DNA of 64,000 nucleotides from Thermoproteota archaeon (lineage in GTDB: Archaea > Korarchaeota > Korarchaeia > Korarchaeales > Korarchaeaceae), in the NCBI GenBank assembly GCA_026986575.1, contig JALSOH010000006.1, positions 440,153-504,152 on the forward strand, given 5' to 3'. Below, piece after piece: positions 1 to 64,000 of the stretch. The notes under the pieces are model-generated. The model was not told where the DNA came from. It did not search any database and was given only the letters and a program-made list of their open reading frames with translations. Positions within the stretch are counted from its first letter, which is position 1. The number at the start of each line of letters is the position of its first letter. The translations under genes and the position numbers were made by a program.

Positions 1-4
1 ACGG

Positions 5-1603
5 CTTTCAATCTTCGCTCCTTAGGAGCCCTGATTGCTTCGTTCCGAGTTTCTAGCTCTAGTTCGCTTCCTTATACGCTTTTCTTTCAATCTTCGCTCC
101 TTAGGAGCCCTGATTGCTTCATCTCAAGAGAGGGGGCTCTAGAGACAGGAGGTACTTCAGAACTTTCAATCTTCGCTCCTTAGGAGCCCTGATTGCTTCA
201 GGAGTATGCCCGTGCATATGATCAGATCGAGGATGTTGTCGAGTTCAAGTTGGGTTTGGTCTTTCAATCTTCGCTCCTTAGGAGCCCTGATTGCTTCTCT
301 GCATTTGGAGGGTGACCCCCCCATCTCCCTTCTCTTTCAATCTTCGCTCCTTAGGAGCCCTGATTGCTTCGAGTTCTCTTAGCTGATTTGATCTTCACCC
401 AAGGAGGTAAGCTTTCAATCTTCGCTCCTTAGGAGCCCTGATTGCTTCAAGAGGATAGAGCATTATTCTCTCTAGATCTCCCTCCATCTTCTCAGCTTTC
501 AATCTTCGCTCCTTAGGAGCCCTGATTGCTTCGTGTAAGCAAAGATGAGAGTCTTAGATCTCTTTTTTGGCATGGGTCTTTCAATCTTCGCTCCTTAGGA
601 GCCCTGATTGCTTCAGGGATTACTTTGGGTATCCCTACTTTGATGTGTCTTTCTTTGGAACCTTTCAATCTTCGCTCCTTAGGAGCCCTGATTGCTTCGG
701 TAAGCTCGACCCAGTCCTCGTCCATGCGATCGAGGTGCAGCTTCTCTTTCAATCTTCGCTCCTTAGGAGCCCTGATTGCTTCTACAAGCAGAAGAGGTGG
801 CTGACTAAGAAAGAGCTGGCCGAAAGCTTTCAATCTTCGCTCCTTAGGAGCCCTGATTGCTTCATCTTGACTGGAGGGTGCTCGGCTATCAACCAGATGT
901 CGTGTACTCTTCTTTCAATCTTCGCTCCTTAGGAGCCCTGATTGCTTCTATAAATCAGCCTTCTTTCGGTGAGGGAGAGATAAAAAGGATTTTCCTTTCA
1001 ATCTTCGCTCCTTAGGAGCCCTGATTGCTTCGGCCGAAATACAGGATAAAATAGCGAAAAAGCTCCAGCTAGCGACCTTTCAATCTTCGCTCCTTAGGAG
1101 CCCTGATTGCTTCTGCCAGCCTACACATCAGTAGACAGGGAAAGGGGATGGGTGTACTCCGACTTTCAATCTTCGCTCCTTAGGAGCCCTGATTGCTTCA
1201 AGGCATTCCTCATTGAGATAAAGAGGACTAGGGGAAGCTTTCAATCTTCGCTCCTTAGGAGCCCTGATTGCTTCAATCGTGAATCTGACCCCGCACAACA
1301 TATCCGTCTTCGTCGCTGGCTTTCAATCTTCGCTCCTTAGGAGCCCTGATTGCTTCGCGAGGAAGGACAGGGGCTACCTCACTCAGTCTCAGAAGGAACT
1401 TTCAATCTTCGCTCCTTAGGAGCCCTGATTGCTTCGTACAGAAAAAGTGTCTCACCGAAGGAGATCATTGTTGTGTTAAGACTTTCAATCTTCGCTCCTT
1501 AGGAGCCCTGATTGCTTCGAAGGAGCTGGCTAAGGCCAAAGCTGGTACGGTACCCACTCCTCCTGACTTTCAATCTTCGCTCCTTAGGAGCCCTGATTGC
1601 TTC
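5..1603 (-). CRISPR. CRISPR array: 20 identical 37-bp repeats, 19 spacers of 36-61 bp; probably continues beyond the left edge
   Basis: Repeat CTTTCAATCTTCGCTCCTTAGGAGCCCTGATTGCTTC starts at 5, 84, 163, 261, 334, 412, 496, 578, 662, 746, 827, 912, 995, 1077, 1163, 1238, 1320, 1399, 1482 and 1567. The reverse complement ends in ATTGAAAG (typical 8-nt crRNA handle) and has an internal hairpin GCTCC-TAA-GGAGC. The AT-rich flank on the right implies minus-strand transcription. Confidence 0.99.
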
Positions 1604-1903
1604 CGATGCTGGGATATCCTCTTACTAAATAAAGACAACTATCCGCCTGTTTCACTAATATTATACAGTTATGAAATGTCCTCGTATCTTGCTTGTATAT
1701 AAAGGGATTATGAGAAGATTAGGGACAAATGCATTTGCCAGTAATGAAACAAATAAGGCCACCATAACGTAAAGACTCTATAAATAATCCGAATTAGATT
1801 TAATCAATTTTAGTTAATGCTTGGTCTTATTGTTAATTCATTAATTGTTGAATCCCGTGCAGGAAGATAAAGATTATCTCGCTTTACACCTACTAACTAG
1901 TCT
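1604..1903 (-). promoter_or_regulatory. CRISPR leader / divergent promoter region
   Basis: AT-rich, ORF-free ~300 bp adjoining the terminal repeat, with TATA-like tracts (TATATAAA ~1696, TATAAATA ~1778). Confidence 0.8.
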
Positions 1904-2644
1904 ATGCTCAAGTATGAGAATGTGACCAAAAGCTACGGGGCCGTACATGCGCTCAGAGGAGTATCTGTCCATTTTCAACCAAGTAAAATACACGCTATCC
2001 TTGGTCCAAACGGTTCGGGCAAGTCTACATTAATGAAAATGGCTATTGGTCTCGTTAAACCGGATTTGGGGACAGTTAGGGTGTATGGGATAGATCCGGT
2101 GGAGGATCCTATATCGGCTAGGAAGATAGTGGGGTACGCTCCCGAGGAGATAGTGATATACGAGAGCCTCACGCCAGCAGAGTACCTCAGCTTCCTCGGC
2201 TACATTTACGGCATCCCGAAGGATGGGCTGGAGATCCGATTGAAGACTCTGATCAAGATCTTCAAGATGGAGGAGCACATGGGGAAGCTGGGAGGGGAAC
2301 TCAGCCACGGCAACAGGAGGAAGCTCCTCATCATGTCCGCCCTGATACACGATCCGAAGGTACTCATACTGGACGAGCCCTTCTCTGGACTCGATCCCGA
2401 GATAGCGAGAGTTCTGAAGGAGCTAATGAGGAAGTACGCGGAGGAAGGGAGGATCGTCATCTTCTCCACTCACATACTGGAACTGGCTGAGGCGGTGGCT
2501 GACGAGGTCACCATAATGCACTTGGGCGAGGTTGTGGCGAAGGGACCAATGGAGGAACTCAGGGGAAAGAAGGACCTCGAAACCTACTTCCTCGAGGTCA
2601 CGGGCCTAACCTCAGAGCTGGAGGAGTTGTTGAAGGCCCTCTAG
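1904..2644 (+). CDS. ABC transporter ATP-binding protein (ABC-2/exporter type)
   Basis: Walker A GPNGSGKST, signature LSHGN, Walker B LILDEP, H-loop STH. Confidence 0.95.
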   Translation: MLKYENVTKSYGAVHALRGVSVHFQPSKIHAILGPNGSGKSTLMKMAIGLVKPDLGTVRVYGIDPVEDPISARKIVGYAPEEIVIYESLTPAEYLSFLGYIYGIPKDGLEIRLKTLIKIFKMEEHMGKLGGELSHGNRRKLLIMSALIHDPKVLILDEPFSGLDPEIARVLKELMRKYAEEGRIVIFSTHILELAEAVADEVTIMHLGEVVAKGPMEELRGKKDLETYFLEVTGLTSELEELLKAL

Positions 2645-2652
2645 GTGATCTC

Positions 2653-4140
2653 ATGTCTTGGCGGAGGATAGCTGAGGTCGTTGCTAGGGAAGCAGCCTAC
2701 AGGTCGAGGAGGGAGGCTGAAAGGAGCCTCCGCTTCTTCAGGATGAGCGGAGGGAGCATGCTCAAGTACAACGCGTTCCTCCTCGCTGTGTTTACCTTCA
2801 TGTCCTCCATGATCGGCCTGAGCGCCTTCAGCGGGCCCGAGGTGGCATATCTAACCCTGATAATGCTGTTCCTGATGGAGATCCTTATGGGAGTGCTATT
2901 CATGGCCCTCAACCTCCAAGTACTCGTCTCGGACAGGCTCCTCGATCCGATATTCCACCTCCCGGTGAGCGAGCCTGAGATAAGGAGGGCGCTCCTCTGG
3001 GTGGGCATCTACTGGGGAGGCGCCGCCTTACCCTTCGTCCTGATTCCCGGGGCTGCCGTGGAGTCCTACCTCTTAAGAGATCCCCTCATCCTGGTGGGGG
3101 CGATAATGGGCTCACTCATCGCCTTGGTCCTGTCAATGGCCCTCGGCTACTTGGCAGGTTCTCTAGCCACTAGGTACACGAGGAGTCTTAAGGGAAGGGC
3201 CGTCTCCACGGTAGTTTGGCTCCTAGTCCTGAGCGTGGGATTCATCATGGGCCCCCTTATGGACGCTGTCTCCCAGCTCTACGAGGGCGGAGCCGTTCAA
3301 GCTCTGTACATGGTACCCCCGATAAGCTTTGCAGTGATGTTCGAGAGCTCCGGGGCCCTGTTGTCCTCTCTTCTCCTAGTTCTAGTCTCATATATCCTAT
3401 TCAGGACTGGTACATCCAGATTCTGGAGGGTGGTCACGAGAGGAGAAGTCCCCTTGCCCAAGAGACCGGCTAAATGGAGCCTGAGTTTCGGTTTCACTGC
3501 CGCCTTAATGAAGGAGGTGAAGATGGCCACTAGGACACCCAGGATCTTCGCATCCATCATAATGTATTCCTTTATCTTCCCACTCGTCTTTATATTCCCC
3601 TTCTTCAGCGAGGGACTGCCACAGGGGTTTTCGGGTTTCCTCGCCCCCCTGGTCCTCGCGGTAGGGGGTCTCGGTGGCTTCTCCATCCTTTACCTTTACG
3701 TGATGGAAGCCTCTGGAGCCAAAACCCTATACTCGCTCCCCCTCACGAGGGGCAGGGTAGCCTTGGTGAAGTTTTACACATTCCTGACGGTAAACATGCC
3801 CGTAGCGATTCTGATAGCGGCAGCGCTCGCTGTGCTAATGCCCAACGGTGCAATACCCGCCCTCATATATCTGGCAGCCCTCTCCGGATCAGCCCTACTA
3901 AATTCACTGACCTACGCTCTTCTCTTACCGAAGGAACCCTCCCACTGGTCCACCGAGACCTTCGGCAGAACTCTCGTGGCGGTACTCTTCCTGATAGAGG
4001 GGATGGCCTACTTCTCCGTGGGAATCGCCTCCCTCTTCCTGCCTAATGGGCTCCGGGCTACTACTTCCCTCATCACCTTAGCAGCGATCTGGATCGTGGA
4101 TTCGATCCTCCTCACCGTGAGTGGAAGGAGGGCCTTGTAA
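2653..4140 (+). CDS. ABC-2 type permease, multi-pass membrane protein
   Basis: 495 aa, about 12 hydrophobic segments, directly after the ABC ATPase, GGTGA RBS. Confidence 0.8.
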   Translation: MSWRRIAEVVAREAAYRSRREAERSLRFFRMSGGSMLKYNAFLLAVFTFMSSMIGLSAFSGPEVAYLTLIMLFLMEILMGVLFMALNLQVLVSDRLLDPIFHLPVSEPEIRRALLWVGIYWGGAALPFVLIPGAAVESYLLRDPLILVGAIMGSLIALVLSMALGYLAGSLATRYTRSLKGRAVSTVVWLLVLSVGFIMGPLMDAVSQLYEGGAVQALYMVPPISFAVMFESSGALLSSLLLVLVSYILFRTGTSRFWRVVTRGEVPLPKRPAKWSLSFGFTAALMKEVKMATRTPRIFASIIMYSFIFPLVFIFPFFSEGLPQGFSGFLAPLVLAVGGLGGFSILYLYVMEASGAKTLYSLPLTRGRVALVKFYTFLTVNMPVAILIAAALAVLMPNGAIPALIYLAALSGSALLNSLTYALLLPKEPSHWSTETFGRTLVAVLFLIEGMAYFSVGIASLFLPNGLRATTSLITLAAIWIVDSILLTVSGRRAL

Positions 4141-5527
4141 CTTCCCTCTCCCCCTTACTCTCCATCTCCGACTCTGAAGAGGGCCAAAGCAGGTCCTCCC
4201 TGAGGGAGCCCATCAGGCACACGTATGATATGAAGATCCCCAAGCTCATTACCATTAGTGAGGGCTCCACCAAGTAGGTCAGCCAGACGTTCCCGTATGG
4301 ATTGGGGGAGTAAGGACCGGGCGGGTTCCCGAGCATGTACAGGTTCACGGATATGGCCGCTGCACCGAAGCCCAGCAAGGAGAACCATCCTCCTAGCTTG
4401 ACCCACTTGGACGTCCCTAGGAGGTCGGCGGGCCAGCTCAGGTATATCAAGAGGACGATGATCCCCCACATGCCCACCAGGATGTGCCAGTGTCCCACGT
4501 TGTAGGCCAGCTCGGCCCAATCCCACAGGGGATCTCTGAAGGGTGGGTTGAAGAAGAGGGGCTTCCTCAAGCTCATGGCTACCAAGGCACCGGGAATCGT
4601 GACCGACAGCCACATTATCGCATTACCGGTGAGGAGCCCCCACTTCAAACTATCTCCCTTTGCCTTGAGGCTGAGGAGAGTTGTCCCTACCAGCAGGATG
4701 AGGGCTGCTGGAGTTATGATCACATGGGCCACCTTTCCGAACGGCCAGACGGCGAAGCTAGCCACTGCAGCCATTAGCTGTCCCAGCCATATCAGGTGGA
4801 GGGCTAGCCTAGACACCCCCCTCTCTTCCACCCTCAGGAGGCTCACTGCTACCAGGAAGACCAAGCTAAGGGCTAGGAGAAGCATCGCGTGCTCGTGAGC
4901 AGTAAGAGCCCTCCAAAGGGAATCCTCCTCCGCAAGATCGGGATTGAACCGCGCCTCGATGAGGGCCTTCAATAAACCCGATCTCCCCTCCATGAAACTG
5001 GATCCTAGGTAACCTCCGATCACGGAGCCAGCGAGCATGAGAACGCCAGATAACCTTAGGTTGGATTCAAGCAGGTTATGGGGATGAAGCCTCAAAACTG
5101 TCAGCAATCCGGCTAGGAATATGGCAGCAAGGCCTGTTATGAATAGCCCATGCCACAGGTGGAAGGATCCGGCGTAGGAGTAAGCGAGCCCCCCTAAAAC
5201 TGTAAGGACAGAGCCCACGGAGAACAGGTTTATTAAATCATTTCCCAGTCTCATCCTCGTTATCAAAGGTATCATGGAGGCATAAATGAGTAGAGAGAAG
5301 ATTGTGTGGTAGATGAAGGTTATCCTGGCTAAGTACTCTTCTCCTTCATTTATCGAAATTATCTCAGCCGCCCCTACGCTCTCATTATATCTACTACCTG
5401 GGAGGTGAACGGGCAATCCCAAGTGAACCCTCACTTCGGTGAACTGTGGAGAGAGAATTACTAGAAAGCCTACTACTAGGACCAGTAGTGTCGACGAGAG
5501 AGCAATGTGGAAGCGGAGTTCATTCAT
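4112..5527 (-). CDS. 12-TM His-rich membrane protein, heme-copper-oxidase/NnrS-like architecture
   Basis: About 12 TM segments with His motifs YH, WH, AHEH, AH and GHWH. CDS is solid; the functional call is inference. Confidence 0.7.
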   Translation of the reverse strand: MNELRFHIALSSTLLVLVVGFLVILSPQFTEVRVHLGLPVHLPGSRYNESVGAAEIISINEGEEYLARITFIYHTIFSLLIYASMIPLITRMRLGNDLINLFSVGSVLTVLGGLAYSYAGSFHLWHGLFITGLAAIFLAGLLTVLRLHPHNLLESNLRLSGVLMLAGSVIGGYLGSSFMEGRSGLLKALIEARFNPDLAEEDSLWRALTAHEHAMLLLALSLVFLVAVSLLRVEERGVSRLALHLIWLGQLMAAVASFAVWPFGKVAHVIITPAALILLVGTTLLSLKAKGDSLKWGLLTGNAIMWLSVTIPGALVAMSLRKPLFFNPPFRDPLWDWAELAYNVGHWHILVGMWGIIVLLIYLSWPADLLGTSKWVKLGGWFSLLGFGAAAISVNLYMLGNPPGPYSPNPYGNVWLTYLVEPSLMVMSLGIFISYVCLMGSLREDLLWPSSESEMESKGEREVTRPSFHSR

Positions 5528-5564
5528 GAGATCCCCCTCTTCTTCCTGTTCAGACTTATTAACA

Positions 5565-5576
5565 TGACACCTGTCA
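5565..5576. promoter_or_regulatory. Palindromic operator TGACA-N2-TGTCA, copy 1
   Basis: TGACACCTGTCA about 40 bp upstream of the 5527 start; the same motif recurs at 6121-6132. Confidence 0.5.
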
Positions 5577-5643
5577 AATTGATGTAAGCTCGATGACCGA
5601 TACGCTTCGGCGAGTAGTGAATCGAACTATCGGTTTGAACAGA

Positions 5644-5937
5644 TTATCTCTTGAGGCGATTCTCCAACTCATTCAATACTTCATCAAAATCCTTACCTCT
5701 CCTAATGAGATCACCGATCTGGATCACCAATCTTTCTATCTCCGAGAACGTACCCTCGTCAAATTTCGTGTTAAGAATATAGTTTATGAGGGCGCCTATC
5801 CTCTCCGGATCCCCTGAGATCTCTTGCAGGTTTCTTAGTTCCTCAACTATAGCGCTTTCCCTCATCCTTCTGTATTTGTCCTCGCTATCACTTCTCAAAG
5901 CTTCCTCCCAAGATTTGAAGAAGCCCATATTCATCAT
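5644..5937 (-). CDS. Hypothetical small helical protein
   Basis: 97-aa ORF with E/R/K-rich thermophile-like composition. Confidence 0.65.
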   Translation of the reverse strand: MMNMGFFKSWEEALRSDSEDKYRRMRESAIVEELRNLQEISGDPERIGALINYILNTKFDEGTFSEIERLVIQIGDLIRRGKDFDEVLNELENRLKR

Positions 5938-6090
5938 GAATAGGCGAAAGCTAGACTTAATAATGTAATCTTAGGCGCGCATTCCTCATGAAAACGAGGC
6001 TGGACAAGAATGGAGGTGAGATGATCTCCTGGGGTCCTAGAAAGAAAGTGTGAGATTACTAACAATATAAACCTGAACCTAGAATTTGAA

Positions 6091-6104
6091 TTAGGTTAAC
6101 CTAA
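6091..6104. promoter_or_regulatory. DtxR/MntR-type metal-responsive operator
   Basis: Perfect palindrome TTAGGTTAACCTAA upstream of the DUF438 gene; matches the TTAGG-N4-CCTAA geometry of DtxR-family boxes. Confidence 0.6.
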
Positions 6105-6119
6105 ACTTTAATAGGTAAT

Positions 6120-6133
6120 ATGACACATGTCAT
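6120..6133. promoter_or_regulatory. Palindromic operator TGACA-N2-TGTCA, copy 2
   Basis: ATGACACATGTCAT immediately before the likely start codons (6135-6144). Confidence 0.5.
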
Positions 6134-6143
6134 AATGATGGCT

Positions 6144-7454
6144 ATGAGCAGGCAGGAGTGGATGGAGGAGAAGCTTGATCAGGTGAGGGAGATCCTTAAG
6201 GAGCTACACAAGGGTGCAGATTTTGAGGAACTCAAAGAGAGGTTCAGGGAGGTACTTCGCGGCGTATCCCCATGGGAAATACCCTTGGTGGAGCAGGAAC
6301 TGGTGGCCCAAGGCATCTCTCCCCTTGAGATAGCCGCTCTCTGCGATCTCCACGTCGCCCTCTTCAGGGAATCTCTTATGGACTCCCGCTTGGAGGGTAT
6401 CGAACCGGGTCACCCTCTGGACACATTCCTTAGGGAGAACGAGGAGATCCTCAAAGACTCTGAGAAGCTCATGCTCTACGCGAACTCCCTCCCCAAGGTA
6501 GAGGGAGGCAGCAGGAAGGAGGTGTTCGATCAACTCAGTAAACTCGCCTCGGAGCTGAGGGGGATAAGGAGGCACTTTGTTCGATTACAGTTCCTTCTCT
6601 TCCCCTACATAGAGAGGAGAGGACTAACTGCGGTTCCGAGAGTTCTCTGGACGAAGCAGGATCAGGTAATGGCAAAGATAAGGAAACTGAACCAGATACT
6701 ATCCGAGGGGAAGTTGGAGGATGCGGAGTACATATTGGAACTCAGGTCCCTCTCGGACGAGCTCTCTAGGGCATTGGTGGACATGGTGTTCAGGGAGAAC
6801 AGGATACTCTATCCGACTGTCAGGATCCTACTGAGCGAGGAAGAGTGGTCCGCCGTCAAGCTGGAAGAGCCCGAGGTGGGTTACTACAAGGTCGAGCCTA
6901 GAGAGGGCTGGGAGCCCAAGGATCCGGTGTACCCTCACGAGGTGGAGTCGGGCATAACCGAGGAGCAGATATCCCGCATGCCCGAGGAAATGAAGGCTAT
7001 GACCTCCCTCATGGAAAAAAGGGACGATCACGTACTGGTGAGGGCTGGCGACTTGGAGCTGAAAAACGGTTACATCTCCCTGAAGGAGATGGACGCCCTC
7101 CTGAGGACCTTACCCTTTGAGATAACCTTCGTGGATGCTGATGACAGGCTCCGCTACTACAATTACAGGCCGGGACTCATATTCTACCGCTCGAGGACGG
7201 TGCTGGGGAGAAAGGTGGAACTCTGCCACCCGCCGGGCAGCGTCCACATAGTGAAGAAGATCGTGGAGGAGTTCAGAGCGGGCAAGAGGGATGTGGCTGA
7301 GTTCTGGATAGATATGGGGGGAAGAAAAGTGTACATAAGGTACTTCCCCGTCAGGGGGGAGGACGGCGAGTACCTTGGAACGGTGGAGGTGGTTCAGGAC
7401 ATTACCGACATAAAGGGGATAGAAGGGGAGAAGAGACTTCTAGGCGAGGCCTGA
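6144..7454 (+). CDS. DUF438 + hemerythrin-like + PAS_10 domain protein
   Basis: LHKG...EIPLVEQELV...LCDLH (DUF438); GHPL..F..EN and LFPY/FRENRILYP (hemerythrin-like); EITFVDADD..RYYN..V.LCHPP (PAS_10). Start uncertain (6120-6144). Confidence 0.9.
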   Translation: MSRQEWMEEKLDQVREILKELHKGADFEELKERFREVLRGVSPWEIPLVEQELVAQGISPLEIAALCDLHVALFRESLMDSRLEGIEPGHPLDTFLRENEEILKDSEKLMLYANSLPKVEGGSRKEVFDQLSKLASELRGIRRHFVRLQFLLFPYIERRGLTAVPRVLWTKQDQVMAKIRKLNQILSEGKLEDAEYILELRSLSDELSRALVDMVFRENRILYPTVRILLSEEEWSAVKLEEPEVGYYKVEPREGWEPKDPVYPHEVESGITEEQISRMPEEMKAMTSLMEKRDDHVLVRAGDLELKNGYISLKEMDALLRTLPFEITFVDADDRLRYYNYRPGLIFYRSRTVLGRKVELCHPPGSVHIVKKIVEEFRAGKRDVAEFWIDMGGRKVYIRYFPVRGEDGEYLGTVEVVQDITDIKGIEGEKRLLGEA

Positions 7455-7480
7455 AATCGTGAAAATGCATTGGATGAAGG

Positions 7481-8179
7481 CTACCCCTCCAGATGGGCTC
7501 TCCTGCCCGAGACCTCCACATCACATCCTCCTTTCTTCACAGATACGATGGCCAGCTCGTTCTCAGCGAGCTCCCTCAGGGAGAGCGATAACGTCCCACA
7601 GGAGAGCTTAACCGTGCTCGTCCAGTTCAGGACGTAAATGCCATCCATCAATTTGATGTACTTGAGGCCTTGGACGGGCTGCCTCCAGTTGGTAAATATG
7701 CCCCTCGTATATATCACCTGGGGAGGGACTAGCCTGTGTTCAGAGCAATCTGGGATCTCCACGGATTCATTGGCCACTTTGACCGCAGCGCCCTCAGGCA
7801 TCCTGAGGAGCAGGACGGGTGTGTGGACGTACATGTCCATGAGCCTCTTATAGAAGGTCACATTCCTCTCAAGGATTACCTCATCTCCCTCCATTATCTC
7901 AATGGGAATCTCCTTCCTGATCTCCACATCAGCGGGGAAGAAAACCCAATATCTCAGGAGAGCGTAGCACTCACCGTCGCATGATATCAGAGCGGTCTCG
8001 ACGGAGGCGCTCCTACTCCCTGAGCTGCACCACCTAGTAAGCAGCTCATCCGCTGGAGGCCACGATACGGGGAGCTCCTCAATATCGGCCTTCTTAGGTC
8101 CGTTGACCGAGGAGTAGGCTAGGGCGATTAGCAGGAGGGCCGCTGCCACCACCAGAACTATCGCAACTGTCCTTATCAT
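7481..8179 (-). CDS. Hypothetical membrane-anchored extracellular protein
   Basis: N-terminal hydrophobic anchor, six Cys, 232 aa. Confidence 0.7.
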   Translation of the reverse strand: MIRTVAIVLVVAAALLLIALAYSSVNGPKKADIEELPVSWPPADELLTRWCSSGSRSASVETALISCDGECYALLRYWVFFPADVEIRKEIPIEIMEGDEVILERNVTFYKRLMDMYVHTPVLLLRMPEGAAVKVANESVEIPDCSEHRLVPPQVIYTRGIFTNWRQPVQGLKYIKLMDGIYVLNWTSTVKLSCGTLSLSLRELAENELAIVSVKKGGCDVEVSGRRAHLEG

Positions 8180-8309
8180 GAAACGACCGTGAGGCGCCTC
8201 TTACATCAGATAAAAGGCTGGCGCCTCGTCAACCTTAAATTGGTCCTACAGGACGATGGCCCTATGACAGGTGACCTCCTTTGGCCCTGATTTAAAGGAG
8301 GGTAATCGC

Positions 8310-9482
8310 ATGTCCCCGAATCAGGAGTTCAGAGTGACGCCTTGGGAAGTCGAGGGGCTAGTGGACTACGACCGCCTGATAAAGGAGTTCGGCACTAAGC
8401 CCCTAACTGAGGACCTCATCGAGAAGACGAGGGAGCTCACCAAGAGCGAACTTCCGCTCTTACTAAGGAGGAGGTTCTTCTTCTCCCACAGGGACTACGA
8501 CTTGGTGCTGAAGGACTACGAGAAGGGTAGGGGTTTCTTCCTCTATACGGGAAGGGGACCCTCCGGTCCGATGCACATAGGACACATAATCCCCTTCTAC
8601 ATGACCAAATGGTTCCAAGAGAAGTTCGGAGTGAACCTCTACATCCAGATAACGGACGACGAGAAGTTCGTGTTCAAGCCGGAGCTGAACTTCGAGGAAA
8701 CGAAGAGGTGGGCCTACGAGAACATCCTAGACATAGCGGCAGTGGGCTTCGACCCCGACAGAACCTTCATATTTCAAGATAGTGAGTACACCGAGATATA
8801 CGAGCTGGCTGTCCCCATCTCCAAGAAGATAACGTTCTCCACGGCCAAGGCCGTGTTCGGATTCACTGAGAGCAGCAAGATAGGGATGATATTCTTCCCT
8901 GCAGTTCAGGCGGCCCCGACCTTCTTCGAGAGGAGGAGGTGTCTCATACCTGCCGCAATAGATCAGGACCCTTACTGGAGGATCCAGAGGGATGTGGCCG
9001 AAAGCTTGGGCTACTACAAGACCGCCGCCATACACGGAAAGTTCTTCCCGCCTCTCACAGGACTGTCGGGGAAGATGAGCGCCAGCATGCCTGAGACGGC
9101 GATATACCTGACAGATGATCCCGAAACGGTGAGGAAGAAGATATGGAAGTTCGCCTTAACCGGCGGACAAGCGACGGTGCAGGAGCAGAGGGAGAAAGGG
9201 GGTAATCCGGAGAAATGCGTGGTCTTCAAGTGGCTCGAGATGTTCTTCGAGCCCGATGACGAGAAGCTACTGCAGAGGTACGAGGACTGCAAGTCCGGCA
9301 AGCTGCTATGCGGGGAGTGCAAGAATTACCTCATAGAGAAGGTGCAGAGCTTCCTGAAGGAGCATCAGGAGAGGAGGAAGAGGGCCGAGCCATTGGTGAG
9401 GCAGTTCAAGTATACGGGGAAGCTGGCCAGGGAGATGTGGGAGCGATCCATACCCAAAGAGCTGAGAGGAGGAGAGGTATAA
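8310..9482 (+). CDS. trpS: Tryptophan--tRNA ligase (canonical archaeal type)
   Basis: VTPWEV, YTGRGPS, HIGH, IQITDDEK, AIDQDPYWR, KMSAS, TGGQ..EQREKGG, CGECK. Confidence 0.97.
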   Translation: MSPNQEFRVTPWEVEGLVDYDRLIKEFGTKPLTEDLIEKTRELTKSELPLLLRRRFFFSHRDYDLVLKDYEKGRGFFLYTGRGPSGPMHIGHIIPFYMTKWFQEKFGVNLYIQITDDEKFVFKPELNFEETKRWAYENILDIAAVGFDPDRTFIFQDSEYTEIYELAVPISKKITFSTAKAVFGFTESSKIGMIFFPAVQAAPTFFERRRCLIPAAIDQDPYWRIQRDVAESLGYYKTAAIHGKFFPPLTGLSGKMSASMPETAIYLTDDPETVRKKIWKFALTGGQATVQEQREKGGNPEKCVVFKWLEMFFEPDDEKLLQRYEDCKSGKLLCGECKNYLIEKVQSFLKEHQERRKRAEPLVRQFKYTGKLAREMWERSIPKELRGGEV

Positions 9483-9676
9483 GACTCAACCCCTTCATCA
9501 CCAAGTGCAGGTGCTTCTAGAGGGGCCGCTGTTAGCAGTACCACGACGATATTAGAGTGCTCTTGCTTTAATTAGACTCGAAGTGCTCAGTTCAAGCGTA
9601 AACGCGGTGTACGGTAACTAGAAGACGGAAACCAGAAAGACGCTTGCTTACAGCAATCTGTTCCCCGGCAAAGGGA

Positions 9677-9749
9677 TGGCAGGGGGCATGAACGAGCTCT
9701 GAGCTCGCTCCTTCACAGCAAACGGCTGGCACCTCTATGCCCCCTGCCA
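9677..9749 (-). ncRNA. Candidate structured RNA (three-way junction)
   Basis: Perfect 13-bp inverted repeat TGGCAGGGGGCAT/ATGCCCCCTGCCA enclosing two hairpins; TATA-like CTTAAAAA about 25 nt upstream on the minus strand; intergenic. Confidence 0.4.
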
Positions 9750-9966
9750 CTCGGCCTAGCTTCTCCTCCATTTTTAAGCGTATCTTATCCGAACCTAGGG
9801 GTCCTACCACTGAGCCTCCCGGCCTACACTTATTCCCTGCATTGCTGGCATCGCCCCCTCAGCAAGTCAAATCTCGATCCAATGAAGGTAGGTCTGAATC
9901 GAGTTAGAGGCGCCGCGAAGAAAGAGATGTGAGACATGTCCATAGGGGGGTTGGACATCAGCATAT

Positions 9967-10227
9967 TCAGTCCAGCAAACCGAAGATCAGGTAAGAGAAG
10001 AGCAAAAACACCAAAAATGCCCTGAGAAGCTCATCTCCCCTCTCCTCGTACTCTATTGCGAAGATGTGAAGGAACCACGACATCGAGCCCATTATGATCA
10101 GGAGAAAGCTAAGTAGGCCAGCTAGTGAGGTCCAAAGGGAGAGATCAGGGTGCTCCAAAGCAAATCTCCCGATTGCTATTCCCATAGGCACCAGAAAGGA
10201 GCCCATGAAGGGAAGCCACTTCCTCAT
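9967..10227 (-). CDS. Hypothetical small membrane protein (about 3 TM)
   Basis: 86 aa, hydrophobic; followed by a hairpin ATGTCCA..TGGACAT at ~9936-9958. Confidence 0.6.
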   Translation of the reverse strand: MRKWLPFMGSFLVPMGIAIGRFALEHPDLSLWTSLAGLLSFLLIIMGSMSWFLHIFAIEYEERGDELLRAFLVFLLFSYLIFGLLD

Positions 10228-10285
10228 CCTGCACTCATAAATACCTCTGGATTACCATAATAAGGATCTCCGACCTAAAACTCTG

Positions 10286-10909
10286 ATGCAAATCAAAGCA
10301 GTAATAATCGACTTAGACCAGACCCTACTCCACACCCTACATAGATTTCATACCGTTTTCAGCAAGATGATCGGCGATCTGGAATGGGATGATTTCATCA
10401 GGCTTTTCAGGGAAGACAGGCTGGATGAACTCATAGAAGGAGACAGGGCTCTATTCTGGGAGGAGTTCACCAGAAGATTCGCAAAGATAAGGCATCCTGA
10501 TGACAGGCCCGTTGAAGGGGCGAGGGATGTGCTGGAGAGGCTGTCCAAGAAATATCTTATAGTGGTAACTACCGGAAGGAGAGTACCTTCGGGGGAGGTC
10601 TGGAAGGAGCTGGAGGAGTTTGGCCTGTCCCCTTACGTCCACGATGTCCGGACGTTACTGGGGTATGATGGCGTGTGGCACAGGGATGTCCTCCTTAGAA
10701 GGATACTCAAGGATTACGGTCTGTCCCCAGATGAGGTGGTGTTCGTAGGAGATTACTGGGTAGACATGGACTCTGCCAAGAGGGCCGGGATAAGGGCGAT
10801 AGCTGTAAGGACAGGACTGGAGCCGGATGAGAGGCTCCTGAGGCACGGGGCGTTGGTTATCATCGATGGCATATGGGAGCTGCCCAAGATATTGGAGCGC
10901 CTTATTTAA
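10286..10909 (+). CDS. HAD-superfamily hydrolase
   Basis: Motif I DLDQTL, motif II VTTG, motif IV VGDYWVD. Confidence 0.93.
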   Translation: MQIKAVIIDLDQTLLHTLHRFHTVFSKMIGDLEWDDFIRLFREDRLDELIEGDRALFWEEFTRRFAKIRHPDDRPVEGARDVLERLSKKYLIVVTTGRRVPSGEVWKELEEFGLSPYVHDVRTLLGYDGVWHRDVLLRRILKDYGLSPDEVVFVGDYWVDMDSAKRAGIRAIAVRTGLEPDERLLRHGALVIIDGIWELPKILERLI

Positions 10910-11202
10910 ACGGATGAGAGGTAGGGGGTCAGAGGAACCGGGTGCATCTCATCCAATCTCTCCTCTCAATTCCAATCTATCTTAATCACGTTTTGCTACC
11001 CAATTTTCAGACATTCCATTCATTACTGTAGTGAATTTCAATTTTTTCGCGGGTACCATTAAACCTGATATACTCTTCACTTCATCGATAAAAACGAGAT
11101 GGGAACTCCTGTAAACTAAGGAATTAGAAATTCCTGCGGATCTAAGTGTGATTACAAAAAAGATTTAAAAAAGAAGGATAGATGCGATCCGGATGACTTC
11201 TC

Positions 11203-14200
11203 ATGCATTTTGATATGCACACACGTGCTCGCATCCTTTCCTCCCCCAGTCATCACGGTAAGACGCTATTCTCGATTCTGATTTGTATGCTATTAGTCCT
11301 GCAAATTACATCTACCTCACTTGTACCGATAATGGCACTTCCTCGGCCGGTCCTGTCAACTGACATATTGAATTACAATCCATTCCTTGGGAAAGTAGCT
11401 ACTTTGTGCCTCACTCCCTCCAACAGCGGAGATCAAAATGGATTCAGGCCAGTTATAGAGATCGTGGTTCCTGTGAACCTGACGTTTCAAGGGGCAACTT
11501 TCCTAGAACTGCCAGTGGAGTACGACAGCTACTTGATTCCCTCCTCTGGGGGCCTCACCTACAACATTGGTCGCTACTCGAGGACCGTAACCGGACAGCC
11601 AGGGGCTGAGGTCGTCGTCCTGATGCCGCCCATAAACAATATACCAGCGGGGGAGCGGATCCCTCCAATTTGCGTCGATCTCTTGGTGACGGATGATGCG
11701 GTCATAGGTAAGGATCATTTGGTCAATTCCACCCTCATTTTCGCCTACGGAACCGATCCCCTTGACAATCCCAGCGTGGATCCGCCCGAGGTGAGCTACC
11801 CTCTGCAGGTCACCGTGACTCCATCCCTGATCAGGGTCAGGAAGGGCCTGAGTGGAATATGGTCGGCTGATGTGGTCCCGACGGGTCCCAATTACGCCTT
11901 CAATTACACGATCATCGTTTCCATGGCCGGAGTTGAGTTCGCGCGCGCCGCGCGCTACGGGGGCGGGGACTTCAATCCGCCGTTCGGGAGGGGAAGGACT
12001 TGGGGCTACATAAAGTTCTGGGCATATGTAGAGGAAGAGTATAGCTCCACTGTGCCCAGTGGTGATCAGGAGATCGATTCTGGGGATGTGTTGAGTAACG
12101 AAGTTACCATGACATCGGAGTACTCGGGCACATCCACAGTTCCCCCAGATATAGGGCGCACCACATCCCTTACTATAAAGAGGCCGTGGATCGAGAAGAG
12201 GATAGCATACTTGAATGGAGCATCTCCACCAAGCCCTGTGTATGTCAAGGCAGGCGATACCGTGACCTATGAACTCAAGGTGTACATATCCACAGCTAAC
12301 GCCGATGAGTTGGAGATAAAGGACATGATCCCCCTGCCGGTGTTCAGGGTCGATTACAACAGGTACGGGCAGACCCCCCTTCACGGATGGTCAGCCCCCG
12401 ACGACCACGATACCACCGCCTCCGGGGCAGTGGGCCATAGGCAGCGAGGACAACGTGACCTCCGTCACGGGGATACAGCCTACCCTATCTGTGGATGACA
12501 CCGCGAACGAATTGGTGTTCAGGTACGGAGGCCCGATCCACTCCGGGAACAACACGCTTCTGGTGGTGGACATACTCTACATCCTGACGGCCACGGACGA
12601 GCCCTACGATGATCTCCTTGACTTGGCGAACTTGGTCACCATGAGCTACGGCAACTCATTCAATGTGCCTACTCCTAGTTCCTCTTATACGTTGATCATC
12701 ACTAACTCCCCAAGCCTGACCCTGAGCAAGGAGGTGGTGGCCTCTACTCAGGAAGCCATAGATAACGGTGATCTTTCGGGGGCCGATGCTGGAGATACCG
12801 TCACCTTCCAGGTGAAAGTGACTAACGAGGGCCACAGCGACGCTCACGATGTGGTGATAAAGGATGAGGTACAGCCTCCCGGCGCAGGCTACCTACAAGA
12901 CCTCCAGAACTTACATGTTTACGATTGCGACGGAGCTACCGAGTGGAATCCCTCCTCAACTTACACCCTCACGGTGAGCCCTTCATATACTAACCCTGAG
13001 GAGATCATTCTCTCACTGAACGATAATGTTGTCCTGCCTCCGGACTCGTGCGTAGTGCTGAGGTACGATCTCACCCTCACCCAGAGCGTGTATCCTCTCC
13101 AAGACCTCATTAACAACGGGAGCATCACAAGCTACTCCTCCGTTGATGGAGGGGAGAACTTCGTCGATCCCAACGACCCTCCAACGGACGATGCCAAAGT
13201 CGCTGTGGCGCAGCCATCCATCGAGAAGTACCTTGAATCGACCGATCAGAGCTTCACGCCAGACGATATCCTTGCTGTGGGTGAGGAAGCGGTCTTCGGA
13301 ATAAGGGTGACACTGCCTGGGGGGACCACGTCGGGTCTCATCATTAACGATACGTTGCCGGAGGGCTTCACCTACGACGGGTCGGTGGAGCTGGATTCTA
13401 CAGGATTCGGAGGTAGCCTGCCCTCTTACTCCGTTAACTACGATCCTAGCTCGAGGAACGTCACCTTAACCTTCTCCGGAGATGTGATCGTTAATAACAA
13501 CAACGATGCGGGGGACAACTCCTTCCTGACAAAGGTGCACTCCAGAGTGGACAAGGACGCGGGCTGGACGCCATCTGCTAGCACTTGGACTAGGACCAAC
13601 AGGGTCAGCATGGACTGGAACGGGAACCCCGGGCCTGAACTAACGTCCACCTACGACGTGGAGGTGGCGACCCGAAGGTTACCGCCACCAAGGCGTTCTT
13701 CAACGAGGATTATTCCAGCATATCGAGCAAGGACGGGGGAGACAAGGTGATAATGAGGGTTAAGATAGTGAGCGAGGGAGCAGCGGATGCTTTCGACATC
13801 GAAGTCACCGACACCCTAACTGACATTCACGCAGATCTGGGGACACTTCAGGAGGTGACCCGGACCGTTCCGCCGGACACGACCGTCTCTTGGAGCATCT
13901 CATCGGGGAGCTTGGTTATCGAGGTGGACAGGCCGAGGAACATCACCGCCTCTCTCCGACAGGAAGGTCACGATAGACTTCTCCTTCAACTTGAATGATA
14001 CGGTGGAAGCTGGAGAGACCTATCAAAACACCCTGAATTACGAGTATACCACCTTACCGGGACTCAGCGATTACGAGAAGACCTTCACCGGAACGTACAC
14101 GGCTGATTTGAAGATAAAGGACCCGGAGCTGGTGAAGGAGGTCCAGTCCACATCTAATCTCGATACCTCAGGTGATGACTTGGCCATAGGGGAGGAGGTC

Positions 14201-17200
14201 ATGTTCCGCATCAAGATAACCCTGCCTGAAGGGGACATTCAGGACATGGTGTTGGAGGATACGTGGCCCCAAGGCTTCGGCTACCTGATTCACGAGATAG
14301 ATAGCACCACATTAAACGGGAACCTGCCTACTCCAACGGTGAACGTGGATGAGGTGAACAGGAAGCTGACGTTGAGTTTTAGCGGTGTAACGCATGTGAA
14401 CGCGGACAACGATCCCAGCAACGATTACTTCTACGTAACTCTAGCTCTGAAGGTGCTGGATGATCCCAGCAATGTGGGATACCCGAGTAAGGGGGAGAAG
14501 GTAAACCAAGTCTCCCTGTCTTGGGATGGAGGCAAGCAGGTAACTGCCCAGAAGGAAGTGTACGTGGTAGAGCCCCACCTCGTCCTGTCTAAGGCCTTCA
14601 ACGTCACGGTCGCTGACGCTGGCGACTGGGTTGAGGTTACTTTAACTCTCACTAACAACGGGCAGAGCCCAGCCTACGAGGTGAACGTTTCTGACGTGCT
14701 CGATGACGATGTGTTTGATCTCAACACAGTTACAGAGGTCTTGACGCCAGCTGGCTTCACATACGACTTCAATTCTGGCACTGGTGAGGTGAGCTACTCT
14801 GGTGACCGGATAGATGTAGGGGAGACCCTCACTTTCAGGTTCGCCGCGAAGCTGAGGGACGACGTGACTGCCCTCTCCAGCTATAACAACGTGGCCGAGG
14901 CGGAGGGGAGCAGCATGCCTGGCCATTTGGACGGGGAGAGGATCTACTCCGCTGAGGGTTCGGCCACGCTGGACATTGGCGAGGCGGTCCTGACCAAGCA
15001 GCTGGTCGACACCAGCGAGCCCACCACGACTGACAGCAAGGTGACGATAGGAGAGATAATGATCTACAATTTGACGACATCCGTACCGGAGGGTGCTATC
15101 AAAAACCTGACCTTCTACGATATACTGCCGAGCAACTCAAACGTTCTGATGTCATTCATGAACGCGAACATCACCACCAACAAGGGAGGGGTATCCAGCA
15201 GTGAGGTCACGCTCACTCCGGGCTCTTGGACCGAGATCACCCCAACTCAGACGGGCAACGTGTTAGCCTTCTACTTGGGCGACGTTACAAACACCAACGA
15301 CGACGCGAAACAGGAGACCATAACTGTCCGGGTGAAGCTCCTCGTGCTCAATCTGGCTGAGAATCGGGCCGGTAGCCAGCTGGTCGATTCCTTCAAGATA
15401 GGGTACACCAATGCCTCCAACGATTACGTTTACAGCGAAGAGGTACAGCACACTCTGACCGTCGTTGAACCCCAGCTCTGGTCGGTCCTGACCGCGGACC
15501 CGGTAACGGTAGGTTGGAGCGGGGACGAGGTCGTGCTCCACATCAACGTGACCAACTTGGACACATCGACCTCGAGCCCAGCCTACGATCTGAATATATT
15601 ATCACCACTCCCTCCCGAGTTCTCCGATCTCCAAGTGATGAGCATCGACTCGTCCAACGCTGGCTCTATAACAGACTCATCCACTTCCGGCGAACTGAAA
15701 CTGCGCTCCTCGTACCTCCAGCCCGGAGGATGGATCAACGTGACCTTCAGGGTGGTGCTCCAACCCAATGCGATCTTCGGTCAGAAGATAGAGATAGAGG
15801 CCTGCGCCAACGGTACAACCACCCCCGGAGATAGGGGAAGCTGGAACGAGATCCCCGGTGATCCGGGAGATCAGAATGGGGAGAGGATCGGGAACGGGGT
15901 CTCGCCCAATGACATAAGGGCTTGTGATCCAGCTTCTATCACGGTCGGTACGCCCAACGTGGAGAAGGATGTCCTCGCTCCCAAGGTGAGATACGCTCCA
16001 GGGGATCAGGTTAGGTACCAGATAACGATTGGTACCCCGAAGGGATCCACCAGCGATCTGAAGGTCACTGACACACTAGCAGAGGGCCTCCTCTACTCCA
16101 ATGATCTGGATGTGGAGGTGCCGAGTGGGGTTACATTCTCCAACACGCCAGGAGAATCACCACCCTTCTTCTCTCACACGGACACAGGAACCACCGAGAT
16201 CCTGGTTTTCGATTTCGGCTCATTTACCAACTCGAATAGCGGTGGGGTGAACACCTACATAAGGTTCAGCGCCACCGTGGAGGACCATCCGAGCAATGTG
16301 GATGGGACGACCCTGAGCAACGAGGCGCTCCTAACCTACTTGGACAGCGACTCCAACGAGAAGGACGTGGGCCCCGCGACCGTAACCATCACGGTTGGGG
16401 AGCCGGAGCTGAGCGATCTCAGCAAGATCAGCCTATCCGACCTGAGGGGAGGACAGGTGAGCTGGTTCCTGCTCCGTTTCCGCAACTCCGGGAGCACAAC
16501 TGCCTACGACACGAATGTCACTGATGTACTACCTCCAGAGCTCAAGGGAGATGTTCCGGAGGTCAGCTACGTGAAGGTAGGGGACAGGACCCTATCCCAG
16601 AGTGATTACGATCTCGATTACTACGAGACCAACGGTACTCTCAAGATCCACCTCATCACGCCTAGCGACGATTCGAGCGCGAGGATAGAGCCTGGTGAGC
16701 TGGTGGAAATAAAGATAGGTGCTAAGGCCCTCCCCCACGTTCCACTGAGCTACGGAGCGGTGAACTCCTTCGCCGTGAGCTACTCATCCAGACCGGGTGC
16801 TCCTGATGGGGAGAGGACCTACTCCACAGGACCGGCAAGCGCGACAGTCTACTCCCAAGACCCCGAGGTCAGCAAGGTGGTCCTCTCCACCGAGACGCCA
16901 CCACCGGATCCAAACGATCCGACGAGAAGCAGGGCCAGAGTTGACGAGACCATCATGTACAACGTCACCTTCAGGATGCCTCAAGGCACTTGGGCGGAGG
17001 ATGTGGAGTTCCACGATACGATACCTGATGGCCTTGAGGTGATAAACGCCACGGCCAGAGGGATAAATGCGACGGGCCTCGTAACGGGAACGACCAGCAT
17101 CACGGAGAGTGGTGGGAGGTATACGGTCACCGCTGCCTTCGGCAAGCTGGTTGATGCGGAGGTTAACGTCACGATATACGCTCGCGTGAAATACTACTAC

Positions 17201-18964
17201 TCAGGCGGGTCGCCTGTGAGGGCCGGCGATGTGCTAATTGATGGCAACGAGTCGAACCCCAGCTACTACTCTTGGAGCAACGGGGTCGAGACGAAGAGCG
17301 AGTACAGCAACGAGGTGACTACAGAGATAGTCAAGAGCGAGGCGAACCTGACTATTAGCAAGTCCTTTGATCCCAAACTACTGAGGTTCGGGGATGTCAC
17401 GATAACCACCATAACTATCGCGAACGAAGGCAACGGGACCGTCTACCAGACCGTCCTCAGAGATGTGTTCTGCGACAGCTTCGAGTTCTTGAATGCAAGC
17501 GTGACGCCGATCGACGTCTCTGGAAACGTGATAACTTGGGAGATAGGTGAGTTGAGGCCGGGAGAGGAATGGACGGTCTCTGTAGCCTTTAAACTCTCAG
17601 CCTGCAGCTGCTTCAACAATAACGCCACAGTTTCCTACGTGAATCCCGGAGATCCATTCACCACGGAGGGGAGGAAGGCTCGGGACGATGTGAATGTGGT
17701 CGAGGAGCTGGACTTCGTCAATATGGCTGAACCGGAGTACCTTAAGCCAGGTGGTGCGGTCGGATTCAAGCTGCTAGTCCACAATCCCACGTGCACGGTG
17801 ATCGAGAAGCTCAACTTCACCGACGAGCTGCCTGAGGGTCTCACATACGTAAGCGGGAGTTCGAAGCTGAACGGAACTAGCGTGGATGATCCCAGCATAT
17901 CCGATGGGGATCTGATCTGGAACACATCGCTCACCCTGAACCCCGGTGAGTCCTACCTCATGGAGTTCTCCGCTGAACTCTCTCCAGGTGCCAGTGGGGA
18001 GCTGACGGACTTGGGAGGCGTACTTGGGATCGGCAAGAATGGAATCGTGAGGGTGAACGACACGGCCTCAGTGACCGTTAGGGGAGAGAAGGGGGGTGTC
18101 CTGTTCTATAAAAGGGCCAGCCTAAGGGAAGTCAGCACTAACGGCACGGTCAAGTTCACTATAACGATCAAAAATGAATGGAACATCCCCATCGTGGATG
18201 TTGAGGTGTGGGACATACTTCCGTGCTGTATGACCTTTGAGAGAAGCTCTCCCGGATACCCCGAACCTGAGCATCCGAGCGAACTTCCACCGGGGACTGG
18301 GGTCATAAAAGTGACTAAGTTACCGGGGAGAGAGGTGGAGAGATTCAAAGGAGACAGGATACTCAAGTGGCACATAGATTCCATAGATCCCGGCGAGACA
18401 GTCACAATAGAGTTCGAGGCGAGGGTAAGGTACCCAGGATTATTGAAGAACACAGCTAAGGTGTTCTACAGGACCGAAGGCGGCCTTAAAGGTACAGGAA
18501 GATCCGATGTCCTGATTCTCGGCTACTCCTCACCTAAACTCGTGAAGACTAGTAACTCTAGTTCTGAGGCAGGAATTAAGGGCGTTAATGAATTCAGCGG
18601 GAGCCACTCGATCTCAGAAGAAGTGAAGCGCTCTATAGGAAATGAGAGCAAAGAGGTATTGGTCACTACCTCAGAGCCGAGCTATACTAAGACGAAAGCC
18701 CCGACTGGGACCGAAGCTAAGGAGGCGGGCAAGAAGACTGAAACTAAACCAAAATACACAACATCTTCAAGTGCTGAGGAGGCCCAGACTACTACCGAAA
18801 GTACCCCTGAGGTCACAACTGTCTCCAAGTCTCCCATGGATGAACTCAAGGGGACATTGCCCGCGATGGCTGGATTGGCATTCCTGCTCATTGTTGTACT
18901 TTTCCTATACTCGATGAGAAAGAGGACAAGGAGAAGGGGGGATTCGGTAGCTAGGATCCGGTAG
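11203..18964 (+). pseudogene. Giant DUF11/isopeptide-domain surface protein (~2580 aa) split by three frameshifts
   Basis: ORFs 11203-12498, 12455-13750, 13747-13998 and 13991-18964 join into one reading by single frameshifts near 12395-12399 (C5 run), ~13671 and ~13935-13950. Signal peptide is only in the first piece and the TM anchor only in the last. Confidence 0.8.
13991..18964 (+). CDS. Intact C-terminal part of the surface protein: repeated DUF11-like Ig domains, S/T-rich stalk, TM anchor and basic tail
   Basis: Repeated K...G(D/E).V.(Y/F).I...D.LP.G(L/F).Y...N units; C-terminal AGLAFLLIVVLFLYSMRKRTRRR. Confidence 0.85.
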   Translation: MNDTVEAGETYQNTLNYEYTTLPGLSDYEKTFTGTYTADLKIKDPELVKEVQSTSNLDTSGDDLAIGEEVMFRIKITLPEGDIQDMVLEDTWPQGFGYLIHEIDSTTLNGNLPTPTVNVDEVNRKLTLSFSGVTHVNADNDPSNDYFYVTLALKVLDDPSNVGYPSKGEKVNQVSLSWDGGKQVTAQKEVYVVEPHLVLSKAFNVTVADAGDWVEVTLTLTNNGQSPAYEVNVSDVLDDDVFDLNTVTEVLTPAGFTYDFNSGTGEVSYSGDRIDVGETLTFRFAAKLRDDVTALSSYNNVAEAEGSSMPGHLDGERIYSAEGSATLDIGEAVLTKQLVDTSEPTTTDSKVTIGEIMIYNLTTSVPEGAIKNLTFYDILPSNSNVLMSFMNANITTNKGGVSSSEVTLTPGSWTEITPTQTGNVLAFYLGDVTNTNDDAKQETITVRVKLLVLNLAENRAGSQLVDSFKIGYTNASNDYVYSEEVQHTLTVVEPQLWSVLTADPVTVGWSGDEVVLHINVTNLDTSTSSPAYDLNILSPLPPEFSDLQVMSIDSSNAGSITDSSTSGELKLRSSYLQPGGWINVTFRVVLQPNAIFGQKIEIEACANGTTTPGDRGSWNEIPGDPGDQNGERIGNGVSPNDIRACDPASITVGTPNVEKDVLAPKVRYAPGDQVRYQITIGTPKGSTSDLKVTDTLAEGLLYSNDLDVEVPSGVTFSNTPGESPPFFSHTDTGTTEILVFDFGSFTNSNSGGVNTYIRFSATVEDHPSNVDGTTLSNEALLTYLDSDSNEKDVGPATVTITVGEPELSDLSKISLSDLRGGQVSWFLLRFRNSGSTTAYDTNVTDVLPPELKGDVPEVSYVKVGDRTLSQSDYDLDYYETNGTLKIHLITPSDDSSARIEPGELVEIKIGAKALPHVPLSYGAVNSFAVSYSSRPGAPDGERTYSTGPASATVYSQDPEVSKVVLSTETPPPDPNDPTRSRARVDETIMYNVTFRMPQGTWAEDVEFHDTIPDGLEVINATARGINATGLVTGTTSITESGGRYTVTAAFGKLVDAEVNVTIYARVKYYYSGGSPVRAGDVLIDGNESNPSYYSWSNGVETKSEYSNEVTTEIVKSEANLTISKSFDPKLLRFGDVTITTITIANEGNGTVYQTVLRDVFCDSFEFLNASVTPIDVSGNVITWEIGELRPGEEWTVSVAFKLSACSCFNNNATVSYVNPGDPFTTEGRKARDDVNVVEELDFVNMAEPEYLKPGGAVGFKLLVHNPTCTVIEKLNFTDELPEGLTYVSGSSKLNGTSVDDPSISDGDLIWNTSLTLNPGESYLMEFSAELSPGASGELTDLGGVLGIGKNGIVRVNDTASVTVRGEKGGVLFYKRASLREVSTNGTVKFTITIKNEWNIPIVDVEVWDILPCCMTFERSSPGYPEPEHPSELPPGTGVIKVTKLPGREVERFKGDRILKWHIDSIDPGETVTIEFEARVRYPGLLKNTAKVFYRTEGGLKGTGRSDVLILGYSSPKLVKTSNSSSEAGIKGVNEFSGSHSISEEVKRSIGNESKEVLVTTSEPSYTKTKAPTGTEAKEAGKKTETKPKYTTSSSAEEAQTTTESTPEVTTVSKSPMDELKGTLPAMAGLAFLLIVVLFLYSMRKRTRRRGDSVARIR

Positions 18965-19332
18965 CTACCTTTCCTCCGTTTTTCTTTTTAGGTAGACGCT
19001 GTTATTGAGGAGGATCCTTCCTACTTCCCTTTAAGACAAAGGAGAGAGGCGACTGAGGAAGCTGCCTATCCTTGCACTGGCGGAGTTTTATAACAGACAT
19101 GGACTGAATTTGCAAGGTGTGGGTTGAGTTAGTATTCGAGGGATCAGATACCCAGTTTTGAAGGCCCTCTCTCCTGTTTTCTACGGAGTACCTCTCCTCT
19201 CGTTTAGAGGATATGTAGTTTTTCGCGTAGACAAGATGCTCTTCATAGTGAGCGCTGACATGACATGGAAACAACTCCTGCAGGGCGATAACCTTATACA
19301 ACTTTCCCTCATTGACTTAATTGACTTACAAG

Positions 19333-19747
19333 ATGCTAGACGAACAGGAGTATGATAAATGGATAACTATGGCGAAAAGGACGCTAGAATCAGCGAAGAG
19401 AGATCTCTCTGGTGGGGACTATAATTGGGCCTGCTTCAAGTCCCAACAAGCGGCCGAGTTTGCGGTGAAGGCCCTTCTCTGGGGAATTGGCAGGCCTAAA
19501 TATGGGCATGTGGTCTATAAACTCGTAGTGGAGCTCGGTAATGTATCTGAAGAAATTGTAGAAATTTTGTAAGAGGCTTGACAAGTTCTATACAGCTCCT
19601 AGATACGCGGACATGTGGAGTGAAGGCGCCCCTTTCGAATATTACTCAAGAAAAGAGGCAGAGGAGGCAATTTATTATGCAAGAAGGGTACTAAAGTTCG
19701 TTGAAGGGAGATGGAAGTCATTGAAAGAAGGAAGAAGGAGAGAATAG
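19333..19747 (+). pseudogene. HEPN domain protein (HEPN-MNT toxin side), frameshifted
   Basis: WACFKSQQAAEFAVKA..GH. Removing one T from T4 at 19565-19568 restores ICKRLDKFYTAPRYAD...EAEEAI, ending at TAG 19747 and overlapping the MNT start. Confidence 0.85.
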
Positions 19748-20088
19748 AACTTGCTATGGAGTTCGTTAGATCCCTCGAGGAACTGCGTCCTCTCACCGCG
19801 ATCGTTATAGGATCAACCGCACGGGGATATTTCAATGAATGGAGTGATATCGATGTGGTGATAATCTCGAACAAGTTCCCGGACGACCCCCTCCGGAGAT
19901 TCGATCTAGTAGAGAAGCCTCTTAGACCAGGCATAGAACCCATTCCTCTTAGAATGAGCGATCTTCTACGATTGGTTAGGAAAAGGGCGCCTGTGGTAGA
20001 GGACATGAGACAAGGGGTCTTCTTGGTGGACGAGCTAGGCGTCAGGAAGATCTTGGAACAGGTGCATGAGAACGAAAGAGAGAAATAA
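19711..20088 (+). CDS. Minimal nucleotidyltransferase (MNT), HEPN partner
   Basis: GSTARGYFNEWSDIDVVII motif. Confidence 0.92.
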   Translation: MEVIERRKKERIELAMEFVRSLEELRPLTAIVIGSTARGYFNEWSDIDVVIISNKFPDDPLRRFDLVEKPLRPGIEPIPLRMSDLLRLVRKRAPVVEDMRQGVFLVDELGVRKILEQVHENEREK

Positions 20089-20156
20089 AGAGATCGGAGA
20101 GATGGGATGAATCTGAGGAGCTACCAATGAGATCTAATACCTGTCTGCTTTGAAGT

Positions 20157-21731
20157 TCAGACGATCTCTAACGAGTACTTCCTCCTTACCGATTCTAAAT
20201 CCTCCCTTAGCAGCTTCATTGCCCGCGGCAGGTAAGCCATTATATCGCCTGCGGTCATTCCATCCTCTCCCAGCTCCTCGGCAGCTATATCGCCCGCTAA
20301 CCCGTGGACGAAGACCCCCATCCTCACCGCCTCCCCTACCTCGAACCCTATCCCGTACATCGCTGCTACCGTGCCAGTCAGCACGTCTCCAGAGCCAGCG
20401 GTCGCCATTCCCGGATTTCCGGTCATATTAAGGTATACCCTGCCGTCTGGGAAGGCGATGATGCTGTGAGCCCCCTTCAGCACCAAGTAAGTGTTGTACT
20501 CGCTGGCAAATCTCCTAGCGACACCCACCTTATCCAAATCTATCTCCGCCACGCTCAGACCCGTTAGACGGGACATCTCTCCCATGTGGGGGGTTAGCAC
20601 GGTGGGCGCTGACCTGCTCTTTAGGACCTCTGGATCCCTCGAGATGGCTGTGAGTCCGTCTCCGTCTATTATGACTGGCCTGTCTATGCGCGATGTCAAC
20701 TTCCTTATCAGCTCTTGGGTCTCCTCGTTCAGGGAGGTGCCCGGGCCGAGCGCCACCACATCTATGTCATACCTATCTATGACCTCCAGTATGTAGTCTT
20801 CGTTCTCCATGGAGATGGACCCGGCCTTGGTCTCTTTTAGGGGGATGTACACAACCTCGCTGGCCTTCGATGCTATGTGGGGTATTATGGACTCGGGAGC
20901 CGCGAGCCTAGAGTAACCGCCTCCTGCCCTCATGAACGACAGGGCAGTGAAGTAAGGAGCCCCGTAATAGTTCCGGGCCCCTGCTACGGTCAGCAGCTTC
21001 CCGAAGGTACCCTTATGTCCCCATTTCACCCTCTCCGGTAAGAGTAGGGGGTCATTCAGTTCCGTCTTCAAGTGGGAGTACATCTCCGGGGGGAAGGATA
21101 TGTGACACACGTAGAGCCTGCCGCAGTAGTCGTAACCAGGGTAGAGCACATTACCAAGCTTGGGCAGGCCGAAGGTGACTGTGTAATCGGCCTTGACCGC
21201 GACTCCGTAAACCCTCCCGTCGTCTCCCCCTATACCTGAGGGAATGTCGACAGCGAACACCACCTTTCCAGAGGAGTTTATGGCCAGGATCGCATCCCTG
21301 TATATCCCCCCAACCTCCCTGGCCAGGCCTGTGCCGAAGATACCGTCTATCACCGCGTCGGACCACTCCAACCCCTCGATGAGGGACTCTATGCCCTCGT
21401 CCCTGACTTTGTGCATCTCCAGACCTATCTTCTCCGCGATCTCGTAGTTCTTCTTGGCGGAACCCCTGAACTTAGCCGGGTCTCCCACCAAGTAGACCCT
21501 GACTTCACCACCATTGGAGTGGAGCTTCCTGGCCACCACAAGAGCATCTCCACCGTTGTTTCCTGAGCCAGCGACCACCGCGAATCTCTTGCCTCGGACC
21601 CCAAGCTCCTTCTCTATCACGAAGAAGAGCGCATTTCCAGCGTTCTCCATGAGGAGATCCTGATCGATTCCGTACCTCTCCATGGCGGTGGAATCGAGGA
21701 CCCTCATCTCCTCCACGGTACTGACCTTCAA
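20157..21731 (-). CDS. nnr: Bifunctional NAD(P)H-hydrate epimerase/dehydratase (NnrE-NnrD)
   Basis: [44 protein letters not shown]. Confidence 0.96.
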
Positions 21732-21805
21732 GGCGACACCCGCGAAATAGGAGGGACCTTCAATATTGTGATTTCCATGTCCTTTTAAGGCCCGGTCTCC
21801 ATTGA

Positions 21806-22732
21806 ATGGGGGATCGCATGCACCTCCGACCCGAAGACACGGAGATGGAGTTCATTCGCTTCGTGAGGAGCGCTCATCTCAATGCTTACGGAACCCTTTA
21901 CGGCGGCTGGATGATGAGGTGGATAGTCGACGCCGCATCAACCGTTGCCGTGAGGCTCGCTAGGGGGCCAGCTGTTCTGGGATACGTGGATGACCTCCAT
22001 TTCCTCTCCCCGATAATGCCGGGGGAGCTGGCCATCTACAGGGCTAGGGCTGAACATACCTCCAAGCATAGCATCGTCGTGAGCGTGGAGGTGTGGGCTG
22101 AGGATCCAGTATCAGGTGAGAGAAAGCCAGCGACCTTCTCCATGCTCTCCTATGTGGCGGTGGATGGTAAGGGGAGGCCCAGAGAACTCCCCGTAGGCAT
22201 AATAGGGACTGAGATGGGGAGGCAATTCTATGAAAACGTCAAGGAGAGGATAGCTGACAGGGGGCAGAGGGGTCAGGATGTGAATGTGGAGGGCTATGAA
22301 CTTGTCACGAGCACTTTAGTTAGAGAGGAGCATCTGGTGAACGCGGACCTAATGTACGCGGGGTACCTTCTATTCCTCTTGGATGAGGTAGGATCAATAA
22401 CCGCCCTAAAGTACTCGAGAGGTCCAGCAGTTACTGCCTGCTTGGACAGGCTTGCCTTCTACACCCCCATGAGGAAGGGGGATGTAGTCCACTTCTACTC
22501 CAAGATCACCAAGGTATGGAACACATCCATGGAGATCTCGGTGAAAACGCTGGTGGAGAAGCCCGAGGGATTGAGACACGCAACCACCTCTTACATGGTC
22601 TTCGTGGCCATGGGGGAGAAGGGACCTAGGAGGATTCCGCCCATGGAAGACGGCGATCCGGAGGCAGACAGAAGGAGAGAGGAGAGGTTTAGGATACTTC
22701 AGAGGATCAGGGAGCTGATGAGCTCACGTTGA
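21806..22732 (+). CDS. Acyl-CoA thioesterase, double hot-dog fold
   Basis: Two repeats N.YGTLYGG / N..LMYAG and VAVDGKGRP / VAMGEKGP. Confidence 0.9.
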
Positions 22733-22803
22733 TGTAGAGGGTGAATATTCCCCTCCCATCCATGGAGGCTCCTCCCCAAAGCTCCCGGAGATTCGGCCTC
22801 CCT

Positions 22804-23901
22804 CTACGACAATAACTGTTTAATGATGCTGGGCGTCGTCTTCAGTCCAGAGCCAGTGAGTAAGAGGACGACTCTATCCCCCCGATCCACCCCTCCCATT
22901 TCGACCTGCTTCTTGTAGCAGGCGAGGGGAACAGCTGAGGTCGGCTCCACGAATATTCCCCTTCTAGCTAGTTGATGGAAGGCATCTGCTATCTCCTCCT
23001 CCCCAACTACCTCAACGGACCCTCCCATCTCTCGGAGCTTCTCCACCATGAGATCTAGCAGGGGAGGCTTAGTCACGATCAAGGCATCTGCTATTGTCTT
23101 CAGCCTCTCAGGTGGAGTGTATGGCTCGCCCCTGAACCTATGATAGAGCGGAGACACTACCTCGGTCTGACAGGCTACCACCTCAGGGAAAGGACCGCCC
23201 AGATGCTTGAGCCCCTCCAAAATACCCAAGAGTCCAGTTCCCGAAGATACCGGGACGTAAATCCTGTCCGGTGGGGTCCAGTTGAGTTGCTCCACTATCT
23301 CGTAGGCGAGGGTCCTCATCCCATCCCTGAAGATGGGGTGCCACGCATGACCCACGTACACCTTCCCCTGCTCGGACCTCATAGCCTCCTCCGATACCCT
23401 CTCTCTACTCCCCTCGACTCTAACCAGCTCGGCCCCGTAGGCCATTATCTGATCTATCTTGTGACCAGAGATGCTCGCTGGCACATAGATCCTCGCCTTA
23501 ATTCTGGCTCTCGCAGCGTAGGCTGCTATGGAAGCTCCGGCATTTCCGGACGAGTCTTCAGCTATGAACCCTGTAACTCGATCGCGAATAGCCGAGATTA
23601 TGGTCGACGCCCCTCTATCCTTGAAAGAGCCGGTAGGATTGAGGAAATCCATCTTGACGTATACATTGCTCTCAAACCTCAGGAGGGGAGTCCACCCCTC
23701 CCCCAAGGTGACAATACTCCGTTTCTCTATGTATGGAAAGAAGTTCACATACCTCCACATGGAGGCAGTATCTACCAAGTCCTCCCTTCTGAATTCCCCC
23801 GGCTGCATGGGGATATCGAGCGGAGATCCGCAGTTGCACCTGAACCTGAGTGGGTCATCGTACTCCCTACCGCAGGAGGGACACCTCGTCACGTACTCCA
23901 C
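22804..23901 (-). CDS. thrC: Threonine synthase family PLP enzyme with N-terminal Zn ribbon
   Basis: CPSC..C.CG, TLGEGWTP, NPTGSFKDRG, SSGNAG, VEPTSA, LTGSGLK. Confidence 0.85.
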   Translation of the reverse strand: MEYVTRCPSCGREYDDPLRFRCNCGSPLDIPMQPGEFRREDLVDTASMWRYVNFFPYIEKRSIVTLGEGWTPLLRFESNVYVKMDFLNPTGSFKDRGASTIISAIRDRVTGFIAEDSSGNAGASIAAYAARARIKARIYVPASISGHKIDQIMAYGAELVRVEGSRERVSEEAMRSEQGKVYVGHAWHPIFRDGMRTLAYEIVEQLNWTPPDRIYVPVSSGTGLLGILEGLKHLGGPFPEVVACQTEVVSPLYHRFRGEPYTPPERLKTIADALIVTKPPLLDLMVEKLREMGGSVEVVGEEEIADAFHQLARRGIFVEPTSAVPLACYKKQVEMGGVDRGDRVVLLLTGSGLKTTPSIIKQLLS

Positions 23902-24168
23902 TCAACCACCCTCCGAGGCCAGCTCTCCCCTCTCCTCCAACTCCTTTGCTAGCTTTTCCACATCCTCCGGCGATCCGGCAGTGAGCAACACGTAACCGAT
24001 CCATCCCAGAACCACCAGCAGCACTAATACGATTAAGAGAGCTGTCAGCTTCAAAGTGAGGGTCGGGATCGGCTCTGGCGCCAGGAAAAGCAGGTAAATA
24101 TATAGCGCGGCTGCTACGGCAGAGATCACGATCAAGAGGAAACCCAGAAGTTTCTCCTTCATCTCCAA
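23902..24168 (-). CDS. Small 2-TM conserved archaeal membrane protein
   Basis: Two TM helices, WIGY motif, acidic tail; abuts the thrC start. Confidence 0.75.
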   Translation of the reverse strand: MEMKEKLLGFLLIVISAVAAALYIYLLFLAPEPIPTLTLKLTALLIVLVLLVVLGWIGYVLLTAGSPEDVEKLAKELEERGELASEGG

Positions 24169-24255
24169 TCGGAGGGTAAGGAGATCAAGATAATATAACT
24201 TTGGGGCCTCTCACCGCAGTGACCTTTAATGTAGAAGGCTTTGAATTCCTTAGAG

Positions 24256-24879
24256 ATGACATTGTCCGTGGACAGGAAACTCTGGGTCAGAAGGAGGGAA
24301 AGCACTCTAGCTGAGCTTAGATCGCATATGGAGGCGGGGAGGGTGGACGAGGACGTTATCTCGCTACTTAACATCATAAACTCGCTGGATTACGCCTTCA
24401 CCACCAGCAGCTGCTCTGGCAGGATTCAGGTGTATGCGGCCAACGAGCCCGGAGAAAAGTTCGGCATCAGGACCTTGGGGAAGTGGCACTCTCCTATAAC
24501 TCCAAGAGAATTGACGGAGACGCTGGAAGATAAGGCTGACTCCATATGGCTTGCAGTCCTCCCCCCTATAGTTCATATAGCGGTCTGCAGCGTGAAGGCG
24601 GCCTTCCACCTGCTGGGACTGCTGAGGTCGGCTGGCTTCAAGAGGGCCGGGATAATCTCCGCATCGGAGGACGGGATCACTTTGGAGGCAATAGGCACCG
24701 AGAGGATGGAAGCTCCCCTGAGGCTGTCCGGTGTGGACATCTTCAGGGAGGATGCGATCCCCTTAATAGTTGAGAGGGCCAACTCACTACTGATCAGGTC
24801 GAAGAGGAGGATCCTCAGACTTGAGGAGGTGCTGATGGGTGAGATTGCCGGAGGCTTGGATAATCTCTGTTGGGAATGA
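24256..24879 (+). CDS. taw3: tRNA wyosine biosynthesis methyltransferase Taw3/Tyw3
   Basis: VDEDV, FTTSSCSGRI, KWH, PPIVH, AGFKRAG. Confidence 0.92.
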   Translation: MTLSVDRKLWVRRRESTLAELRSHMEAGRVDEDVISLLNIINSLDYAFTTSSCSGRIQVYAANEPGEKFGIRTLGKWHSPITPRELTETLEDKADSIWLAVLPPIVHIAVCSVKAAFHLLGLLRSAGFKRAGIISASEDGITLEAIGTERMEAPLRLSGVDIFREDAIPLIVERANSLLIRSKRRILRLEEVLMGEIAGGLDNLCWE

Positions 24880-25669
24880 ACTGCTGAACGGTAGGATAGT
24901 GAATACGAACCTAAGCTGGCTTGCGAGGAAGCTCACTATAGATGGATACCTAGTGAGGGCCGCTATAGCCGTTAGGGACGATTGTAATGACATCGTATGG
25001 GCGTTCAGGACCGCTCTTGATAGGGGAGCTGATCTAGTGATCTCCACAGGTGGGCTGGGTCCCACGTTCGATGACAAGACATCAGAGTGCCTAAGCAAGG
25101 CGCTGGGGAGGAGGCATGTGGTGAACGAGGAAGCACTTAGAATGGTGGAGGAGAAGTACAGGGAGAGAAACCTCCCCATGACAGAGCACAGGGTGAAGAT
25201 GGCTATGATGCCTGAAGGGGCCGAACCAATAAAGAACGAAGTGGGAACGGCACCGGGCATCTTGGTCAGGGAGAGGGACGCGCTGATAATAGTGCTGCCT
25301 GGCGTTCCCAAGGAGATGAAGGACATATTCGAGAGGGTTGAACCCCTGATCAGGGAGAGGGCTCCTCCCCTCCACTACGTAAGCAAGGACTTGGTGGTGA
25401 GAGGAGTGCCAGAATCGGCTGCCGCTCCTCTCATTGAGAGGGTGATGAAGGAATTCCCTGTCTACATAAAGAGCCACCCTCATGGCCACGAGATCCGAAA
25501 GCCCGTGCTGAAGATAAACATCACCGCCTCATCTCCTGAAGGGGATGAGGCAGAGAGGATCGTGGAAGCAGCGCTGGAAAAGCTTAAGGATCTCCTGATC
25601 GAGGAGGGAGGGGAAGTAGAGGGTATAGAGGATGCCGAACAGGGTGAAGCTGATAGTTCTCGACCTTGA
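24839..25669 (+). CDS. CinA-like molybdopterin-binding domain protein
   Basis: IISVGNELLNG.IVNTN, STGGLGPTFDD.T, GTAPG, LPGVPKEM, YIKSHP. Confidence 0.9.
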   Translation: MRLPEAWIISVGNELLNGRIVNTNLSWLARKLTIDGYLVRAAIAVRDDCNDIVWAFRTALDRGADLVISTGGLGPTFDDKTSECLSKALGRRHVVNEEALRMVEEKYRERNLPMTEHRVKMAMMPEGAEPIKNEVGTAPGILVRERDALIIVLPGVPKEMKDIFERVEPLIRERAPPLHYVSKDLVVRGVPESAAAPLIERVMKEFPVYIKSHPHGHEIRKPVLKINITASSPEGDEAERIVEAALEKLKDLLIEEGGEVEGIEDAEQGEADSSRP

Positions 25670-26129
25670 TCAGGTGCTCTGGGATCATCACGACGCCACC
25701 TCCCTCGCCCTTCCCCTCAGGAGGGTCGACGAGAGGACCTTAGTCGACGCCTCTGGCGACAAGGTCGTTCTGAGGGAAGGGGTCAGGGACTTCCTGGAGA
25801 GGGCCAAGGATAAGGGGATTTACTTATCCACCTGCAGCTGGAACGAGCCGGATAAGGCAATAGCTGTCCTGAGGACCTTTCAACTTGATCGATACTTCGA
25901 CCTGCTGATGATAGAGCCCCACCCAGAGAAGGATCGAATGATGGAGAAGATACTGAATCACTTCACCCCCAAGGGAGTGAAGGAGGAAGAGACGGTATTC
26001 GTGGATGATAAGGAGGAGATGCTAGAGAGGGTCAGGAGGAGGTACCCGAAGATCAGGACCCTCAGGTTTCATCCCGATGGGGATGTGCACAGCTTCCCTG
26101 ACTTGAAGAGGATAATACTGGGTGAATGA
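25632..26129 (+). CDS. Magnesium-dependent phosphatase-1 (HAD IIIC)
   Basis: DLDQVLWDH, SWN, IEPHPEK, FVDD. Confidence 0.88.
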   Translation: MPNRVKLIVLDLDQVLWDHHDATSLALPLRRVDERTLVDASGDKVVLREGVRDFLERAKDKGIYLSTCSWNEPDKAIAVLRTFQLDRYFDLLMIEPHPEKDRMMEKILNHFTPKGVKEEETVFVDDKEEMLERVRRRYPKIRTLRFHPDGDVHSFPDLKRIILGE

Positions 26130-27255
26130 CATGATTCCCGGCTTCAGGATAACGCCATGGGAGGTAAGTGGAGATACGGTAGATTACAACTCGCTGATCT
26201 CCCTCTTCGAGCTGGATGTCGTGACGACTGAGGTTAGGAACCTCTTCCAAGAGGTCTTCGGGGAGGAACACTACCTCATCTCTAGGGGCATATTCTACGC
26301 CCATCGCTTCCTTAGGCTCGCTCTTCTGGACCTCAAGTACAACAGAGCCAAGGTCTACATCTTCACAGGCCGTGGTGCATCGGGCCCGATGCACATAGGC
26401 CACCTCATACCAGTGAACCTCGCGAAATGGATGCAGGAGAGGCTAGGTCTCCACTTCTTCTTCCAGATATCTGACGACGAGAAGTTCGTCCTGAGGCCCG
26501 ATCTGGGATTGAAACAGGTGAGGAAGTACGCCTTGGGCAACGCTTTGGACTTCGTAGCGCTGGGATTCGATGAGAAGAGGACCCACATAATCTGGGACAC
26601 GCAGGTAGCTTCATGGCTCTATCCTCTCACACTCAAGCTGGCCAAGAGGATATCTCTGTCCGAGCTAAAGAACTTGGTAAAGATAGACGACTCTTGGAAC
26701 GTGGGAGTGGCCTTCTACTCCGTAGTGCAGTCGATGCCCGCCCTCATGATGGAGATGGAATTGAACGAACCTTACCGCGCCCTTGTACCCATGGCAGTGG
26801 ATCAGGACCCGCTCATGAGGGTTTCCGTACTCATAGCGGATAAGATGGGGCTCAGGAAGCCCGGAATGATCCACAGCAAGTTCCTCCTTGGACTTAAGGG
26901 AGAGCCCAAGATGGGGACCAGGTATCCCGAGTCAGCCATCTTCCTCACCGATCCGCCCGAGGTGGTGAGGGAAAAGATAGAGGGATCCGCCTGTGGTCCT
27001 CCGAGGAGGTGCCCAGCCCTGTCCTACCTGAGGGCCTTCGATCCGGATGATGAGTCCTTCTTCTCCATATGGGAGGTCTGCTTCAACGATCCGGAGGAGG
27101 GATGTAAGCTGGCGAAGAAGAGGGCTATAGAGGTGCTGGTCCCCTTCATCGAGGAGCATCAGATGAGGAGGAAGGAGATGAGGGATAAAGTCGACGAGTA
27201 TCTCATGAAGGAACCTCCCATCCCCTTGGATAAGTCGTTGGATCCGAGGGACTGA
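26122..27255 (+). CDS. Divergent second tryptophanyl-tRNA synthetase paralogue
   Basis: ITPWEV, FTGRGAS, HIGH, FQISDDEK, AVDQDPLMR; KMGTR in place of KMSAS. Confidence 0.9.
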   Translation: MNDMIPGFRITPWEVSGDTVDYNSLISLFELDVVTTEVRNLFQEVFGEEHYLISRGIFYAHRFLRLALLDLKYNRAKVYIFTGRGASGPMHIGHLIPVNLAKWMQERLGLHFFFQISDDEKFVLRPDLGLKQVRKYALGNALDFVALGFDEKRTHIIWDTQVASWLYPLTLKLAKRISLSELKNLVKIDDSWNVGVAFYSVVQSMPALMMEMELNEPYRALVPMAVDQDPLMRVSVLIADKMGLRKPGMIHSKFLLGLKGEPKMGTRYPESAIFLTDPPEVVREKIEGSACGPPRRCPALSYLRAFDPDDESFFSIWEVCFNDPEEGCKLAKKRAIEVLVPFIEEHQMRRKEMRDKVDEYLMKEPPIPLDKSLDPRD

Positions 27256-27302
27256 CCGGATAAGGTTAAAGCTCACGACCTCTCTCTTTACTGAGGGTTA
27301 TC

Positions 27303-28025
27303 ATGAGCGTCGAGATCGTCGAGACCGCGCCGGAGGTAAAGAACCCCATTCTCATCTTGGCGGTTCCCGGTGCCGGCCTCGTGAGCATAATAGCGGCCGA
27401 TCACCTCATCAAGGTCGCTGACCTTAAGGAGGTCGGCAGGATAGATTCTCCCCTGTTTCCTCCTGTCATAGGCGTGAAGGACGGCGTCGCCATGCACACC
27501 GTCAAGATCTACGGGGGAAAGGGGCTGTATGTGGTCAAGGCCGAAGTACCCCTCCCCATAGACCCCCTCCTGAAGCTTACAATATCTGTACTGGACTGGA
27601 TCGCCAGGAAGAGACCCAAGCTAGCGATAGTAATGGGAGGAGTCCCCGAGGAGGATAGAATAAAGGTGGAGAAGCCTCAGGTAATGGCCGTATTCAGCAG
27701 CGAGGAGGCCAAGTCCTTGGCGGAGGGCATGGGTGGTGAGCTGATGAAGGAGGGGTACTTGAGTGGATACGCGGCCTTCTTCCTCAGGGAAGCTAGCAGG
27801 AGGGGAGTTCCGGCTGCGGCCCTCATGGTGCAGAGCTTCGCCGCCTATCCAGATCCCGGAGCAGCTGCAGAGGTCCTCAAGGCCATAGAGCCTATCTTGG
27901 GCTTCGATGTCGATATAAGCCAGCTGGAAGCCGAATCAGAGACGATAAGGCTCAAACTGAAGGAACTGATGGCCAAGACCGTCCAGACGGCGAAGGAGGC
28001 CCCGGCTCCCATGTATATAGGTTGA
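27303..28025 (+). CDS. Proteasome assembly chaperone (PAC2/PbaB family)
   Basis: PGAGLVS.IA, YPDPGAAA, C-terminal MYIG (HbYX-like). Confidence 0.9.
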   Translation: MSVEIVETAPEVKNPILILAVPGAGLVSIIAADHLIKVADLKEVGRIDSPLFPPVIGVKDGVAMHTVKIYGGKGLYVVKAEVPLPIDPLLKLTISVLDWIARKRPKLAIVMGGVPEEDRIKVEKPQVMAVFSSEEAKSLAEGMGGELMKEGYLSGYAAFFLREASRRGVPAAALMVQSFAAYPDPGAAAEVLKAIEPILGFDVDISQLEAESETIRLKLKELMAKTVQTAKEAPAPMYIG

Positions 28026-28038
28026 GGGGGGATGCCGT

Positions 28039-28374
28039 ATGGATTGGTTCTACAGGGAGGTCAGGTGGGGATACTTCTCTGTTAGGGATGTGGAGGAGCC
28101 CCTCCACGAGGTCAAGGTTACTAAGGAGGGCGTAGTCATAACAATGGACCTTCCCGGGGTGAGGAAGGAGGAGCTCGTCATAAGAGCAAGCGAGGATGCC
28201 ATTCTGGTGGAGGCCACGTCGAAGGTCGGGGGAGCGACCGTGAGGTACAGGAAGCTGATTAGGACCCCGATACCCATAGATCCTGACAGGGTGGTGGCGA
28301 GGCTGACCAACGGGATACTCCAGATAGTCGCTCCACCAAAGGAGGTCGGCTTCAGGAGGGTGAAGGTGGAGTAG
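28039..28374 (+). CDS. Small heat-shock protein Hsp20
   Basis: MDLPGVRKEEL, A.LTNGILQI, C-terminal VKVE. Confidence 0.92.
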   Translation: MDWFYREVRWGYFSVRDVEEPLHEVKVTKEGVVITMDLPGVRKEELVIRASEDAILVEATSKVGGATVRYRKLIRTPIPIDPDRVVARLTNGILQIVAPPKEVGFRRVKVE

Positions 28375-30183
28375 ATGAGGGACATGTTATTCATTGAGGT
28401 GGCGAAGTACTACGAGAGGATAGAAGCCACATCCGGCAGGCTAGAGATGATAGACTACCTCAAGAAGCTCTTCTTGGAGACTCCTCCGGAGATACTGGAT
28501 AAAGTGGTCTACCTCACGCTTGGAAGCATAGCTCCCGCCTACGAGGGAGTCGAGCTCGGGGTAGGGGAGAAGCTCCTCCTCAAGTCCCTCTCGATGGCCA
28601 CGGGCATATCTCAGAACAAGCTAGAGGCCAAGTATCCAGAGCTGGGTGATATAGGGAAGCTGGCCGAGTGGGCCGTGGAGAACAAGGTGGCCCAGTCCTT
28701 CTTCACCGAGGACCTCACCGTGAACAGGGTCTTCGACACCCTAAGGAGGGTAGCAGAGATCGCAGGTGAGAAGGCCCAAGATGCCAAGATAAGGTTGCTA
28801 GCCGGACTGTTCAGCGATGCCAAGCCCCTAGAGGCCAGATACATAGCTAGAGTGGTGACGGAGAGGCTGAGGCTTGGAGTGAGGGACATGACAGTCTTGG
28901 ACGCCCTAGCGGAAGCCTTCCTCAAGGGGAGGGCCTTCAGGGACAAGTTAGAGAGGAAGTACAACATCTTCCCCGACATTGGTAGGATAGCGAAGATAGT
29001 GGCGGCTAGGGGCTTTGAGGGATTGGAGGAGATCAAACTCACCTTGGGAATACCTGTCAGGCCCATGTTAGCCCAGAGGCTCAGGTCCGCCCAAGAGATA
29101 ATGGATAAGATAGGGCCGAGGGTGTACGCGGAATTCAAGTATGATGGGGAGAGGATGCAGATCCACGTCTGGAAGGATGGAAAGGTCCAGATATTCTCCA
29201 GAAGGCTGGAGAACATTACTGAACCTTATCCGGACGTGAGAGAGTTTGTATCCAAGGCCGTGGAGGGTCACGATGTCGTGCTAGACAGCGAGACCGTGGC
29301 AGTGAACCCTGACACTGGAGAGATTCTCCCATTCCAGGAGCTGATGCACAGGAGGAGGAAGTACGGCGTGGAGGAGGCGATGAAGACCTATCCAACAGTG
29401 ACTTACGTGTTCGATGTGCTCTACTTAGACGGTAGAGAGCTTCTAGACGAACCGCTCGAGGAGAGGAGGAAGATCCTCCTCAATCTGCTGAAGGAGAACG
29501 AGAAAGCAAGGGTAGTCCAGTATGAGGTAGTGGATAACGATGTAGAGGAGCTGGAGAGGTTCTTCGAGCACGCGGTGGAGATGGGCACCGAAGGGCTAGT
29601 GGTGAAGGATCCCAAGTCCCAGTACCAAGCAGGGACTAGAGGATGGTCTTGGATCAAGCTCAAGAGGAGCTACATAAGTAAGATGGTGGAGCCGGTAGAT
29701 CTGGTGGTCGTGGGAGCCTTCTGGGGCAAGGGCAAGAGAGCTGGTACCTACGGCGCCCTCCTCATGGCCGCGTACTCTCCTGAGGAAGATGTGTTCAAGA
29801 CAGTGTGCAAGATGGGATCCGGCTTCACCGATGAGGAGCTCGCGGAGCTGCCTAAACTTCTGGAACCTTACAAGATAGAGCACAGGCACCCGAGCGTATT
29901 ATCTAATTTAGAGGCAGACGTCTGGTTCGTCCCTCAGAAGGTAGCTCAGGTGCTGGGAGACGAGATAACGCTCAGTCCCACCCACACCTGCGGCTGGGGT
30001 AAGGTGAAGAGGAACGCTGGGCTGGCGATAAGGTTCCCTAGGTTCATGGGATGGAGGGACGATAAGGGACCTCAGGATGCCACGACGGAGGAGGAGATTA
30101 TCCAGATGTATAAGATGCAGTTAACAACTGTTACAGATATAGAGGAACAGAAGTCTTCTATTTCAGAAAAAGATGAAAGATAA
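28375..30183 (+). CDS. lig: ATP-dependent DNA ligase
   Basis: EFKYDGERMQ, EGLVVK, WIKLK, DLVVVG, IRFPRF. Confidence 0.98.
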   Translation: MRDMLFIEVAKYYERIEATSGRLEMIDYLKKLFLETPPEILDKVVYLTLGSIAPAYEGVELGVGEKLLLKSLSMATGISQNKLEAKYPELGDIGKLAEWAVENKVAQSFFTEDLTVNRVFDTLRRVAEIAGEKAQDAKIRLLAGLFSDAKPLEARYIARVVTERLRLGVRDMTVLDALAEAFLKGRAFRDKLERKYNIFPDIGRIAKIVAARGFEGLEEIKLTLGIPVRPMLAQRLRSAQEIMDKIGPRVYAEFKYDGERMQIHVWKDGKVQIFSRRLENITEPYPDVREFVSKAVEGHDVVLDSETVAVNPDTGEILPFQELMHRRRKYGVEEAMKTYPTVTYVFDVLYLDGRELLDEPLEERRKILLNLLKENEKARVVQYEVVDNDVEELERFFEHAVEMGTEGLVVKDPKSQYQAGTRGWSWIKLKRSYISKMVEPVDLVVVGAFWGKGKRAGTYGALLMAAYSPEEDVFKTVCKMGSGFTDEELAELPKLLEPYKIEHRHPSVLSNLEADVWFVPQKVAQVLGDEITLSPTHTCGWGKVKRNAGLAIRFPRFMGWRDDKGPQDATTEEEIIQMYKMQLTTVTDIEEQKSSISEKDER

Positions 30184-30242
30184 TCATTTTATAAACTTTT
30201 TGAATCTAGCAAGCCGCTATAGCTTAGCTTGTTTCTAACTAG

Positions 30243-30455
30243 TTAGTAGCAACCACTATAGGAAACCCCACCACTTGCTATTATGCCTTCTCTACTGGAA
30301 TTATCATAGTTGTTTGGAGATGGGATATGTCCATAAGTTAAGATCGCATTCCATTGTGAGGATTGAGGGTAACATAGATTGGAGGGATACTCAAATCTTC
30401 TGATAAATTCATCTTGTGAGTCCGTAGATAGTGGGGATAGCATTAGGTAATGCAT
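30243..30455 (-). pseudogene. Possible 3' remnant of an unidentified gene
   Basis: 70-aa AT-rich open frame ending just after lig and beginning next to the 32-bp repeat at 30482; no recognisable motif. Confidence 0.25.
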
Positions 30456-30531
30456 TTCTCTGGGGGGTTAATGCCGCCACTCAATTGGGTACTGGCCTAA
30501 TGAAATATTAGCAATGCAAAGACCATCATTT

Positions 30532-30801
30532 TCAGATATCTCTGTAAGCCTTCTCCCTCCTCTCCACTAGGAGGACATCTACCCTTCTATCCTCCCAAGA
30601 GATCTCGTATATAACTCGAATATCTCCTATCCTAGCTCTGTAGGTATCAAAATATCCCTTGAGCTTCCTGATATCATAATAATCAGCTGGAATTGGGTTT
30701 TCCCTTAGGAGGAGAAAGAGCTCCAACACCCTCCTCCTGTAGAAACAAGGTAACTTTTTCAGTGATTTCTTGGCCCTCCTCGAAACCACGACCCGAAACA
30801 T
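30532..30801 (-). CDS. relE: RelE/ParE-family toxin
   Basis: F.VVVSRRAKK.LKKL...KLKG...YRARIGDIRVIY...REKAY. Confidence 0.93.
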   Translation of the reverse strand: MFRVVVSRRAKKSLKKLPCFYRRRVLELFLLLRENPIPADYYDIRKLKGYFDTYRARIGDIRVIYEISWEDRRVDVLLVERREKAYRDI

Positions 30802-31011
30802 TTAATCCTTCATCTCCTCTAGGAGATCCTCTAGCTCCACGAATGATCCCTTAGCTATTTCCTCCCTAGCTTCCTCAATCACCCTTTTCTCCTCTTCACT
30901 CAGCTCCTCTTTTGGAAGAAGCATTGCCCTTAACCTCAGTAACTCCAACCTAACTGAGTCTAGCTTCTTGACTAGGAGCTTTAACTGGTCTTCTGTTATC
31001 GTGACGCTCAT
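30802..31011 (-). CDS. Cognate antitoxin (archaeal RelB-like)
   Basis: 69 aa, acidic C-terminus (EELSEEE..IEEAREEI..G), directly upstream of relE. Confidence 0.85.
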   Translation of the reverse strand: MSVTITEDQLKLLVKKLDSVRLELLRLRAMLLPKEELSEEEKRVIEEAREEIAKGSFVELEDLLEEMKD

Positions 31012-31323
31012 CCTTCTTCCTCAATATCAGCGCTAACTCAAATTTAATTGTAAACTCTCCCATTTAGGTAGTGCCCTAATGAAATGTTAGCATGTTTGGG
31101 CTAGCCCAAACCAGCATTGTCATGTTAGGGCAGTTGCCCTAACTACCGGATGGAGCACGTATATGCTCAGTTTGGGTATTTACCCATAAAAGTTTATATT
31201 ATAGTTTGGGCATGCCCAAATTAGCATTTTCTTGCCATATGAAAACAATTTGATACTGTGGGCCTATCTTCCATTAAGGCACTGCCTTAATAAAACTTGA
31301 ACAATGCAAAGATCATCAATTTT

Positions 31324-31530
31324 TCAGATGCCTCGGTAAGCCTTCTCTCTAGACCCAATGAAGTGAACTACAATCCCCCTTCCAATCTATCGATTATATA
31401 ACCCTGATCTTCCCCATCTTATCCAGAATGAATCCCTGGTAACCTTTAAGCCTCCTCAAGTCTAGAGAGTGAGGGATCGAGTTATCCCCTAAGGTCCCCA
31501 ATATTTCGAGGACCTTTTCCTTGGTCGGGT
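31324..31530 (-). pseudogene. Degenerate second relE copy
   Basis: KEKVLEIL..L.DN.IP..DLRRLKGY...GKIRVI then a stop/frameshift, then IVVHFIGSREKAYRGI*, paralleling REKAYRDI* of the intact relE; downstream DNA is also duplicated. Confidence 0.8.
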
Positions 31531-31539
31531 TTGTCGGCT

Positions 31540-31950
31540 CCTCAAATGGTTTAAGAAGCCCCTCAATTACTACAAGGTCCAGCCCCTCCTCTTCTAACCT
31601 CTCGAAGTATTTCACATTCCCTTGACTAGAGGAAGATTCCGCTCAAGGGCAGAGGCTCCAACAATCAGATCCCTGAACTCCAATCGAAGTCCTAGCTTAC
31701 TCAATTTCACGTCCAAGAGTAGGGTCTTCTTGATTATTTCCTGATCGAGGGGAACGACCTCGTAGAGCGAGTCCAGAACCTCCTTCCACCTTTCCACATC
31801 CTTGTCTATGTACGCAAGACCGAACAGGTACTCGTACAGGGTGACCACAGGAATGCTCATGTAGTAGGATATGTGTGCGGCCTTCAGCACTCTTTCATCC
31901 TTATGCAGCTCTATGAGAGCATCAGTATCTAGTAGGACCTCTTCCACCAA
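31540..31950 (-). pseudogene. vapC: VapC (PIN) toxin with a 1-bp deletion near its 3' end
   Basis: VLLDTDALI, VTLYEY, FRDLIVGASAL...LPLV. One added base at ~31622 restores V(T)GNVKYFERL. Confidence 0.8.
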
Positions 31951-32171
31951 GTCTCCCTCCCCTCCCGGATTACCTTCCATATCTCCCTTGCTTCATCTTC
32001 GGTCAGTATCGTTGATCTCAGAATCCTCTCTATCAGATTCCTCTTTCTCTCTTCTATCAGGAGATTTATCAATTCATCGTAAGAATCCACCCCTAATTCC
32101 TCTTTTAGCCTCCTGAGCCTATCTATCGTCTTCCGAGATAATGTGAGGGTAGTTCTTCCTGATGAACTCAT
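31929..32171 (-). CDS. VapB-like antitoxin (ribbon-helix-helix)
   Basis: TTLTLSRKT..RL..LK...SYDELI..LI; overlaps the vapC start. Confidence 0.85.
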   Translation of the reverse strand: MSSSGRTTLTLSRKTIDRLRRLKEELGVDSYDELINLLIEERKRNLIERILRSTILTEDEAREIWKVIREGRETWWKRSY

Positions 32172-32270
32172 CACGCATAATGAATACATGGCGAATGTAT
32201 ACGTGCCAAGTGGTGGACTAAGGGCCCTCATCTGGAGGAGCGCCGACATGGCAGTTGAAAGGAACGCGAT

Positions 32271-32399
32271 CTACGGATCCACCGTTCTTGGACCCTCTAA
32301 AGGAAGATTAGCTACTTCACGGGTAAGGTACGTTATACTGCTATGCTCCAAGAAAATCTTCACAGCGACTAATGGCTGCCCCTTCCTTCTCAATGACAT
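32271..32399 (-). pseudogene. Possible tyrosine-recombinase C-terminal remnant
   Basis: MSLRRKGQPLVAVKIFLEHSSITYL resembles box II G..L..V..LLGHSSI.TT..Y; a GAG to GGG change would restore LGH. Confidence 0.3.
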
Positions 32400-32492
32400 T
32401 CTTCTTTGTATCTCCGATCTTACCTAACGGGATCACATGACAAATTAAACCTTCATTAAAACATTTATGTGGCTCTCCGTCACATATACCCT

Positions 32493-33230
32493 ATGAAATA
32501 CACTGCCTCTACCTTCTATTACCACGTTAAGGGATTGAGCGAGTATTTCGACCTGTTCATAGAGAAGCTCTTCAATCAACTTGCGCTAAATGGAACGGCC
32601 ATAACCGATAAGTCAACTGAAGGTGAATTGGTTAGAGTTTCCGTGAAATACAAGGATGAGAAGGGCAAGCTAGCTGCATCCCCCGTGGGAGACGACATAA
32701 AGATACTTTACGAGGTGGAGAGCGGCGGTATACTGAGGAAGGGAGTGTTCGGCGCTCTGATGGGCGGAGGCTTGGCCAGCTTGGCCAGTAGCCTCCTCGC
32801 TGGGGATGTGGACAGCATCAAGAGCGCCTTAGCTGGGGCGGTCGTGGGAGGAGCTTATGGGATGTTAGACGGCTTCAACACCGCTATGAATGAAGCCACT
32901 GACTTCTCACGTCTTCTCGCAGAATGTATCAGAAATGTGGAGCTTGAACTCCTCGAGATGAGGAGGCAGGAGGAGGTGGAGGTTGAGTCCCTAGAGGACG
33001 AACTTGAGAATGTGTATGCAGACACTGTATCCGTGGGCGATGAGATCCTCCTGTTGGAGGCGGAGGGAAAGGACGTCTCCAAAGCCAAGGCGAGGTATGA
33101 GATCGCCCTGAAGAACTTGGAGGAGGCCAGAGAATCCTTGAAGAAGAGAGACATCTTGATCGCTAGGGCAAAGATCCGATCAGCCTCCAGAATGGTCGAA
33201 TTGGCAAGAGAGGAGCTCCAGAAGCTTTAA
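32493..33230 (+). CDS. Hypothetical protein with glycine-zipper hydrophobic hairpin and C-terminal coiled coil
   Basis: GVFGALMGGGLASLA...ALAGAVVGGAYG followed by about 100 aa of E/K/R-rich helices. Confidence 0.8.
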   Translation: MKYTASTFYYHVKGLSEYFDLFIEKLFNQLALNGTAITDKSTEGELVRVSVKYKDEKGKLAASPVGDDIKILYEVESGGILRKGVFGALMGGGLASLASSLLAGDVDSIKSALAGAVVGGAYGMLDGFNTAMNEATDFSRLLAECIRNVELELLEMRRQEEVEVESLEDELENVYADTVSVGDEILLLEAEGKDVSKAKARYEIALKNLEEARESLKKRDILIARAKIRSASRMVELAREELQKL

Positions 33231-33288
33231 TAAGCGCGCAATACATCCTTCCCCCTCAGCTTATCTCTCCCTACCGTGGTTAGCAGCG

Positions 33289-33534
33289 ATGGCCATACGA
33301 ATGGATGATGTGATCTCGCTCTTGGGTCCCTTCGGTGAGGTCCTCCGGGTGAAGGAGTCCGACGCCTTCCTACCAGGGACTGGCCCTTCAGATTGCTTAG
33401 AGGTCCTGATAAGGCTGAATAGGGGGATCGAGATCTCTAGACTACTATCCACGCTGGAATCCGTGGGATACTCGATCGGGCTAGTCAAGCTCAGGGGAAG
33501 GAGGCTGAAGTTCGTCCTCTTTGAGAGCAGCTGA
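33289..33534 (+). CDS. Hypothetical protein
   Basis: 81-aa ORF with host-like codon use, co-oriented with its neighbours. Confidence 0.55.
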   Translation: MAIRMDDVISLLGPFGEVLRVKESDAFLPGTGPSDCLEVLIRLNRGIEISRLLSTLESVGYSIGLVKLRGRRLKFVLFESS

Positions 33535-33600
33535 TATGATCCGGATCTCAAACGAAGGGTACGTTAAAATCACTGACCCTCATCGAGGCGCGGTGACAGG

Positions 33601-34929
33601 ATGAGGGCAGTTGTCATAGGTGGCGGTCCCGCTGGCATGGCTGCGGCCAGTAGGATCAGGAAGCACAGGCCTGATAGCGAGATAATAGTCATAGAGAAGA
33701 CCAAGTACGTGAGCTTCGCTCTCTGCGGTATACCTTATTACGTCGGTGGGGTCATAAAGTCGCTAGACGATCTCATGTACTACCCTCCGAGCTTCTTCGT
33801 CGAGAAGAGGAGGATCAATCTGGAATTGGAGGCCGTTGCCGAGAGGATCCTCCCGGCTGAGAGGAAGGTGGTTTACAGGAAGGGGGATGAAGTGAGGGAA
33901 CTGGAATACGATGTCCTGATCGTCGCCACGGGTGCCAGATCCAAGTCGCCCCCCATACCGGGTCTAGACAACGAAGGTGTTCTCTCAGCCCATCACTTGG
34001 ATGAGGGGGAGGAGATAAGGAGGAGGGTCCTCAAGTCGAGGAGAGTGGCTATTATAGGGGCCGGGCTAAACGGCATGGAGTTCGCGGAGAACATAGCGAG
34101 GCTGGGAAAGGAGGTTCACGTCTTCGAGTACTTCGGATGGCCCCTGCCAAAGGGACTGGATGAGGACATGGGGGAGGTAATGAAGGAGCTTCTCTCCTCA
34201 ATCGAAGTCAAATTCCATTTCGGAACTCCAGTGAGGGAGGTGAGGCGGTCAGGAGAGGCCCTGAGGGTTGAGGCTGGAGACTCCTCCATGGATGTCGATT
34301 TGGTGCTCGTCTTCGCTGGCGTTGAGCCTAACGTCGAACTACTCAAGGAGGCGGGAGCGGAAGTGGGTGAGACCGGGGCCATCAAGGTGGACTCCAAGAT
34401 GAAGACCAACTTGCAGGATGTCTATGCCGCTGGCGATAACGTAGAAGCAATAAACAGGGTGACAGGGAGGCCCGACTGGATGCCTTTCGCCCAGATAGCC
34501 AACAAGATGGGGCTGGTTGCTGGCTCCAACGCTGCTGGGAAGGATACCGAGTTCCCAGGAGCGGTGAGAACTTGGACGGCTGAGGTATTTGGGATAGAGG
34601 TGGCTGGCACGGGCCTCACCGAGAGGGAGGCTAGGGAGAAGGGCTTCGATGTGAAGGGGGTGGTGATAAAGGGTAGGAACAAGGCCCATTACATGCCGGG
34701 ATCCGGCTACCTTTGGGTGAAGCTCGTGGTTAGCGAGGATGGTATAGTGATGGGCGTCCAAGCCATAGGTAAAGGAGCGTTGGCTAGGGTGAACGTAGCT
34801 GCCACTCTCCTCCCGTATAAGCCCAAGAGCAGGGACCTCATATTTGCTGATGTGGGTTACGCTCCACCGCTCGCTCCAGTGTGGGACCCGATTGTCGTGG
34901 CTGGGAGAAAAATAGATCCTGTGTTGTGA
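33601..34929 (+). CDS. CoA-disulfide reductase / NADH oxidase family flavoprotein
   Basis: IGGGPAG, SFALCGIPY (redox Cys), IGAGLNG.E, YAAGD, YAPP..PVWDP. Confidence 0.92.
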   Translation: MRAVVIGGGPAGMAAASRIRKHRPDSEIIVIEKTKYVSFALCGIPYYVGGVIKSLDDLMYYPPSFFVEKRRINLELEAVAERILPAERKVVYRKGDEVRELEYDVLIVATGARSKSPPIPGLDNEGVLSAHHLDEGEEIRRRVLKSRRVAIIGAGLNGMEFAENIARLGKEVHVFEYFGWPLPKGLDEDMGEVMKELLSSIEVKFHFGTPVREVRRSGEALRVEAGDSSMDVDLVLVFAGVEPNVELLKEAGAEVGETGAIKVDSKMKTNLQDVYAAGDNVEAINRVTGRPDWMPFAQIANKMGLVAGSNAAGKDTEFPGAVRTWTAEVFGIEVAGTGLTEREAREKGFDVKGVVIKGRNKAHYMPGSGYLWVKLVVSEDGIVMGVQAIGKGALARVNVAATLLPYKPKSRDLIFADVGYAPPLAPVWDPIVVAGRKIDPVL

Positions 34930-35307
34930 TCAGACCAGCCCCTCCTCGCCCGATTTTTCACCTCTGGGAGGCCTATAAGTCCCAGAGAGGTAGGCGTCGA
35001 GTATCTCCCTGACCGTCCTGCCCGTGGCGAACACGGCCCTTATCCCCCAAGAGGTGAGGCTCCTGAGCACGTCCTCCGGGAGGGATATGGAGATGAGGAC
35101 CGTCACCCCCATGTGCTTGAGCCATGACGCCAAGCTGGGCCCCCTGTAAGTGAGGAGTCCCGAGGCGGGATTCCTTATCACCTCGACTTTCTTTATCTCG
35201 GAATCCTCCACCGTCACTATCGTGAAGAATGGGGCGTAAGAGGGCTGTCCAAAGGCTATGGCGTTTAATCCCTCAGGACCCTTCGCGGGAACCGCTATCT
35301 TCTCCAA
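34930..35307 (-). CDS. NifB/NifX-family (FeMo-co binding-like) protein
   Basis: KIAVP...APFFTIV...NP...GP..A..L...GV. Confidence 0.8.
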   Translation of the reverse strand: MEKIAVPAKGPEGLNAIAFGQPSYAPFFTIVTVEDSEIKKVEVIRNPASGLLTYRGPSLASWLKHMGVTVLISISLPEDVLRSLTSWGIRAVFATGRTVREILDAYLSGTYRPPRGEKSGEEGLV

Positions 35308-35351
35308 CCCCTCACCCGCCTATACTGCCGATCCCAAAATATAAGGGGGTA

Positions 35352-36296
35352 TCAGCCGGAGATCCTCTTGAGCTCCTCCAGCTTCATCAGCCTCTCCTTC
35401 AGCCTCGGGTGAGTGGAGAACAGGGACATTATCCTCTCGAAGAAGCTCTCCTCCCTCCCCATGATCGATCTGAGGTCCTCGTCGAGCTCCCTCTGCGTGG
35501 GATCAGTTATCATGAGTGCTTTAGCGCTGGCTAGCTGGGCACCCAGCTTAGGATCGGTGTTCTTGGCTATCTTCACTAGAGCGCGCTGGAGTTTCTCTGC
35601 GCCCCTCTTGACGGTAAGCGCCGAGTGGGCGTCTGCGTAGAACTCCCTCAGCCTGCTGAGCCTCAGGGCCAGGAGGTACAGGAGCCACCCGATCACGGTG
35701 AGCGCCACCCCTAGGAGGTAGAGGGATCCGACATTGTCCCTGTCCCTCGAACCCCCGTACCCGAACATCGATCCCCAGATGAACCATCTGCCTATCTGCA
35801 GGAATATCGCAGGGAGGGCGGTAGCGATCATCATCACATGCATGTCTCCGTGCTTTATGTGTCCTATCTCGTGGCCCAGTACCGCCTCTACCTCCTCCTC
35901 GTCCAGTATGTTGAGGAGCCCCTCAGTGACGGCCACGCCGTAACCGAAGACCGGACTCCCGAAGGCGAAGGCGTTAGGTACCTCGGTGGGCGCGATAAAT
36001 ACCTGAGGCATCCTTTTTAGACCGCTCTCCACTGCAAGCATCTCCACTATGGAGTATAGCCATGGCATCTCCTCTCTTCTCACAGGTTTGAGCCTGTACA
36101 TAGTCCTTATTAGGTAAGGGGATATGAGCCACATGAAGAAGTTGAACAGCAATGCTAGCACTACTCCTCCGACCAGACCGACACTAGGACCAAGTAAGTA
36201 GATGAAAACGAACCCTGAGACCGCTATTATGAGCGAAAGGGTCAGCACCATATCTACTCTGAGTCCTAGAAGGGTCATACTCCTCCTTGCACTCAT
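35352..36296 (-). CDS. htpX: Zinc metalloprotease HtpX
   Basis: PNAFAFG, VAVTEGL, HEIGH, SRLREFYAD, FSTHP. Confidence 0.95.
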   Translation of the reverse strand: MSARRSMTLLGLRVDMVLTLSLIIAVSGFVFIYLLGPSVGLVGGVVLALLFNFFMWLISPYLIRTMYRLKPVRREEMPWLYSIVEMLAVESGLKRMPQVFIAPTEVPNAFAFGSPVFGYGVAVTEGLLNILDEEEVEAVLGHEIGHIKHGDMHVMMIATALPAIFLQIGRWFIWGSMFGYGGSRDRDNVGSLYLLGVALTVIGWLLYLLALRLSRLREFYADAHSALTVKRGAEKLQRALVKIAKNTDPKLGAQLASAKALMITDPTQRELDEDLRSIMGREESFFERIMSLFSTHPRLKERLMKLEELKRISG

Positions 36297-36569
36297 ATAT
36301 TTCCCCTCAGATTGGAGGATAACTGGCTTAATAAGTCTGCACGAGCCGGACTGCGCAGCTGTTTAGCGTTAGAGATCTCGCGAGGAGGCCTCCTTTCCTA
36401 ACGATTCACTTCCTTTTTTCGGAGTATCTTGATAATAAAGAATAAATACGTAAATTATCAAAAGTATTATTATGATAATTAAGGGATCGAACGTCGCATA
36501 TTATGGGTCTTACGATCTCCCTAAATAAATTTTTAATATAGCAAATATCTAAGGATCCGGGTGATATGA

Positions 36570-37250
36570 ATGCAGGTGCTTCAGGTTTACCTCGCTGAGC
36601 TGATCAGGTACATTGTCGAGATGACTCCCAAGCTGCTAGGCGCTATAGTGATCCTAGTGATAGGGTGGGCCGCTGGCAGGGCCTTCGGGAAGGCGGTCAG
36701 CTACGTCCTCGACAAGATAGGCGTTGACGATGCCATAAGGTCCACCTCGGTGGGTAAGGCCATCGAGGAGAAGACCCACGTTAGCATCGCTACGATCTTC
36801 GACATCATCGCTAGGTGGTTCGTCTACCTACTGGCCATAGCTGCAGCTTCCGACACCCTAGGTATAAGAGCGCTCACCGAGATAGTGGCTTGGATACAGG
36901 GCTACCTGCCTCACTTGGCCGCGGGCATTGCCATAATAATAGTGGGCCTCGTGGCGGGTGACTTCCTCGGGGATCTCATCATAGATGTGAGCAAGAAGCA
37001 GGGGGTGGAGTGGGCCGAGATAATAGGGAACCTCTTCAAGTTCATGATATACTTCGTGGTGCTGCTCATAGGCCTAAGGCAGATGATGATAGATGTGACC
37101 CTGCTGGAGGAGATAGTCAGGTACTTGGTGCTCGGCGCGGCGATAGGTTCAGCGGTCGGCATCGGCGTCGCTGTGGGCTGGGGTCTCAAGGACGTCGTGA
37201 AGAAGTATGCGGAGGAGAAGTACGAGGAGTACCAGAAGAAGGAGAAGTGA
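36570..37250 (+). CDS. Mechanosensitive-channel TM-helix repeat protein (CmpX-like)
   Basis: Two P.L..A..I...G repeats and AVGWGLKD. Confidence 0.8.
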   Translation: MQVLQVYLAELIRYIVEMTPKLLGAIVILVIGWAAGRAFGKAVSYVLDKIGVDDAIRSTSVGKAIEEKTHVSIATIFDIIARWFVYLLAIAAASDTLGIRALTEIVAWIQGYLPHLAAGIAIIIVGLVAGDFLGDLIIDVSKKQGVEWAEIIGNLFKFMIYFVVLLIGLRQMMIDVTLLEEIVRYLVLGAAIGSAVGIGVAVGWGLKDVVKKYAEEKYEEYQKKEK

Positions 37251-37277
37251 GGGACTCTATCCCCACTCTTTATTTGA

Positions 37278-37562
37278 TCACCTCATTATCCTGAAGTCGT
37301 CGAATTCTCCCCTGTAATCCTCCCACCGCACCTCCACCCTCCGCACCCTCGCAAGGGGCGGACCTTGATGGGCCCACTCAACTATCCTCTCCACTTTTTC
37401 CCTCTCTCCCTCGACAACAGCCTCGACGCTCCCATCTGGTAAGTTCCTCACCCATCCCTTTACTCCAAGCTCCCTCGCAACATCCCTCATGGTCGATCTG
37501 AAGAAGACCCCCTGAACCCTCCCATATATACGGAGGTGCGCTCTAGCCATCTGGCTGGGCAT
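37278..37562 (-). CDS. acyP: Acylphosphatase
   Basis: [28 protein letters not shown]. Confidence 0.96.
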
Positions 37563-37583
37563 CGAGGGTCTAGGTGGTAATTT

Positions 37584-37949
37584 CTAAAATTCGTTGCCCT
37601 CGTAGAACCCAACAATCTTATCAATCAGGGCCTTCAATCCTCTCAGTTCGGCCATCCCAGCGGCTAAAAATTGCTCTCCAGCTGGAGTCAGCCTGTAAAT
37701 CTTCTTTCCCCTGGGATCAGAGGGCATGGGTGTGGAGATAACAAGGCCTGATGCTTCCAGCCTCCCCAAAGTAACGTAAATGAATCCAGGAGGCATGGGA
37801 ATGCCTGTTATCTCCTCTATCTTCCTCTTCATCTCGTATCCGTGATGGTAACCCCTGCGTATCATGAGAAGCACCAGCAGGGGGTAGAGCCCTGATATTC
37901 CAAGGCCCGGGCCCCCTGCACCTAGGCCCCTTCTCCACCTCTTTCTCAT
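37584..37949 (-). CDS. PadR-family transcriptional regulator
   Basis: HGYEM, PG.IY..L.RLE..GL, KKIYRLTPAG. Confidence 0.92.
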   Translation of the reverse strand: MRKRWRRGLGAGGPGLGISGLYPLLVLLMIRRGYHHGYEMKRKIEEITGIPMPPGFIYVTLGRLEASGLVISTPMPSDPRGKKIYRLTPAGEQFLAAGMAELRGLKALIDKIVGFYEGNEF

Positions 37950-38016
37950 CTCCTCTCAGGGCTCCTAGAAGGTTACATTTTTATAGGTTACTATGTTATC
38001 TATGGTGGTGATATAT

Positions 38017-38460
38017 ATGGCGTGGTGGTACGGCTACGGCTGGTGGGGCCCTGGCTGGGGCTGGAGGAGAGGCTGGGGCAGAGGATGGGGATGGAGGAGA
38101 GGAGGCTTCGGATGGGGAGGCTGGGGATGGGGTAGAGGATGGGCTTGGTGGGTGGCTCCGCAGGTCATCTCCGCTGCGGCCTCTAGGGGATACACTTACA
38201 TCGGACCCTGCAGGAGCGGCATTGGACCATGGGCATTCTACCTCTCACCCAGCGGTCAGGTGGTCCACGCTTGGCAGATCTTCGGATCCGGGATACCGTT
38301 CCCAGCTTGGCCATGGACCTATCCGGCCACTACGACACAGCAATCCGTCACCGCTCCCGTTAGTGAGAAGGAGCAGCTGGAGAGGGAGAGGGAGTACCTG
38401 AGGCGGGAGCTACAAGAGATAGAGAGAAGGCTCAAGGAACTGGAAGGTGGTGAACAGTGA
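38017..38460 (+). CDS. Trp/Gly/Arg-rich protein with DUF5320-like C-terminal coiled coil
   Basis: WWYGYGWWGPGWGWRRGWGRGWGWRRGG..., YIGPCRSG.GP, EKEQLEREREYLRRELQEIERRLKEL; GGTGA RBS before ATG 38017. Confidence 0.85.
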   Translation: MAWWYGYGWWGPGWGWRRGWGRGWGWRRGGFGWGGWGWGRGWAWWVAPQVISAAASRGYTYIGPCRSGIGPWAFYLSPSGQVVHAWQIFGSGIPFPAWPWTYPATTTQQSVTAPVSEKEQLEREREYLRRELQEIERRLKELEGGEQ

Positions 38461-38918
38461 GAATAGCCGTTCCGGTGGACACCTCTGAGGGGCTGAGGTC
38501 TAGAGTCTCCTTCCTCTTCGGGAGGGCCCCCTACATAGCCATAGTGGAGAAGACTGAGGAGGGAGTGAAGGAGGTAAGTGTCGAGAGCAATCCCTACGCT
38601 CAGCTCCCTGGAGGCGCCGGACCAGCACTAGCTAACCTCCTGCGGGAAAGAGGAGTCAGCATCGTGCTGGCCAGTGATGTGGGACCCAATGCGGCCGCTA
38701 CCCTGGCCAGTGCTGGGATCAGCTGGATACCGGTCCCGGCAGGAGTTACCGTTGAGGAGGCCTTGGGATTCTTGACCTCTCAACCACAGATCTCCCCACC
38801 AGCACCACCTGCGTATCCCTTTTCAAGCAAAGAAGAGGAGATCAGGTGGCTGAAGGAGAGAAAGAAGTGGATAGAAAAGAGGCTAAGGGAGATAGAGGAG
38901 GCACTCAGCAGATCCTGA
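38457..38918 (+). CDS. NifB/NifX-family protein with C-terminal coiled coil
   Basis: RIAVP, FGRAPY, NP..GGAG, VGPNA; GTGA overlap with the upstream gene. Confidence 0.9.
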   Translation: MRIAVPVDTSEGLRSRVSFLFGRAPYIAIVEKTEEGVKEVSVESNPYAQLPGGAGPALANLLRERGVSIVLASDVGPNAAATLASAGISWIPVPAGVTVEEALGFLTSQPQISPPAPPAYPFSSKEEEIRWLKERKKWIEKRLREIEEALSRS

Positions 38919-38946
38919 TCTCAACTCCTCCTTTTTCGATAGCCTC

Positions 38947-39705
38947 TCAGCTTAAACCCTCACCCTCTTCCTTCTTACTCGTAATACCACTCTTAAGAGC
39001 CTCTAGGCTGTTCTTACTGTACGTATAGATTAGTACAGTGGCCACTATTCCCAGAATCGTTCCTACTACTCCTAAATTAGGGATCAAGTCCAAGATAACT
39101 CCAGCTATGTACAGAATCCCAGCCCATTTGAAGCCAGGGTCCAAGCCCTCCACCTCAGCGAGCCTCATGATCATTATACCGAAGAGAACGCTCCCTATGA
39201 TTATTAACACGGCGGCAATTATGATCAGGCCTACTAGCGCGAAAATAGCTCCGAGTACGCCCCCTAGAGCCTGAGGTCCCATCGACGCACCAGCCCCAGC
39301 CAACGAGGCTATGAGGATCAATACACCGATGATTACCACTCCTAGGCCTGCAAGGGAAATGAGTATACCAGTCCTCCCTATGCCCAGTCTGGAGGGATCG
39401 TATTCCTTCAGGTGACCGGTGGCTTTGTAGAATTTGTAGAAGGCTAAGATCGCTAGGACCAATACTGCAATTCCCGCAACCACTATCAGGGTCAGTGCGC
39501 CTAGGAGCGCAGCCATGCTCCTCACAGGAAACGCCTTGGGACCGGCCATTCCAGGAGTCATGAGGCTTGGCATCATGGACATGGCTATGAGCATGACTAC
39601 GAACGAGAGCGCATACGCAATGAGACTGAACAGTGCCCCGGTCTTGAGGTCAGATAATCCATTAACTAGGGACTCGTTGACAGGGTAATCGAACGACATA
39701 AACAC
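38947..39705 (-). CDS. DUF996/DUF973-like membrane protein
   Basis: Six TM segments; GL..LK.G, F..A..HL..YD...GIG..G, F..AGILYI.G. Confidence 0.75.
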   Translation of the reverse strand: MFMSFDYPVNESLVNGLSDLKTGALFSLIAYALSFVVMLIAMSMMPSLMTPGMAGPKAFPVRSMAALLGALTLIVVAGIAVLVLAILAFYKFYKATGHLKEYDPSRLGIGRTGILISLAGLGVVIIGVLILIASLAGAGASMGPQALGGVLGAIFALVGLIIIAAVLIIIGSVLFGIMIMRLAEVEGLDPGFKWAGILYIAGVILDLIPNLGVVGTILGIVATVLIYTYSKNSLEALKSGITSKKEEGEGLS

Positions 39706-39796
39706 CCCGTTTATGGTACGGACAATGCATTTATCCGTTGCTCCCTAGGCCGGGAGACATGTTTATGGTTTTCATTCAACGGGGAACCTCGGTGAT

Positions 39797-40573
39797 ATGA
39801 TGAGACTGAAGGTGGCCACCTACAACGTCAACTCCATAAGGTCCAGGTTGCATATCATCGTACCGTGGCTGGAGGAAAACGAACCTGACCTGCTCTGCAT
39901 GCAGGAAACTAAGGTGGACGACACCAAGTTTCCCGTGAAGGCCTTCGAGGACATAGGGTACAGGGTGGTTTTCCATGGAACTGGCAGATATAACGGGGTG
40001 GCCATCGCTTCCAAGGAGGAGCTGAAGGATGTTAGATTCGGTCTATTCGGCAGGGATCCAGACAGGCTGGTCAGGGGCGTCTACAGGGGAATACATGTTG
40101 TGAACACCTACGTGCCTCAGGGTTACAAGATAGACAGCCCGCGCTATCATTACAAGCTCCAGTGGCTCAGGGACCTGAGGAGGCTCTTTGAGGAGGAGTA
40201 CGATCCCGAATGGATGATCCTCTGGTGCGGCGATATGAATGTCGCCCCTGAGGAGATAGATGTGCACAACCCAAAGAGGCTGAAGAACCACGTGGACTTC
40301 CACATAGAGGCGAGAAGGGCTTTCAAGGAAGTGGTGGAGTGGGGTTTCGTGGATGTGTTCAGGAAGCATCACCCCGATGAGCCTCATCAGTACACCTTCT
40401 ACGATTACAGGGTTCCCAAGGCGATAGAGAGGAAGCTCGGATGGAGAGTCGATCATATCATGGCCACGAAGCCGTTGGCCGACAGGTCGGTGGACAGCTA
40501 CATTGACATGAAGCCTAGGCTAGCGGAGAAGCCCTCCGATCACACGATACTTGTGGCTGAGTTCGAGATCTGA
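39797..40573 (+). CDS. xth: Exodeoxyribonuclease III / AP endonuclease
   Basis: ATYNVNS, MQETK, YNGVA, GDMNVA, GWRVDH, SDH. Confidence 0.96.
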   Translation: MMRLKVATYNVNSIRSRLHIIVPWLEENEPDLLCMQETKVDDTKFPVKAFEDIGYRVVFHGTGRYNGVAIASKEELKDVRFGLFGRDPDRLVRGVYRGIHVVNTYVPQGYKIDSPRYHYKLQWLRDLRRLFEEEYDPEWMILWCGDMNVAPEEIDVHNPKRLKNHVDFHIEARRAFKEVVEWGFVDVFRKHHPDEPHQYTFYDYRVPKAIERKLGWRVDHIMATKPLADRSVDSYIDMKPRLAEKPSDHTILVAEFEI

Positions 40574-40671
40574 TTCTACCTAAAGATTCAAGCTAGGCGC
40601 CGAGCTGACTCTAATTTTATCTAACCTCAGATGACCCCAACTTTATTCGATTTAAACTCAAATGAAATAGA

Positions 40672-41619
40672 TCAGATCAGGGGCGCAACCTTCCTTCCCG
40701 CCACGCCGACCCCGTAAATTATCTTACTGCCTTCATTGAAAGCGAAGGACATGGTTGGAGTATTGTACGCCAGCCCCACGTTTCCTCGAGAATCTATGAG
40801 TATTAGACCGGCTCCTCCCCCGACCCTCTTCTCCATGATCTCGATGGCCCTCTTGGCAGCGCTGGCTGGATCAGTCGCTTGGGAGACAAGATCCAGCGCG
40901 GTCTTAGACAGGACAACCCTCATTATAGACTCCCCAAGTCCCGTCGCGCTAGCCCCTCCCAGCGTGTTGTCAGCGTAGGCACCGCTACCAACCAGAGGGG
41001 TATCGCCCACTCTCCCGGGCATCTTCAGGGGCGTTCCTCCTGTGGAAGTGGCTGCAGCTAAGTTTCCATCCTCGTCTATTGCCACCGCTCCAACCGTCGA
41101 GTACATGAATTCCTTGGAGGGGTTCACCTTTCCCGCCCTCATTTCCTCCCACTCTCTCTTACGCCTCTCCGTCAGGAAGTATGAGGGATCGGCCAGCTCG
41201 ATGCCCATGACCTCGGCCAGCCTGTCCGCCCACTCGCCCGCGAACATGTTGTGATCCGTCCTCTCCATCACGGCTCTGGCCAGCCTGACGGGATTCTTAA
41301 CCCTCCTCACAGCTGCCACGGCACCCATTGAGAGGGAGGAACCGTCGATCACAATGGCATCCATCTCGATGAACCCCTTGCTATTAAGGACAGACCCCCT
41401 GCCCGCGTTGAAGGTGGGATCATCCTCCATGTACGCCACGGCCTCGACAACCGCGTCAAGAGCGCTTCCCCCACCCCTCAAGATCTCTAACCCTATATTT
41501 ACCGCTTTCATGACACCCTCTGCATATAGAGGAGCCTTATCTTCAGGTATCTTACCAGCTCCGCCATGGACGATGACCCTGAAAGGCTCACCTGTCCTGG
41601 GAGAAAGGAGCTGCTCCAC
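40672..41619 (-). CDS. Isoaspartyl peptidase / L-asparaginase (Ntn hydrolase)
   Basis: IVHGGAG, FNAGRGS, TVGAVA, TSTGG, GRVGDTP, TGLGE. Confidence 0.95.
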   Translation of the reverse strand: MEQLLSPRTGEPFRVIVHGGAGKIPEDKAPLYAEGVMKAVNIGLEILRGGGSALDAVVEAVAYMEDDPTFNAGRGSVLNSKGFIEMDAIVIDGSSLSMGAVAAVRRVKNPVRLARAVMERTDHNMFAGEWADRLAEVMGIELADPSYFLTERRKREWEEMRAGKVNPSKEFMYSTVGAVAIDEDGNLAAATSTGGTPLKMPGRVGDTPLVGSGAYADNTLGGASATGLGESIMRVVLSKTALDLVSQATDPASAAKRAIEIMEKRVGGGAGLILIDSRGNVGLAYNTPTMSFAFNEGSKIIYGVGVAGRKVAPLI

Positions 41620-41901
41620 TTTTCCACCTAGGTCATTAATCCACGAGATCTTATAAATAATCTGTCTAATTAAAAATTTTCCTTATTAATTCATGCGAAT
41701 ATTGACGCAGAACTCTTAATATATTTCATTGAATTGACCATACAACAACGCTTTTTCTATGCAATTCTACCTGCACAGACAAGGGGAAGAGTCTCTCTGC
41801 CAACTTCTGGAATCCGAATAAGTTTCTTTTCCGATAGAGCTTATATTTTAGTTGCTTCAAAGAAAATGAGGCCTTAAGGGGCCCGAGAGAGGTGTCATGG
41901 G

Positions 41902-43119
41902 ATGAATACGAGGAACCTAGTGATAGGAATAGTAGTGGTGATAGTGGTCATAGTGGCTGCCTATTTTGCCCTACAGGGCGGTGCTGGCGCTCAGGAGATC
42001 AAGGTAGGGGCCCTATACAACATAGGAGGCTTCATGGGATCCATAGATGCTCCGGCCGCCAACGGAGTGAAGTTGGCGGTCAAACAGATAAACGAGGCCG
42101 GTGGGATCAATGGGAAGAAGATAAAACTCATCCTGATAGATACTAAGTCTGACCAGACCGAAACGGCTGCAGCTGCCAAGAGACTCGTGCAGGAAGGAGT
42201 CGTCGCCATGGTAGGCTACGGGGACACCAACTTCGCCAGAATAGCAGGGGAGATAGCTCAAGCTAATAAGATACCTTTCATCACAAGCGGTGCCACCCAT
42301 CCTCTATTGCCTAAATGGGTAGGCGATTACATGTTCCTAGCTCCTTTCGGAGACAATGTGCAAGCATCTGCTGTCGCTGAATATGCAGCGAAGAAATTGG
42401 GTTACAAGAAGGTCGTCGTATGGGTTGATGTGGAGATGGACTTCAGCAGGGCCGTCTGCACGTATTTCGTAGACGCGTTCAAGCACTACACCGGTGACCC
42501 CAACTCTATAGTCTATATAGATACCTTCCATACAAACGATAAGGACTTCTCAGCTCAGATAGCTAGGCTGAAGGACAAGATGAAGTCCGAGAAGATCGAT
42601 GCAATCTATATAGGCGCCACCCCTGGTAACGTTGGGCTTATAATAAAGCAGATAAGGGACGCTGGGATAAATCTCCCCATTTTAGGAGAAGACGGCTTTG
42701 ATACTCCGGAAATGGTGAAAGTGGCTGGTAAGGCGGCTGAGGGGACTATATTCTCCACCCATGTCTCACTCGATGTGCCACCCAATGACAGAGTGAAGAA
42801 ATTCATAGAGGACTATCAGAAAGAATACGGTAGAAAACCGGAGAATGCCTTCGCGGCACTAGGATACGATGCGATGATGGTGCTCGCCGAAGCGATAAAG
42901 AAAGCCGGTAGTACTGATCCTACCGCAATAAAGAATGCCTTAGAGAGGATAAAGAACTTCCCTGCGGTCACGGGTACAATAAACTACTCACCTCAGAACC
43001 ACGTTCCACAGAAGGCGGTTTCTATAATCCAAGTTAAGAATGGAAAGTTCGTGACCTTAGAGCAGCTGATACCTGATTACATGCCTCCAGCTGAGCTGGC
43101 CCTGAACCCGATACCTTAA
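41902..43119 (+). CDS. Liv-type ABC transporter substrate-binding protein
   Basis: N-terminal anchor, IN.AGGINGKKI, DFSAQI, GYDA, F.AVTG.I. Confidence 0.93.
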   Translation: MNTRNLVIGIVVVIVVIVAAYFALQGGAGAQEIKVGALYNIGGFMGSIDAPAANGVKLAVKQINEAGGINGKKIKLILIDTKSDQTETAAAAKRLVQEGVVAMVGYGDTNFARIAGEIAQANKIPFITSGATHPLLPKWVGDYMFLAPFGDNVQASAVAEYAAKKLGYKKVVVWVDVEMDFSRAVCTYFVDAFKHYTGDPNSIVYIDTFHTNDKDFSAQIARLKDKMKSEKIDAIYIGATPGNVGLIIKQIRDAGINLPILGEDGFDTPEMVKVAGKAAEGTIFSTHVSLDVPPNDRVKKFIEDYQKEYGRKPENAFAALGYDAMMVLAEAIKKAGSTDPTAIKNALERIKNFPAVTGTINYSPQNHVPQKAVSIIQVKNGKFVTLEQLIPDYMPPAELALNPIP

Positions 43120-43153
43120 ACCCCCTAATCCACCTTTTTTACAGGGTGATTTC

Positions 43154-43915
43154 TTGTCCCTCTTGGAAGTCAGGGGACTGACAAAGAGGTTCGGTGGACT
43201 CTTGGCCGTGGACGATTATCGGTTAGACCTCCCTAAGGGGGAGATTTACGGCCTGATAGGCCCCAACGGTGCCGGGAAGACCACGGTGTTCAACCTCATC
43301 ACCGGATACATAAGGCCGGATGGAGGCTCGGTCAGGTTCGAGGGCAGGGACATAACGGGCCTGCCACCGAATAGGGTGTCGGAGCTGGGCATTGCTAGGA
43401 CCTTCCAGAACCTGCGCATATTCAGGAGGCTCACGGTCATGGAGAACCTCCTGATAGGGAGGCACAAGTCCTACTCCTACTCCCTACTGGACACCGTGTT
43501 CATGAATTCTAGGTACGCAGGAGAGGAGATGGATGGGGAGCGTGAGGTCCGTGAGGTCATGAGGGAACTAGGCATTCACGAGTACGCGGATAGGCTCGCG
43601 GGGGAGCTCCCCTACGGGATACAGCGACTTGTAGAGATAGGGAGAAGCCTCCTCACCAAGCCGAAACTCCTCATGCTGGACGAGCCCACAGCTGGAATGA
43701 ATCCTAAAGAGGCGGAGGAGCTTATATCCAAGGTCAGGGAGATAAAAGAGAGCTTCGACCTCACGGTTCTCATCGTCGAACACAGAATGAAGGTGATCCA
43801 GGGACTCTGCAACTGGGTGCAGGTGCTCGATCATGGAAGGATAATCGCTGAGGGGACCTACGACGAGGTCGTCAGCAATCCCAAGGTGATAGAGGTGTAT
43901 CTGGGAGGGACCTGA
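43154..43915 (+). CDS. livG: Liv-type ABC ATPase (LivG-like)
   Basis: GPNGAGKTT, ARTFQN, LPYG, LDEPTAG, EVYLG. Confidence 0.92.
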   Translation: MSLLEVRGLTKRFGGLLAVDDYRLDLPKGEIYGLIGPNGAGKTTVFNLITGYIRPDGGSVRFEGRDITGLPPNRVSELGIARTFQNLRIFRRLTVMENLLIGRHKSYSYSLLDTVFMNSRYAGEEMDGEREVREVMRELGIHEYADRLAGELPYGIQRLVEIGRSLLTKPKLLMLDEPTAGMNPKEAEELISKVREIKESFDLTVLIVEHRMKVIQGLCNWVQVLDHGRIIAEGTYDEVVSNPKVIEVYLGGT

Positions 43916-44626
43916 ATGGCCCTCTTGGATGTTAAGGATTTATTCGTGAGTTACGGTCCTTTGGTAGCTGTTCAGGGTATAAGCTTTCAGGTGAGAAAGG
44001 GTCAGGTCGTGAGCCTGCTCGGGAGCAACGGAGCCGGTAAGACAACCACTCTCAGGGCTATCTCCGGTACCATAACTCTTGTGGGAGGGAAAGTGACGGG
44101 AGGCAGCATATCCTTCGAAGGCCAAGAGATAACCAAGGTATCGCCTCACAGGAGGGTGAGGATGGGCATCTCCCTAGTCCCGGAGGGTAGGAAGATATTC
44201 CACAGGCTCACGGTCTACGAGAATCTCGTGGTAGGTGGCTACACGGTAAAGGACTTGGAGGACAGGTTGGAGTTCGTTTACCAGCTCTTCCCCATCCTGA
44301 AGGAGAGAAGGAATCAGATAGCTGGCTCCCTGAGCGGGGGAGAGCAGCAGATGCTCGCCATAGCTAGGGGGCTGATGAGCAACCCCAAGCTCCTGCTGCT
44401 GGACGAACCATCACTGGGATTGGCTCCTCGAGTAGTAGATATCCTCTACGATGCGATCTCCAAGATAAATGAGGAGAGAACGACGGTGCTAGTGGTGGAG
44501 CAGCATGTCAAGAAGGCGCTCACTCACTCACACTACATCTACGTGATCCAGACTGGCAGGATAATAGCGAGTGGGGAGCCCGAGGAGGTCCTCTCCATGG
44601 ACATGGTGAAGGCATATCTAGGGTGA
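43916..44626 (+). CDS. livF: Liv-type ABC ATPase (LivF-like)
   Basis: GSNGAGKTT, VPEGR, LSGGEQQMLA, LDEPSLGLAP. Confidence 0.93.
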   Translation: MALLDVKDLFVSYGPLVAVQGISFQVRKGQVVSLLGSNGAGKTTTLRAISGTITLVGGKVTGGSISFEGQEITKVSPHRRVRMGISLVPEGRKIFHRLTVYENLVVGGYTVKDLEDRLEFVYQLFPILKERRNQIAGSLSGGEQQMLAIARGLMSNPKLLLLDEPSLGLAPRVVDILYDAISKINEERTTVLVVEQHVKKALTHSHYIYVIQTGRIIASGEPEEVLSMDMVKAYLG

Positions 44627-44630
44627 TATA

Positions 44631-45524
44631 ATGGTCAGCGCAACCTACATTCTGGACCTGTTCGTAGGGAGCTTCGTCCTCGGGAGCATGTACGCCCTCC
44701 TCGCGATAGGTATGAGCATAATATACGGGATCCTCAGGCTCATCAACTTCGCCCACGGAGCGATGCTGATGGTCGGCGCCTACTTCTACATCATGTTCTT
44801 GGCCATGGGACTTGATCCGATAACTTCACTGCCTCTCTCGATGGCGCTGGGAGCCGTCTTGGGCGTGGCCATAGATTTCTTCGCCTACAGGCCCCTGAGG
44901 GGAGGACCGGAGCTATCCATGCTGATCACCTCGCTTGGGGTCTACATATTCTTGGAGAACCTAGTGAGGATCATCGCAACCCCGCAGCCCAGAGTGTTCC
45001 CATTGCCCGAATTCCTGAAAGGGGTTTACAGGTACGGGGACTTCTCCGTGAGGGTCATAGAGATCTTCACCATAATCTCCACGCTCGTCCTGTTCGCCGC
45101 CTTAGTTCTCTTCTTCACTAAGACGAAGGTGGGCATAGCCATGAGGGCCACTGCCGATGACTTGGAGGCGAGCGTACTCATGGGCATCGACGCGAACCGA
45201 ATCATAATGATCGCTTTCGCCCTCGCCTCAATGGTCGCTGCACTGACCGGCTTCCTGTGGGGAGGTATGTACGGCCAAGTCGATCCCACCACGGGCTTCA
45301 TGCCCGGCGTGAAGGCCTTCATAGCTGCCGTCGTCGGGGGCATAGGCAGCCTGACGGGCTCCGTGCTGGGAGGCTACATCTTGGGCTACGCTGAGATATA
45401 CTCAGTGGGCCTCCTTCCACCCGAGTACTCTGGGCTCAGGGACGGCATCTCATTCCTGATCCTCATAATAATACTCCTGATCAGGCCCTACGGCCTCTTC
45501 GGCAGGGAGGTGGAGCGCGTATGA
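44631..45524 (+). CDS. livH: Liv-type ABC permease (LivH-like)
   Basis: YALLAIG...INFAHG, G.AMRA, KAF.A.V.GG.GS, RPYGLFG. Confidence 0.93.
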   Translation: MVSATYILDLFVGSFVLGSMYALLAIGMSIIYGILRLINFAHGAMLMVGAYFYIMFLAMGLDPITSLPLSMALGAVLGVAIDFFAYRPLRGGPELSMLITSLGVYIFLENLVRIIATPQPRVFPLPEFLKGVYRYGDFSVRVIEIFTIISTLVLFAALVLFFTKTKVGIAMRATADDLEASVLMGIDANRIIMIAFALASMVAALTGFLWGGMYGQVDPTTGFMPGVKAFIAAVVGGIGSLTGSVLGGYILGYAEIYSVGLLPPEYSGLRDGISFLILIIILLIRPYGLFGREVERV

Positions 45525-46525
45525 GGGATGCTAAGAGGATGCTGTTGACTACCTTGGTTGGCGCCGCCTTCCTGCTGCTTATCGACAACTTCGCCTCAGG
45601 TTACCATAAGTACCTGATAGAGCTCATGGGGATATACGCTATCCTCACAGTGAGCTTGGGCCTGACTAACGGCTTCACCGATGTGTTCAGCCTAGGGCAT
45701 GTGGGCTTCATGGCCGTCGGGGCGTACACGGCTGCGCTACTGACCTTCCCTCTGGAGAAGAGACCCAGCTACTTTCCAGAGCTTCCAGACATATTGAAAG
45801 GCGCTTATCTACCCTATCCGGCAGCTCTCATAGTCGGAGGACTCTTGGCCGCGGCGATTGCCCTCGTCATAGGCTTCCCCGTCCTCAGGCTGAGGGGTCA
45901 CTACTTGGCCGTCGCAACTCTGGGCTTCATGGCAGTCGTGTACTCCCTCCTCCTGAACCTAGAGCCCATTACTAGAGGGGCATTGGGGATAAGCGGCATT
46001 CCCGAGTACACTAACATCTGGTGGATCTACCTCTGGCTGGGCATCACCATCTACGTGACATGGAGGATAGTCGACTCCTACCACGGAAGGGCCATGATAG
46101 CCATCAGGGAGGACAGCACTGCCGCCCAGAGCCTCGGGATAGACACGTTCAGGTACAGGCTGATGGCCTTCGTGATAGGCGCCTTCTTCGCTGGGGTCGC
46201 TGGGGGCCTATACGCTCATCTGATCACTTTGATAGATCCTAGGGCCTTCTCCTTCGTCCTCACCTTCAACGTAATAATAATGCTCATTGTCGGTGGCATG
46301 TACACTATATCGGGAGCATGGCTTGGTGCGGTTCTCTTCACGGTTCTCATGCAGGTATTGAAGCCCGTGGAGGAGTCTACAGGCCTTTACGGTCTCGTCG
46401 AATTGATCTTCTCAGCCCTTCTAGTTGCCATTATGATATACAAACCCAGAGGTATACTGGAGGAAGAGCTGCCTGCTGTGGTCAGGAGATGGCTTAAGGC
46501 CGGTGAGGAGTCTAAACGATCTTAA
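45521..46525 (+). CDS. livM: Liv-type ABC permease (LivM-like)
   Basis: SLGH.GF..VGAY, LRLRGHYLAVATLG, AIRED..AA.SLG. Confidence 0.93.
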   Translation: MRDAKRMLLTTLVGAAFLLLIDNFASGYHKYLIELMGIYAILTVSLGLTNGFTDVFSLGHVGFMAVGAYTAALLTFPLEKRPSYFPELPDILKGAYLPYPAALIVGGLLAAAIALVIGFPVLRLRGHYLAVATLGFMAVVYSLLLNLEPITRGALGISGIPEYTNIWWIYLWLGITIYVTWRIVDSYHGRAMIAIREDSTAAQSLGIDTFRYRLMAFVIGAFFAGVAGGLYAHLITLIDPRAFSFVLTFNVIIMLIVGGMYTISGAWLGAVLFTVLMQVLKPVEESTGLYGLVELIFSALLVAIMIYKPRGILEEELPAVVRRWLKAGEESKRS

Positions 46526-46597
46526 ACTTTTTCCTATTTACTCTGATGGTCGGATGGCAAAGGTTATACTTTTCTCATGGATACCTAGATCACATAG

Positions 46598-47371
46598 GTG
46601 ATATCTATGGGGATAATTCTCGACAAGGATGTGAACCTCCTTTTCCTAAACGGGAAGAAGTTCAGGGAAGGTAATTATGACAAAGCCCTCATCCCTGTTG
46701 GCAGCTGTGAGAACCACGGAGATCACCTTCCATTCGGCTCGGACACAATAGTTTCCACAAAGATAGCCGAGGAGGTAGCTAAGAGAGTTAAGGGGGCCTT
46801 CGTTGTTCCTCCTCTTCCCTACGGGATGAGCGAACATTACGCGATGTTCCCCATAGCAGTGTCCCTCAAACCCGAGACCGTCATAGCGGTCCTCAGGGAC
46901 GTGTTCGAGAGCCTTTACAAGCACGGGATCAGAAAGTTCCTCGTCATCAACGGGCACGATGGCAACATCGAGCCAATAGAGATAGCTGCCAGGCAGTTCA
47001 AGGTGCAGCACAAGGACGCTAAAATTGCTGTCCTCGACGCTTGGTGGGTTACTGCCGGCAAGCTCCTGCCTCCAGATACCTTCGAGGTGTGGGAGGGACT
47101 CGGGCACGCCGGTGAGGGAGAGACCTCCATAAACTTGGCCATAGCTCCAGAGCTGGTGGACATGGAAGCCGCGAAGGGCGTGGTCCCGAAGCTTCCCGAG
47201 CACATAAAGATAGTCTGGACCTTCGACGAGCTCACGCCATATGGAGCGACCGGCGATCCCACCAAGGCAACCAAGGAGAAGGGGGAGAAGATGCTGAACG
47301 CCATCGTGGACTTCCTCGTGAAGTTCATAGAGGAGATGGACGCCAAGAACTGGGAGTACAAGCAGTACTGA
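46598..47371 (+). CDS. Creatininase-family amidohydrolase
   Basis: PVGSCENHGDHLP.G.D, NGHDGN, HAGEGETS, GATGDP. Confidence 0.93.
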   Translation: MISMGIILDKDVNLLFLNGKKFREGNYDKALIPVGSCENHGDHLPFGSDTIVSTKIAEEVAKRVKGAFVVPPLPYGMSEHYAMFPIAVSLKPETVIAVLRDVFESLYKHGIRKFLVINGHDGNIEPIEIAARQFKVQHKDAKIAVLDAWWVTAGKLLPPDTFEVWEGLGHAGEGETSINLAIAPELVDMEAAKGVVPKLPEHIKIVWTFDELTPYGATGDPTKATKEKGEKMLNAIVDFLVKFIEEMDAKNWEYKQY

Positions 47372-47399
47372 TTACCTCAACGCTCATTTCCTTCTCTTT

Positions 47400-48174
47400 T
47401 TACCTCATCACTGGTTTAACCACCTCTACAGGGGCTCCCTCTGAATGGAGCTCCTTAAGGAAATCCTCGCTGCTCCAGTATATCAGGAGCATCAAGATAA
47501 GTCCTAATATGCACTCCAGAAAGGAGATCACGTCAGCTGACAGGATTACCATCAGGCCCAATATGGTGAGGGTTCTGAGAACCTCCCTCGCCAAGTAGAG
47601 AAGGCCGCCGATCCCGTATCCCTTACCCAGTCCCTCTCTAGATAGCCTCACCATCATGACCGCGAAGAGGAGGCTGCCCAAGACCATCAACCCGGATCCC
47701 GCGATCGCAACACCGTTCATAGACAGCGCCAGGGCCGGGGGGCACGCCCTCTTGCCCGCTCCCCTCTGCGCTACTCATTGCCGTTATCACGATCCAGCTA
47801 CCTAGGAACGACAGGAGCACGCCGCTGATTATAAGGAGAACTCCTATCCTGCCCACATCTAGGCGGGGATCAAATCTCCTGAGATGTGAGGCACCCTCGT
47901 AGAAGTTGAAGAGTGCTATGACGATTAGCACAAGCATTGTTGCTCCTATTAGCCCTGTAAGCGGGCCTATAAGGTCTTCCAGCCAGGCGGGCATATTTAG
48001 GGAGGTGCGAATGAAGGTCGTGAGAATGAAGGTAAGGAGGACGTTATTTGCCAGCGCCAAGGCCCATGCTATAGAGCCTAGAAGTCCCCCCACCTTCACG
48101 GCCCGTATCCCCTCTACCAAGGAACTCCCCCTATTCCTACCATCCAATTCAGAAACTCTTTCCTCCTTTATCAT
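47400..48174 (-). pseudogene. Frameshifted DUF996/DUF973-like paralogue
   Basis: ORFs 47638-48174 and 47400-47720 join if one base is removed from G6 at 47737-47742 (GVPPALALSMNGVA). FYEGASHLRRFDPRL.VGR.G parallels the 38947-39705 protein. Confidence 0.75.
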
Positions 48175-48325
48175 AAAAATAAAATAACATTGTGACTTAA
48201 AAAGTTAAGTTATATATCCGTAAAAAGTAAGTGTAGGACATATCAATTCACTTCTCCCACATTAGGACGCCTCCGCGGAAAAAGGAGTGGATGCGAAAAG
48301 TGAAAGGGATGCATAGAATCGGAGC

Positions 48326-51085
48326 TCATGACTTCAACATCTTCCTCAGGACGTACTGCAGTATGCCGCCGTGCCTGTAGTACTCCACCTCCACATGGGT
48401 GTCGAGCCTCGCCCTCACCTTGAACTCCACCACGCTCCCATCCGGCTTGGTAGCCCTCACAGTCAGTATCTTCCCTGGCTCCATTGCCTCCCCTATCCCC
48501 AGTATGTCGTAGACCTCGTCTCCTTTCAACCCGAGGCTGCGCCAGCTCTCGCCTTCCATGAACTGGAGCGGGAGGACACCCATCCCCACAAGATTGCTCC
48601 TGTGGATCCTCTCGAAGCTCTCCGCTATGACCGCCTTGACCCCGAGCAGGGCGGTGCACTTGGCCGCCCAGTCCCTGCTGCTCCCGGTCCCGTACTGCTT
48701 CCCTGCTATGACTATAAGGGGTGTGCCCTCCTTCCTATACCTCATGGCCGCATCGTATATCCACATCCTCTCCCCTGTGGGCCAGTAGATGGTCTTACCA
48801 CCCTCCTCTTCCACCAGCAGGTTCCTTATCCTGACGTTACTGAAGCACCCCCGGTTCATCACCTCGTGGTTGCCCCTCCTGCTGCCGAAAGTGTTGAACT
48901 CCTCCGGCTTCACTCCATGCTCGATCAGGTACTTCCCAGCGGGGCTCTCGACTGGTATCGCGCCGGCAGGGCTTATGTGGTCCGTGGTGACCCTGTCGCC
49001 GAACAGGGCAAGGACTCTAGCTCCTCTTATGTCCTTCGGCTCCGGAGACTCGAGACCCATTCCCTCGAAGAACGGGGGTTTCTTTATGTAGGTGCTCCTC
49101 GGGTCCCAAGAGTAGAGATCGCCGCTGGGAGCCTGGAGGGACTCCCACCTCTCGTCCCCCTTGAAGACGTCCTTGTACTTCTCCTTAAAGAGCTCAGGAT
49201 CCAGAGCGCGCTCCACTGCCTCCTTCAGCTCTTCCTGCGTGGGCCATATGTCCCTGAGGTAGACCGGCTGCCCGTTGGGGTCGTAGGCCAAGGGCTCCCT
49301 AGTCAGGTCTATGTCCATCCTGCCAGCTATGGCGTAAGCGACTACGAGAGGTGGGCTCGCCAGGAAGTTGCCCCTCGAAAGCGGATGGATCCTTCCACTG
49401 AAGTTCCTGTTTCCGCTAAGTACTGAAACGGCGTACAGGTCATGCTCCTTTATGGCCCTCTCTACCTCGGGGCGGAGGGGACCACTGTTCCCTATGCAGG
49501 TAGTGCACCCGTAACCCACGACGTGAAACCTTAAGGCCTCCAAATAGGGGAGCAGGCCAGCTTGCCTGAGGTAATCGGTGACCACCCTGCTCCCAGGAGC
49601 AAGGCTGGTCTTCACCCATGGCTTGGTCCTCAGACCTCTCTCCACAGCCTTCTTCGCGAGCAGGCCGGCGCCGAGCATGACAGTTGGGTTACTGGTGTTA
49701 GTGCAGCTGGTTATCGCCGCTATGATCACGCTCCCATGCCTGAGAACGACCTCCTCCCCCTCCACGGTAATGGGAACTCCCTCTGTTGCTGATTCGCCTG
49801 ATGGACTGGGTCCTCCTTCCGAGGCATAGGCGGCTTGTTCCTCCGTCTCCACATGATAACCTAAGGCCTCTAAGTATGCTTTCAGTATCTTCAGGAACCT
49901 CTCCTTCGCCTCCTTGAGAGGTATCCTGTCCTCCGGATGGCTGGGTCCCGATATGCTCGGCTCCACCTGACTCATATCCACCTCAACGACATCGCTGTAC
50001 ACGGGCTCGGGAGCCCCGGGCTCCCTGAACAACATGTTCGCCTTGGTATACCTCTCCACCAGTTCCACATGCGAGGGGTCCCTGCCGGTGCGCTGGAGGA
50101 AGTTGAGTGTGGCCTCGTCGACCGGGAAGAAGCCCATTGTCGCCCCGTACTCTGGGCTCATGTTCGCTATGGTCGCCCTGTCGGGGACGCTGAGCTTCTC
50201 CACGCCGGGCCCGAAGTACTCCACGAACTTGCCCACCACACCCTTCTTCCTGAGGACCTCGGTGATCGTGAGGACCAGATCCGTGGGGGTCGCCCCTTCC
50301 GGCAGCTCCCCTACTAGCTTGACCCCTATGACCTCGGGGAGGACCATGTAGTAGGGCTGTCCCAGCATCGCCGCCTCGGCCCCTATACCGCCGACTCCCC
50401 ACCCCATGACGCCCAGTCCGTTGATCATGGTTGTGTGACTGTCAGTTCCTAGGACGGAGTCGGGGTAAAGGGTGGACTCGCCCCTGAACTCCCTGAGGTG
50501 AACGACCTTAGCTAGGTACTCGAGGTTCACCTGGTGGATTATCCCCCTACCCGGAGGCACGACCCTGAAGTTGGAGAAGGCCTTCTGGGCCCACTTTAGC
50601 AGGTTGTACCTCTCCTTGTTCCTCTCGAACTCAAGCTCCATGTTCTTGGCTAGTGCGTATAGGGTCCCGAAGAAGTCCACCTGCACGCTGTGATCGATTA
50701 TCAGGTCGGCCGGTATCAGAGGATTGACCTTTCCCGGATCTCCTCCCAGCTCTCTCATTGCATCCCTCATGGCCGCGAGGTCAACGACAGCCGGCACCCC
50801 AGTGAAGTCCTGCATGACTATCCTAGCAGGCATGAACGGGATTTCGGTTTTGCCCTGCTTCTCCTCCCACAGGGCGACCTTCTCGACATCCTCTCCCCTG
50901 ACCACGTGCCCATCGTAATTCCTCAGGACGTTCTCCAGCAGTATCCTTATGCTGTAGGGGAGCCTGCTGACCTCAACCAGCCCTTCCTCCTCCAAGTGGC
51001 GGAGGCTCCAGAACTTGGCCTTTCCCGAGTTGACATCCATGTAATCGACAAGATGGGAGGGGTTGATGTCAGCCAAATCGATCAC
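48326..51085 (-). CDS. acnA: Aconitate hydratase A
   Basis: QDFTGVP, IDHSVQ, GTDSHT, SCTNTSNP, GCTTCIGNSG, TTDHISPAG, GSSRDWAAK. Confidence 0.98.
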   Translation of the reverse strand: MIDLADINPSHLVDYMDVNSGKAKFWSLRHLEEEGLVEVSRLPYSIRILLENVLRNYDGHVVRGEDVEKVALWEEKQGKTEIPFMPARIVMQDFTGVPAVVDLAAMRDAMRELGGDPGKVNPLIPADLIIDHSVQVDFFGTLYALAKNMELEFERNKERYNLLKWAQKAFSNFRVVPPGRGIIHQVNLEYLAKVVHLREFRGESTLYPDSVLGTDSHTTMINGLGVMGWGVGGIGAEAAMLGQPYYMVLPEVIGVKLVGELPEGATPTDLVLTITEVLRKKGVVGKFVEYFGPGVEKLSVPDRATIANMSPEYGATMGFFPVDEATLNFLQRTGRDPSHVELVERYTKANMLFREPGAPEPVYSDVVEVDMSQVEPSISGPSHPEDRIPLKEAKERFLKILKAYLEALGYHVETEEQAAYASEGGPSPSGESATEGVPITVEGEEVVLRHGSVIIAAITSCTNTSNPTVMLGAGLLAKKAVERGLRTKPWVKTSLAPGSRVVTDYLRQAGLLPYLEALRFHVVGYGCTTCIGNSGPLRPEVERAIKEHDLYAVSVLSGNRNFSGRIHPLSRGNFLASPPLVVAYAIAGRMDIDLTREPLAYDPNGQPVYLRDIWPTQEELKEAVERALDPELFKEKYKDVFKGDERWESLQAPSGDLYSWDPRSTYIKKPPFFEGMGLESPEPKDIRGARVLALFGDRVTTDHISPAGAIPVESPAGKYLIEHGVKPEEFNTFGSRRGNHEVMNRGCFSNVRIRNLLVEEEGGKTIYWPTGERMWIYDAAMRYRKEGTPLIVIAGKQYGTGSSRDWAAKCTALLGVKAVIAESFERIHRSNLVGMGVLPLQFMEGESWRSLGLKGDEVYDILGIGEAMEPGKILTVRATKPDGSVVEFKVRARLDTHVEVEYYRHGGILQYVLRKMLKS

Positions 51086-51173
51086 CTCTAGAGGGTGGAC
51101 CCTACTCCTAAAAATGATGAGTCACCGGTACAGTAAAATCCTGCGGTATCTCGTACCATCGGAGGATGGCTCC

Positions 51174-51665
51174 ATGTCTGATCCCTGCCGCTTCAGGCCT
51201 ATAGGTGTTATCAGGACCGACGCCAGCGACGAGGAGGTAAAGTTAAGCTATGAGGGGGTCAAAGGATATGTTGAGGTGTTTCCTGAGTTCTCTGAGGGTC
51301 TCAGAGGTGTGGAGGGTTTTTCTCATCTGATACTGATCACCTGCCTGCACAAGGTCTCGGAGGAGCAGAGGAAGGTCTTGGTGGTCAGGCCTAGGAGGCT
51401 GGTGAGGTTCGGACTATCCTTGGAGGAGCTGCCCGAGATTGGGGTGTTCGCATCAGATTCCCCCCACAGACCCAATCCCATAGGCCTCCACGTTGTGAGG
51501 CTAGATGGGGTTGAGGGTAACAGGCTCTCGGTCTCGGGGCTGGACACCTTCGACGGAACGCCGGTACTCGACATAAAACCCTACACGATCTCTAGGTTGG
51601 TGGAGAGACCCAGCTATCCGGAGTGGTACGAGGAGCTGAGGAGGAGAACTGGCAGGGAAGTATAG
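51174..51665 (+). CDS. tsaA: tRNA m6t6A37 methyltransferase TsaA/TrmO
   Basis: PIG.I, GFSHL, GVFASDSPHRPNPIG, DGTPVLDIKPY; start taken at ATG 51174. Confidence 0.93.
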   Translation: MSDPCRFRPIGVIRTDASDEEVKLSYEGVKGYVEVFPEFSEGLRGVEGFSHLILITCLHKVSEEQRKVLVVRPRRLVRFGLSLEELPEIGVFASDSPHRPNPIGLHVVRLDGVEGNRLSVSGLDTFDGTPVLDIKPYTISRLVERPSYPEWYEELRRRTGREV

Positions 51666-51681
51666 GTCCGGCTCAACACCG

Positions 51682-53646
51682 TCACCTGAACCTGAATAGC
51701 CTTCTTAGGTACTCTACGGCCTCTCTCTCGCTCATCTCTAGGTAGTCCCCCGGGTTCCTCCCCTTGGGATGGGGCCTCACGGTTGAGTACCTGAGGCAGG
51801 TCCTCCTCAACACGTCGAATATCTCATGGGGACCGAGCAACCTCTCCAGAACTTCCAGATCCTCCATGAGGGGCAGGGACCCCCCGAAATCCCTCCTGAA
51901 CCAGTGGCCGACAGTGTGTCTATAGGAGGGAGGGAAGGCGTCCACCACGTCCCTCACTCTCAATCCCCTCTCCCTTCTCAGGACGTTCAGGTAGAGGGCT
52001 GCTAACGGCTGATCAATCTTGAAGAGCCTCCCCCTAACGAAATAGTCGCCTATTATTAGCTTTCTTGCCCCGGGAGATGCCCCCCAGTTGATCCTCTCCA
52101 GCCCGGAGAACTTGCTGTTCGCGGAGCCGTTCGCCCCTCTGACCAACCTGACTGAGGATGTTGGATGAGTCATCTCCACCTCGAGCTCAGGCAGCGTGTC
52201 CGCACTAATCCATAACTGGGAGCCGCAACTGGGACACCTGCCGTTGAGGGGATCGAACTCCAAGGGTGCGCCGCACGCGGGACACCTCAGCTCAACCTTG
52301 GTCTCGGATCTGGGGTGCAAGACGAACTCCTTCGTGAGGGACCCGTCCGACCACTCGACCTCAACCTCCCTGACGAAACCTTCCTCGTACCTGCTCAACA
52401 CCTTAGCAACGGTTCCTCTCCTCCTGACCTTGGACATAGAATCCCTGACCTCCATTCCTACGGGATCCGCCCTGTAACTCTCCTTGGTCTTGGGAGGAGC
52501 TCTAAGAGCATCTAGGTTGAACCTGTAACTGACCCTCTTGGTGTCCCTAGCCATCACGAAGATGGGAAACCACTTCTCGCCTTGGGAGATGACAACCATG
52601 TTCCGGAGGACATACCCGTACTTTAGCATCGCAGATGGAAGGCAGAGATCTCCCAATTCCCACTTCTTAACCCCTAGGAGGAAGAGGGCGTCCTCCCTGT
52701 GGCTCGACAGGAACTCCTCAGTGGTCATGCCCCTGAGTACGGAGGCGAAATCGAAGCTGTTGGAAGCCACGTGAATCTCTCCTCTAGGATCGCTCCTCAG
52801 CACCACTGGATCCACAGCCGGAAGACCCACGTTTCCAGCGGGCTTCCATCGGTAGCTCTCCTCCCCAACTCGCACCTCCTCGAAGTCCTTTACCCTATGC
52901 CTGATGATCTCGACGAACTCCTCGCCCCTCTCTATCATGATCCATTTGGCTTCTACACCCATTCCCTCTAGAACGGCGGCTACTGTTCCAGTACCAGCGA
53001 AAGGATCTAAGACAACGTCGCCTTCCCTCAACCTCACCCTCCTGACCAGCTCCCTCACCAATCCTCCAGGGAAGACGGCCGTATGCTTCCAAGGCGTCTG
53101 CTCCAGCCTGACTTTGATCACCGAGCTTCCGCCCCTATACGCGCTGTTCTCAGACTTGGTGAGCACGAGCACTGGCTCGTAGGTGTTAGTGAACCTGTCC
53201 CTAGCTGGGGACGGCATGTGGTTGATCTTGTACCAGATGATGATGTCCTGGAGGTGCCATCCTCTCCTCACCATCTCCCCAGCCAGCCTGTAGGGTATCT
53301 GGAGGAGGTGCGATTTACCGTACTTCGGGAGGTACTTGTCCCCCACATTGAGGAAGAACACCCCGTCGGGAGTGAGTTTCTCCCTCAACAGATCGAATAT
53401 CGCGACTAACCTCCCTATGTAATCCTCGGGGGTCCTCTCCTGACCTATCTGTCCATCGAAACCGTAGTCCCGCTGTTTCCAGTATGGCGGGGACGTCACG
53501 GCCAGCCTCACGGATTCCGAGGGGACCTTCTTCAGTGCAGCGTACACATCCCCGTGGAGCAGGAGGTTTTTCACATCGGAGAGTCGAGGGTCATCCCTAA
53601 AAGCGTGATTCGGCTCCCGTCGCAGGGCAACAGTAATTAGCTCCAC
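51682..53646 (-). CDS. Beta-class N4C/N6A DNA methyltransferase with long C-terminal extension
   Basis: Motif IV VTSPPY precedes motif I VLDPFAGTGT; H.AVFP; C-terminal half has CPAC..CPSC and HPKGRNPGD. Confidence 0.9.
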   Translation of the reverse strand: MELITVALRREPNHAFRDDPRLSDVKNLLLHGDVYAALKKVPSESVRLAVTSPPYWKQRDYGFDGQIGQERTPEDYIGRLVAIFDLLREKLTPDGVFFLNVGDKYLPKYGKSHLLQIPYRLAGEMVRRGWHLQDIIIWYKINHMPSPARDRFTNTYEPVLVLTKSENSAYRGGSSVIKVRLEQTPWKHTAVFPGGLVRELVRRVRLREGDVVLDPFAGTGTVAAVLEGMGVEAKWIMIERGEEFVEIIRHRVKDFEEVRVGEESYRWKPAGNVGLPAVDPVVLRSDPRGEIHVASNSFDFASVLRGMTTEEFLSSHREDALFLLGVKKWELGDLCLPSAMLKYGYVLRNMVVISQGEKWFPIFVMARDTKRVSYRFNLDALRAPPKTKESYRADPVGMEVRDSMSKVRRRGTVAKVLSRYEEGFVREVEVEWSDGSLTKEFVLHPRSETKVELRCPACGAPLEFDPLNGRCPSCGSQLWISADTLPELEVEMTHPTSSVRLVRGANGSANSKFSGLERINWGASPGARKLIIGDYFVRGRLFKIDQPLAALYLNVLRRERGLRVRDVVDAFPPSYRHTVGHWFRRDFGGSLPLMEDLEVLERLLGPHEIFDVLRRTCLRYSTVRPHPKGRNPGDYLEMSEREAVEYLRRLFRFR

Positions 53647-53662
53647 CTTCGCCAGACCTCCG

Positions 53663-54523
53663 ATGGACTACGTAGCTGTGGGTCACATCACCGTGGACGA
53701 GCTGGACGGGCTCGTTCGGCTGGGTGGAGGAGTCTCTTATGGATCGGCCTTCGCCGCTGGCTTGGGACTCTCAGCCAAGGTGGTGTCCAGGGTCGGCACC
53801 GACCTGACTGATGAGCTGCTCCGCCCCCTCATGGAGGTGGGGGTGGACCTGAGTGGCGTGAGGAGGGCGTGCGGGAGGACGACGAGGTTCGTCATTAGGC
53901 TGAGAGAGATCAGCGAGGTCTCAGGGCTTGCGTACAGATGCGATCCCATCTCCCCCTCAGATCTTGAGGGAGTAGAGGCGGGAGTGATCCACTTGGCTCC
54001 AGTGGCCCGGGAGGTGAGCAGGGAAGTAGCATTCGCAGCTATCAACTCGGGATCCTTGGTTCTGTTGGACCTGCAGGGCGTGATAAGGACCTTCGATGAC
54101 GGGTTGAGGCTCGATGGCAGGCTAGCTGAGGAGTTCGAGGGCCTCGATCTCGTGGTGCATGCCAACCTCCAAGAGACGAGGGCCATCACCGGGGAGGATA
54201 ATCCTATGAACGCGGCGGAGCGCCTCTCCTCCATGTTCTGGATGTCTTCGGTCACTTTGGGGAGGAGGGGGGCGGTGATATCATCGCCTGAGGGGTTCGT
54301 GATGGCTGAGGGACCGGAGGTAGATTCCCTAGATGATGTCGGTGCTGGGGATGTCTTCACCGCAGCGCTGGGGATAGCGCTGTGGAGGGGCTACTCCTTG
54401 GAGGATGCCGCTAGGTTCTCCGTGGCGGCGGCTGCCGCCTCGACAAGGAGGAGAGGGCCCGCCCCAGTACCTCGGGAGGAAGTGGAGTCACTCATGCCCG
54501 AAGTCGAGGTATCATGGCTCTGA
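53663..54523 (+). CDS. PfkB/ribokinase-family kinase
   Basis: GH.TVD, GGG..Y, VTLG.RG, D.VGAGDVF. Confidence 0.92.
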   Translation: MDYVAVGHITVDELDGLVRLGGGVSYGSAFAAGLGLSAKVVSRVGTDLTDELLRPLMEVGVDLSGVRRACGRTTRFVIRLREISEVSGLAYRCDPISPSDLEGVEAGVIHLAPVAREVSREVAFAAINSGSLVLLDLQGVIRTFDDGLRLDGRLAEEFEGLDLVVHANLQETRAITGEDNPMNAAERLSSMFWMSSVTLGRRGAVISSPEGFVMAEGPEVDSLDDVGAGDVFTAALGIALWRGYSLEDAARFSVAAAAASTRRRGPAPVPREEVESLMPEVEVSWL

Positions 54524-54531
54524 GCTAGTAA

Positions 54532-54556
54532 ACTTTAAAGTAGTATACTTTAGAGT
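54532..54556. promoter_or_regulatory. Inverted-repeat operator upstream of the ATPase gene
   Basis: ACTTTAAAGTA-GTA-TACTTTAGAGT: 11-bp arms with one mismatch, 6 bp before the start. Confidence 0.55.
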
Positions 54557-54562
54557 ATAATT

Positions 54563-55909
54563 GTGATCGGGAGGTTCGTAAACAGGGAGAGGGAGCTGGA
54601 GTTCCTTGAAAGGGCCTACAGATCCCCAATACCCCAGCTGTTGGTTATCTACGGAAGGAGGAGGATAGGAAAGACTGAGCTGGTCCTGAGGTTCCTGAGG
54701 GACAAGCCCCACATCTATTACTTGGCCGACTTGGAGTCGGGACTCTCCCAGCTAAAGAGGTTCAAGAGGTCCGCCGAGGTCCTGCTGCAGGACGAGACCT
54801 TCAGAAGGGCAGAGTTCAGGAACTGGGAGGACCTGTTCGTTGCCCTCTTGGACAGTTGGGGGAGTGAAAGGAGGCTCGTAATAGCCATAGACGAATTCCC
54901 GAACTTGGTGAGGGTGAATCCGGCATTTCCCTCTATATTACAGAGGGTGTGGGACCTCTACCTCTCTAGGGCAGATATGATGCTCATACTCACGGGTTCA
55001 TCCGTCTCCTTGATGGAGGACGAGGTCCTCAGCTCCAAGTCTCCCCTCTACGGCAGGAGAACGGGTCAATGGAAGCTGGGACCAATCAGCCCTGAATACC
55101 TAGGGGAATTCCTTCCCTATAAGGAGGAAGATCTGGCGAGGACCTACGGGGTGACCGGTGGGGTCCCCCATTACCTCAACCTGTTCGACCCCAACCTCCC
55201 TTTCTGGGACAATGTGGAGAGGCTGGCCCTGAGCAAGGGAGGGTTCCTGTACGAGGAAGCTGACTTCCTGCTCAGGGAGGAGCTAAGGGACCCCTCGAAC
55301 TACAAGAGCATCTTGGAGGCTCTGGCCAGGGGTGCTATGAGACTGGGGGAAGTGTGTAACCTGACGGGACTTGACAGGGGGCTCGTGTCCAAGTACCTCA
55401 GCGTCTTAGAGAGGTTGGATGTGGTGGCGGGGGAGAGGCCCTACGGCTCAGGCCCCAAGAGTAGGAGGAAGAGGTATAGGATAAGGGACCCCTACATGAG
55501 GTTCTACTTCAGGTACATCCAGCCCAACAAGTGGATGATAGAATCCGGCCTCGGAAGCGAGCTGAGGAGGGAGGTCGAGGCCGATTACGACAACTTCATG
55601 GGTCCCACGATGGAAGAGATATGCAGAGAGGTGCTCCCACGCCGATTCAGCGCCAGGAGGGTTGGGAAGTGGTGGAGCGGGGAAGGGGATCTGGATCTGA
55701 TTATGAAGGGCGCGAAAACCGTGGTGGTCGAGTGCAAATGGGGAACGGCTAGGGTTAGGAATGAGGTCCGAAGGATGAGAAGGTTGACCTCAATAGTGGG
55801 GATCAGAACTGACCTTTACGCGATAGTAGCCAAGAGATTAGAGGGAAGGCCCGGGAGTGGTGTGAAGCTCATCTCCTTAAGGGAGCTGCTGAGCCCTCCT
55901 AAACTTTAA
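54563..55909 (+). CDS. Archaeal AAA ATPase with wHTH and DUF234 / PD-(D/E)xK domain
   Basis: FVNREREL, YGRRRIGKT, IDEFP, LTGSS, PLYGRRT, TGGVPHY, GKWW...DLD...ECKW. Confidence 0.93.
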   Translation: MIGRFVNRERELEFLERAYRSPIPQLLVIYGRRRIGKTELVLRFLRDKPHIYYLADLESGLSQLKRFKRSAEVLLQDETFRRAEFRNWEDLFVALLDSWGSERRLVIAIDEFPNLVRVNPAFPSILQRVWDLYLSRADMMLILTGSSVSLMEDEVLSSKSPLYGRRTGQWKLGPISPEYLGEFLPYKEEDLARTYGVTGGVPHYLNLFDPNLPFWDNVERLALSKGGFLYEEADFLLREELRDPSNYKSILEALARGAMRLGEVCNLTGLDRGLVSKYLSVLERLDVVAGERPYGSGPKSRRKRYRIRDPYMRFYFRYIQPNKWMIESGLGSELRREVEADYDNFMGPTMEEICREVLPRRFSARRVGKWWSGEGDLDLIMKGAKTVVVECKWGTARVRNEVRRMRRLTSIVGIRTDLYAIVAKRLEGRPGSGVKLISLRELLSPPKL

Positions 55910-55938
55910 GAAATTTAACTTTTTTAGATATAACTAAG

Positions 55939-56331
55939 GTGATGGGAACGGGTCTCTCCGACGAGGAGAAGGAGGAAATCAAGAGGAAGGTCATAGAAGC
56001 ACTCAAAACAGTTTATGACCCTGAGATACCGGTTAATGTCTACGATCTGGGTCTAGTTTATCGGATAGAGGTTGACGATGAGGGTAACGTGACGGTGGAC
56101 ATGACCCTCACCTCCCCCGGTTGTCCCGTTGCTGAGATGGTGCTGAACATGGCGGAGGCGGCGATCATGGAGAGACTACCCGGTCGTGAGGTGAAAGTTA
56201 ACTTGGTATGGGAGCCCTTTTGGACGCCCGACAGGGTCAATGAGGAGGGTAGGAAGAAGCTCCAGGAGATTTACGGTTACGACTTCGTCGGAGAGTGGTT
56301 GAAGAGGCAGAGGGGTGATCAAGTTGGATAG
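55939..56331 (+). CDS. DUF59 / SufT-MIP18 metal-sulfur cluster assembly factor
   Basis: VYDPEIPVNVYDLGLVY, MTLTSPGCP, LVWEP.WT. Confidence 0.95.
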   Translation: MMGTGLSDEEKEEIKRKVIEALKTVYDPEIPVNVYDLGLVYRIEVDDEGNVTVDMTLTSPGCPVAEMVLNMAEAAIMERLPGREVKVNLVWEPFWTPDRVNEEGRKKLQEIYGYDFVGEWLKRQRGDQVG

Positions 56332-56710
56332 GGACCGGGAATATGTGGCTTACGTGATGAGCCGGCTCGGCTGCGTCCACCCTTTCAGGATCTCCAGAAT
56401 ACTCTTACTGGCCGACTGGCTTTCAATGGAGAGGAAGGGCAGGAGACTCACTAATTTAACCTACGTGAAGGAGGAGTTCGGGTTCTACGTGGAGGAGCTA
56501 ACTGGTATAATGGAAGAGCTGCAGGAGAAGGGGTGTGCGGTCAAGAGAGAGGAGAGGAAATGCCTAGAGTACATGTGCAGCGAGCCGGACATACCGGAGG
56601 AGGACAGGAAGATACTTGAGGAGGTCATATCGGAAGTCAGGGACCTAGATGATAGGGAGCTCAACAGACGCGTGCTCTCCGATCCGAGATACAGGGAGGG
56701 ATCCCCATGA
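56315..56710 (+). CDS. Panacea (DUF4065/SocA)-like domain protein
   Basis: RISRILLLADW......GRRLT...Y....FGFY resembles the DUF4065 pattern KL.KLLY.AD......G..LT...Y....GP. Confidence 0.55.
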   Translation: MIKLDRDREYVAYVMSRLGCVHPFRISRILLLADWLSMERKGRRLTNLTYVKEEFGFYVEELTGIMEELQEKGCAVKREERKCLEYMCSEPDIPEEDRKILEEVISEVRDLDDRELNRRVLSDPRYREGSP

Positions 56711-57573
56711 TCGTCTCGGTATCGGGCGGGAAGGGAGGCACGGGGAAGTCAACAGTCGCCGTCAACTTAGCCATACTGCTGGCCGAGGGAAGGAAGTTGG
56801 TGATGGCCGACTTGGATGTGGAGGACCCCAATGACCACATCTTGCTTGGGGTGAGCTTGGAGGAGGAGAGGCCGGTGAACATAATGCTCCCCTTCATAAG
56901 GTACGATGATTGCATAAAATGCGGCGAGTGTGGACGCGTTTGCGACACCGGGGCCATGCTGATAAGCCCCGATGGCCTCCCCTACGTAATTCCCAGACTG
57001 TGCAGCGGATGCAGGGCATGCTTCTTCGTCTGTCCCACGAAGGCTATAGTTGAGGGTGAGAGGACCATCGGGTACACCTACCACACGGTGGTGGAGAGAG
57101 GGAGCAGGTTCGACTTGGTGACGGGGATGCTGAGGGAGGGCGAGGAACACACGCCTCCTGCTGTTCTGGCGGCGAGGGAGAGGGCCTTCTCTCTGCCCGG
57201 GGACCTCTACTTGGTGGATACATCGGCCGGCACGAGTAACTCAGTAGCCACGGCTATGGACGGCTCTCGTTTGGTAATAGCAGTGACGGAGCCAACTCCC
57301 CTGGGATTGCACGACTTGGAGCTTATACTAAGGCTGACCCAGAAGATGGGAATAGAGACATGGGTCGTTATGAACAGGTCCGGCTTGGGATCAGAGGAGA
57401 GGCACGAGGAAGTGGTGAGGCGCTACGGGTCGGAGATAGTGGCTAGAATACCGTATTCTAGGAGAATAGTGGAGTCCTATGTTAAGGGGGAGCCCATAGT
57501 CCTCCTCCATCCTGACTCGGAGGAGGCTCAGGTGTTCAGGGAGCTGGCGTCCATGGTTGAGGGGGTGATTTGA
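56707..57573 (+). CDS. MinD/ParA-family ATPase with inserted ferredoxin domain (1)
   Basis: GGKGGTGKST, DLDVEDPN, CIKCGECGRVC, CSGCRACFFVCP, VTEPTP.GLHDL. Confidence 0.92.
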   Translation: MIVSVSGGKGGTGKSTVAVNLAILLAEGRKLVMADLDVEDPNDHILLGVSLEEERPVNIMLPFIRYDDCIKCGECGRVCDTGAMLISPDGLPYVIPRLCSGCRACFFVCPTKAIVEGERTIGYTYHTVVERGSRFDLVTGMLREGEEHTPPAVLAARERAFSLPGDLYLVDTSAGTSNSVATAMDGSRLVIAVTEPTPLGLHDLELILRLTQKMGIETWVVMNRSGLGSEERHEEVVRRYGSEIVARIPYSRRIVESYVKGEPIVLLHPDSEEAQVFRELASMVEGVI

Positions 57574-58545
57574 ATGTTGGAGATGGCCATAGCCAGTGGT
57601 AAGGGAGGAGTGGGTAAGTCTACGGTGTCGGCCACGATAGCGATCACGCTGGCGAGGAGGAGGAAGGTGATAGCGGTAGATGCCGACGCCGATGCCCCGA
57701 ACATGCACCTGATACTAGGTTTGAGCGAGGAGTGGGAGTGGGAGCAGCCCTACAGCGAGTCAATGGTGGCTAGGATAGTGACGGAGAAGTGCACAAGGTG
57801 CGGCGAGTGCATGACCGTGTGTCCTTACAAGGCCATATACGTGGATGAAGAGGGCAACTACGTGGTGAATCCTGTAATTTGTGAGGGATGTGAGACCTGC
57901 TCACTCGTCTGTCCAGTTAAAGGGGCGATAGTCAGGGATGAGACACTCTCCGGGATGCTGAGAATGACCAGAACGAGGTACGGGTTCCCTTTGATATCGG
58001 CGAAGCTGGAGCCCGGGAGGCCTAACTCGGGAAAGCTCGTCACAGAGGAGAAGACGAAGGCCAAGGAGATGACCGACGATGACACTGTGATAGTGGTGGA
58101 CTCCGCAGCGGGTATCGGATGTCAAGTCGTGTCCAGCCTCGCGGGGGCTAACATGGCCATTCTCGTGGCAGAACCCACCCCGGCGAGCTTCAACGCCCTG
58201 AAGAGGGTCCACAAGCTCACGAAGCACTTCATGCAACCCGCTGCGGTGGTGATAAACAAGTGGGACATGAACCCCGATCTAGCGGCGGAGATAGAGGCCT
58301 ACGCGAGGGAGAACAACCTCGATATGTTGGGCAAGGTACCCTTCGACGACAGCATACCGAAGAGCATGGCTATGATGGTCCCGGTCACCGAAGCGTTCCC
58401 CGATAGCCCTGCCTCCAAGGCCTTGCTTGAAGTTGCTAGGAGGGTGGAGGCCATCCTAGATGAGTGGTCCTCGTGGTTCATGAGGTTCAGGCCCAAGAAG
58501 CCCGAGCCGTACAGGCCCATCATTATAAAGCCGGAAGGCTTCTGA
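57574..58545 (+). CDS. MinD/ParA-family ATPase with inserted ferredoxin domain (2)
   Basis: SGKGGVGKST, DADADAPN, CTRCGECMTVC, CEGCETCSLVCP, SGKLV, GIGC.V, EPT. Confidence 0.92.
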   Translation: MLEMAIASGKGGVGKSTVSATIAITLARRRKVIAVDADADAPNMHLILGLSEEWEWEQPYSESMVARIVTEKCTRCGECMTVCPYKAIYVDEEGNYVVNPVICEGCETCSLVCPVKGAIVRDETLSGMLRMTRTRYGFPLISAKLEPGRPNSGKLVTEEKTKAKEMTDDDTVIVVDSAAGIGCQVVSSLAGANMAILVAEPTPASFNALKRVHKLTKHFMQPAAVVINKWDMNPDLAAEIEAYARENNLDMLGKVPFDDSIPKSMAMMVPVTEAFPDSPASKALLEVARRVEAILDEWSSWFMRFRPKKPEPYRPIIIKPEGF

Positions 58546-58559
58546 CGGGAGGTGATTCA

Positions 58560-58889
58560 ATGAGGATAGCGTTCGCTACAGAGGAGAACAGAGGTTTGAA
58601 TTCTGTGGTGAGTAGCAGGTTCGGAAGGGCCCGCTACTTCGTCATAGTGGATTACGAGGGAGGGGAGGTTAAGAGCTACAGGGTCGAGGTGAACCCCGGA
58701 TCCGAAGCGCGGAGCGGTGCAGGGATAAAGGCCGTGCAGAAGCTGATAAACGAGAGAGTGAATGTAGCAGTGGCTGGCTCCTTCGGACCGAATGCCATGA
58801 CCGCACTGGAGGAAATGGGGATAAGGCACGTGGGGATGAGCGGTATAACTGTTGAGGAGGCCCTTAACAGGTTGAAGAATCAGCTCTGA
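58560..58889 (+). CDS. NifB/NifX-family protein
   Basis: RIAF, RFGRARYF, NP...GAGI, FGPNA; GGAGGTGA RBS before ATG 58560. Confidence 0.92.
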   Translation: MRIAFATEENRGLNSVVSSRFGRARYFVIVDYEGGEVKSYRVEVNPGSEARSGAGIKAVQKLINERVNVAVAGSFGPNAMTALEEMGIRHVGMSGITVEEALNRLKNQL

Positions 58890-58920
58890 AAGTTTTTCTC
58901 CTCTCCCCTCCCCTCAACTT

Positions 58921-59691
58921 ATGCTGCTGGAGGACAAGGTGGCCCTCGTAACTGGCGGCACATCTGGAATAGGTCTCTCTACCGCTGAACTCTTTCTCAA
59001 GGAAGGTGCAAGAGTGGCGATCATGGGGAGGAGCGAGGAGAGAGGGAAAAGGGCTCTAGAGAAGCTCGAGAAGTTAGGGGAGGTCTTCTTCCACAAAGGA
59101 GATGTTTCTAGGGACGAGGATGCCGAGAGGGTCGTGAAGGAGGTCGTGTCCAATTATGGCAGGATAGACATACTGGTCAACGCAGCAGGAGTGTTCACAG
59201 GAGCCCCGTTGACTGAGATGAGCGTGGAGGACTGGGATAGAACTATAGCGGTGAACCTGAGGGGGACATTCCTCATGACAAAGTTCTCACTACCTTACAT
59301 GGGCGAGGCCATAGTGAACGTCAGCTCTACCGCCGGGGTCAGTCCCTATCCTAATGGGACCGCCTACTGCTCAGCTAAAGCCGCGGTGATAGCCTTCTCC
59401 AAGGCCCTAGCCCTCGAGCTCGCTGGCAGAGGGATAAGGGTTAACGTGGTTGCTCCTGGTCTAACAGACACGCCAATGCTCAGGGGGATCGCTGGAAGCG
59501 CGGAGAGGATGAGGGAATTCGCCTCCCTAGTCCCGATGGGGAGGATAGCTGCACCGGAGGAGGTGGCCGAGGCGATCCTCTTCCTAGCCTCCCCAAAGGC
59601 CAAGTACGTTACTGGGCAGGTACTGGTAGTGGACGGTGGCATGACCACAGGTAGGGTCACAACGGCAGGCTCTAGGAGCGCTGAGCGTTGA
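58921..59691 (+). CDS. Short-chain dehydrogenase/reductase
   Basis: TGGTSGIG, NAAG, YCSAK, VTGQ...VDGG. Confidence 0.95.
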   Translation: MLLEDKVALVTGGTSGIGLSTAELFLKEGARVAIMGRSEERGKRALEKLEKLGEVFFHKGDVSRDEDAERVVKEVVSNYGRIDILVNAAGVFTGAPLTEMSVEDWDRTIAVNLRGTFLMTKFSLPYMGEAIVNVSSTAGVSPYPNGTAYCSAKAAVIAFSKALALELAGRGIRVNVVAPGLTDTPMLRGIAGSAERMREFASLVPMGRIAAPEEVAEAILFLASPKAKYVTGQVLVVDGGMTTGRVTTAGSRSAER

Positions 59692-60853
59692 CCCTAGTGC
59701 CAGTTTTAGCGTTTATCCTGCCCTCCATCAGCCCCAACAGGGAAGCTACAGCCCTGTATGTGAGGAGTGCGGCGGCCAGTCCAATAACGCCCATTGAGGA
59801 GCCGAGAATGAGTATCAAGGTTACGAACACTGCGAGAGAGAATGAATTCACCAGCAAAATGGCCTTCGGGTTCTCCTCGCTGTACTTGCCAGCGGACCAT
59901 ATGACGAACATGGCGTCGAAGACTATGGCCAGAGCCGCTATCTGGGCGGCCTCGGAGCTCACCGGGTAGAACTTCGGGAACAGTTTCTCGATCACGATGG
60001 GTATGGCGAAGAAGCCAGCAATGGCTGTGACGGCTGAGAGGCCCAGCCCCATCAGCTCCGCCAGTCTCGTCCTCTTTCCGGATGCCTTCTCCGGCAGGAG
60101 GTAGTTACCCAAGCTCGAGGGAATCACCATCATGGCTGTGTAGAACTGGAAGGCTAACTGGTAGTATCCTAGCGTTGCATCCCCGTAAAGAGCGCCTATC
60201 AGTACCTTGTCCAGCCTGACTCCCATGGTGGCAACCGCCCCAGTGAGCAGCGACAGGAAGGCGAAGCCCATGTGATTCCTAATGGCCTGAAAGCCTCTCC
60301 TTAAATCCCTGACCTCCAAGTAGAGCCAGATGGACAGGGCCAAGTACACGGCGGAGAACCCGTAAAGTACAGCGTCGACACCCCAAACAGGGACCAGAGC
60401 GAGCATGAGGGCTAGAATTGATAGGCGGCTCACTCCCTGAAGGACAGCGAACCCCCTGTACTTCCTCCTCCCTAACCTCTCCTTGAGGGCTAGCGCAAAG
60501 AGTGAATTGGACAGGATTATCAGGGGAAGGGAGGGATGTAGGAGGGCTAGTGGGAGACTTACGGCTAAAGAGGTTGCAGTAACGAGGACCACGGCTGGTG
60601 GTACCAATCCGTCCTCTCCCTTGGGCAGATAAGTCTGGACGGTCGTAGGCAGTCCCAAGCCGGTGAAGCTGGCTACTAGGGCTCCCAAGGAGAGGAAGAA
60701 GTTCGCCCTGCCGTAATCGTTGACAGGGAGCAGCTTGGCCAGCACGAGCCAGATGAGGGCTCCTAGAACGACGGCTGCCATGTTGCCAGCGGTCACCAGC
60801 ACCAGACCCTCCTGACTCAGCGCGTTTCTGATGAGATCTTTGGGGGAGAGCAT
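59672..60853 (-). CDS. Oligosaccharide flippase / polysaccharide biosynthesis protein (MOP family)
   Basis: About 12 TM; LAKLL....YG, LDKVLIG..YG...LGYYQLA. Start trimmed to ATG 60853 to avoid overlapping the DHH gene. Confidence 0.85.
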   Translation of the reverse strand: MLSPKDLIRNALSQEGLVLVTAGNMAAVVLGALIWLVLAKLLPVNDYGRANFFLSLGALVASFTGLGLPTTVQTYLPKGEDGLVPPAVVLVTATSLAVSLPLALLHPSLPLIILSNSLFALALKERLGRRKYRGFAVLQGVSRLSILALMLALVPVWGVDAVLYGFSAVYLALSIWLYLEVRDLRRGFQAIRNHMGFAFLSLLTGAVATMGVRLDKVLIGALYGDATLGYYQLAFQFYTAMMVIPSSLGNYLLPEKASGKRTRLAELMGLGLSAVTAIAGFFAIPIVIEKLFPKFYPVSSEAAQIAALAIVFDAMFVIWSAGKYSEENPKAILLVNSFSLAVFVTLILILGSSMGVIGLAAALLTYRAVASLLGLMEGRINAKTGTRVNAQRS

Positions 60854-60928
60854 CAACTCGAGCACCGCCCTGCCGGACCGAAAATCAATGGTGGTAGAAT
60901 TAATAAACGCGAGGATGCATACGAGTGC

Positions 60929-61915
60929 GTGCCCATCAAAATAAGGGATCTCATGAGACGGCTGATCCCAATAGCAAGGGGGAGGAAGAGGGAGTTGATA
61001 ATAGCTCACGGGGATGTGGACGGGGTTATAAGCGCCGTCATAGCTGCTAGGTCCTTGGGACTCGAGGATGCCGAAGTGTACTTCTCGGGACCTAGGTCCA
61101 TAGACAGGGCTCTCTCCAAGGTGCCCGATGGTGGGGAGAAGCTCGTGATAGTTGATGTGGCCATGAACCCCGACAAGGTCGACGCCGTGGAAAGAGAGTT
61201 GAGGAGGCTCAGAGACTCCGGCTGGAACGTACTCTGGATAGACCATCACATCTGGCCAGATGGCGTGGTGGACAGGATGTCGAGGTACGCCGACGTTAGG
61301 GTCAGACCAGCGCCTAGCTCGGCCCGGGTTGTTCTCGAAGAGTTAGGAGGTGACGATTACGAGAGGGAATTGGCGAGGATAGCAGACGATGCGGATACCG
61401 CTACTTACAGGGACGAGAGGGCGAAAATGTATAATTCGCTGACTAGGGATAGGGAGAAGCGAGCTTACCTGATCGAGGCTCTCATGGAAGGAAGGATGGA
61501 AGACGAGAAGGTGATCAGGTGGGCCAGGGAGAAGCTGAGAGATCAGGAGAAGAAGGTGGAAGAGGGGCTGAGGAGGGTAAGAGTTCTAGAGACGGTCGGT
61601 GGGAGGAAGTTTGCCCTGATCGACCTGAGACCGAGGGGTGGACCGGGATCCCTGATATCCAAGAGGCTCTCTGACGGAGTGGACTTCTCCCTGGTTCTGT
61701 ACTCATGTAGCAAGTTCTCTCTTTACGCGGGAAAGGACAGGAGTATCGATCTTAGGCCTATCTGTGAGGAACATGGAGGAGGCGGACATCCCTATGCATG
61801 CGGGGGCAGGATAGAGATGAATCTGCTTAACAGAATACTGTGCCTCCTGCTGGGTCACAGGTACTTCCCGAGGGAGTTGAGGGGTCTCGTGGAGGAAGTG
61901 AGGGCGAGACTGTGA
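60929..61915 (+). CDS. DHH-family phosphoesterase with DHHA1 domain
   Basis: HGDVDG, IVD, WIDHH, GGGGHPYACG. Confidence 0.93.
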   Translation: MPIKIRDLMRRLIPIARGRKRELIIAHGDVDGVISAVIAARSLGLEDAEVYFSGPRSIDRALSKVPDGGEKLVIVDVAMNPDKVDAVERELRRLRDSGWNVLWIDHHIWPDGVVDRMSRYADVRVRPAPSSARVVLEELGGDDYERELARIADDADTATYRDERAKMYNSLTRDREKRAYLIEALMEGRMEDEKVIRWAREKLRDQEKKVEEGLRRVRVLETVGGRKFALIDLRPRGGPGSLISKRLSDGVDFSLVLYSCSKFSLYAGKDRSIDLRPICEEHGGGGHPYACGGRIEMNLLNRILCLLLGHRYFPRELRGLVEEVRARL

Positions 61916-61946
61916 TCGTTATAGCTATTCCTTGCTGGTATGACCG

Positions 61947-62840
61947 ATGCCCATGAGGCCCGAAGGAGTTATCCCTCCCCATGTGACTCCATTTACCGAG
62001 GACGGGTCCTTAGATCTGAAGTCCCTCGATAGGCTAATTGATTTCTGGCTGGATTCGGGCGTTCACGCCCTCGCTACGTGCGCCAGTAACGGTGAGGGGC
62101 CCCTCCTCTCCAAGGAGGAGAGAATCCAAGTGATAAGAGGGGTCGTGGACTCCGTCGGTGGACAGGTTCCGGTCATAGCGGGAGTCTCATCGCCTTCAAC
62201 GTCGGGCATCCTCTCCCAGGTCAGGGACTCGGTGAAAGCCGGTGCTGATGCTGTCCTAATAACTCCTCCCTACTACTTCAAGCCCAACGAGAGGGAGCTC
62301 GAGGAGCATTACTCTACGGTGGCTAGGGAGTCTGGGCTACCTATAATCCTATACAATGTCCCCAAGTTCGTCGGGTATAATCTGCCCCTGAGCCTGATCA
62401 GGGAGCTGGTCCACGAATTCGACAATATAGTTGGCATAAAGGAGTCCAGTGGTCTACTCTGGAGGATCTCCGAGCTCATTCGAGAGGTGGGAGACCGCAT
62501 ATCCATACTCGCTGGTACTGGGGACATGCTGCTCCCCACTCTGATGCTGGGAGGGGATGGAGGGATCGTTGGAGTGGCCATATTCGCCCCCGAGCTTGCG
62601 GTAGATCTCTACAACTCCTTCAAAAAGGGAGATCTGAGGAAGGCCTCCAAGATCCAGCTCACACTAACTATGCTCAACGAGGTGATAGTTAAGGGCCTAA
62701 ACCAGCTGAGCGCGTCCAAAGAGGCCCTGAAGATGAGGGGGCTCCCTGCCGGGTACCCAAGGAGGCCATCCCTTCCCCTGACGGTTGAGGAGACCAAGAA
62801 GGTCAGGGAAGCCCTCACAGAGGCTGGTCTCATCCGATGA
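61947..62840 (+). CDS. Dihydrodipicolinate synthase-family aldolase
   Basis: VTPF, SNGE, PPYY, LYNVP, GIKESSG. Confidence 0.93.
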   Translation: MPMRPEGVIPPHVTPFTEDGSLDLKSLDRLIDFWLDSGVHALATCASNGEGPLLSKEERIQVIRGVVDSVGGQVPVIAGVSSPSTSGILSQVRDSVKAGADAVLITPPYYFKPNERELEEHYSTVARESGLPIILYNVPKFVGYNLPLSLIRELVHEFDNIVGIKESSGLLWRISELIREVGDRISILAGTGDMLLPTLMLGGDGGIVGVAIFAPELAVDLYNSFKKGDLRKASKIQLTLTMLNEVIVKGLNQLSASKEALKMRGLPAGYPRRPSLPLTVEETKKVREALTEAGLIR

Positions 62841-62899
62841 TCCTCCACTCATCTTTCTCTTCTATCTAACTCCTCTGAACCGACGAAAAGGAAGGAAGT

Positions 62900-64000
62900 T
62901 CAGGAATGGAAAGGCGGTCTTCTCCTCGTGAAGATCAATAACAGCGTGACCACGACTCCTATGACGGTAAATATCAGCCATTCCCATCCGATCACTCGCG
63001 CCCCATCTTGGGTGACGGTGAGAGTCACCCTCTCGGTCTCTGTGACCGTCTCGATCTCGGTCTCGGTTATGGTTATCACATCCCTCTCGGTCTCCAAGAC
63101 GGGTAGAGGTATGCTGACAGTCTCATTTCCCATCGAGATGCTTATCAATCCAGTGCCCGCTTTTGAGGGTATGATCTCATAACTCACTTTGGCGGGCAAC
63201 TCTACCTCCTCGTGACCCGTCGAGTTAGTCAGCTGGAGCCCCTCGGATACCTCCACAGACAGAGGTACCCTACCCTCACCCTCGAGATCCACGATCACCC
63301 TGACCGGGCTTCCTACTCTAGCCAAGGTAGGAGTGAGCACGACCTTGGCTGAGATCTTGGATCCCGTCGGGAGTCCGACCTCGCCCACCGTTTCGGGCGG
63401 CGAAACCTCGGGCAGGCTCCCTCCGACCACTAGGGGTGAGGTACCCACAACATCGAGGATCCAAGTCTCACCCCAGAGGGTCCCGTGGGCGGATCTGAGA
63501 ACCTTCACCTTGAATCTGATGACTCTACTACTGGGACTAATGTTCCACACGAGTTCCCTGTCCCTCTCGATCGGTTCAACACTCCTGCCATCCACCACGG
63601 AGCTGCCCTCAATGTACTCCAGTCCGTATGGAAGCCTGTAGGTGAGCTGACCACCGATAGAGAGTCTGCCTTCAATCAGCACGTAGACCTCCACCTCCTC
63701 ACCTACATCAGCGCTGGGCGGGGAGAAGTAGGTGTAGAGCTTGAAAGGAACGGCTCCATACCTTCTAGCTATCTCGGACGGTGGTGGGCTCGGAGGAGCC
63801 CTGCCTACAGGTTGCACAGGTACCTTAACCCCGAGGGAGAAGTTGCTGGACGTAGCGCAGTTCTGCCTTCCCTCAGCTATATCGCAAGAGGTCACGCACC
63901 AGTAGTAGGCCCCCTCATCGAGATCGAAGGTCCAGTTCATGGAGACATCCTGCCCACTAAGATCCTTACTCTCTTGGTAGACGATGGAGTTGCCTTTGTA
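62900..64000 (-). CDS. Surface protein, C-terminal part (DUF11-like domain, T/E-rich stalk, TM anchor); 5' end outside the window
   Basis: Frame is open to the window edge; LP.GLEY..GS, ITITETEIETVTETE, WLIFTVIGVVVTLLLIFTRRR. Confidence 0.85.
   Translation of the reverse strand, partial: YKGNSIVYQESKDLSGQDVSMNWTFDLDEGAYYWCVTSCDIAEGRQNCATSSNFSLGVKVPVQPVGRAPPSPPPSEIARRYGAVPFKLYTYFSPPSADVGEEVEVYVLIEGRLSIGGQLTYRLPYGLEYIEGSSVVDGRSVEPIERDRELVWNISPSSRVIRFKVKVLRSAHGTLWGETWILDVVGTSPLVVGGSLPEVSPPETVGEVGLPTGSKISAKVVLTPTLARVGSPVRVIVDLEGEGRVPLSVEVSEGLQLTNSTGHEEVELPAKVSYEIIPSKAGTGLISISMGNETVSIPLPVLETERDVITITETEIETVTETERVTLTVTQDGARVIGWEWLIFTVIGVVVTLLLIFTRRRPPFHS

Follow-up and report, generated by a model that had tools for sequence, protein, structure and literature searches.

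A divergent tryptophanyl-tRNA synthetase paralogue in the archaeal genus Korarchaeum with a conserved predicted catalytic core and no anticodon-reading loop

A 64,000-nucleotide stretch of a korarchaeal contig (the window) encodes, in addition to a canonical tryptophanyl-tRNA synthetase (TrpRS; here WRS1), a divergent TrpRS-like protein that we call WRS2. We tentatively propose that WRS2 may well be an active, adenylate-forming descendant of TrpRS that does not serve housekeeping, is confined to one genus and has altered or lost its recognition of tRNA-Trp. The two genes are:

8310 to 9482, + strand: WRS1 (trpS), canonical Thermococcales-like TrpRS with YTGRG, KMSAS, a full anticodon loop and C-x22-C-x6-C-x2-C; alternative GTG start at 8271
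26131 to 27255, + strand: WRS2, 374-residue divergent TrpRS-like paralogue; alternative GTG start at 26122 (ORF call, Pfam, NCBIfam, BLASTP)

WRS1 was 75–81% identical to Thermococcus TrpRS and passed the TrpRS equivalog model NF008924 (739.8 bits against a cut-off of 644). WRS2 shared 38% identity with WRS1 (BLASTP, E = 5e-79) and matched Pfam PF00579 (tRNA-synt_1b, the class Ic aminoacyl-tRNA synthetase catalytic domain) over residues 76–307 at 69.6 bits (gathering cut-off 21.1). It scored below the NCBIfam TrpRS equivalog cut-offs (311.3/478 for NF008927, 253.5/644 for NF008924 and 156.4/176.75 for TIGR00233), and both the best TrpRS equivalog model and six other matched NCBIfam models left it under their cut-offs. 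On sequence grounds, the housekeeping TrpRS is predicted to be WRS1, not WRS2. WRS1 lies 17 kb upstream and the two genes do not form one unit. Comparison of GC3 gave no compositional sign of transfer for WRS2 (0.74, against 0.77 in WRS1 and 0.62–0.76 in the neighbours). Sequencing runs listed as carrying the sequence comprised five DNA datasets from two studies and no RNA dataset.

WRS2 was found in 19 of 21 genomes of Korarchaeota genus g1 (Korarchaeum), which are hot-spring archaea, and in 0 of 22 genomes from a further nine genera. One of the two g1 genomes without it has a contig that stops within MDP1, immediately before the place where WRS2 would lie. Sequence searches returned 27 clusters at 46–100% identity, the named ones all from Korarchaeota or Korarchaeum; below this set identity drops to 38–39%, which marks canonical TrpRS. 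A WRS2 profile searched against 1.84 billion protein representatives recovered one family representative (716 bits) and no other member; the other single-domain matches reached at most 290 bits, and the two inspected were canonical TrpRS.

Across the genus, identity was 78–95% for WRS1 and 46–97% for WRS2. Relative to genome G000, dN/dS was 0.019–0.057 for WRS2 (seven pairs) and 0.038–0.053 for WRS1 (five pairs); for the second half of the family the ranges were 0.105–0.169 and 0.041–0.086, respectively. The catalytic domain was the most constrained part of WRS2 (0.03–0.13), and 86 columns were invariant in a family that reaches down to 46% identity. The overall dN/dS range (0.02–0.17) bears out the initial annotation's view of a remodelled, non-decaying paralogue. 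That annotation had also described a contrary case, a lineage-restricted, decaying copy without conserved linkage: restriction to one genus was indeed found, whereas decay is contradicted by dN/dS and the gene row is conserved. The reading frame was intact in 18 of 19 genomes. In the remaining genome, G014, a 23-bp tandem duplication cuts off the last ~30 residues, so that at least one lineage may manage without full-length WRS2.

The genes around WRS2 are:

24256 to 24879, + strand: Taw3/TYW3-family methyltransferase; alternative TTG start at 24241 (Pfam, NCBIfam)
24839 to 25669, + strand: CinA N-terminal-type (MoCF_biosynth) protein; 41-nt overlap with Taw3 (Pfam, NCBIfam)
25632 to 26129, + strand: MDP-1-like HAD-IIIC phosphatase (MDP1); 38-nt overlap with CinA, stop 1 nt before the WRS2 ATG
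27303 to 28025, + strand: PAC2 proteasome-assembly chaperone, downstream in the same row
28039 to 28374, + strand: Hsp20, downstream in the same row
28375 to 30183, + strand: ATP-dependent DNA ligase, downstream in the same row

The first four genes had been described as all overlapping at their ends. This holds for the Taw3/CinA and CinA/MDP1 pairs, but MDP1 and WRS2 overlap (by 8 nt) solely if WRS2 starts at GTG 26122. Because all 22 aligned WRS2 family sequences begin M-[IL]-P-[GS]-F and a GGTGA stands 4–8 nt upstream of the ATG at 26131, the likelier junction is TGA-c-ATG, a probable 1-nt spacer that is still compatible with coupling. The order taw3-cinA-MDP1-WRS2-PAC2-hsp20-ligase was kept across the genus of WRS2, and in this respect the expected linkage is conserved. 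A functional tie of WRS2 to taw3, CinA or MDP1 found no support, as these partners occur apart in other genera and MDP1 is absent from G023, a genome that keeps WRS2. Taw3 homologues occur without WRS2 in genera g4, g8, g9 and g10, which leaves the suggested role in tRNA modification through taw3 weak; MDP1 occurs without WRS2 in genera g2, g6, g7 and g10. Five genomes drawn from four further genera carry CinA and PAC2 on separate contigs, and neither Taw3 nor MDP1 had a match closer than 1.5 kb to CinA. At four loci outside the genus, PAC2 and Hsp20 stay together and the ligase joins them in three. The sole TrpRS of G007 lies 2.8 kb from MDP1, next to a ligase that is a different paralogue (31% identity), and this nearness is a single post-hoc coincidence. 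Since the next genes in the row encode a proteasome chaperone, an Hsp20-type heat-shock protein and a DNA ligase, it looks like operon packing more than a pathway.

We compared active-site residues in 50 aligned sequences (22 of the WRS2 family and 28 canonical TrpRSs), using human TrpRS numbering and residue roles taken from PMC2831299, PMC2275098 and PMC1538984. Each motif change previously listed for the second copy is present in the open reading frames and the alignment:

26362 to 26376, + strand: FTGRG, residues 78–82; Phe for the indole-N-binding Tyr159, Arg162 equivalent kept
26392 to 26403, + strand: HIGH, residues 88–91; HIGH in type A, H[IL]GN in the type-B half of the family
26464 to 26484, + strand: QISDDEK, residues 112–118; Gln194, Glu199 and Lys200 equivalents kept, Thr to Ser relative to QITDDEK of WRS1
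26788 to 26832, + strand: PMAVDQDPLMRVSVL, residues 220–234; AIDQ Asp and Gln kept, new invariant Met221, Tyr-Trp to Leu-Met, Arg321/Asp322 to Val-Leu
26908 to 26922, + strand: KMGTR loop, residues 260–264, replacing KMSAS; Lys and Met invariant, Ser351 equivalent Gly

These differences from canonical TrpRS do not appear to be chance, because they are kept across the family down to 46% identity. The Tyr159 position was Phe in 21 of 22 family members and Tyr in 28 of 28 canonical enzymes, which leaves the indole-N pair of Tyr159 and Gln194 incomplete, with the Gln invariant and the Tyr replaced. The Tyr of YTGRG stacks on the indole and hydrogen-bonds it (PMC2831299, PMC2275098), in agreement with its earlier placement in the indole pocket, and the change is mild: bacterial TrpRS has Phe at the equivalent position (PMC2831299). 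WRS2 reads DQDPLMR where WRS1 reads DQDPYWR; that the aromatic residue after DQDPY lines the pocket was not confirmed, as 'Phe317' does not occur in the main text of PMC2275098. The Ser351 equivalent was Gly in all 22 family members, in a loop that reads KMG[TA]x. Equivalents of Arg162, Gln194, Glu199, Lys200, Gln284, Asp312, Gln313, Lys349 and Met350 were invariant or nearly so, the set that binds the alpha-amino group, carboxyl and ribose (Glu199, Lys200, Gln284, Asp312 and Gln313) was kept, and D115, D116, E117, K118, Q200, D224 and Q225 were invariant in 50 of 50 sequences. With the backbone-binding residues and Gln194 kept and Phe also found in bacterial TrpRS (PMC2831299), the suggestion that WRS2 activates a tryptophan analogue or another amino acid gained no support. 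We infer catalytic competence from the kept residues: WRS2 would retain nearly the whole machinery for binding the alpha-amino acid and ATP and for forming the aminoacyl-adenylate, and would most likely still activate tryptophan or a very close aromatic analogue.

Recognition of the tRNA is predicted to be altered. Two features bear on the anticodon site:

26980 to 27015, + strand: short loop EGSACGPPRRCP, residues 284–295, replacing the α10–α11 loop and helix α11; Ser286 and Pro295 invariant, Cys288 91% conserved
27115 to 27117, + strand: Lys329, aligned with human Lys431; invariant in 50 of 50 sequences

Where WRS1 has FALTGGQATVQEQREKGGNPEKC, WRS2 has EGSACGPPRRC (26980–27012) and a 14-column gap, which was found in 22 of 22 family members; the GG columns were 93–96% conserved in canonical enzymes. 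In human TrpRS, the α10–α11 loop and helix α11 (Phe377–His387) wrap the anticodon and read C34/C35 (PMC1538984), so the GG...GG segment assigned earlier to the anticodon-binding domain is this loop and helix, and it is missing from WRS2. Human Lys431 contacts C35 and has been called strictly conserved in all TrpRS (PMC1538984). The acceptor contacts Arg321 and Asp322 (PMC1538984) were present in 100% of the 28 canonical sequences and hydrophobic in the WRS2 family; type B also lost the Asp314 and Arg318 equivalents. An AlphaFold model of WRS2 (pLDDT 91.1, pTM 0.90) has a helix at residues 276–284, a 10-residue loop and a helix at 295–303, with no helix α11 between. The C-terminal helical domain (residues 276–357) is present and confidently modelled, and the deletion is confined to the anticodon loop. 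Foldseek gave TM-scores of 0.86–0.88 to Pyrococcus horikoshii TrpRS (3JXE) and 0.85–0.87 to human and yeast TrpRS.

WRS2 is thus predicted to have the complete three-domain fold of archaeal and eukaryotic TrpRS (3JXE; human–tRNA complexes 2AKE and 2AZX), together with the TPWEV N-terminal hairpin, HIGH (in type A), AIDQ, the Lys-Met of the KMSAS loop and equivalents of Gln194, Glu199, Lys200, Gln284 and Lys431. Unlike canonical TrpRS, it has Phe for Tyr159 and Gly for Ser351, lacks helix α11 and the GG loop, and has lost Arg321/Asp322. Having lost the C34/C35-reading loop and helix and several acceptor-stem contacts, WRS2 would not be expected to select tRNA-Trp canonically, and without that loop it probably has a different job. 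The activated amino acid would be handed to an acceptor chosen otherwise: a tRNA with relaxed anticodon requirements, another RNA or a non-RNA molecule. To judge by the invariance of Lys329 and the conservation of the replacement loop, the old anticodon site may still have a ligand.

The genome carrying the window offered no second tRNA partner for WRS2: searches with Rfam tRNA models and ARAGORN, plus a scan for T-arms, gave 46 tRNA genes, all with different anticodons (two, in intron-bearing genes, read by eye), including one tRNA-Trp(CCA). None of the 46 had a UCA, CUA or UUA anticodon; intron-rich or split tRNAs could escape these searches. An orphan tRNA 3' half was rejected as an extra tRNA because it is a repeat of the 3' end of tRNA-Arg(GCG).

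WRS2 may descend from a native korarchaeal TrpRS that was functionally displaced by the WRS1 lineage. In AU tests on a 34-row set (LG+G4; groups named after the first tree had been seen), constraining WRS2 with WRS1 and Thermococcales cost 31.7 lnL (p-AU 0.04), which marginally disfavours a recent duplication of WRS1. Constraining it with the TrpRSs of genera g5 and g6 was 9.7 lnL better than the free search. Placement of WRS2 in sequence trees is uncertain, with a stem of ~1.8 changes per site and long-branch effects likely. A fuller version of our proposal, possible but doubtful as a whole, is that this displaced native TrpRS was repurposed to deliver tryptophan or a similar residue to a non-canonical acceptor (an RNA, modified nucleoside, protein or small molecule), with the remodelled loop (Ser286-x-Cys288...Pro295) and Lys329 as a new recognition site.

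Alternatively, WRS2 could be a genuine second TrpRS that makes Trp-tRNA-Trp, serving as an auxiliary under special conditions, for example iron or redox stress or exposure to a natural TrpRS inhibitor, with a minimal, bacterial-like anticodon site reading mainly C35 and A36; on balance we think this rather unlikely. Bacterial TrpRS charges tRNA-Trp without helix α11 (PMC1538984), so that canonical charging by WRS2 with weaker reading of C34 is conceivable, and the kept catalytic residues and Lys329, the invariant Ser286 and Pro295 of the replacement loop and the strong purifying selection would all fit. The four-Cys motif of WRS1, of which type-B WRS2 keeps only two Cys, is also consistent with this reading. 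WRS1 was not found in the 96%-complete genome G026, where its expected place lies beyond a contig end; should the gene really be missing, WRS2 would have to work as a TrpRS in that genome. There is precedent in Deinococcus TrpRS II and the indolmycin-resistant Streptomyces TrpRS1, each a divergent second TrpRS beside a housekeeping gene; TrpRS II retains tryptophan aminoacylation, and resistant copies spare antibiotic producers self-poisoning (PMC9437257). These enzymes are bacterial-type, however, and WRS2 matched 1YI8 and 2A4M with E-values of 7.8e-6 and 1e-5 as against 1e-58 for archaeal 3JXE. Their context is also lacking: among ten neighbouring proteins scanned there was no nitric oxide synthase (NOS) partner and no antibiotic-type cluster. 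Further points against an auxiliary TrpRS are the loss of the Arg321/Asp322 contacts in all members and of Asp314/Arg318 in type B, the relaxation of 55 and switching of 11 of the 118 columns conserved in canonical TrpRS, the ~5-fold faster evolution of WRS2 than of WRS1 along the tree, and a more acidic C-terminal domain (net charge −3.9 and −3.1, against +1.3 (SD 4.1) for 28 canonical enzymes).

Less probable still is that WRS2 binds tRNA or forms adenylate without aminoacylation, as a regulatory or chaperone-like paralogue. Sulfolobaceae LeuRS-I, a duplicate synthetase able to bind tRNA and form adenylate, unable to aminoacylate, yet required for optimal growth, sets an archaeal precedent (PMC9437257). 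Like WRS2, it is a divergent class I duplicate in an archaeal thermophile with adenylation intact (predicted for WRS2), and a conserved core with altered tRNA contacts would suit such a role. But LeuRS-I belongs to another enzyme family, its editing domain is disrupted and its C terminus acidic, whereas in WRS2 it is the anticodon loop that is deleted; and strongest constraint on the catalytic domain is easier to reconcile with catalysis than with binding alone.

In class Ic enzymes, a bound tRNA spans both subunits of the dimer. WRS2 might act only as a heterodimer with WRS1, whose anticodon domain would hold the tRNA while the WRS2 site charges it, but we consider this very improbable. The model would be the double-length trypanosomatid TyrRS pseudo-dimer, a class Ic copy that, as predicted for WRS2, keeps catalysis and has lost anticodon reading; there the copy is fused to its complementary partner, whereas WRS2 has its own gene, 17 kb away from that of WRS1, and no pseudo-dimer-type relative scored above canonical TrpRS in the WRS2 profile search. 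WRS1 is canonical throughout and has no need of a partner, and the acceptor-stem contacts required from the WRS2 subunit are the changed ones. By hand mapping, one of two P. horikoshii interface salt bridges, Lys130–Glu163, becomes Arg131–Pro165 in WRS2, and the interface region has a new invariant Trp162 and a near-invariant Trp155. That WRS2 is a functionless, decaying remnant of a displaced TrpRS is extremely improbable: the failed equivalog cut-offs, fast divergence between the two halves of the genus and the frameshifting duplication in G014 would fit, but the otherwise intact frames, the low dN/dS and the 86 invariant columns contradict it.

Time and again, duplication of aminoacyl-tRNA synthetases has given rise to new enzymes and to orthogonal synthetase/tRNA pairs. 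Among synthetase-like proteins, GluQRS, cyclodipeptide synthases and amino acid:carrier-protein ligases have no tRNA-binding domain, whereas WRS2 keeps its C-terminal helical domain. A TrpRS-fold paralogue from Entamoeba histolytica (3HZR) ranked 44th in Foldseek (TM 0.82, 18% identity to WRS2). In the table of duplicated and synthetase-like proteins of a 2022 review, the synthetase-like entry is empty for TrpRS (PMC9437257), and the literature outside subscription journals yielded no report of a TrpRS paralogue in Korarchaeota. If the repurposing of a native TrpRS is true, WRS2 would be the first descendant of TrpRS in archaea to be described as neofunctionalised. With a catalytic core strongly selected through the whole history of the genus and the anticodon reader shed, it would represent a natural experiment on acceptor change in a class Ic enzyme, and it may show what happens to a native synthetase whose housekeeping duty has passed to another. 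Genetic-code engineers would be interested in a thermostable TrpRS scaffold that reads the anticodon less strictly. TrpRS is moreover unusually fluid in Korarchaeota, with at least three very different forms in one phylum.

WRS2, the tryptophanyl-tRNA synthetase (TrpRS)-like paralogue, belongs to a row of seven genes closely packed on the forward strand of the window (24241-30183). The canonical trpS gene, encoding WRS1, lies in the same window:

8310-9482: WRS1, canonical trpS
24256-24879, + strand: Taw3/TYW3 methyltransferase (PF02676, 124 bits)
24839-25669, + strand: CinA-N-type MoCF_biosynth protein (NF002291, 360 bits)
25632-26129, + strand: MDP-1-like HAD-IIIC phosphatase, MDP1 (TIGR01685, 106 bits)
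26131-27255, + strand: WRS2, TrpRS-like
next in the row after WRS2, + strand: PAC2 proteasome-assembly chaperone
after PAC2, + strand: Hsp20
last gene of the row, + strand: ATP-dependent DNA ligase

The initial annotation described all four genes from taw3 to WRS2 as overlapping at their ends. This held for the first two junctions (41 and 38 nt), and holds for the third, between MDP1 and WRS2, only if the GTG at 26122 is the start. All 22 aligned WRS2-family sequences begin with M-[IL]-P-[GS]-F and GGTGA lies just 5' of the ATG at 26131, making TGA-c-ATG the likelier MDP1/WRS2 junction. Upstream of taw3 and divergent from it are genes for a PLP-dependent enzyme with an N-terminal Cys-rich start (PF00291; 22804-23901, - strand) and an 88-aa hydrophobic protein (23902-24168, - strand), a pair that is kept beside the row in close relatives.

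WRS1 and WRS2 share 38% identity. Among 5.8 billion clustered proteins searched, 27 clusters were 46-100% identical to WRS2, and beyond these the identity fell abruptly to 38-39%, the level of ordinary archaeal TrpRS. NCBI names five of the clusters, all as hypothetical proteins from Korarchaeota or Korarchaeum, and JGI names one tryptophanyl-tRNA synthetase. When 1.84 billion representatives were scored with a profile of 22 WRS2 sequences, one representative of the family was found (716 bits); the single-domain matches after it reached at most 290 bits, and a 345-bit match was a double-length tandem TrpRS. Among 43 genomes of the phylum, including that of the window, matches of the WRS2 type (E of 1.8e-96 or better) were present in 19 of the 21 from the window's own genus, and whole-genome searches returned none in the 22 genomes of nine other Korarchaeota genera. 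The two misses within the genus were G017, in which the contig stops inside MDP1 just short of the expected WRS2 site, and G024, a genome that is 70% complete. The order taw3-cinA-MDP1-WRS2-PAC2-hsp20-ligase is conserved within the genus: of the 17 loci that extend far enough upstream, 16 have MDP1 immediately before WRS2, and PAC2 is found downstream in 17 of 18. The sole exception to both counts is G023, a genome from which MDP1 is missing altogether.

Relative to the window's genome, dN/dS was 0.019-0.057 for WRS2 (7 pairs), 0.038-0.053 for WRS1 (5 pairs) and 0.020-0.053 for the ligase. The WRS2 family has two halves, type A (which includes the copy in the window) and type B; type-B values were 0.105-0.169 for WRS2 and 0.041-0.086 for WRS1. 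The catalytic domain of WRS2 was its most constrained part (0.03-0.13, with 0.07-0.48 for the C-terminal domain), and the corresponding values for WRS1 were 0.015-0.03 and 0.02-0.17. Of 19 genomes, 18 have an uninterrupted WRS2 frame. The exception is G014, a genome in a single contig, where a tandem duplication of 23 bp (about 5943-6080, - strand, of locus L050, G014:C1:381200-394200) causes a frameshift and the loss of roughly the last 30 residues; the remainder of the gene is 96% identical at the DNA level to the intact gene of G018. The initial annotation had counted a lineage-restricted, decaying copy without conserved linkage against its own reading; the distribution, the kept row, the low dN/dS and the intact frames rule out a decaying copy. 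The sequences indicate that WRS2 is a functional, genus-restricted descendant of TrpRS.

WRS2 is not the housekeeping TrpRS. WRS1 passed the curated TrpRS equivalog model (739.8 against a cut-off of 644), and WRS2 matched seven NCBIfam models, six for TrpRS (best 311.3 against 478) and one for TyrRS, but missed the cut-off of each. Identity across the genus is 78-95% for WRS1 and 46-97% for WRS2, and the tree path from the window's genome to G014-like genomes is about fivefold longer for WRS2 than for WRS1. WRS1 was found in 17 of the 21 genomes (E of 1e-80 or better) and as a contig-end fragment in G020; this search did not find it in G026, G032 or G024. The G026 genome is 96% complete, and the position at which WRS1 would be expected falls about 5 kb past a contig end.

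BLASTP and the family alignment bore out every motif change relative to WRS1 that had been listed for WRS2 (YTGRG to FTGRG, DPYWR to DPLMR, KMSAS to KMGTR and a shortened segment reading CGPPRRC). We took 118 alignment columns with a conservation of 85% or more across 28 canonical archaeal TrpRS and examined them in 22 WRS2 sequences: WRS2 keeps 52, switches 11 to a new conserved state and relaxes 55. Those kept include Arg162, Gln194, Glu199, Lys200, Gln284, Asp312, Gln313, Lys349 and Met350 (human TrpRS numbering). In the passages of PMC2831299 and PMC2275098 on these residues, Gln194 contacts the indole N, Glu199 and Gln284 the α-amino group, Lys200 the carboxylate, and Asp312 and Gln313 (AIDQ motif) the ribose. 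Tyr159 is replaced by Phe in 21 of the 22 sequences, a change that would remove one hydrogen bond to the indole N and with which stacking can persist; passages of PMC2831299 place Phe at this position in bacterial TrpRS. Ser351, which binds the α- and β-phosphates (PMC2275098), is Gly in all 22. Additionally, Thr of the TDDEK motif is Ser, a new and invariant Met221 precedes AVDQ, and Tyr-Trp after DQDP is Leu-Met. Type A has HIGH, DQDP and, in 12 of 14 cluster representatives, four Cys (288, 294, 317 and 325); type B has H[IL]GN, DQH[PA] (DQHA in one of eight representatives) and two Cys only. In the TrpRS of P. horikoshii and T. maritima, an Fe-S cluster is bound at the C-x22-C-x6-C-x2-C motif, which WRS1 also carries. 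Three of the type-A Cys occupy its ancestral positions, the fourth position is Ala and Cys288 is new; a metal site in WRS2 is a conjecture.

Passages of PMC1538984 describe an α10-α11 loop that wraps the anticodon. With helix α11, this loop provides the residues in contact with C34, C35 and A36, namely Phe377, Ser378, Gly380, Arg381, Asp382, Ile384 and His387. Fourteen columns of this segment are absent in all 22 WRS2 sequences, and an AlphaFold model of WRS2 (pLDDT 91.1, pTM 0.90) passes from helix 276-284 through a 10-residue loop directly into helix 295-303. A structure search with the model showed that the fold is that of archaeal/eukaryotic TrpRS (TM 0.86-0.88 to 3JXE). The acceptor-stem contacts Arg321 and Asp322, found in 100% of canonical enzymes, are Val/Leu and Leu, respectively, and type B also lacks the equivalents of Asp314 and Arg318. 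The C-terminal domain is more acidic, with net charges of -3.9 and -3.1 versus +1.3 (SD 4.1) in 28 canonical sequences. Alignment and model together indicate that the adenylation core of WRS2 has remained intact and that its canonical anticodon reader has been dismantled.

Our tentative reading is that WRS2 is an adenylate-forming enzyme with changed acceptor recognition. Some features speak against RNA binding having been lost altogether: Lys329 is invariant, and its equivalent Lys431 contacts C35 and is called strictly conserved in all TrpRS (PMC1538984); the replacement loop is itself conserved, with invariant Ser286 and Pro295 and Cys288 at 91%; and bacterial TrpRS, also without helix α11, is thought to read mainly C35 (PMC1538984). 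A still-working auxiliary TrpRS is a somewhat less likely alternative, and a non-aminoacylating role, a heterodimer with WRS1 or decay share the remaining weight. A literature search found no published report on a Korarchaeota TrpRS paralogue, and the table of duplicated synthetases in a 2022 review (PMC9437257) contains no aaRS-like TrpRS derivative.

WRS1 is 75-81% identical to the TrpRS of Thermococcus and Palaeococcus, with which it clusters in the tree (SH-aLRT 94). This identity is as close as that among WRS1 copies within the genus, making lateral transfer of a WRS1-type TrpRS between the two hyperthermophile lineages, in either direction, likely. In 11 other Korarchaeota genomes, TrpRS shares 52-66% identity with WRS1 and 35-39% with WRS2. 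The WRS2 clade has 100% support; its stem measures about 1.8 changes per site, and the free tree leaves the clade unplaced. In AU tests (34-row set), constraining WRS2 with WRS1 and Thermococcales was 31.7 lnL worse (p 0.04) and with genus g4 46 lnL worse (p 0.012); constraints with g5/g6 and with g8-g10 were 9.7 and 1.7 lnL better than the free search, respectively. By these results, WRS2 probably did not arise by recent duplication of WRS1 and may instead descend from the older korarchaeal TrpRS. Long-branch effects and the post hoc choice of groups set limits to this reading.

In two other genera, g2 and g3, the genomes examined each have only two PF00579 members, TyrRS and one very divergent TrpRS-like protein (loci L096, G011:C1:86900-88300; L097, G013:C4; L099, G012:C1; and L098, G005:C51) that is 31-34% identical to WRS1. 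In this protein LTGIKPTG...HLGT replaces YTGRG...HIGH and FAIADIEAWE replaces FQxTDDEKF, so that the equivalents of Tyr159, Gln194 and Lys200 are lost; the full FTGGRETAxxQRxLGG anticodon loop and the four Cys are retained. WRS2 has the opposite pattern, with catalytic residues kept and the anticodon loop lost. If the g2/g3 protein is the only TrpRS there, its Trp pocket must be built differently.

No pathway involving a synthetase is evident among the neighbours of WRS2. Both Taw3 and MDP1 also occur in genera that lack WRS2. CinA and PAC2 are on different contigs in four other genera; there, no Taw3 or MDP1 match lies within 1.5 kb of CinA, and PAC2 and Hsp20 still lie together, joined by the ligase in three of four loci. 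In G007, a genome of another family, an MDP-1-like phosphatase and a second DNA ligase are encoded 2.8 kb from the only TrpRS (3978-8353 of locus L094, G007:C1:272000-284000). This ligase is distinct (31% identical to that of the window), and the arrangement faintly echoes the MDP1-WRS2...ligase row.

In the window's own genome, the tRNA searches recovered 46 genes, no two with the same anticodon and none with a stop-codon anticodon. Its single tRNA-Trp(CCA) gene (contig C6, about 329718-329860, outside the window) has two introns, in the D-loop region and at 37/38; the Rfam tRNA search did not recover it, and ARAGORN wrongly called it tRNA-Met. We also noted an intron-containing tRNA-Ile(UAU) (C4:126484-126591; anticodon read by eye). 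Orphan tRNA 3' halves at about 161854-161973 and 162876-162942 of C4, outside the window, match the 3' half of tRNA-Arg(GCG) (C4:177694-177772) at 92-94% identity and have the appearance of attachment-site repeats left by an integrated element.

Follow-up and report, generated by a model that had tools for sequence, protein, structure and literature searches.

The pdif modules of Acinetobacter are Xer-dependent modules, and the res sites of Tn3-family resolvases and the multi-site ends of transposons are arrays of dyads that cover a promoter where a mobile element ends. Palindromes are also found in the promoters of type II toxin-antitoxin (TA) operons, where they are often bound by the operon's own antitoxin. 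One account describes dif as two 11-nt inverted arms around a 6-nt spacer (PMC8371274), and the recombinase-site screen of Cortez et al. used a spacer range of 4-10 nt (PMC2958812). Archaeal integrons were reported by Ghaly et al. in 2022, including attC clusters without an integrase and cassettes that carry TA genes (PMC9668308). Here we analyse a TA locus in a 64,000-nucleotide stretch of an archaeal chromosome (the window), for which an original prediction proposed TA cassettes bounded by 32-bp direct repeats that resemble tyrosine-recombinase sites.

Results

The ATP-dependent DNA ligase gene (Table 1), which is conserved in the relatives G011, G020, G007 and G005, forms the left border of a variable region. 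It is followed by element S, whose copy here carries a deletion of about 34 bp and whose homologs are found in G020, G007 and G009, with a paralog in the same genome at C4:491931-492164. In an alignment of all copies of this element, likeness ends at about 30480. Element S has no match in Rfam, and we rejected it as a protein gene on the grounds that its reading frames are inconsistent across copies. Next comes a toxin gene whose product has the ParE_toxin fold, matches chain A of PDB entry 1WMI (E 4.5e-16) and is 73% identical to its G007 ortholog. The small antitoxin gene that abuts it at 30801/30802 encodes a protein with a weak match to 1WMI_B (E 0.089), and the pair thus qualifies as a type II relBE system of the archaeal aRelBE type.

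The second relE-like sequence is a relic that has lost its first 21 codons, contains a stop where Tyr65 aligns and has no partner antitoxin. Likeness to G011 sets in at its edge, at 31538. The neighbouring vapC is broken as well, the former C-terminal part running on in another frame to about 31538, whereas the G011 ortholog (149 aa) reads through. The relE relic is fused to this frameshifted vapC. The true start of vapB probably lies later than 32249. Rfam at gathering thresholds gave nothing in the window, a permissive scan of 30150-31400 gave one chance-level match, and the window contains no tRNA genes; a scan for bacterial-type promoters and terminators was uninformative in this archaeal host.

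Table 1. Features of the TA locus (positions are those of the window)
Feature	Position	Strand	Description
ATP-dependent DNA ligase gene	28375..30183	+	Pfam DNA_ligase_A_M, E 3.9e-64
Element S	30228..30481		Conserved stretch without consistent open frame; first bases are the dyad CTAACTAGTTAG
32-bp repeat copy 1	30482-30513	+	Imperfect dyad ATTGGGTA-C-TGGCCTAA at 30484-30500; 19 nt 3' of relE stop
relE toxin gene (aRelE type)	30532..30801	-	Intact, 89 aa; ParE_toxin E 7.6e-8
relB antitoxin gene (aRelB type)	30802..31011	-	69 aa; directly 5' of relE
32-bp repeat copy 2	31061-31092	+	Dyad P0 at 31063-31079; 52 nt 5' of relB start
Block B	31093..31271	+	Dyads at 31095, 31125, 31171, 31205; TATA-like AAAGTTTATATTATAG at 31189-31204
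32-bp repeat copy 3	31272-31303	+	Perfect dyad TTAAGGCA-C-TGCCTTAA at 31274-31290
relE relic	31325..31538	-	From blastx alignment and frames; RelE residues 22-70, then 72-89 in another frame
vapC (PIN) gene	31538..31980	-	Pfam PIN E 3.8e-8; open frame ends at 31612, 122 aa
vapB antitoxin gene	31929..32249	-	VAPB_antitox E 1.1e-4, under curated cut-off; G011 ortholog 86 aa

The 32-bp direct repeats are present as the original prediction described them, with relE and relB (30532-31011) between copies 1 and 2. These two copies are indeed 27/32 identical, and reading the sequence confirms CTAA-N7-TTAG within both; identities are 21/32 for copies 1 and 3 and 23/32 for copies 2 and 3. The continuation said to be shared by copies 1 and 3 is likewise there, the two agreeing in a further 40/49 aligned columns that take in the stop and the final 8 codons of both relE and the relE-like relic; farther into relE the segments agree at only 84/148. 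All three copies are direct, and they bracket relBE (copies 1-2) and block B (copies 2-3). The third had been placed downstream of a further relE-like module, and its position (21 nt 3' of the relic's stop) bears this out, but the supposed module is the broken relic, which had been missed. Copy 3 is less alike inside the 32-mer than in its flank, a difference that is not significant (Fisher p 0.12), and we therefore rejected the drop in identity at the 32-mer border as a sign of crossover.

The likeness of the three repeats is far beyond chance. One hundred shuffles of the window gave zero matches to copy 2 at up to 3 mismatches; in the window itself copy 2 finds only itself at this tolerance because copy 1 differs from it at 5 positions. 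When 3 mismatches are allowed, a 20-mer core has 2 matches in the 1.91-Mb genome, both at the locus, against 0 for a reversed control, and a 25-mer consensus at the same tolerance matches only the three copies in this genome.

Seven head-to-head dyads with the half-site TTWGGGYA, the facing half-sites being 0-3 bases apart, are packed into 800 bp of the locus, and the 32-bp repeats are three of the seven, a relationship that the original prediction overlooked. Relaxed dyads (starting at 30484, 31063, 31095, 31125, 31171, 31205 and 31274) number 7 at the locus and 10 in the whole genome, that is, about 3 elsewhere in 1.9 Mb, with 5 in a shuffled genome; exact half-sites occur at 6 per 870 bp at the locus versus 0.064 per kb genome-wide. 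A dispersed REP- or MITE-like repeat was rejected, there being no copies elsewhere in the genome. The strict form TTWGGGC-N1-4-GCCCWAA has 3 occurrences in this genome (always in block B), 6 in G019 and 1 in G003, the remaining 40 of the 43 genomes having none; a reversed control matched one genome. The 25-mer motif is present in 2 of the 43 genomes of the phylum and absent from the other 41; when the whole collection was scanned with one genome per species, only two loci emerged, both of them the G019 places. A search of the genome and its relatives had been proposed as a check on the cassette idea; within the genome the 25-mer occurs at this locus only, and this and its restriction to 2 of the 43 genomes speak against the idea.

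Six such dyads also lie within 520 bp of a metagenome contig of 39% GC (L034), beside RHH and winged-helix genes. The neighbours of the dyads differ by context, being relBE and vapBC here, MNT-HEPN in G019 and RHH/wHTH in L034, a diversity that weighs against the explanation favoured below. The winged-helix protein of L034 has no relative in this genome or in viral contigs, a relationship between VapB and the L034 RHH protein is not detectable, and no candidate dyad-binding protein was identified. Four patterns scanned against viral contigs returned nothing relevant; a single palindrome within coding sequence of one AT-rich viral contig is probably a chance occurrence. At 3 of the 6 G019 sites and in 1 of the 6 relaxed dyads of L034 the half-sites (TTT.../...TAA) are mutually non-complementary, and so fit protein half-sites better than hairpins. 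We note that the distance from GGGC to GCCC inside the dyads varies from 2 to 4 bases, and that this variable spacing is awkward for a rigid dimer and counts against the explanation we favour below.

Copy 2 is the outermost site of block B, and the two together form a module of 160 bp in which five dyads surround a TATA-like box; no gene lies 3' of block B in this genome. The dyads of block B are spaced 30-46 bp start to start, the first three sites of the module being 30-32 bp apart, and the block folds as single-stranded DNA with z -3.1. It is 82% identical to positions 45987-46159 of contig C80 of G019, including an identical run of 34 nt that takes in the TATA-like box and the dyad after it. 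In G019 an MNT-HEPN pair lies on one side of the block, and on the other an open frame begins 6 nt past the last dyad and is cut by the end of the contig. In the orthologous MNT-HEPN region of G009 the likeness to G019 is lost 21 nt before the first dyad, after which comes a zinc-ribbon gene; since likeness ends near the dyad, block B and the gene after it are an insertion in G019 with the dyad as its end. The 34-residue start of that gene has no significant relative in the 43 genomes and, in the protein atlas, sub-threshold leads only (for example a DUF6788 cluster at 0.83). As these 34 residues are all that is available of the gene and have no identifiable relative, the label "mobile element" is drawn from the insertion context. 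Block B is found in only two genomes, with no intact element among them.

The window resembles a second G019 contig, C93, over relB and the relB promoter with its dyad, up to window position 31085, beyond which C93 continues into unrelated DNA. Likeness to C80 covers the dyad and the following 160 bp, from window position 31057, and the homology blocks thus change over, from C93 to C80, at copy 2. As originally contended, the arrangement is more than simple tandem duplication, and the repeats are dyad-symmetric sites. Comparison of strains at the repeats, proposed as a further check, points both ways: the blocks in G019 switch at copy 2, but G011, which lacks the entire stretch and has the closest arrangement without relBE, breaks outside the repeats, at positions 30177 and 31538.

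G007 and G005 carry orthologous relBE at the same locus without the 32-mer. There is an 87-nt duplicated piece of element S in G005, where relB and relE fragments are also duplicated, and a related S fragment lies upstream of relB in G007, so that these loci are the same kind of patchwork as the window, with other repeats. In a sequencing run from a second study (X2) a contig bridges 29000-33146 with the same arrangement and 13 base differences, and a minor contig carries the G011-type junction at 31538. The contigs of 4 runs show no joints at the locus; contigs drop rare variants, and rare excision is invisible in them. Coverage of the stretch was shallow and incomplete in run X3 and zero in run X4.

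The hallmarks of an integron- or dif-module-like cassette array, the reading that had been proposed, are missing. In this genome, which is 99.7% complete, a profile search with PF00589 found 2 places, neither of them within 200 kb of the locus: a XerA-like gene of 258 aa about 215 kb away, the only intact tyrosine recombinase, and a 113-aa fragment. The XerA-like protein matches recomb_XerA_Arch best among NCBIfam models (132.5 bits, below the curated cut-off of 220), integron-integrase models match it only as two separate pieces, and the genome has no integron integrase (IntI). Nor does a recombinase gene lie between the copies, whose only contents are relBE and a non-coding stretch of 179 bp. 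A consensus scan of both strands of 30184-32300 found no RYYYAAC...GTTRRRY pair 45-160 nt apart, and the single ACCTAAC in this interval lies inside relB. An attC-like fold is absent from the 80-nt 3' flank of relE (-5.5 kcal/mol, z +0.69, no better than shuffles), and only 1 of 6 sites (in G019:C80) has an outer stem beyond the dyad. Border sites in one orientation, which integrons do have, are found here as three direct copies around relBE and block B.

The geometry of dif is not found either. The dyads are centred on a base, with best spacers of 1, 3 or 5, not 11+6+11; when a 6-nt spacer is forced only 5-8 of 11 arm positions pair. The window copies have 7-9/11 complementary arm positions, and the dyads of L034 and G019:C93 have 11-nt arms that are 11/11 and 10/11 complementary around a 5-nt centre. 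The motif is missing elsewhere in the genome and from 41 of 43 genomes and so is not a conserved dif; the locus was rejected as the chromosomal dif on the grounds that the motif is missing from 19 of the 20 other genomes of the genus. A likeness to attI1 had been suggested. The attI1 string cited for it is real, occurring in a published attI1 oligonucleotide (PMC2117344), and the dyad at 31127-31142 matches that oligonucleotide at 15/16 bases (150 random pieces of the window reach at most 13), but the likeness does not extend, falling over 30 nt to 18/30, which 4 of the 150 random pieces also reach. In the supplement text of PMC9668308 the dyad motifs are absent, and a literature search on a plasmid recombination motif returned nothing. 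With the motif confined to 2 of 43 genomes and the G011 breakpoints lying elsewhere, the proposed cassette array is not upheld, and no working gene-cassette system is demonstrable at the locus.

Discussion

We propose that the repeats are relics of putative protein-binding sites from a lost mobile element, in a scrambled and decaying TA hotspot 3' of the DNA ligase gene, and give this explanation a probability of roughly 0.5. Copies 1 and 3 hold the same position in two paralogous segments of about 80 bp, each made up of the last 8 relE codons, the 3' flank and a dyad, one following the intact relBE and the other the 5'-truncated, frameshifted relE relic. The block B module may be the end-and-promoter region of a foreign element whose gene is gone here, and the dyads may bind a dimeric protein from the same family of elements, which could be a recombinase or a repressor of its own promoter, in which case those at this locus would be orphan relics. 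The repeats could have come to surround relBE in part because conserved relE 3' ends were exchanged or duplicated and in part because the element arrived at, or next to, one of the dyads; relBE itself would have no present mobility as a cassette.

We think it unlikely that the repeats never functioned as sites and are leftovers of duplication or gene conversion between relE 3' flanks, with incidental palindromes such as transcript-end hairpins. The likeness of copies 1 and 3 does belong to a longer paralogous stretch, many genes at the locus are broken, and similar scrambling occurs with unrelated repeats in G005 and G007; such an origin nevertheless sits poorly with one family of seven dyads in 800 bp when about 3 lie elsewhere in 1.9 Mb, with arrays of the same family in G019 and in an unrelated contig of 39% GC, with the 34-nt identical run (TATA-like box and dyad) inside an 82%-identical module, and with the 30-32 bp between the first three sites. 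It is distinctly improbable that the dyads are relBE operators bound by RelB-RelE, or by another local antitoxin, with copies 1 and 3 as duplicated remnants. This idea draws on the usual binding of antitoxins to palindromes in their own promoters, and would suit the position of copy 2, 52 nt 5' of the relB start, and the upstream dyad at 3 of 4 relB loci (the window, G019:C93 with the same promoter block, and L018:4767 in G005). Yet the relBE of G007, with RelE 73% identical, has no upstream dyad, copies 1 and 3 sit 3' of relE, away from the promoter, block B flanks MNT-HEPN instead of relBE in G019, and L034 has six dyads without relBE. Among 18 relE-homolog loci (3 partial matches of 21 places being excluded) 8 carry in the 3' flank some perfect palindrome that is 6 bp or longer, but none outside the window has the dyad motif there, and a review table lists the DNA-binding domain of the aRelB type as unknown (PMC4803016). 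We note that the relB-type relics of G019:C93 and G005 also have a dyad immediately 5', which fits an operator role too and counts against the explanation we prefer.

That the 32-mers are working tyrosine-recombinase sites, used in trans by XerA or a foreign integrase, with relBE and block B as excisable cassettes, we regard as very doubtful. The repeats are direct, dyad-symmetric and arranged around discrete units, homology blocks change at copy 2 (G019:C93, G019:C80), a dyad is the end of the G019 insertion, one dyad matches attI1 at 15/16, and the genome has a XerA-like gene. Moreover, the 5-nt centre in L034 and G019:C93 falls in the 4-10-nt range used in PMC2958812, and the published archaeal integrons are mostly without a nearby integrase and rich in TA cassettes (PMC9668308). 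Against this, IntI is lacking and the sole intact tyrosine recombinase is about 215 kb off; there is no attC core pair or fold, with an outer stem at 1 of 6 sites; the 6-nt spacer geometry is absent and the window arms pair at only 7-9/11; the motif is missing from 41 of 43 genomes and from the rest of this one; and the relBE orthologs of G007 and G005 have no 32-mer. G011-type breaks lie at 30177 and 31538, the latter junction recurring in the minor contig of run X2, and the four other dyads of block B, unevenly spaced, make no sense as cassette borders. A bolder proposal, which we hold to be a long shot, is that an as yet undescribed integrating element of archaea has its ends, and its arm or operator sites, marked by the TTWGGGYA dyads, among them a form of 27 bp whose arms measure 11-13 nt, and that it lands at dyads beside TA genes; copies 2 and 3 would then be the left and right junctions of one such element, now measuring 211 bp, and a predicted recombinase would exchange the TA modules of this hotspot at these sites.

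The dyad family is rare (two genomes and one metagenome contig), sharply defined, and found at the border of the G019 insertion. If the dyads are recombinase sites, they would constitute a junction element, small and specific in sequence, from a lineage of archaea that is poorly sampled, and offer a handle on the movement of TA modules between archaeal chromosomal hotspots. If they are only relics, the locus is one more TA hotspot made by repeated recombination and decay, and serves mainly as a warning for annotation: what looks like a relE module is a pseudogene, the vapC frame is truncated, and bracketing repeats alone make no cassette.

Like the TA cassettes of chromosomal integrons, the locus has a TA pair that carries a promoter of its own and lies on the strand opposite to the sites, with direct imperfect palindromes around it, and one of its dyads resembles part of attI1 (15/16). 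Unlike integrons, it has single dyads of 17-32 bp where attC sites are bipartite and 55-140 bp long, lacks the RYYYAAC/GTTRRRY pair and an attC-like fold, lies in a genome without IntI, and comprises no more than three units, of which two are broken or non-coding. With dif/Xer modules (PMC2958812, PMC8371274) it shares short dyads around small TA-bearing modules and the presence of a XerA-like gene, whereas its dyads, unlike dif, are base-centred, belong to a motif of 2 of 43 genomes and include three copies at one locus, all direct. Several dimer-type sites with uneven internal spacing over about 160 bp, in a module that overlaps the promoter of an inward-reading gene at an insertion border, recall res-type arrays; unlike those, the adjacent gene is lost here, the 34 residues encoded in G019 have no resolvase likeness, and the genomes compared provide no example of a second end or of mobility. 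Although the locus contains neither an integrase remnant nor a tRNA target, and its junction motif is a specific dyad family instead of att duplicates of a target gene, it resembles decayed archaeal hotspots of integrated elements in its broken genes, its duplicated fragments, its short-repeat junctions and a content that varies from one relative to another.

A dyad family within a toxin-antitoxin hotspot

The locus is of an ordinary kind, a scrambled toxin-antitoxin (TA) hotspot with probable mobile-element debris, and it holds an undescribed and sharply defined family of dyads. The window is the final 64 kb of contig C6, in an archaeal genome of 1.91 Mb, 53% GC and 11 contigs. The three direct 32-bp repeats of the original prediction, and the relBE pair between copies 1 and 2, lie where it had placed them (see table). 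The 32-mers agree at 27/32 positions (copies 1 and 2), 21/32 (1 and 3) and 23/32 (2 and 3), and a chance origin is excluded: there were no chance matches to the repeat in 100 shuffles, and the 20-mer core (≤3 mismatches) occurs in the whole genome at this locus only (control, 0). The likeness between copies 1 and 3 is part of a segment of about 80 bp, going on for 40 of 49 columns over the stop and last eight codons both of relE and of another, relE-like stretch; this 49-nt part beyond the repeat is 82% identical, and the relE genes further in match at only 84/148.

Features at the repeat locus, in window coordinates
Feature	Position	Strand or orientation	Remarks
Element S	about 30228-30481		conserved stretch of ~250-290 nt, left of copy 1
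Copy 1	30482-30513	direct	
relE	30532-30801	minus	ParE_toxin, E 7.6e-8; PDB 1WMI_A, E 4.5e-16
relB	30802-31011	minus	weak match to 1WMI_B, E 0.089
Copy 2	31061-31092	direct	
Block B			copy 2 and the four dyads between copies 2 and 3
Copy 3	31272-31303	direct	
vapC	31538-31980	minus	shortened by frameshift

The three repeats belong to a larger set. A relaxed scan for facing pairs of TTWGGGYA half-sites (≤1 mismatch each) gives seven dyads at the locus (30484, 31063, 31095, 31125, 31171, 31205 and 31274); copies 1 and 2 take the first two places in this series and copy 3 the last. The same scan counts 10 dyads in the whole genome and 5 in a shuffled one. Half-sites without any mismatch are also concentrated here, with 6 in 870 bp; their genome-wide density is 0.064 per kb. 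The first three dyads of block B are 32 and 30 bp apart, its last two flank a TATA-like AAAGTTTATATTATAG, and no gene follows it in the window.

A 25-mer repeat consensus (≤3 mismatches), searched in 43 genomes of the phylum, matched three times in the window's own genome, all at the locus, and at two places in the related genome G019 (contigs C80 and C93), with controls of 0 in 43/43 genomes. The exact degenerate pattern, scanned over the whole collection at one genome per species and leaving out the window's own genome, picked out only two loci, the G019 places again; in the metagenome collection it picked out one 1472-bp contig, L034. Strict dyads (TTWGGGC-N1-4-GCCCWAA) number 3 here, 6 in G019, 1 in G003 and 0 in the other 40 genomes. 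Within 520 bp of L034, a contig of 39% GC, lie six dyads adjoining an RHH gene and a winged-helix gene; the arms of one of these dyads are perfect over 13 nt. We also note that two ~50-bp direct repeats in L034 (1-1472) each end in a dyad, and that the stop codon of the 218-aa winged-helix gene, upstream of which the RHH gene lies, is overlapped by a perfect 27-bp palindrome.

Gene decay and the locus in relatives

Every TA gene at the locus is on the minus strand. What had been called the next relE-like module is indeed relE-like, but it is a relic: it lacks the first 21 codons and an antitoxin, aligns with RelE residues 22-70 with a stop at the position of Tyr65, and continues with residues 72-89 in a second frame. 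Its upstream end is joined to the old 3' end of vapC, whose frameshift lies just ahead of the C-terminal NVK-FERL stretch (122 aa here, 149 aa in the ortholog of relative G011) and whose displaced 3' end continues in frame into the relic.

From the gene for an ATP-dependent DNA ligase to a conserved 253-aa gene (from about 32445), content differs in every relative examined. In G011 the order is ligase gene, 182 unrelated bp and intact vapC, and the breakpoints with the window, 30177 and 31538, lie away from the repeats. Contigs from sequencing runs X1 (the probable source) and X2 (another study) have the same arrangement across 29000-33146, with 13 base differences between X2 and the window. 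In X2, one contig of 151 nt and depth 2 (record 3) connects 31538 with sequence resembling the 182-bp spacer of G011, so a minority population arranged as in G011 seems to coexist in the X2 sample.

Relatives G007 and G005 have relBE-type genes beside the ligase gene and element S. The 32-mer is absent from both relBE loci, and the relE 3' flank carries a different palindrome. Upstream of relB, G007 carries a fragment related to element S. G005 has two copies (84% identical) of an 87-nt piece of element S and also duplicated fragments of relB and relE; its element S pieces are duplicated around relB, and one dyad lies directly upstream of a relB remnant. The same hotspot in G005 (C105; piece L018, 1999-4393) also holds a 456-aa ORF resembling an archaeal ATPase (putative), a PIN fragment and an ORF for an AbrB/SpoVT-like antitoxin, which shows that the defence or TA genes gathered beside the ligase gene differ from species to species.

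Element S has no consistent open frame and begins with a dyad of the form CTAAC-N2-4-GTTAG; it is a candidate for an RNA gene missed in annotation or for an attachment target. It occurs twice in its own genome, in the window (with a deletion of ~34 bp) and at C4:491931-492164 (piece L012, 1501-1734), and has homologs in G009, G020, G007 and G005. RNAalifold gave 48 pairs, 6 with compensatory changes, and there was no Rfam match.

G019 shares with the window, on C93, a relB remnant, its promoter and a dyad up to 31085, diverging after it, and on C80 a dyad plus block B over 31057-31220 (82%), with 34 consecutive identical nt spanning the TATA-like box and the dyad after it; copy 2 is therefore the overlap of two homology blocks. 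On C80 block B has an MNT-HEPN pair on one side and on the other an open frame, which begins 6 nt past the last dyad (piece L011, 1679-1780) and, because the contig ends there, is known for 34 residues only. The frame has no relatives in the 43 genomes, and a protein-atlas lead (DUF6788, 0.83) falls under the level that counts. In the orthologous MNT-HEPN region of G009, likeness to G019 is lost 21 nt ahead of the first dyad, a zinc-ribbon gene following; in G019, therefore, block B and its gene are an insertion ending at the dyad.

What the dyads may be

Block B most likely behaves like the end of a foreign element together with its promoter, and the dyads can thus be read as sites for a dimeric protein. 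They are predicted to bind such a protein of that element family, orphaned here, and the family merits a binding test. Half-sites (TTT.../...TAA) are non-complementary to each other in 3/6 G019 sites and 1/6 relaxed L034 dyads, which speaks for half-sites of a protein rather than for hairpins; the variability of the inner spacing points against protein half-sites. It is unlikely that the repeats are a functionless duplication, given that dyad arrays recur in G019 and L034. That the dyads are relBE operators would fit the dyad upstream of relB at 3/4 loci, but is quite improbable: G007 has no upstream dyad, block B is paired with MNT-HEPN in G019, and antitoxins of the aRelB type, as far as PMC4803016 describes them, have no known DNA-binding domain. 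Least probable is that the dyads are working recombination sites, despite their symmetry and their place at block junctions.

With block B still read as the end of a foreign element, a tidy scenario is that this element entered at a dyad situated behind the relE relic, copies 2 and 3 being its two junctions. Such an event would account for the mixed likeness of copy 1, to copy 2 within the 32-mer and to copy 3 in the flank. It also predicts a step in identity, which falls short of significance (p 0.12). The relE genes of G007 and G005 are of different types, yet agree in their final codons and in the 3' flank beside element S. Together with the copy 1/copy 3 segment, this suggests exchange between conserved relE 3' ends, which could swap or duplicate modules at the hotspot.

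Comparison with integrons, dif and attI1

The original prediction was of an integron- or dif-like cassette array rather than a simple tandem duplication. The second part holds, the dyad sites lying at mosaic junctions; the array itself is unsupported. The integron idea was reasonable, since published archaeal integrons, as portrayed in PMC9668308, are mostly attC clusters without integrase, many with TA cassettes. Site orientation is the one defining feature of an integron seen here. The genome has two PF00589 matches, a 258-aa XerA-like protein ~215 kb away and a fragment on another contig, both without the IntI insertion. Both strands of 30184-32300 are free of RYYYAAC...GTTRRRY pairs, the fold of the relE 3' flank is no more stable than in shuffles (z +0.69), and a stem extends outside the dyad at only 1/6 sites. 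A dif site, in the form outlined in PMC8371274 and PMC2958812, is a single copy of two 11-nt arms around a 6-nt spacer; the dyads differ in having a base at their centre and a spacer of 1, 3 or 5, and the motif is absent from 19/20 other genomes of the genus. The attI1 string given in the original prediction is present in a published attI1 oligonucleotide (PMC2117344), and the dyad AGGGCAGTTGCCCTAA at 31127-31142 matches 15/16 bases of the class 1 integron attI1 stretch printed there, which none of 150 random window pieces reached (maximum 13). When extended to 30 nt the match is 18/30, a level also reached by 4/150 random pieces, and the likeness stops at the dyad edge. We regard the resemblance to attI1 as a lead, not as membership.
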